DNA of 15,774 bases from Acidobacteriota bacterium (lineage in GTDB: Bacteria > Acidobacteriota > UBA6911 > JACQSX01): NCBI GenBank assembly GCA_036507075.1, contig DASXQR010000094.1, forward strand, positions 1 to 15,774, given 5' to 3'. How positions within the stretch are numbered: the first letter of the stretch is position 1; the number at the start of each line of letters is the position of its first letter. The position numbers were made by a program, and so were the translations under genes. Under the pieces are notes generated by a model, which worked only from the letters and a program-made list of their open reading frames with translations, was not told the origin of the DNA and searched no databases. Positions 1 through 15,774 of the stretch are shown piece after piece.

Positions 1-150
1 GGGATTGAGGGATGGAGAGACTGAGAGACTGAGAGACTGAGAGACTGAGAGACTGAAGGACTGAGGGAACTGACGCTTCTCCATCTCTCCATCCCTCCAT
101 CCCTCCATCCCTCCATCTCTCCATCCCTCCATCCCTCCATCCCTCAATCC
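1..150. repeat. Inverted pair of 8-mer tandem arrays: (GAGAGACT)x5 at 15-54 in a GAGGGATK context, and (CTCCATCY)x8 at 79-142 plus CTCAATCC
   Basis: Read directly. Same family as 15580-15659. The last codons and stop of the peptidase gene (AGG GAT TGA on - strand) lie within the array. Confidence 0.95.
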
Positions 151-1307
151 CTCTTCATCTGCCTTGCGGACGGAAAAGCTGGAATCGGCTCGGCCATAAG
201 CACGGCGCGGACGATCGCCTGAGCGGTTGCTTCGGCGGCCAGAGATCCCACCAGGGCCAGAGCAGCTCGGCTGTCAAATCCAGACGCATTCGTACGCGTC
301 TCGATCTTGCCGGTGGAAATTGCAAAGATCGTGTCTCCGTCCATTGGCGTGTGCACCGGGTTTATGGCGCGTGCCAGCCCGTCGTGCGCCATCTGGGCGA
401 TCTTGGTCATTTCGGTCTTGTCAAATGCTGCGTTTGTCGCGACCACTCCAATGGTGGTGTTTCCGGCAATTCCGCCGGAATTGCGGCGGCCGAAAGAAGC
501 CTCCGAGTGCTTTCGAGTCTGCCAGGGAAGCGCATTTTTCTTCAGGCTTTCCATCGTGTTGGCAAAACCTTTTCCGTCCGGGGTGCGCGCCCCGGCCAGG
601 ATTTTTCCCGAACCCGGGTCGTAAACATCCCCGACGGCATTAACCACCATCAGCGCCGCCACCACCAGGCCGCCCGTTTTGATGCTGGCCGAGCCGACGC
701 CTCCTTTCATGGCGCGCTCCAGTCCGAACCACTTGCCCACTGTGGCCCCGGCTCCCGCACCCACGTTTCCCTCGGCAATTTTGCCGCTGGTGGCATTTTG
801 GCAGGCCGCGTAACCGGCGGCCTTGTCGGGCCTGATCTTTGGGTCCCCAAGAGAAAGGTCGATTAGAACAGCGGCAGGTACGATAGGTACCCTGCCCGCC
901 CTGGTTTCAAAACCAAAGCCTTTTTCTTCCAGATACTGCGATACTCCGCCGGCCGCCTCCAGCCCGAAGGCGCTTCCTCCTGCCAGCAATACCGCGTTGA
1001 CTTCCTGAACCAGGTTCAACGGATTGAGCGCGTCGGTTTCACGTGTGCCGGGGGCGCCCCCGCGAACGTCCACTCCCGCCACAGCGCCCTGCCCGACCAG
1101 TACCACCGTGCAGCCGGTCGGACGCCGGGTCTCGGTGAAGTGCCCGACTTTGACGCCATCGACGTCGCAAAGTCCGCCAGCATAAGAGGAAACGGCTGCG
1201 TTTTTTGTCTGCGGCTTACCCGCGTTTTTCATAATCGGTTCCCCCAACGGCGCGAGCAGGGCAAATGACAAGGCCTTATGAAATTCGCGTCTGCTGCATC
1301 TGCTCAT
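144..1307 (-). CDS. P1/S58 family (DmpA/ArgJ-like) peptidase with probable Tat signal peptide
   Basis: Family motifs DVDGVKVGH, TGCTVV, GVDVRGGAPGTRETD, LAGGSAFGL, GNVGAGAGA, NTTIGVVATNA, AHDGLARAINPVHTPMDGD. ATG at 1307 is preceded by a GGGAG SD and gives N-terminus MSRCSRREFHKALSFALLA (the ORF track starts at GTG 1358). Confidence 0.9.
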   Translation of the reverse strand: MSRCSRREFHKALSFALLAPLGEPIMKNAGKPQTKNAAVSSYAGGLCDVDGVKVGHFTETRRPTGCTVVLVGQGAVAGVDVRGGAPGTRETDALNPLNLVQEVNAVLLAGGSAFGLEAAGGVSQYLEEKGFGFETRAGRVPIVPAAVLIDLSLGDPKIRPDKAAGYAACQNATSGKIAEGNVGAGAGATVGKWFGLERAMKGGVGSASIKTGGLVVAALMVVNAVGDVYDPGSGKILAGARTPDGKGFANTMESLKKNALPWQTRKHSEASFGRRNSGGIAGNTTIGVVATNAAFDKTEMTKIAQMAHDGLARAINPVHTPMDGDTIFAISTGKIETRTNASGFDSRAALALVGSLAAEATAQAIVRAVLMAEPIPAFPSARQMKRD

Positions 1308-1584
1308 ACATTGCTCCCAGACAGCTATTGTAGCTGATGCGACTGCCAAGTCGACCACGGACGGGAACGTTGTGAAAACCTACGCCGACGGGTTTGGAAG
1401 CAGCGAAAAGATCAAAAAGCCGGAACCGCGAAGGCGCGAATCGATGACTGGCAAAAAAAAATGCATAGGCAGGCTGTGGATTTTTTTGTGGAAATTTTTC
1501 TGATGAGCCCGCCCGCGCTGAACAAGAGAGCCGATCGTGTTGTGCTGCGATCGAGTGCATCGCAAAAAATCTTGATTTTCGATG

Positions 1585-1612
1585 TTGACTGCTTTGCGCA
1601 ATCAAGTAGAAT
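1585..1612 (+). promoter_or_regulatory. Sigma70-type promoter for the structured ncRNA candidate
   Basis: TTGACT (1585-1590), 16 bp, TAGAAT (1607-1612). The predicted TSS at ~1619-1620 coincides with the first base of the RNA closing stem. A/T-rich tracts lie upstream. Confidence 0.75.
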
Positions 1613-1618
1613 CCCCCT

Positions 1619-1872
1619 TGTCCCAAGAGGTAGATGCGATTCGCGGCAACGGTTGTCCTGAATGGGATCCGCACATGGTCGGTCTGGAAACGGATTGATT
1701 AAATGTGTGGATAAGCCGTTCAGGGCACATAAGGTGACGCGAGCCTGAGCGACGGTTGTCCCGGGCTAAACCTGCTTCGGTGTCCGGACCCGAAAGGGTT
1801 CGGTTGCCAAGAAGGAGGCGGTAGTTCGGGGCACGTAAGTCGCAATGGATCGAGTGTCGATCACTTGGGACA
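1619..1872 (+). ncRNA. Highly structured ~254-nt non-coding RNA of unrecognised family with internal two-fold pseudo-symmetry
   Basis: Closing stem TGTCCCAAG/CTTGGGACA. Stem 1635-1641/1838-1844. Arm 1 has three stacked helices (1655-1665/1716-1726, 1667-1676/1703-1712, 1677-1686/1691-1700) capped by GAAA. Arm 2 has helices 1758-1768/1822-1832 and 1784-1791/1796-1803, also capped by GAAA. Hairpin 1848-1862. Many G-U pairs work only on the + strand. Promoter upstream, T-rich tail downstream, no credible ORF. Confidence 0.8.
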
Positions 1873-1940
1873 TTTTCGTTTCCGGGATCACTTTTCTAAC
1901 CAACGGCACGATGTGCCTGCCTGCGGCAATTTCCAAAAAT

Positions 1941-2174
1941 TCGGATTCGGAATGCTTTCAAATGCGAATTATCGGAATACGGAATACTTTCCAATGCGGA
2001 TTTCGGCATGCGGAATGCGGAATAATTGTTCGTGGTCAGTAGTCCGTAGTCAGTTGTGTGCATGGCCACGTGATTACCTAACGAATAATGGACCACGAAC
2101 AACGGACTACCGACTACGGACGACAGGCAGCTCTTTTATTCCGCATTCCGCATTCCGAAATCCGCATTTGAAAG
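1941..2174. repeat. Nested inverted heptamer-microsatellite element: (ATGCGGA)n...(TCCGCAT)n enclosing (GTAGTCM)n...(GGACTAC)n
   Basis: 1993-2025 is the reverse complement of 2136-2168 at 32/33 nt. Perfect inverted matches occur at 2026-2037/2091-2102, 2042-2051/2112-2121 and 1955-1966/2163-2174. Confidence 0.9.
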
Positions 2175-2176
2175 TA

Positions 2177-3805
2177 TCAGTTACCGCCATTCCCGCCGGC
2201 CATGGCGGCGGGGCCAGGAATCAGCAACTGAAAGAAGTTGGAGTTTTCAAATTCGTAGGACGCCTGAAGGCATTCTTCGAAGAGATGCACCCTGTCACGC
2301 TGGAAAAGTTGGACCAGGTAGTCGGTGATGCGCAACTCAGCCGGCGTGAGACGGCGGCGCAGCGTGGATCGCAGGGCGATGATTCGATCCGTGCATGTGT
2401 CCAAATCGTGGATCTTCCCCATCAATTTCTGAAAATCCTGGAGCTTTTCTAATTCCGTTTCGAAATTACGACTGCCGACCGACTCAAAAATCTCAAGTGT
2501 GTAACGAAGTTTCTTGCAACTGACGCGCAGGCGATGAAACTCTTCACGATCCAGCGGATTGCGCGCTGATTCAAGCCGGCTTCGCGCTTTGGTGGCCATT
2601 TGCTTCAATAGCCGGCGGGTGTTGGCGTAAGTCCCTTCCGAGGGGTCGACGCCGGCCTGCTTCACCGGCCGCTTGCGAATATGATAGTCCAGCGTGTCCT
2701 GAAGCTCGTCGAACAACCGATTCTGACGCGACTGATGCAGCGCGCGCGCCAGCCTGCTTTGCGCCGATTCACGCTCGTTCGCAATCTCATCCATCAAAAC
2801 CGGAAAGCCGGCGGACTCGGTTTGCTGCAATTTACGGTACGCAGAGAGCTGGTCAAGAAGCACGTCCAACTCGCGCAATTCACCGGCATGCATGCGAATC
2901 TTTCTGATTTCCTGCAGGTGAAGACGTCCGGTCGGGTAATAAGCCGAAAACGTGAGCAGCGCGTGCAGCAGCTTCATGGCGGAAATCCGAAGGAGCCTGA
3001 CATTGCTTGATTTCAAGTCATTCTCCGCTTCCTCGAACGCCTTCATGAACGTCCGCAGCAGCGATCGCTGCGCTGAAATTACCTGGCGCCGGAACATCTG
3101 CGGCGAATCCCGCAGTGCCGAGAAAGAGGTGATCACGCTTTCTTCATCCATCGGAAAGTTCCGATCCACCGCGGCGCGAAACAGCCGCTCGCGGGGGTAA
3201 GGCACGTCTTCGATACTGGCCTGGACCTTTCCGTTGCTGATCGACAGGACGGCGTACTGAGCGTGGCCGGTTCCGTTGAGGTGCTTGCCCACAGCGCCGC
3301 AGTTGATAACCCAGCCGTTCTTGAGCCGTCGCACAAAAGACTCGTGGCTGTGCCCGCAAATCAGAATCTGGCAATCGGTCTCCGAGAGCATTTCCTCCAA
3401 TTCCTTTGGCTTTCTCTGCGGCGTGATGTATTCCATTTCACTGAAGGGGCTTCCGTGCACAATCAGAATTTTTTTCCCTCCGATTTGGACTTGGCGGCGA
3501 GCGGGAAGCTTCTCGAGCTGGCTGAGATCGGAAAGGGTGAGACGTTTCAGGGTCCACCTGGCGAGCGGTTCACGTTCTTTTTTTCGCTCTCCGCGGGCTC
3601 TCAAGACCTTGAGATCGGAATTTCCACGGATGGATGTGACTCTGTGCTTTCTCAGCAATCGAAGAACTTCGCCCGGAAAAGGGCCGTCACCCACCAGATC
3701 TCCCGCGCAGTAGATCCGCCGGATCTTCCGTTTTCGGATGTCTTCCAGGACGCACTGCAACGCGGGCAGGTTGGCGTGGACATCGGAAATCAGCGCTATT
3801 CGCAT
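2177..3805 (-). CDS. Metallophosphoesterase (YfcE/MJ0936-like, calcineurin-like fold) fused to a C-terminal CHAD (polyphosphate-binding) domain
   Basis: N-terminal motifs SDVHAN, GDLVG, GNSD, VHGSP, GHSH, NCGAVG. C-terminal CHAD motifs GELRELDV, FHRLRVSCKKLRYTLE, LMGKIHDLD. Start taken at MRIALISD (3805), the typical family N-terminus. Confidence 0.88.
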   Translation of the reverse strand: MRIALISDVHANLPALQCVLEDIRKRKIRRIYCAGDLVGDGPFPGEVLRLLRKHRVTSIRGNSDLKVLRARGERKKEREPLARWTLKRLTLSDLSQLEKLPARRQVQIGGKKILIVHGSPFSEMEYITPQRKPKELEEMLSETDCQILICGHSHESFVRRLKNGWVINCGAVGKHLNGTGHAQYAVLSISNGKVQASIEDVPYPRERLFRAAVDRNFPMDEESVITSFSALRDSPQMFRRQVISAQRSLLRTFMKAFEEAENDLKSSNVRLLRISAMKLLHALLTFSAYYPTGRLHLQEIRKIRMHAGELRELDVLLDQLSAYRKLQQTESAGFPVLMDEIANERESAQSRLARALHQSRQNRLFDELQDTLDYHIRKRPVKQAGVDPSEGTYANTRRLLKQMATKARSRLESARNPLDREEFHRLRVSCKKLRYTLEIFESVGSRNFETELEKLQDFQKLMGKIHDLDTCTDRIIALRSTLRRRLTPAELRITDYLVQLFQRDRVHLFEECLQASYEFENSNFFQLLIPGPAAMAGGNGGN

Positions 3806-3860
3806 TAACTTAATATAGCGCAGTTTCGGCGCTCGGGGGCAGGGGCGCCGAGTCAACAAA

Positions 3861-4171
3861 CGGTTACGGGCTGACGAGTTGTGAGTTACGGGTTGGCGAG
3901 TTGGCGGGTTGGCGGGTTACGAGTTGACGGGTTACGAGTTGACGAGTTACGGGTTGACGAGTTGACGATACGGGTTGGCGAGTTGACGAGTCGGCGAAAT
4001 TCAAGACTCCAAACTGGAGAATGTTACATTTTCAATCCTTTTGCCGGCCGAACTCTGCATTTTCAGTTGGGATTTTCACTTCTTTAGTTCGGCGTACGCT
4101 TATTTTCACGACAGCAAAAACCTGTAACCCGTAACCCGCAAACCTGTAACCCGTAATCCGAAAACCCGTAA
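3861..4171. repeat. Inverted microsatellite arms: mixed 7/8-mers GRGTTAC/GRGTTGRC (3861-3996) and (GTAACCC/GAAAACCC)n (4119-4171) around an AT-rich core
   Basis: Read directly. Same family as 11941-12287. Confidence 0.88.
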
Positions 4172-4183
4172 TTTATTTCGCGC

Positions 4184-4921
4184 CTATTTCGTCGCCGTCA
4201 GGCTGAGGGAAAGCACGCTGAAGTCGTCGGTTTTATACGCGTCGTATTCAAATTCCTGAAGAATCCGGATGTCGCGAAATCCCGCCCCGGACAGCTTTGC
4301 AAGATAGACCTCGCGGTTCAGCGCGCCCGAGATACAATCTGCCCACAGTCTCGGGTCGCCGTGCTCCAGATCTTCAGAAGTGCCGCGCGTGACAATATCG
4401 GAGATCTGCAGGCGTCCCGATGGCCTCAGAACCCGGTAAGCTTCCGCAAAAACCCTGTCTTTATCGGGCGCAAGATTAATTACGCAGTTGGAAAGAATGA
4501 CATCAATCGAGTTTTCTTCAACCGGGAGATTCTCAATGTCCCCCAGACGAAACTCCACATTGTTAATGCCGGCGCGTCTGGCGTTTTCTCGCGCCTTGGA
4601 CACCATGGCTTCAGTCATGTCGACACCAATCACACGGCCGGCTGGGCCCACCTTGCGGGCTGCGAGAAAAACGTCAATTCCCGCGCCCGCTCCAAGATCA
4701 AGGACTACCATGCCCGGATCGAGGGCGGCCAACTCGGTCGGGTTGCCGCACCCGACATTCAGGTTGGCCTGGTCTGGAATAGACACAAGCTGCTCGTAGC
4801 TGTATCCCATTCCGACGGGCGAACAAACCTGCTGATCTCCTGTGCCGCAACAACCACCCGAACGCGCCAGGTTGCCATACTTCTCTTTCACGATTTGCTT
4901 GAGTTCACTTGCCGATTTCAT
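4184..4921 (-). CDS. arsM: Arsenite S-adenosylmethionine methyltransferase
   Basis: VKEKYG...GCCG N-terminus, NLNVGCGNP, SAM motif VLDLGAGAGID, VIGVDMT, LSNCVINL, WADCISGA (conserved ArsM cysteines). ATG at 4921 has a GAGG SD and overlaps the arsR stop (ATGA). Confidence 0.9.
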   Translation of the reverse strand: MKSASELKQIVKEKYGNLARSGGCCGTGDQQVCSPVGMGYSYEQLVSIPDQANLNVGCGNPTELAALDPGMVVLDLGAGAGIDVFLAARKVGPAGRVIGVDMTEAMVSKARENARRAGINNVEFRLGDIENLPVEENSIDVILSNCVINLAPDKDRVFAEAYRVLRPSGRLQISDIVTRGTSEDLEHGDPRLWADCISGALNREVYLAKLSGAGFRDIRILQEFEYDAYKTDDFSVLSLSLTATK

Positions 4922-5265
4922 GGTTTTCCTCGTGTGAAATGATTCGGGGCAACCGCCGAGACCGGCACCACATCGGTCCGGCCGCAGCACTCCGAAAACA
5001 GGAAGCGGAGCATGTCTGTAAGAGTGTCTTGGTCGACGGAATACCAGATCCACTGTTTCTCTTTGTGTGCCTTGAGAAGACCGACTTGTTTTAGTTTCTC
5101 CAGATGATGGTTGAGCGTCGATCCCGGAATTTTCAACTCCTGCTGGATCTGTCCCACTTTCAACCCCCCCAAATGAAAAGCGGAGAGCAGCAGTCTGACA
5201 ATTTCCAGACGCGAACCGTTTCCGAGTGCCTGGAACAAGTTTGAGTAATGCTCTACCTGGGGCAT
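4918..5265 (-). CDS. arsR: ArsR/SmtB family metalloregulator with C-terminal Cys-Cys (AfArsR-type As(III) site)
   Basis: FQALGNGSRLEIVRLL, HTH region VGQIQQELKIPGSTLNHHLEKLKQVGLL, C-terminal FLFSECCG. Translationally coupled to arsM. Confidence 0.88.
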   Translation of the reverse strand: MPQVEHYSNLFQALGNGSRLEIVRLLLSAFHLGGLKVGQIQQELKIPGSTLNHHLEKLKQVGLLKAHKEKQWIWYSVDQDTLTDMLRFLFSECCGRTDVVPVSAVAPNHFTRGKP

Positions 5266-5272
5266 ATTTCTA

Positions 5273-5294
5273 TATTTCTACATTTATCGAAATA
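5273..5294. promoter_or_regulatory. Probable ArsR operator (imperfect palindrome)
   Basis: TATTTC-TACATTTATC-GAAATA lies immediately upstream of the arsR start codon in an AT-rich patch. A TTGCAT -35-like hexamer abuts it on the - strand (5295-5300). Confidence 0.6.
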
Positions 5295-5372
5295 ATGCAA
5301 TAGGTTTCTTGCAGGGGGAAAACTTTGGAACCGCCCGGTGGCGTCGATTTTTTCACACGCTCTGTGGAGGGC

Positions 5373-5405
5373 AAAAAAAAGAGACGCGTTGCCGCGTCTC
5401 TTTTT
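5373..5405 (-). terminator. Intrinsic terminator (bidirectional-looking) downstream of the phosphatase gene
   Basis: A8-GAGACGCG-TTGC-CGCGTCTC-T5: perfect 8-bp stem with U8 on the - strand and U5 on the + strand. Confidence 0.85.
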
Positions 5406-5426
5406 GGGAAAGATTGTTACAGGAGC

Positions 5427-6029
5427 TTACTTCTGGCTGGCAACCGCTCCGGAGGCGATTCCGCTGGCAGCCGCTCGGTTGTGGCTGTTGTAGAAGTCGT
5501 ACACGTAGTCTTTGTACCCGCCATGGCCCCAGCTCGTGTAAAACCCGTAGTCCTTCATTTCGTTGTAAGCCTGGTCGATGTTCCAGCCGTCAGTTGTCAT
5601 GCGATAGACTGCCGTCATGGCGCCGGTGCGATGCCGCCCTCCGGCACAGTGCACAAAGATGGGCCAATTCTTCTGGTCTTGCGCCACGGACAGGAACTTT
5701 TGGACCTGCTCGTCGTAGGGCCGTTCGTGGTCATCCATGGGGATGTTAATGTAGTTGAGACCCAGCGATTTCACAGCGGACTGTTCATCGCGCCGATCTC
5801 CGTCCTGCAAATCAATCACAGTGCGAATGCCCAAACGTTGAAGGTCGGCGAAACCCTCTTGCTTTGGCTGTGCTCCCCGGAAGTAGTGATCATTTACCTT
5901 TCCAAAATTCTTAATGCCGACGCCGCCGGATGATTTTGCCCCCAGTGACAGGCTGAACAGTAAATTTAAGACTGCAAAAATTGCAATGGATGAGACGCGG
6001 ATCTTCGTTTGTTGTAAATTTTTCAACAT
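5427..6029 (-). CDS. Secreted Cys-based protein-tyrosine/dual-specificity phosphatase, PFA-DSP/Siw14-like
   Basis: P-loop VHCAGGRHRTG (CX5R), NFGKVNDHYFRGAQP, LGIRTVIDL. Hydrophobic N-terminus ending SLGA suggests a signal peptide. ATG at 6029 is preceded by a purine-rich SD. Confidence 0.85.
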   Translation of the reverse strand: MLKNLQQTKIRVSSIAIFAVLNLLFSLSLGAKSSGGVGIKNFGKVNDHYFRGAQPKQEGFADLQRLGIRTVIDLQDGDRRDEQSAVKSLGLNYINIPMDDHERPYDEQVQKFLSVAQDQKNWPIFVHCAGGRHRTGAMTAVYRMTTDGWNIDQAYNEMKDYGFYTSWGHGGYKDYVYDFYNSHNRAAASGIASGAVASQK

Positions 6030-6152
6030 TCCCTTTTGCCCCTTGGACTCGTGTGGATTTGGCTGGCCTGTAGACAACTTACAACAAATAGGACGCATAC
6101 GGAATGAAAAAGTTTGACATTATTTCAGCCCGGAATTGAATCTTTTTCCTAG

Positions 6153-6276
6153 CCACAAAGCCACAAAGGCACAAAGGCTACAACTTCAGCTATCAGTGAT
6201 ATTTATCGTTAATCGCGGCCGCTGTGTCACTTTTTACTATAATACTTTAATACTTTGTGCCTTTGTGGCTTTGTGG
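6153..6276. repeat. Perfect 24-bp inverted repeat of CACAAAG-type units around an AT-rich spacer
   Basis: CCACAAAGCCACAAAGGCACAAAG (6153-6176) is the exact reverse complement of 6253-6276. Same family as 13927-14081. Confidence 0.92.
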
Positions 6277-6282
6277 TTGAGT

Positions 6283-7182
6283 TCACGCCACCGATTCTTC
6301 TTGTTTCTCTTCTGATTTTTTCTCTTTTTCCAGTTCCTTCTTGCCGCTTTCTGTCTTCGCCCAGTCGGCTTCGAAAACGGCGATCACACGCTTTACAATC
6401 TTCGGATCCCTGACGATCAATCCCGCCTCACGCCGGTCATCCAATTCAACTTTTCGCAGGCTTTGGCTTCCGATAAACACTTGCCGGCCGTCGCGTACGA
6501 TAGTTCGCGTATGCAGTCGTTTCCCCGGAAACTTCTCAACCGCCACTCCTGCGCCGCGCTTCCCAAGCTTCCCGATTACCTTGATTTCGACGCCCGCCTT
6601 TACCCGCGCCCGCAGAACTGAAATCATGCGCGCATCGGTTAATTTCGGATCGTAAATAAGCAGCTGCCTGCGCGCTCCCGCCAGAAACTGGGAAAGCCGC
6701 GGCCTTGAGTTTTCCGGGCTGACAACAAAATCCTTCGCGCCACTCACGTAAGGCTGGCGCAGCGTGTCGGCCTGAAGCAATTTCAGGGCTTCTTCTACCA
6801 GCTTGCGATTCCGGGTCACGACCCCGAAGCTGCGACTATGATCGATATCCAGGTGGGTGAAATTGAATCCAAGAAGGTGCAGCTCGCGACCGTCAATGAT
6901 CAGGATCTTGTCATGGTAGCGGCTGAAATTATCAGCCGTGCGCGTAACAGTCACTCCGGCTTCCAACAATGCCAGTGCCACCTTGCGCAGCTTCTTTCCG
7001 TCGCCATTGGTGTGCGCGATTAAAGCGTGCACCAGCACGCCTCTGCCCACGGCCGCCTTCAGCGCTTTCTCAATGGCGTCATAATCGAAACGGAAAATGG
7101 CTATCTCAATGCTCTTGCGGGCATGATTGACAGCGGAAAGCAGCGGCGCAACTCCATCTTCCGGTTGAACCCGTAAATTCAT
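6283..7182 (-). CDS. Phospholipase D superfamily protein with two PLD-like domains
   Basis: H90-x-K92-x4-D97 (YHDKILIID) and a variant H224-x-R226-x4-D231 (LHTRTIVRD). Typical PLD segments ARKSIEIAIF, AAVGRGVLV, IGSQSL, RREAGLIV. Lys/Glu-rich tail. Confidence 0.85.
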   Translation of the reverse strand: MNLRVQPEDGVAPLLSAVNHARKSIEIAIFRFDYDAIEKALKAAVGRGVLVHALIAHTNGDGKKLRKVALALLEAGVTVTRTADNFSRYHDKILIIDGRELHLLGFNFTHLDIDHSRSFGVVTRNRKLVEEALKLLQADTLRQPYVSGAKDFVVSPENSRPRLSQFLAGARRQLLIYDPKLTDARMISVLRARVKAGVEIKVIGKLGKRGAGVAVEKFPGKRLHTRTIVRDGRQVFIGSQSLRKVELDDRREAGLIVRDPKIVKRVIAVFEADWAKTESGKKELEKEKKSEEKQEESVA

Positions 7183-7305
7183 AGTTGCGACAGAGACACG
7201 TGAAACCGCCTGCCGGCAGTGATCCTTCTGTGAGGGCGGAACTTTCCCGGTGCGGCGGCAATTTCCGCCACCCCTTGAGAATCAAAGAACTTAAACACTG
7301 TAATG

Positions 7306-7334
7306 AAGGTATTCCCGATGGGAGTGTAAGTCAA
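7306..7334 (-). promoter_or_regulatory. Candidate sigma70 promoter for the PLD-family gene
   Basis: On the - strand: TTGACT (7334-7329), 17 bp, TACCTT (7311-7306). Confidence 0.5.
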
Positions 7335-7488
7335 CCCGAAATGGCACTAAGTACTGGGAAATCTGCGGTTCGGGCCAGCCGCAAAGACCAGAGCAATTTT
7401 GGGTTTCGCGCCCTCGCGCCCTCGCGGTGGATTTTTTCCCACCGTCTTACCACAGCTCCGCGCATACGCGGCCAATCCTTCACCTTAA

Positions 7489-7497
7489 TGCTAGAAT
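7489..7497 (+). promoter_or_regulatory. Candidate extended -10 promoter for ppx-ppk1
   Basis: TG-C-TAGAAT about 55 nt upstream of the ppx ATG. Confidence 0.45.
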
Positions 7498-7550
7498 GAG
7501 AGTGAAGGAGAACTTCATCAGCAGCCCCGGTCACATCGCAGTTCCCCGTT

Positions 7551-9113
7551 ATGCCGGATTCTGACAACAACACTAACTCGGTTATCGCGGCGATCGACGT
7601 AGGCTCGAGCGCCATCCGCATGGCCATCGCCCAGTGGGATGCCTCCGGTCGATTTGAGGAACTGGAGAACCTGTCTCGCGGCGTTGCTCTCGGGAAAGAT
7701 GTGTTCACGGACGGACACATCAGCGAACAGTGCATCCAGGCTGCCTGTGAAACACTGCGCGGCTTCCGAAAAACGATGGACACGTACGGCGTGCAGAAGT
7801 ACCGGGCGGTGGCCACCAGCGCCGCCCGGGAAGCAGTCAACACGGATACGTTTGTGGACCGGGTTTTCATGCGCACCGGCATTGAAGTTGAGGTGATCGA
7901 CGGGCCCGAAGAAAACCGGCTCACCTATTTGGCCGTGGCCGACATTCTCAAGGACGAAATGCGGAAGGGAAACAAGGAGACGCTGCTGGTGGAAGTGGGC
8001 GGAGGGAGCGCCGATATTTCCTTTATCCGAAACGGAGGGCCGGTGCATGCGGGAACTTACCCGCTGGGTGCCCTGCGACTGCGCCAGTCACTGGCCGGAG
8101 TTGACCGTGGTCCGGGCCATCGGGTGGCGGCACTGGATCGATACATCCACACCACACTGGAGACGATGAAGCGGTCCATTCCATTCGAAAAAGTCTCGGA
8201 AGTGATCGCCGTAGGGGGCGACGTTCGCTTCACCGCCCGGCAGCTTGAGGGCGCAGCCAAGCATCTGTATTCAATCCCGCGGTCGGACTTCCTGCAGTTT
8301 TGCGATCAGATTTCCCGGTACGACGAGGATCAGTTGGTCAAGCAGTATCACATTTCATATGTAGAGGCGGAAACACTGGTTCCCGCGTTGCGCGTATACA
8401 AGCAGTTGCTGGAAAAGACGGCGGCCGAAACGGTGATGATTCCCACTGCCAATATCCGCAGAGGCATGCTGCTGGACTTGATCTGCAGTTCAGGACAGGG
8501 GAACATCGAAGAGCTTTCCAGGGAAATCCTCAGCTCGGCGCGCGAAGTGGCGCGCAAGTACCAGACCGATCTGAATCATGTCGACAATGTTGCTTCCCTT
8601 TCGGCGCAGATGTTCGACCAGTTGCGACAGGATCACGGTCTGGACGGGCATGCCCGCATGCTGCTGCAGGCTGCGGCACTGCTGCACGACATCGGGCTGT
8701 TCGTGAATTCCCGTGAACACCATAAGCATTCACAATATTTGATCGGCTCTTCCGAGATTTTCGGCCTGAGCGCACGCGACGCTGAGATTGTCGGCAACAT
8801 TGCCCGTTATCATCGACGCGCCATGCCTCAGCGAAGCCATCCCAGCTACCAAAATCTGGAAGCGGCTGAAAGGATGGAGGTATGCAAGCTGGCTGCTATT
8901 CTCAAAATCGCCAATGCGCTGGATAAGGACCACACTCAGAAGGTTCAGCGGCTGGAATTGGAGCATCAGGATTCCGAAATCGTGCTCAAAGCGCATACCC
9001 GCTCCGACACCGACCTGGCGCTGGAGCAGGTGACGCTGCAGAAGAAGGCCGATCTGTTCGAAGAAATCTATGGCAAACGAGTCACTTTACAGCAGATTCC
9101 CGGCGCCGATTGA
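7551..9113 (+). CDS. ppx: Ppx/GppA family exopolyphosphatase with C-terminal HD-like domain
   Basis: AAIDVGSSAIRM, AVATSAAREAVN, IDGPEENRLTY, VEVGGGSAD, LGALRL, ALLHDIG, HHKHSQYLI, IARYHRR. Directly upstream of ppk1. Confidence 0.93.
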   Translation: MPDSDNNTNSVIAAIDVGSSAIRMAIAQWDASGRFEELENLSRGVALGKDVFTDGHISEQCIQAACETLRGFRKTMDTYGVQKYRAVATSAAREAVNTDTFVDRVFMRTGIEVEVIDGPEENRLTYLAVADILKDEMRKGNKETLLVEVGGGSADISFIRNGGPVHAGTYPLGALRLRQSLAGVDRGPGHRVAALDRYIHTTLETMKRSIPFEKVSEVIAVGGDVRFTARQLEGAAKHLYSIPRSDFLQFCDQISRYDEDQLVKQYHISYVEAETLVPALRVYKQLLEKTAAETVMIPTANIRRGMLLDLICSSGQGNIEELSREILSSAREVARKYQTDLNHVDNVASLSAQMFDQLRQDHGLDGHARMLLQAAALLHDIGLFVNSREHHKHSQYLIGSSEIFGLSARDAEIVGNIARYHRRAMPQRSHPSYQNLEAAERMEVCKLAAILKIANALDKDHTQKVQRLELEHQDSEIVLKAHTRSDTDLALEQVTLQKKADLFEEIYGKRVTLQQIPGAD

Positions 9114-11211
9114 AACTCCTCCCCCGGAATTGCTGATCAACCGCGAGTTGAGTCTTCTGGAATTCAACCGCCGCGTCTGGCGGGAAGGCATGGATCCGGA
9201 AACGCCGCTGCTGGAGCGCCTGCGATTTCTTTCCATCGTGCTTTCAAATCTGGACCAGTTTTTTTTGGTGCGCGTGGCCCGGCTCAAAACCCAGAGCCTG
9301 GCCAACGAGTCAAGCCATTGTCCGACCGGGATCTCGAATGCAGATTTGTTGGACGCCATATCGGGCAAGGCGCACGACCTGGTTAATGACGTGTACGAAA
9401 GTTTTGCCGGGCTGGTTTCCGATCTGCGACAGGCCGGTATTGCCCTGGTTTCATTGGATGAGTTGGATGAAGAAGCCCACGCAGTGCTGGACGAAAAATT
9501 TGAGTCGGAGATTTTTCCCGCGCTCACGCCGCTGGCGGTAAAGCAGAAACGGCCCTTTCCGCTGTTGTTCAACCTTTCGTTGAATCTGGCAGTCCGCCTG
9601 CAGCTGCGGGACGGCGGAAGGCGCCTGGCGGTGGTTCAGGTTCCGGCCACCCTGCCGAGGCTGATCGAGATTCACGCCGGCAAAGGATCGCAAAAGACAT
9701 TCGTGCTGCTCGAAGAAGTCGTTGCGCGCAATGTGAGCCGGCTGTTTCTTGGATATAAGGTCCTGGAAACAAGGATGTTTCGCATTACGCGCGACGCCGA
9801 CTATGAGCTTGATGACGAGGGCGCGGAAAATTTTATCCACGCCGTGGAAGAACAACTCAGGAGACGGAGAATCAACGAGCCGGTCAGGCTGGAATTGCAG
9901 TCTCCGGCGAGCCCCTCGCTGACGCGGCTGCTTCAGAAGTCGCTGCGTCTCACGGACGCCGATATTTATCCTGTTCGGTGCCCGCTCGATTTGCGAGGTT
10001 TGTTGACGCTGTGCGATCTGCCCGGGTTTGACACCCTGAGATATCCGCTCATGCCGCCGGTGGGAATGATCGCCCCCATTGACAGGCAGGATTTGTTTGC
10101 CCTGGCAGCACGAGAGGACCTGTTATTCCATCATCCGTACGAGTCCTTTGAACCGGTGGTGGAATTGGTTCGCCAGGCCAGCGTCGATTCCAAAGTGCTG
10201 GCAATCAAGCAGACGCTCTACCGCACAAGCGGCGACTCTCCCATCGTGCGGGCTCTGGAAGCCGCCGCTCTCAATGGAAAGCAAGTCACGGTGCTGGTGG
10301 AATTGACCGCCCGCTTTGACGAAGAAAGAAACATAAGCTGGGCTCGCAAGCTGGAAACCGCCGGAGCTCACGTTATCTATGGCCTGGAGGGATTTAAGAC
10401 TCACGCCAAGATTCTGCTGATCGTACGTCGAGAACCACAGGGGATTCGCCGCTACGTGCATCTGAGCACCGGCAACTATAATGACCGGACTGCCCGGCTT
10501 TATACCGACATGGGCCTGCTCACGTCGCGCGAGGACATTGGTTCGGATGCTTCGGGTTTTTTTAACGCGATCACCGGTTTCAGCGATCCTCCCAGTTACC
10601 AGAAACTCGCCATGGCTCCCCTGGGACTGCGCGAAAGGATTATCTCCCTGATCGAGCGTGAATCCGTGCGGGCGCGCGAAGGTCAGCAAAGCCTGATTCG
10701 CGCCAAAATGAATTCTCTGATCGACCTTCCTCTTGTGATGGCGTTGTGTGAGGCGGCGCGCGCGGGCGTGAACATACAATTGTGCGTGCGCGGGGTTTGC
10801 ATGCTCCGGCCGGGACTGCCGGACTTCTCCGGAAACCTGAAGATCTTCAGCATTATTGATCGTTTTCTGGAGCATAGCCGTGTTTTCCACTTTTACAATG
10901 GCGGCAGCGATGAGGTGTACCTCAGCAGCGCAGATTGGATGCCGCGCAATCTGGATCGGCGAATCGAGCTGATGTTCCCGGTTGACTGTCGCGCGGCGCG
11001 CCGTAAGGTGCTGCAGGCCCTCGACATCATATTCAGTGACAATACAAAAGCCTGGGATTTGCAGACTGACGGCAGTTACGCGAAGCGCAGTCCCGCGACC
11101 GATGAACCACCGATTCGCTCTCAATATAAGCTTTATGAAGCGGCGCTGCGCCAGTTAGAGCAGCAGCTTCAGGAGGCGCATTTCCAATTAAGGCCGATCG
11201 AGGCTCGGTAG
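9070..11211 (+). CDS. ppk1: Polyphosphate kinase 1
   Basis: INRELSLLEFNRRV, LLERLRFLSI, DLLFHHPYESF, IKQTLYRTS, ELTARFDEERNI, KTHAKILL (phospho-His region), HLSTGNYN, RFLEHSR, SSADWMPRNLDRRIE. Overlaps the ppx 3' end by 44 bp. Confidence 0.97.
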   Translation: MANESLYSRFPAPIETPPPELLINRELSLLEFNRRVWREGMDPETPLLERLRFLSIVLSNLDQFFLVRVARLKTQSLANESSHCPTGISNADLLDAISGKAHDLVNDVYESFAGLVSDLRQAGIALVSLDELDEEAHAVLDEKFESEIFPALTPLAVKQKRPFPLLFNLSLNLAVRLQLRDGGRRLAVVQVPATLPRLIEIHAGKGSQKTFVLLEEVVARNVSRLFLGYKVLETRMFRITRDADYELDDEGAENFIHAVEEQLRRRRINEPVRLELQSPASPSLTRLLQKSLRLTDADIYPVRCPLDLRGLLTLCDLPGFDTLRYPLMPPVGMIAPIDRQDLFALAAREDLLFHHPYESFEPVVELVRQASVDSKVLAIKQTLYRTSGDSPIVRALEAAALNGKQVTVLVELTARFDEERNISWARKLETAGAHVIYGLEGFKTHAKILLIVRREPQGIRRYVHLSTGNYNDRTARLYTDMGLLTSREDIGSDASGFFNAITGFSDPPSYQKLAMAPLGLRERIISLIERESVRAREGQQSLIRAKMNSLIDLPLVMALCEAARAGVNIQLCVRGVCMLRPGLPDFSGNLKIFSIIDRFLEHSRVFHFYNGGSDEVYLSSADWMPRNLDRRIELMFPVDCRAARRKVLQALDIIFSDNTKAWDLQTDGSYAKRSPATDEPPIRSQYKLYEAALRQLEQQLQEAHFQLRPIEAR

Positions 11212-11332
11212 GCGGATTATTTTTGATTTCGCGCTTTCGCGTCTTCGCGGTGAATTTGTTCACTCCTCTGAGGTGCGGGAACACCAACGGGGCTTGCCGC
11301 GGCCTAAAACGCCCGTACTTAAGGGGGACCCC

Positions 11333-11938
11333 ATGATTCTTTGTTTTGTACGTCACGCCATTGCTGCTGATCGGCAATCGTGGAAGGAAGACGACGAAAA
11401 GCGACCTCTGACCGCCGAAGGGGTTAAGAAAATGAAAAGGGTTGCAGATGCGCTTTCTCTGATGGGCGGGGATTTTACCTATATCTGCACCAGTCCGCTG
11501 AGGCGCGCCAGGCAAACCGCAAAAATCCTGTCGCGAAAATCGGAGCATTCCGCCGAGACGCTGATATGGAGTGAACTCGTGCCGGGAAGTCCGCCCCAGG
11601 ACCTGCTAAACAAGCTTCAGGTGCTCTCCCGGAAACGCCAAGCCAAACCGGCTAAATCCGGGTCCGCATCCAGACGTGTTGCGCCCGGCAAATCTCAGAA
11701 GGCTTCCAATGACCGCCGGCCGGCCGTTTCCGGCAACTCGGCCCAAATCGCACTGGTGGGCCACGAACCGCACCTCAGTCAGACGGTTTCTTACCTCCTG
11801 TGCGGAGATGCTCATAAAATGTCAATTGCATTCAAGAAGTCAGGGGTCTGTTGTCTGGAATACAACGGAAAGATTCCAGCCACGCTTCGCTGGTTTCTGC
11901 CTCCCCGAATGGCAGCAAGCATAGCGAAACGCAGTTGA
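11333..11938 (+). CDS. sixA: SixA-type phosphohistidine phosphatase (histidine phosphatase superfamily)
   Basis: FVRHA, DEKRPLTAEG, TSPLRRARQTA, LVGHEPHLS. ATG at 11333 follows an AAGGGGGA SD. Contains a basic low-complexity insertion. Confidence 0.85.
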   Translation: MILCFVRHAIAADRQSWKEDDEKRPLTAEGVKKMKRVADALSLMGGDFTYICTSPLRRARQTAKILSRKSEHSAETLIWSELVPGSPPQDLLNKLQVLSRKRQAKPAKSGSASRRVAPGKSQKASNDRRPAVSGNSAQIALVGHEPHLSQTVSYLLCGDAHKMSIAFKKSGVCCLEYNGKIPATLRWFLPPRMAASIAKRS

Positions 11939-11940
11939 GA

Positions 11941-12287
11941 TCCGGGTTCCGGGTTTTCGAGTTGCGGGTTGCGAACTGTGCTGTTGAGAAGATGGTCTAT
12001 TCCAAAGTAAACCTGAAAATCCCAAATTGAAAATTCCCGCCGACGACAGGGATGTTGGATAATGTCTTTTCCAATAGAGATATCTGATAATACGCTTTCC
12101 AGCTTTGAATTTTGAATTCGCCCGGATTATTGATAAAGCTTCACCGCGAAGACCGTCCTTGCCGCTCTCTTGGCGTTCTTGGCGGTCTTCGCGGTTAGGT
12201 TTTTTGTGAATAATCCGGGCTAGTAACTCGTAACCTGTATCCCGAAAACCCGTAACCCGAAAACCCGAAAACCCGAAAACCGGTAAC
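11941..12287. repeat. Multiply nested inverted-repeat element
   Basis: Outer arms (CGGGTT..)n 11941-11973 and (..AACCCG)n 12223-12287. Perfect 12-bp IR at 12120-12131/12209-12220 and perfect 13-bp IR at 12143-12155/12183-12195. Confidence 0.85.
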
Positions 12288-12292
12288 TTCTT

Positions 12293-12910
12293 ATGGCTCT
12301 AATCAAAATGTTCCAACGCGATGAAAAATTCACGGAAGTCTTTCGCTCCATGACTTCCAATCTCACCAGCGCCAGCGAATTGCTGGAAAAATTTCTGGCG
12401 GAGCCGACAAACATCCAGCTTAGAGACCAGATCAAAGATCACGAGCATCGGGGAGATCTGCTGGTCAAAGAAGTAATTCTAAAACTGGATGTCACCTTCA
12501 TTACGCCGTTTGATCGGGAAGATATCCACGAACTGGCGGGAATCATTGACGACGTTCTCGATCTGGTGCATCGCGCGACGGCCAAGATCACGATGTATGG
12601 CATCCGCAGCGTGGTCCCGGGTACCAGGGAGCTGGCGCACATTCTGACCGAGCAGACCAGAGACCTGGAATCCGCGGTAGTAAACCTGAAAAATTACAGC
12701 GAAGTGCTGCGGCTTTGCGAGCATGTCAGTGAACTTGAGAAACAGGGTGATGCCCTTTATTCCCGCAGCATCTGCTCGATATTCGAAAATGTCAAAGATC
12801 CAATTGAACTGATCAAGCTGAAGGAAGTCATCGAGACGGTCGAATCGGCTCTCAACCGCAGTCAGGACGTGGGGGACGTGCTCGAATCTATCGTCATCAA
12901 GAACACCTAG
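12293..12910 (+). CDS. DUF47 / PhoU-like phosphate transport regulator (Pit accessory protein)
   Basis: IKDHEHRGD, TFITPFDREDIHELA, LEKQGD, IELIKLKEVIETVE. Immediately upstream of pit. Confidence 0.92.
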   Translation: MALIKMFQRDEKFTEVFRSMTSNLTSASELLEKFLAEPTNIQLRDQIKDHEHRGDLLVKEVILKLDVTFITPFDREDIHELAGIIDDVLDLVHRATAKITMYGIRSVVPGTRELAHILTEQTRDLESAVVNLKNYSEVLRLCEHVSELEKQGDALYSRSICSIFENVKDPIELIKLKEVIETVESALNRSQDVGDVLESIVIKNT

Positions 12911-12916
12911 ACGCCG

Positions 12917-13909
12917 ATGCTGCTCTACTACGTGATCTTCATCGTCATAGTGGCGCTGGTGTTTGATTTTCTCAACGGCTTCCATGACGCGGCCAATTCG
13001 ATCGCTACCATCGTTTCCACGCGCGTGCTCACTCCGCTGCAGGCGGTGATTTGGGCTGCTTTCTTCAACTTTGTGGCGGCGTTTGTCTTTGGCACCGCCG
13101 TAGCCAAGACTCTCTACAAGGGTCTTATCGATATCCGCCAGGTGAATGAAACGGTGATCTTATGCGGCCTGATCGGGGCCATCCTGTGGAACATCATTAC
13201 CTGGTATTTCGGACTTCCGACCAGCAGCTCCCACGCGCTGATTGGGGGGTACGCCGGAGCGGCGGTCGTGCGTGCCGGCTGGTCTGTGCTCATATTGAAG
13301 GGCTGGTATCCCACGCTGGAGGGCATCGTGCTGGCGCCGCTCATCGGACTGGCGCTCGGCTTCCTTTTCATATTTATCACCTACGGCGTGGTGAAGAGAT
13401 CGCGCCCTCGCAGAATAGATCAGATCTTCAGAAAGCTTCAGTTGATTTCGGCCGCTCTGTACAGCCTGGGACACGGCACAAACGACGCTCAAAAAACCAT
13501 GGGAATCATTGCAGGCGTTCTGTTTTCGGCCGGCTATTTGACGCGAAGCGAAATTCCGTTTTGGGTGATTCTGATTTGTCATGCCGCGATGGGACTGGGA
13601 ACATTCTTCGGAGGTTGGCGCATCGTAAAAACCATGGGCCAGAAGATCGTCAAGCTGCGTCCTATCGGTGGTTTTTGCGCTGAGGCGGCCGGCGCCATAA
13701 CCATAATGAATGCCGCTCATATCGGAGTTCCCGTCAGCACCACCCATGTCATTACCGGATCAATCGTGGGCGTGGGGTCCATTCATGGACTGTCTGCTGT
13801 GAAATGGGGAGTAGCCGGAAGAATTGTCTGGGCCTGGATCATCACCATCCCTGCTTCCGCGTCCGTGGCTGCAATTTCTTATCTTGTGATCAGTTTATTC
13901 ATTCAATAG
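12917..13909 (+). CDS. pit: Inorganic phosphate transporter, PiT family
   Basis: FDFLNGFHDAANSIAT, GLPTSSSHALIGG, HGTNDAQKTMG, GGWRIVKTMG, GVPVSTTH, WIITIP. Multiple hydrophobic segments. Confidence 0.96.
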   Translation: MLLYYVIFIVIVALVFDFLNGFHDAANSIATIVSTRVLTPLQAVIWAAFFNFVAAFVFGTAVAKTLYKGLIDIRQVNETVILCGLIGAILWNIITWYFGLPTSSSHALIGGYAGAAVVRAGWSVLILKGWYPTLEGIVLAPLIGLALGFLFIFITYGVVKRSRPRRIDQIFRKLQLISAALYSLGHGTNDAQKTMGIIAGVLFSAGYLTRSEIPFWVILICHAAMGLGTFFGGWRIVKTMGQKIVKLRPIGGFCAEAAGAITIMNAAHIGVPVSTTHVITGSIVGVGSIHGLSAVKWGVAGRIVWAWIITIPASASVAAISYLVISLFIQ

Positions 13910-13926
13910 TGTCTCGAGTAAGAATT

Positions 13927-14081
13927 TTTTAACCACAAAGGCACAAGAGCACGAAGTAAGACGTGGGGCAGGCAGAGTCCGGTCAGGGTCTCAAAATGAA
14001 TTGTGAAAACGTATTCTGAGGTGACCGGACTTTGCCTGCCCCACGTCCGGCTTTGTGTCCTTTGTGTCTTTGTGGTTAAAA
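13927..14081. repeat. ~155-nt near-perfect hairpin: CACAAAG-type outer arms enclosing a REP-like 26-bp inverted repeat
   Basis: 13927-13946 vs 14062-14081 match at 19/20. 13960-13985 (GACGTGGGGCAGGCAGAGTCCGGTCA) vs 14022-14047 match at 25/26. Confidence 0.92.
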
Positions 14082-14147
14082 CTGATACACGAATTCACGC
14101 TATAGGTACCAGCTAGCTGCCGCAACATCCATTCCAAGGAGAGCAAA

Positions 14148-15572
14148 ATGAGAAAGCTTCTCTGTTTCACCTCGTTTCTTTCCCTCCTGCTTGTGGTCCC
14201 CACTGCGGCGCTGCCGGGTTCTGCGGCCGGCGCCGAGACGCCCGATTGGAGGGCGGGGCTTGCCAAGATTGTAATTACACCAGACGAGCCGATCTGGATG
14301 TCCGGTTACGCGCAGCGTAATAAACCGTCCGAAGGGAAGATTCACGATTTGCACGCCAAAGCGTTGGCATTGCAGGACACGCGGAGAAATCGTCTGGTGC
14401 TGGTGACCACTGACCTGCTTGGCCTTCCCAGAAGCCTTTCCGATTCGATTGCGCGGCAGGTTGAAGCCAGATACCGATTACCGCGTGCGAATCTGGTTCT
14501 CAGTTCTTCTCACACGCACACGGGCCCCGTGGTCCGGCAGTCTCTGGTAGGTTCCTACGGGCTCGATGCGGAGCAGAGCGCACGCGTGCAGCGGTACGGG
14601 GAGAAGTTGCAGGAAAAAATCGTGACAGTAGTGGGAGAGGCGCTGGCCAATCTCACCCCGGCCAAGGTCTCCTTCGGCCGGGCCGAGGCACACTTTGGCG
14701 TCAATCGCCGAGAGCCCACCGCTGCGGGCGTGAAGCTGGGGATCAACCGCAATGGACCGGTAGATCCCGACGTGTTTCTGCTGCGGGTGGACGCGCCCGA
14801 AGGCCGGCTTCGCTCGATTGTGATGAGTTATGCATGCCATAACACCACGCTTACGGGAAATTTTTATCAGATTGCCGGAGATTACTCCGGTTTTGCACAG
14901 GAGACACTCGAGCGGACGTATCCGGAAGCGCTCGCGCTTTTCGTGATGGGTTGCGGTGGCGACATAGATCCACAACCACGCGGCACACTCGATCTGGCGC
15001 GGCAGCACGGCGAAGAGCTAGCCGGCGCCGTCAAGAAAGCGCTGCAGGGATCCTTTTCGCCGGTGCGAGGACCCTTGAAGGCACGCTTCGAGCGTTTCAT
15101 GATCCCGCTGGCGCCTTCGCCCAGCAGGGAAGAGTACCAGGCGCGATTAAACGACAGAGACGTCTTCATCAAGAGGCACGCCGAGCGCATGATCGCGCGC
15201 ATGGAGGGCGCCAGGGACGCCTCATTCAAGACCATCGGCATTAGGGATGGGCGTCTCTTGAGCGAATACCCCTACACGCTGCAAGTGCTCCAGTTTGGGA
15301 AAGATCTTACTGTTGTGGCACTGGCAGGGGAGGTGGTTGTCGACTATGCTTTGAGATTGAAGCGGGAACTGGGATCGCAGGGGCTGTGGGTTGCAGCTTA
15401 TTGTAATGATGTTTTTGCCTACATCCCGTCCGCACGCGTCCTGAAAGAAGGCGGTTACGAGGCGGACCGGTCGATGATCTACTACGATATGCCCGGCCCC
15501 TGGGCTCCCCAGATCGAGGAGATCATCATCCAACGCGTTCACCGCCAGGTCCGTCATGTCGGGCGGCAGTGA
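14148..15572 (+). CDS. Secreted neutral/alkaline ceramidase N-terminal-domain-like metallohydrolase
   Basis: Signal-peptide-like N-terminus. WRAGLAKIVITP, MSGY, HDLHAKALAL, SSHTHTGP, YACHNT, GDYSG, GCGGD, LAGEVVVDY, AYIPS, EGGYE. AAGGAG SD upstream. Confidence 0.8.
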   Translation: MRKLLCFTSFLSLLLVVPTAALPGSAAGAETPDWRAGLAKIVITPDEPIWMSGYAQRNKPSEGKIHDLHAKALALQDTRRNRLVLVTTDLLGLPRSLSDSIARQVEARYRLPRANLVLSSSHTHTGPVVRQSLVGSYGLDAEQSARVQRYGEKLQEKIVTVVGEALANLTPAKVSFGRAEAHFGVNRREPTAAGVKLGINRNGPVDPDVFLLRVDAPEGRLRSIVMSYACHNTTLTGNFYQIAGDYSGFAQETLERTYPEALALFVMGCGGDIDPQPRGTLDLARQHGEELAGAVKKALQGSFSPVRGPLKARFERFMIPLAPSPSREEYQARLNDRDVFIKRHAERMIARMEGARDASFKTIGIRDGRLLSEYPYTLQVLQFGKDLTVVALAGEVVVDYALRLKRELGSQGLWVAAYCNDVFAYIPSARVLKEGGYEADRSMIYYDMPGPWAPQIEEIIIQRVHRQVRHVGRQ

Positions 15573-15579
15573 GGGGTTT

Positions 15580-15774
15580 GAGGGACGGAGGGATTGAGGG
15601 ACGGAGGGATGGAGGGATGGAGGGATTGAGGGACGGAGGGATTGAGGGACGGAGGAATTTGGAGACTGCGGGATTGAGGAAATAAGGTCTCATATCGGCT
15701 GCTGAGTTTTTTTCTCCCTGCATCTCTTCGTCTTTCCGTCAACTCCCTCTCTCCGTTCTTCAATCCCTCCATCC
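15580..15774. repeat. (GAGGGAYK)x9 tandem array (15580-15651), with the complementary arm (TCAATCCC/TCCATCC) beginning at the window end
   Basis: Read directly. Same family as 1-150. Confidence 0.95.

What the first reader, a model, noticed from the sequence alone, without database searches (positions are those of the whole stretch)
1619..1872. Stand-alone ~254-nt structured ncRNA candidate with its own promoter, not matching a family I recognise
Seen: nearly the whole segment folds. It has a 9-bp closing stem joining the exact 5' and 3' ends, a second stem (1635-1641/1838-1844), two long coaxial arms (1655-1726, 1758-1832) each capped by a GAAA (GNRA) tetraloop, a small hairpin (1732-1746) and a 3' hairpin (1848-1862). 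The helices contain many G-U pairs, which indicates selection on RNA of the + strand rather than on DNA palindromy. A TTGACT-N16-TAGAAT promoter places the TSS at the first paired base, and a T-rich tract follows the last. Both flanking genes are on the - strand, so it is not their 5' leader. Known: it lacks the hallmarks of tmRNA, RNase P, SRP and tRNA, and is branched rather than a 6S-type rod. Inference: an independently transcribed, possibly undescribed ncRNA class.
Basis: partly seen in the sequence, partly recalled or inferred. Interest (0 to 1): 0.88.

Follow-up and report, generated by a model that had tools for sequence, protein, structure and literature searches.

The report
DnaA-box-preceded RNA family with fixed ends
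This is a real gene for a tightly folded non-coding RNA, a short member of a family found across one class of uncultured Acidobacteriota and matching no catalogued RNA family, whose members keep an almost unchanging end-to-end helix and a promoter with binding sites of the replication initiator DnaA while their middle part varies fivefold in length.

Summary
Real. 1620-1871(+) folds far beyond chance (z -10; minus strand -4) and has no Rfam match. Homologues keep the fold with compensatory changes: a long closing helix and a three-way junction with two duplicated arms, each carrying the same internal loop.

The RNA belongs to a wider family: 37 complete copies, 119-658 nt, from 27 genomes (9 families of one Acidobacteriota class) plus one metagenome contig. 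All share a terminal helix GUCCCAAG-R-GGU/RUC-R-CUUGGGAC and a U-rich tail. Most share a sigma70 promoter, a 17-bp palindrome at -76 (31/37) and DnaA boxes near -144 (32/37). In five near-complete genomes the gene lies 103-151 kb from dnaA. It was not found in 274 genomes outside the class. It is not 6S, SRP, tmRNA, RNase P, Y RNA or a leader.

Best reading (0.5): a DnaA-controlled, trans-acting RNA whose terminal helix docks a protein. Transcription, partner and function are untested. This scan noted a similar Acidobacteriota RNA before (e1-6900400, identity untested), and DnaA-box-preceded RNAs in other phyla.

The parts
1475..1495 (+). Head-to-tail pair of DnaA-box-like 9-mers (1475-1483, 2 mismatches; 1487-1495, 1 mismatch to TGTGNAWAA), at -145/-133 from G1620
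   Evidence: Same pair at -143 to -145 in 7 of 7 close copies. A similar pair lies upstream of dnaA in G000 and G001. A TGTG-core box starts at -147..-142 in 32 of 37 members. The consensus is recalled; binding is not shown.
1543..1559 (+). 17-bp palindromic site (family consensus TGCAC-N7-GTGCA, the length and core of an NtrC box), centred near -69; candidate activator site
   Evidence: At most 2 mismatches at -84..-69 in 31 of 37 members, background 0.5%. In G000, 3 of 38 such 17-mers have TTGAC 23-27 nt downstream, and all 3 precede a copy of the RNA (0.19 expected).
1564..1579 (+). A/T tracts upstream of -35 (UP-element-like)
   Evidence: Sequence; similar tracts in homologues; role inferred.
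1585..1612 (+). sigma70-type promoter TTGACT-N16-TAGAAT
   Evidence: TTGAC at -35/-34 in 9 of 9 copies in this family. TAnnnT 6-7 nt before the first G in 33 of 37 members (some members were selected by that pattern).
1620..1871 (+). The ncRNA (252 nt from G1620; 254 with the U1619-A1872 pair)
1619..1637 (+). 5' strand of the terminal helix: 1619-1627 pairs with 1864-1872, A1628.A1863 mismatch, 1629-1637 pairs with 1854-1862
   Evidence: Pair 9 is purine.purine in 37 of 37; pair 13 is A-U in 20 and G-C in 13 of 37.
1640..1743 (+). Arm 1: basal helix 1640-1647/1736-1743, conserved internal loop C1650-GGU / CAUAA-G1733, helix 1654-1665/1716-1727, GAAA cap 1687-1690
1750..1842 (+). Arm 2, a duplicate of arm 1: basal helix 1750-1753/1839-1842, internal loop C1753-GGU / CGUAA-G1839, helix 1757-1763/1827-1833, GAAA cap 1792-1795
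   Evidence: The motif YRGNUGY...GCACNUAAG occurs in 14 of 14 arms, with 79-91 nt between motif ends.
1854..1872 (+). 3' strand of the terminal helix (…UCACUUGGGAC-A)
1873..1881 (+). U-rich tail (TTTTCGTTT), probable termination site behind the closing helix
   Evidence: Sequence; T-rich flank in the members listed (required by the pattern for those found). Not called by the terminator scan, which needs a short loop.

Best explanation
A stand-alone, trans-acting stable RNA that works as part of an RNA-protein particle. A sigma70 promoter, tuned by DnaA bound at about -145 and by a dimeric activator at about -69, makes the transcript. Its 5' and 3' ends zip into a helix of nearly fixed sequence (8 bp, purine-purine mismatch, G-C/G-U/U-A, then usually tandem purine mismatches) that is the docking site of one dedicated protein. 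The body is a compact, roughly 70% paired, tetraloop-capped scaffold that is free to change. In this family it has been rebuilt as two copies of one arm, each offering the same internal loop, probably to a dimeric or twice-bound protein. The RNA would hold or titrate its partner in step with DnaA activity, that is with growth and replication state. Shown: gene anatomy, conservation, covariation, promoter elements, independence from neighbours. Inferred: transcription, DnaA control, protein docking, decoy or scaffold action.
For: The ends were found without being asked for. A promoter-only pattern led to three f13 loci that carried both ends. Of 22 loci found by the 3' pattern alone and examined, 19 had the exact 5' partner and 1 a variant, against 1 of 120 chance viral hits. 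Helix positions outside the patterns covary (pair 13: A-U 20, G-C 13) or stay purine-purine. Interiors of different subtypes give background local-alignment scores yet all fold (z -3.4 to -10.2), and 74 of 220 predicted hairpin loops are UUCG. Copies run to 2-3 per genome in f1 and f13, with no shared neighbour gene. A perfect TGTGNAWAA box lies upstream in 31 of 37 members against 1.2% of random windows. In two 400-kb stretches around dnaA the RNA promoter holds the only pair of perfect boxes 12 bp apart.
Against: No expression data and no partner found. Invariance of the positions inside the search patterns is circular for the members found by them. Sequence-invariant pairs show no covariation. 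The covariation test rests on 5 related sequences and a structure derived from them. In 2 of 9 f13/f17 members the antisense strand scored lower than the sense strand (15 shuffles), and 1 of 10 further members tied. Family f6 (0 of 51 with the 3' pattern) keeps the DNA cassette without the RNA, so the cassette has a role of its own and the RNA is dispensable there or has diverged. The window's own boxes are imperfect.
Confidence: 0.5

Rival explanations
1. The RNA acts directly in the DnaA cycle or in initiation control, as the output of a feedback loop in which DnaA sets the RNA level and the RNA with its partner restrains or reactivates DnaA or the origin.
For: DnaA boxes at a fixed place. 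The gene lies 103-151 kb from dnaA in 5 of 5 few-contig genomes from 4 families. RNA-less lineages keep the cassette with two opposed boxes 5 bp apart in 12 of 12 cases, the geometry given for DARS boxes I/II (PMC6868365, passages), whereas RNA promoters show an opposed box in 7 of 37, always 3 bp apart. Unchecked scan notes report DnaA-box-preceded RNAs in other phyla.
Against: DnaA regulates many genes unrelated to initiation (own knowledge). Distance to dnaA may be inherited. The RNAs do not carry DnaA-box sequences (1 perfect in 15,531 nt). No functional test.
Confidence: 0.2
2. The DNA cassette (a DARS- or datA-like DnaA-binding locus) is the working part. Transcription next to it matters, for supercoiling or clearing proteins, and the RNA folds only to be released cleanly.
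For: The cassette persists without RNA in f6 and G005; G127 keeps a relic promoter and CCAAGAGGT without a 3' end. Interiors are hypervariable.
Against: A fixed terminal helix with a conserved mismatch, a conserved loop motif in 14 of 14 arms including a 58-67% identical paralogue, and alignable blocks across families are not needed for mere transcription. One copy (G025z) keeps the RNA without the cassette.
Confidence: 0.1
3. A self-assembling RNA-only scaffold in the manner of GOLLD, ROOL or OLE, with the GNRA caps docking into the internal loops of another molecule.
For: Large, ornate, many tetraloops. The loop CRGNU/ACNUAAG recalls an 11-nt tetraloop receptor (recalled). Such homo-oligomers exist (PMC12286853, start of abstract only).
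Against: The b-type paralogues cap arm 2 with UUCG, not GNRA. The loop motif is absent from the 120-nt forms and from f13/f17. Fivefold length change is hard to fit to a fixed cage.
Confidence: 0.08
4. A selfish or mobile element (MITE with terminal inverted repeats, or a panhandle template for a reverse transcriptase or RNA replicase).
For: Complementary ends, variable interior, several copies, one copy near a tRNA and an integrase-like ORF.
Against: No target-site duplication in the flanks. The promoter 150 nt outside the repeats travels with the copies. Orthologous copies are syntenic across genera. One RT-like ORF by motif in G000. No member in phage or plasmid collections.
Confidence: 0.05
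5. A tandem-aptamer riboswitch or leader of a neighbouring gene.
For: Two identical internal loops, as in tandem aptamers; S58 peptidase lies downstream on the same strand in G002 and one G001 copy.
Against: In this genome the RNA is inverted between the same genes. Other copies face convergent genes. The U-tail follows the closing helix directly and there is no expression platform.
Confidence: 0.03

Closest known systems
Y RNAs (bacterial Yrn1/YrlA/YrlB, with Ro60/Rsr)
   Same: Design logic: 5' and 3' ends pair into a conserved protein-binding stem with a U-rich tail, a more variable interior, 2-4 copies. This is what the RNA may work like.
   Different: No TROVE/Ro60 in 10 of 10 genomes searched, 9 of them RNA-bearing. 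No GNCGAAN0-1G motif and no tRNA-like domain (features from PMC4201824, passages). Length 119-658 nt against 80-130.
Orphan large bacterial ncRNAs (raiA motif, OLE, GOLLD, ROOL)
   Same: Stand-alone, large, ornate, own promoter, function unclear.
   Different: No Rfam match to any of them. Here only the ends and promoter are fixed while the body is rebuilt between families.
6S RNA (RF00013) and Ms1-type RNA-polymerase-binding RNAs
   Same: Closing stem of paired ends, sigma70 promoter, possible protein titration.
   Different: Branched, no central bubble, no Rfam score; G000 has a separate 6S on C79 (81.6 bits). Ms1 comparison is recalled, not tested beyond Rfam.
Multi-copy sponge RNAs under one activator (CsrB/RsmY/RsmZ, GlmY; recalled)
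   Same: Redundant copies, a dedicated upstream activator site, repeated binding motifs (in this family).
   Different: No repeated GGA loops among predicted hairpin loops; far more paired; DnaA boxes upstream.
E. coli DARS1/DARS2 (for the DNA cassette only)
   Same: Opposed DnaA boxes 5 bp apart followed by same-direction box-like sequence in the RNA-less cassettes (12 of 12; PMC6868365).
   Different: RNA-linked promoters mostly lack that geometry (0 of 37 at 5 bp). ADP release not tested. IHF and Fis sites not examined.

Membership tests
Any Rfam 15 family | Score at or above gathering threshold, or a convincing E-value | tested here: not met
   0 at gathering in the window; best E 1.3 in 1500-2000; nothing on the RNA in 25 further loci.
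Y RNA | Ro60/Rsr (TROVE) gene in the genome, usually within 4 kb | tested here: not met
   0 of 10 genomes (63-97% complete), control positive in 2 of 14.
Y RNA | GNCGAAN0-1G motif near the 5' end | tested here: not met
   5' end is GUCCCAAG-R-GGU in 36 of 37, GUCCCGAG in 1; motif from PMC4201824.
Y RNA (works like) | Terminal stem bound by a dedicated protein | not testable with these tools
   Needs pull-down; conservation pattern fits.
6S RNA | Rod with central bubble matching RF00013 | tested here: not met
   Three-way junction; no match; separate 6S gene in G000.
6S RNA (works like) | Binds sigma70 RNA polymerase holoenzyme | not testable with these tools
   Needs binding assay.
SRP RNA, tmRNA, RNase P RNA | Family consensus; normally one gene per genome | tested here: not met
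   No match; genome's own SRP on C222, tmRNA on C42, RNase P-like motif pair on C15.
Riboswitch or 5' leader | Consistent position upstream of, and on the strand of, one gene class | tested here: not met
   Inverted between CHAD and S58 genes in G000 versus G001; neighbours differ among copies.
MITE / non-autonomous transposon | Target-site duplication and a unit bounded by the inverted repeats | tested here: not met
   No duplication in 9 of 9 flanks listed; conserved promoter lies outside the repeats.
Retron or RT-associated ncRNA | Reverse transcriptase gene next to the RNA | tested here: not met
   No RT among flanking ORFs inspected (others read by eye); one YADD-type ORF on another contig of G000.
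Small protein gene | Conserved open frame | tested here: not met
   Every plus-strand frame has stops in 6 of 6 a-type copies; lengths differ by non-multiples of 3.
oriC (for the upstream cassette) | GC-skew switch at the locus | tested here: not met
   No switch at the RNA locus in 2 of 2 genomes; slope flattens near dnaA in G054, no switch at dnaA in G051.
DARS (for the upstream cassette) | Opposed boxes I/II 5 bp apart plus a same-direction box III | tested here: inconclusive
   Boxes I/II geometry in 12 of 12 RNA-less cassettes, 0 of 37 RNA promoters, not in the window; activity untestable here.
NtrC-family site (for the 17-mer) | 17-bp TGCACCAnnnTGGTGCA-type palindrome | tested here: inconclusive
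   Length and outer TGCAC/GTGCA match (PMC8743547, passages; logo); positions 6 and 12 differ, promoter is sigma70-type, the binding protein is unknown.

The most novel reading that the evidence does not exclude
The RNA is the Acidobacteriota form of an overlooked, widespread class of DnaA-controlled non-coding RNAs that take part in replication-initiation control. Only a short terminal helix, read by one partner protein, and the DnaA-box promoter are conserved, so sequence and covariance searches miss it. Lineages that lost the RNA kept the cassette as a DARS-like DNA element.
Probability: 0.2. Interest if true: 0.95.

Novelty: categorically new. Interest (0 to 1): 0.82.

Why it matters
Few classes of large bacterial ncRNA are known. 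This one has an unusual design: a fixed end helix and promoter around a body that varies from 119 to 658 nt and is unalignable between some subtypes, which explains why standard searches miss it (my own models reached only one family). The DnaA-box promoter, nearness to dnaA and the DARS-like cassette in RNA-less relatives make a direct, testable link between an RNA and the control of chromosome replication. The 252-nt form here, with two identical loops, and the 120-nt form are convenient minimal substrates for finding the partner. Searching by promoter and end patterns, not by body, is a reusable way to find such families.

Tried and rejected
Body-based searches stayed inside family f1: BLAST 4 of 41 genomes, model R1 4 of 137, arm model R2 1 of 151 in the phylum sample and no arm motif in f13/f17 or the short forms. 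Early end patterns gave false negatives: one search capped the length at about 290 nt, and demanded A at position 9, where most families have G. Arm-motif scans: genome contigs gave the 4 known loci plus one archaeal chance hit; metagenomes gave 5 loci, 1 true (L028); the 7 viral hits were judged chance. Viral end patterns gave 0, 1 of 120 with a short AT-rich partner and 3 without a partner. Plasmids gave one 41-nt fragment and phages none. Dropped as false: G070 L202 (no 3' partner), G116 L191 (promoter before an ORF), G001 L222, G002 L224 and G005 L037. G050's copy has a variant 5' end and G003's is cut by the contig start, so neither is among the 37; hits in G100, G101 and G050 C4 were not fetched. 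Sequencing runs: no RNA holder listed; DNA contigs gave no informative variants. Partner search: TROVE absent; an HTH_8 regex found nothing; 18 sigma54-activator-like ORFs were listed but none can be assigned. A model from all 7 long copies could not be calibrated in time. One helix test ('module2 base') and one ('arm2 base') were misregistered by one base and are ignored. DnaA-mimicry by the RNA: the TGTGGATAA at 1706-1714 is not conserved. Reading the 17-mer as two DnaA boxes: the right flank lacks the WAA bases. Co-directional transcription: 4 of 5 genes point away from dnaA, but the skew in G051 does not place the origin at dnaA, so no claim is made. Literature searches found no description; PMC11109978 has no 'Acido' in its main text, its supplements were not read, and most subscription papers are outside the library.

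Full report
Observation. The segment folds at -132.2 kcal/mol, z -10.0, with 0 of 200 shuffles as stable; the minus strand gives z -4.05. The promoter TTGACT-N16-TAGAAT lies at 1585-1612. The neighbours are a minus-strand S58 peptidase (144-1358) and a minus-strand metallophosphoesterase-CHAD gene (2177-3859). Rfam gives nothing at gathering score in the window and nothing better than E 1.3 locally. Related records are titled Acidobacteriota/Acidobacteria MAGs.

Close homologues and the fold. BLAST found four copies in three of the four other genomes of the same family and a metagenome pattern scan one more, L028; these six 'a-type' RNAs are 70-87% identical. The consensus of five is a closing helix of about 18 bp broken by an A.A mismatch, then a three-way junction with two long arms. 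On that alignment 93.1% of cells pair and 20 pairs change on both sides, against 10.7 in shuffles (0 of 500). The caveat is five related sequences and a structure derived from them. L028, not used for the model, differs from its nearest relative at 20 paired positions: 6 both-sided and 11 one-sided changes keep the pair, 3 break it (alignment fitted to the model). The sense strand folds better than the antisense in 9 of 9 copies in this family. The 3' hairpin competes with the helix extension, which homologues favour. The arms are a tandem duplication: 14 of 14 arms carry YRGNUGY...GCACNUAAG, forming a C-G-closed RGN/CNUAA internal loop 79-91 nt across.

Paralogues. Model R1 found a divergent second copy in this genome (C77, 58 bits, z -5.5), with an orthologue beside the same oxidoreductase gene in G003. 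A third, 119-nt rod on C167 shares only the ends and the promoter, with an orthologue in G001. The a-type gene lies between CHAD and S58 genes in both G000 and G001 but in opposite orientation, which rules out a leader.

Promoter. All nine copies in this family have TTGAC at -35/-34, a 17-mer TGC-N9-GTGCA at -76 to -78 and a pair of DnaA-box-like 9-mers further up (positions from the first G). In G000 only 3 of 38 such 17-mers are followed by TTGAC at the right distance, all before RNA copies (0.19 expected). The strict box-pair pattern occurs five times in G000: the three RNA genes, the dnaA upstream region and one intergenic cluster (DnaA identity by Pfam for the G001 orthologue).

A class-wide family. 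A promoter-only pattern hit 8 of 137 class genomes, including 3 of 3 in family f13. Downstream lay 387-428-nt RNAs with the same ends and unrelated bodies. A 3'-end pattern hit 32 of 137 genomes (42 hits, control 3). That tally includes the unpublished G015, on which nothing else here rests. Of 22 of these loci examined, 19 had the 5' partner, 1 a variant and 2 were false. In all, 37 complete copies from 27 genomes in 9 families plus one metagenome contig were analysed, 119-658 nt, most 390-520. End-anchored pairs 1-8 and 10-12 pair in 37 of 37, pair 9 is always purine.purine, pair 11 always G.U, pair 13 is A-U in 20 and G-C in 13, and pairs 14-15 are mostly tandem purine mismatches. Positions 1-11 were largely fixed by the patterns for most members, so the independent evidence is the co-occurrence of both ends with the promoter and the behaviour of pairs 9 and 13-18. 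Large members of several families share alignable blocks at 47% mean column identity; other subtypes score at background against each other. All members tested fold (z -3.4 to -10.2). The sense strand scored lower in 7 of 9 and 9 of 10 large members, with few shuffles. Upstream, 31 of 37 have a perfect TGTGNAWAA (background 1.2%), 32 of 37 a TGTG-core box at -147..-142 and 31 of 37 the 17-mer within two mismatches (background 0.5%). Rfam gave nothing on the RNAs in 25 loci. The exact 3' pattern was not found in 274 sampled genomes outside the class, nor in f6 (0 of 51) or f10 (0 of 10); diverged ends would be missed.

The DnaA link. In five few-contig genomes from four families the gene lies 103, 119, 124, 131 and 151 kb from the best dnaA match; such a window is 5-9% of those genomes, though kin are not independent. 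GC skew does not switch at the RNA locus in G054 or G051, so the cassette is not oriC. In f6 a box-plus-palindrome pattern hit 34 of 51 genomes (a loose pattern with some chance hits). Among the 30 f6 loci fetched and one G005 locus, 12 held the full cassette, none with the RNA's 3' end, 9 beside lexA and 6 beside a DUF47 gene; all 12 had an opposed box exactly 5 bp upstream, which the pattern did not ask for. That is the spacing given for DARS boxes I and II (PMC6868365, passages read). G127 keeps a relic TTGAC...CCAAGAGGT, and the a-type gene sits beside the DUF47 gene in G002, G004 and L028. This suggests loss of the RNA at an ancestral locus (inference). The 17-mer has the length and core of the NtrC box (PMC8743547, passages) but its protein is unknown.

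Mechanism. Shown: a conserved gene anatomy and an RNA-level structure. Inferred: the RNA is made (about 0.9), DnaA controls it (about 0.7), and the terminal helix is a protein site (about 0.6), because it is the one RNA feature common to all lengths and keeps non-canonical pairs. The body is then a scaffold or decoy, in this family presenting two identical loops. Whether the target is the DnaA cycle itself (0.2) or another growth-linked process is open.

Comparison. It resembles Y RNA in design but fails membership: no TROVE gene in 10 of 10 genomes and no GNCGAAN0-1G motif (PMC4201824, passages). It is not 6S, SRP or tmRNA, which the genome has elsewhere, and an RNase P-like sequence lies on C15. 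Literature searches found no description; PMC12286853, PMC12968392 and PMC2864571 were seen as listings only, and supplements of PMC11109978 were not read. The scan's notes hold no look-alike by sequence. They do hold an unchecked report of a 234-nt multi-copy Acidobacteriota RNA with DnaA boxes (e1-6900400), which may be this family, and seven of DnaA-box-preceded RNAs in Patescibacteria and Chloroflexota. These are leads, seen after my own analysis, and they shaped only the novel case.

Verdict. A real, undescribed ncRNA family with an unusual fixed-ends design and a DnaA-box promoter; function inferred only. Novelty: categorically new. Interest 0.82.

Noticed in passing
Not part of the RNA.
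   Followed up: partly
window 2177-13909: Phosphate and polyphosphate cluster: metallophosphoesterase-CHAD, DSP phosphatase, PLD-like, Ppx/GppA, polyphosphate kinase, histidine phosphatase, DUF47 and PHO4 transporter, with an ArsR and a methyltransferase gene among them.
   Followed up: no
L257, L259-L261, L267, L268, L272, L273, L277-L279 (family f6) and L044 (G005): RNA-less DnaA-box cassette with DARS-like geometry (opposed boxes 5 bp apart in 12 of 12) plus the 17-bp palindrome, mostly downstream of lexA; a candidate DARS outside enterobacteria.
   Followed up: partly
G000:C116 about 12264-12289; L040, L042, L049: A separate DnaA-box cluster between a peptidase-like gene and a transporter-like gene (read by eye), conserved in G001, G003 and G004, with no RNA ends seen behind it.
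   Followed up: no
L206:1022-1511 (-) (G025): A copy closely related to G025's other x-type RNA but with a roughly 100-nt structured insertion and an unrelated promoter lacking both the boxes and the palindrome.
   Followed up: partly
L272 (G127): Relic TTGAC...TAAAAA...CCAAGAGGT at the expected distance behind the cassette, without a 3' end: possibly a decayed RNA gene.
   Followed up: partly
window 1706-1714: A perfect DnaA box sequence inside arm 1; the only perfect one in 15,531 nt of family RNAs, so probably chance.
   Followed up: yes
G050 contigs C1, C3, C4: Seven Bac_DnaA_C matches in one genome against one in each of four others.
   Followed up: no

Follow-up and report, generated by a model that had tools for sequence, protein, structure and literature searches.

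A Predicted Two-Arm RNA with a Duplicated Internal-Loop Module in Acidobacteriota

Introduction

Large structured RNAs whose function is unknown are seldom found in bacteria, and with every new class ideas of what RNA can do have shifted. The c-di-AMP (ydaO) riboswitch has an internal pseudo-two-fold design that provides two like sites. Another noncoding RNA, CcnA of Caulobacter, is reportedly linked to the replication cycle. Three further kinds have been described. In raiA RNA, which is bound by the KH protein pair KhpA-KhpB, the closing helix (P1) is conserved and the periphery varies (PMC12968392); Y RNAs serve as tethers between Ro60 and an effector (PMC4201824); and the natural RNA multimers OLE, ROOL, and GOLLD use RNA bridges (PMC12286853).

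Herein, we describe a 252-nt RNA predicted at positions 1620-1871 (+) of a 15,774-nt stretch of Acidobacteriota DNA (the window), which is part of a 6.1-Mb genome designated G000; window coordinates are used for this RNA throughout. Like the raiA motif RNA, the two-arm RNA is an orphan structured RNA of ~250 nt whose P1 is conserved in both length and sequence, with variation in the peripheral stems. It differs from raiA in having another P1, two-fold internal loops, a DnaA-box-like promoter, and no predicted pseudoknotted core, and it resides in another phylum. A raiA identity was rejected, given that no Rfam match points to the P3-P4-PK1-PK2 core and that the UUAGA(C/A)GUAA linker is absent. 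The bacterial Y RNAs YrlA and Yrn1 likewise join a conserved terminal handle to a variable body in a tether design. A Y RNA identity was also rejected, as the 5′ end of our RNA is GUCCCAAG, it has no GNCGAAN(0-1)G motif, and no tRNA-like gene was called in the window. The gene for Ro60/Rsr (TROVE, PF05731), which usually neighbours that of a Y RNA, was found in 0/5 and 0/5 carrier-family genomes, with positive controls.

Larger relatives of the RNA (377-695 nt), described below, resemble OLE, ROOL, and GOLLD in their size range, multibranched form, and unknown function, but these large forms have no Rfam match and no conserved kissing loops were found in them. As with 6S and other decoy RNAs, the family RNA would be produced from a standalone gene with paired ends and a strong sigma70-like promoter, but unlike 6S RNA it is branched and has no central bubble. 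The 6S, SRP, RNase P, and tmRNA candidates were rejected, each being found at other places in G000. Unlike CcnA, the family RNA has a locus that is not at the origin. An earlier note on this DNA had drawn an analogy with the c-di-AMP riboswitch. In our RNA, however, the sites are internal loops on separate arms, the riboswitch consensus and model have no match, and the RNA is not the 5′ leader of a regulated gene. A cis-acting sensor of that type is unlikely because the RNA has its own promoter and U-run and no fixed downstream gene.

At the gathering score, Rfam 15 has no match for the window RNA, its G002 copy, its paralogue, or 19 other family loci. A description of the family was not found in the literature covered, whose scope excluded most subscription papers and the supplement of PMC11109978, which could hold a related motif. 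The main texts of PMC11109978 and PMC8632094 do not mention Acidobacteria. As far as these searches reach, the family is uncatalogued and is new within Rfam 15 and the literature searched.

Results

A Duplicated Motif within a Predicted Standalone RNA

The RNA locus is intergenic, with a divergent peptidase S58 gene on one side, a convergent metallophosphatase-CHAD gene on the other, and a ppx-ppk-sixA-DUF47-pit cluster nearby. Fold z scores for the region 1600-1900 are −7.9 on the + strand and −2.1 on the − strand. Based on this score, on full-length homologues, and on changes in base pairs, we predict a standalone structured RNA of the two-arm subtype at 1620..1871 (+). The ends of this 252-nt RNA are presumed ones, placed by a promoter and by a U-rich run at 1872..1881 (+) whose sequence makes it a likely terminator tail. 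We are nearly certain that the RNA gene at 1620-1871 is genuine. A small protein-coding gene was rejected as the explanation, since an open frame of 35-41 codons is kept in only 4 of 7 two-arm copies and is absent or different in the other three, including the window copy.

Both repeats described in the earlier note are present as claimed upon checking the sequence. The 5′ repeats, GCAACGGTTGTCC at 1646-1658 and GCGACGGTTGTCC at 1749-1761, are identical at 12 of 13 positions, and the 3′ repeats, GGGCACATAAG at 1723-1733 and GGGCACGTAAG at 1829-1839, at 10 of 11. Neither is rare alone, with a 12/13 repeat arising in 51 and a 10/11 repeat in 547 of 3000 dinucleotide shuffles of 1620-1871, but the two occur colinearly in 0/3000, so the pair is beyond chance. 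Within the 6.1-Mb genome, GGGCACRTAAG is found only as these two copies, at 1723-1733 and 1829-1839. At the level of sequence, the duplicated motif is real and conserved.

Predicted Fold of the Two-Arm RNA

The interpretation placed on these repeats in the earlier note is supported only in part, just as the observation itself is partly confirmed. The note proposed a four-way junction at which GCRACGGUU is single-stranded, but forcing that junction costs 10.5-15.9 kcal/mol relative to the best fold in all six homologues. Their consensus fold is instead predicted to be a three-way junction at which P1, the closing helix, meets two long arms, each of which carries the motif as an internal loop. 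This form is the best fold for five of the six homologues and lies 0.8 kcal/mol above the best for the window copy, in which alone a small hairpin at 1848-1862 is possible; the other five homologues lack it. Folding of the linker as its own hairpin, as in the earlier topology, was rejected, since the linker pairs within the arm-base helices P2 and P3.

The 5′ strand of P1 (1620..1632, +; GUCCCAAG-A-GGUA here) is the handle seen throughout the family and pairs with the 3′ strand at 1859..1871 (+), where the consensus fold and family alignment place a conserved A opposite position 9. Nucleotides 1620-1627 pair with 1864-1871, after which the U-run begins. The base of arm 1 is the P2 core (1641..1645, +), pairing with 1738-1742 and showing a compensatory change in a G001 copy. 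Arm 1 itself is 84 nt (1650..1733, +), with a GAAA tip loop at 1687-1690, an AA bulge, and a second purine-rich loop. It is joined to arm 2 by a 19-nt linker strand (1734..1752, +; 19-20 nt in 7/7 two-arm RNAs) that provides the 3′ side of P2 and the 5′ side of P3. The P3 core, GCGAC (1749..1753, +), pairs with 1839-1843 at the base of arm 2, an 87-nt arm in the predicted fold (1753..1839, +) with a GAAA tip loop at 1792-1795.

Each repeat pair is predicted to form a 3x5 internal loop with a C-G closing pair, beyond which comes UGUCC/GGGCA. The two arms are equal in length, and each carries the loop core, Y-RGN-UG / CAC-N-UAA-G, at a distance of one helical turn. In the six homologues, the 5′ strand of module 1 (C-GGU-UGUCC; 1650..1658, +) is invariant at 8/9 positions and its 3′ strand (GGGCA-CAUAA-G; 1723..1733, +) at 11/11, with corresponding values of 8/9 (1753..1761, +) and 10/11 (1829..1839, +) for module 2. 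The GCRA extension of the repeat is conserved on arm 2 (4/4 columns) but not on arm 1 (0/4). The distal arm sequences, previously called unrelated, are alike in length (79-86 and 86-91 nt), have helices in register in 10-12 of 12 arms, and share an invariant AA and mostly GNRA tip loops.

Conservation of the Two-Arm Subtype

Full-length two-arm copies were found in G001 (two copies), G002, and G004, which all belong to one family, and on one metagenome contig. The six two-arm homologues are 69-86% identical. Their consensus structure has 93.7% of cells able to pair, against 31-40% in slid controls, and both sides have changed in 21/92 pairs, against 10.8 ± 2.3 in shuffles. Relatedness is either disregarded or only partially accounted for in these controls, and the same six sequences were the source of the structure. 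A diverged, 247-nt second two-arm cassette at C77:421-667 (+) of G000 was recovered with a weight matrix of the upstream DNA, having been missed by BLAST and by both RNA models. Both loops are retained in this paralogue, and the helix flanking them shows compensatory changes.

Conservation is concentrated in the module, where 37/40 columns are invariant in the six homologues, including 14/16 unpaired positions, compared to 55/137 other paired and 20/59 other unpaired columns. The junction nucleotides are thus more conserved than the stems, and both copies are retained in 7/7 two-arm RNAs with a linker of 19-20 nt. Because of this invariance and joint retention, which are the opposite of what the earlier note named as refuting its reading, the proposal of two equivalent sites is well supported. 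The seven sequences are not independent, however, since all come from one family and six of them are 69-86% identical. Among the 14 arms (79-91 nt), a G and UG on one strand and GCAC and UAAG on the other are invariant, whereas the 5′ strand varies at position 4 and the 3′ strand at position 7. The loop-flanking U-A and G-C pairs are present in 14/14 arms, while the flanking helix has changed from C-G to G-C in two arms and from U-G to C-G in one, with one U-U break. Spacing is also regular in 7/7 two-arm RNAs, with 29-31 nt preceding module 1, a 19-20-nt linker, and a tail of 32-34 nt.

Five of the seven two-arm loci adjoin DUF47-pit, CHAD, or S58 genes of the phosphate cluster, a synteny that extends within one family. 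The cassette is inverted or relocated relative to neighbouring genes among homologues, and the downstream gene, which is convergent in the window, is replaced by other genes or orientations in the homologues. Syntenic loci in G003 and G005-G008 yielded nothing, G003 being 63% complete and also without the S58 neighbour.

Homology searches place the two-arm form within narrow limits. Whole-RNA BLAST gave matches in 4/101 genomes, all of one family. A sequence model matched 7/137 genomes, with three weak hits outside the family that lack the module, and an arm model matched 5/137, with its outside hit inside a 608-aa ORF, and 1/151 across the phylum. A genome pattern search of the sort suggested in the earlier note recovered eight loci with the collection pattern, four of them true, but its single-arm version (13/401) did not rise above the control level. 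Of 71 metagenome pattern matches, one was true. Module patterns found 1, 17, and 0 loci on viral contigs, none homologous, and the 3′ handle pattern found 48 there, none with the 5′ strand; plasmids gave one 16% match and phages none. The narrow range is a lower bound, as the models also missed the paralogue in G000.

The Handle Family

The family is marked by its closing helix, GUCCCAAG-R-GGU / AUC-A-CUUGGGAC, and its members span 118-695 nt. The P1 strand pattern GTCCCRAGRGGT ... TCDCTTGGGRC matches 60/137 genomes of this Acidobacteriota class, a count that includes the window’s genome and G015, while the reversed pattern gave one match. Handle RNAs occur in most genomes of many families (f11 14/15, f12 14/15, f10 8/10, f13 3/3, f21 3/3; f6 0/51), near single copy and up to three per genome. 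Outside the class, the pattern matched 4/363 sampled genomes, with one mismatch each and no U-run or promoter in any.

The 55 distinct RNAs retrieved comprise forms of 118-121 nt (3), 247-261 nt (7), 278 nt (1), and 377-490 nt (44), all predicted to be densely paired. The U-run is found in 55/55, which is partly a result of selection. The handle is near-invariant and the interiors share little, although use of the handle as the search pattern makes it look more constant than it is. Within P1, pair 13 covaries between A-U (31) and G-C (18), and pair 2 is U-G in 7/55. Interiors of the large forms show poor conservation in the class. The genes beside the RNA vary from family to family, and those of the large forms are unrelated. 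The family escapes whole-RNA homology searches because only the 24-nt handle and the promoter are kept.

The CAC-N-UAAG sequence occurs in 7/7 two-arm RNAs, 2/44 large forms, and 0/5 newly found members, and on this comparison the duplicated module is a feature of the ~250-nt subtype only. Two-fold binding would not be the common function of the family, as the module is absent from nearly all large forms. The motif highlighted in the earlier note is conserved, but it is the closing helix and promoter that define the family, a point which that note had missed. In G000, the handle cassette is present three times, in the window, at C77:421-667 (+), and at C167:75117-75235 (−).

Promoter and Upstream DNA

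A sigma70-like promoter (TTGACT-16-TAGAAT; 1585..1612, +), conserved in six homologues, lies 7 nt before the RNA, which begins at G1620. The −35 and −10 elements are in place in 44/55 family members, compared to 0.5% for the control. Upstream comparison also identified an A-tract/T-tract (1564..1579, +) before the −35 element, which we take to be UP-element-like. An imperfect palindrome, TGCTG-N7-GTGCA (1543..1559), has the family consensus TGCAC-N7-GTGCA; it is located at −77 here and at −76/−77 in 7/7 two-arm loci. The consensus, allowing ≤2 mismatches, occurs between −82 and −47 in 45/54 family members (vs. 0.6%).

Farther upstream, at −145 and −133 (1475..1495), is a tandem pair, TGTGGATTT / TGTGGAAAT, that is present in 7/7 two-arm loci and that we presume to be DnaA-box-like, assuming the DnaA box consensus and DnaA regulon as generally understood. 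A similar site on the same strand falls within −160..−123 in 48/54 family members (vs. 1.0%). The AT-rich AAAATGCATAG block preceding the boxes (1458..1468) is conserved in two-arm loci but not in large forms.

These promoter features, which were not used in the handle search, are enriched 50-100-fold. A search by box and palindrome alone matched 42/100 genomes. Among 30 loci from the promoter-only search, 20 carry a handle 58-61 nt downstream, of which 15 were known and five are new (481, 643, 643, 643, and 695 nt). The remaining 10 have no handle, a point against the reading proposed below, and such box/palindrome loci may belong to other genes under the same regulator.

G000 has few tandem TGTGGA pairs, with five having a 5-nt spacer and three a 6-nt spacer, and they include sites between dnaA and the gene that follows it, ahead of dnaB, and ahead of the gene for a B12-dependent ribonucleotide reductase. 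From these box pairs, we infer that the RNA promoter may be controlled by DnaA. The RNA locus itself was rejected as the chromosomal origin (oriC) because it is not next to dnaA and exhibits no GC-skew reversal. In G000, dnaA and the RNA locus are on different contigs, and in G002 the GC skew flattens ~14 kb before the locus with no reversal. Among ten closed genomes, six that belong to one genus have the RNA ~120-160 kb from dnaA, and the distances in the other four are 64 kb, 350 kb, 1.2 Mb, and 1.4 Mb.

Discussion

We tentatively propose, with somewhat less than even confidence, that the two-arm RNA serves as a trans-acting RNP scaffold or decoy. The RNA would be transcribed from its own promoter-like signals, perhaps under the control of DnaA, its family-wide handle would be bound by one conserved protein, and its twin internal loops would each take one half of a dimeric protein. 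Y RNAs and raiA RNA offer precedents for this kind of design. With either no or three unpaired nucleotides between P2 and P3, the arms could stack coaxially, which would separate the loops by ~20 bp (two turns) and relate them by a two-fold axis in a manner resembling a palindromic operator. What sequence comparison provides is the cassette of boxes, palindrome, −35/−10 elements, RNA, and U-run, together with the three-way fold, the joint conservation of the loops, and a family in which handle and promoter persist across interiors of 118 to 695 nt. A trans-acting RNP fits the invariant handle with its replaced body, the dedicated promoter, the paralogues, and the free orientation; inversion and relocation of the cassette and its three copies in G000 are what would be expected of a trans-acting gene. 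A dimeric protein fits the loops, which are identical and evenly spaced and whose flanking pairs do not vary in sequence. The U-A and G-C flanking pairs in 14/14 arms, along with the invariant G and C..UAAG, point to sequence-specific recognition, but invariant bases are just as compatible with RNA-RNA tertiary contacts or with a ligand pocket. No partner protein that travels with the RNA was found.

Among the other readings, assembly by RNA alone is fairly improbable. The twin loops would be docking receptors for the GNRA tips or AA bulges of other copies, yielding dimers or cages as with OLE, ROOL, and GOLLD, for which bridges of this sort are described (PMC12286853). Arms of equal length with GNRA tips and AA bulges, as well as an A-rich UAA strand suited to A-minor contacts, are consistent with this. 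However, no conserved complementary or palindromic tip loops are present, the tips would face away from the loops on a coaxial rod, and the C77 paralogue has other tip loops in its predicted fold. We give a lower probability to a DNA mimic, similar in effect to 6S or Ms1, that binds polymerase or a replication protein, with the DnaA-box array linking it to the cell cycle. It would account for the box array at a fixed distance in 48/54 members, for like box pairs before dnaB, before the reductase gene, and at dnaA-dnaN, and for near-single-copy presence in many families. Yet the genome has a normal 6S gene elsewhere, the RNA has no central bubble, the boxes indicate at most regulation of the gene rather than its target, and the locus is not the origin, lying between 64 kb and 1.4 Mb from dnaA in the ten closed genomes. 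A mimic of rRNA or tRNA that titrates a translation factor is quite unlikely. The loop does resemble the top of what we take to be 23S helix 96 (CGGUUGUCC..GGGCAC in G047 and CAGUUGUC..GGCAU in G000, with a 2-nt bulge in the same register), and P1a matches 6/7 pairs of the acceptor stem of G000 tRNA-Glu(UUC). The 5′ handle strand also resembles the helix 91 strand GUCCCAAGGGU (PMC3695512). These matches were noticed post hoc and are short, helix 96 contains nothing equivalent to the conserved UAAG strand, helix 91 of G000 differs, neither CCA nor a fixed discriminator follows the handle, pair 2 is U-G in 7/55, and the arm model has no hit to helix 96 in 23S loci.

Two identical conserved loops, and the location of 5/7 two-arm loci beside DUF47-pit, CHAD, or S58 genes, would suit a two-site sensor of a metabolite or ion analogous to the c-di-AMP riboswitch, perhaps for phosphate or polyphosphate as the neighbours suggest. 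We regard this as very doubtful, given the lack of an expression platform, of a fixed downstream gene, and of any Rfam riboswitch match, the flips in orientation, the confinement of the synteny to one family, and the unrelated neighbours of the large forms. It is more doubtful still that the DNA itself matters, as a DnaA titration site or mobile cassette, with an incidental RNA fold. Although box arrays are present and the cassette moves and duplicates, the fold is strand-asymmetric with G-U pairs and tetraloops, compensatory changes are seen, the promoter and U-run bracket the handle exactly, no transposase is nearby, and the GC skew does not reverse at the G002 locus. Least credible is a self-cleaving or otherwise catalytic RNA, such as one resembling the hairpin ribozyme. 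The G002 copy is a weak hit to Hairpin-meta1 (17.2 bits against a gathering score of 40, E 1.6), and a loop A can be sketched in arm 1 from UGUC and AGAA. However, the loop A fold is 10.9-24.7 kcal/mol worse in 6/6 homologues, the G8 position is U in the window copy, and arm 2 has no loop A. The loop B partner is also absent, the one shared AAAC being a tip tetraloop, which is missing in one copy, and no family hit falls at the locus in four genomes. Among 941 hairpin ribozymes, G8, A22-A24, C25, and A38 are invariant (PMC8216279). The candidate was rejected because neither loop A (G+1, G8) nor loop B (A22-A23-A24-C25 facing A38) could be recognized.

The trans-acting scaffold or decoy that we favour could be part of a broader arrangement, which we consider unlikely but worth stating: a class-wide, DnaA-controlled modular platform in which the fixed handle docks members on one conserved cellular machine and the bodies (118-695 nt) are swapped between lineages, with the two-arm body capturing a dimeric protein in the manner of a palindromic operator made of RNA. 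If this were true, availability of the dimeric protein would be coupled to the replication cycle. Although the family is new within the searches made, its mechanism may be of a known kind, namely that of a protein decoy or scaffold. The family offers three precise, testable leads: the handle and its exchangeable bodies, the DnaA-box-like promoter, and the two-fold site in the RNA. Its forms of 118 nt and 252 nt are of a size that suits probing, pull-down, and cryo-EM.

Additional Observations

The RNA at G000:C167:75117-75235 (−) is a 119-nt rod with the same handle. Short forms are also found in G001:C288 and G004:C118, beside a common convergent gene. At the other extreme, L328, L329, L334, and L335 of family f8 are handle members of 643-695 nt, which is the size range of OLE and ROOL, and have no Rfam match. 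The 278-nt member L188 (G099:C301) lies just upstream of a gene that, from its sequence, we presume to be CarD-like.

Loci L306, L319, L320, and L330-L333 carry the box array and a TGCAC-N7-GTGC palindrome with no handle downstream. The tandem pairs of G000 are located at C59:92791, C73:70082, C83:158623-160340, and C116:12210-12285; these four sites lie before dnaB, before the B12-dependent ribonucleotide reductase gene, and around dnaA (the likely origin), with one unexplained. One closed genome has two full-length dnaA matches (G023:C1:39127 and C1:3512952).

Just downstream of the RNA, window positions 1984-2177 form a long hairpin with tandem 7-mer arms, which are 42 nt and 95% complementary; others are at 1-154 and ~3860-4000. 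The polyphosphate/phosphate cluster (window 7551-13909 and 2177-3859) includes ppx, ppk1, a SixA-like gene, DUF47, and pit, and the same region also encodes the metallophosphatase-CHAD fusion and carries PLD-like and tyrosine-phosphatase-like genes.
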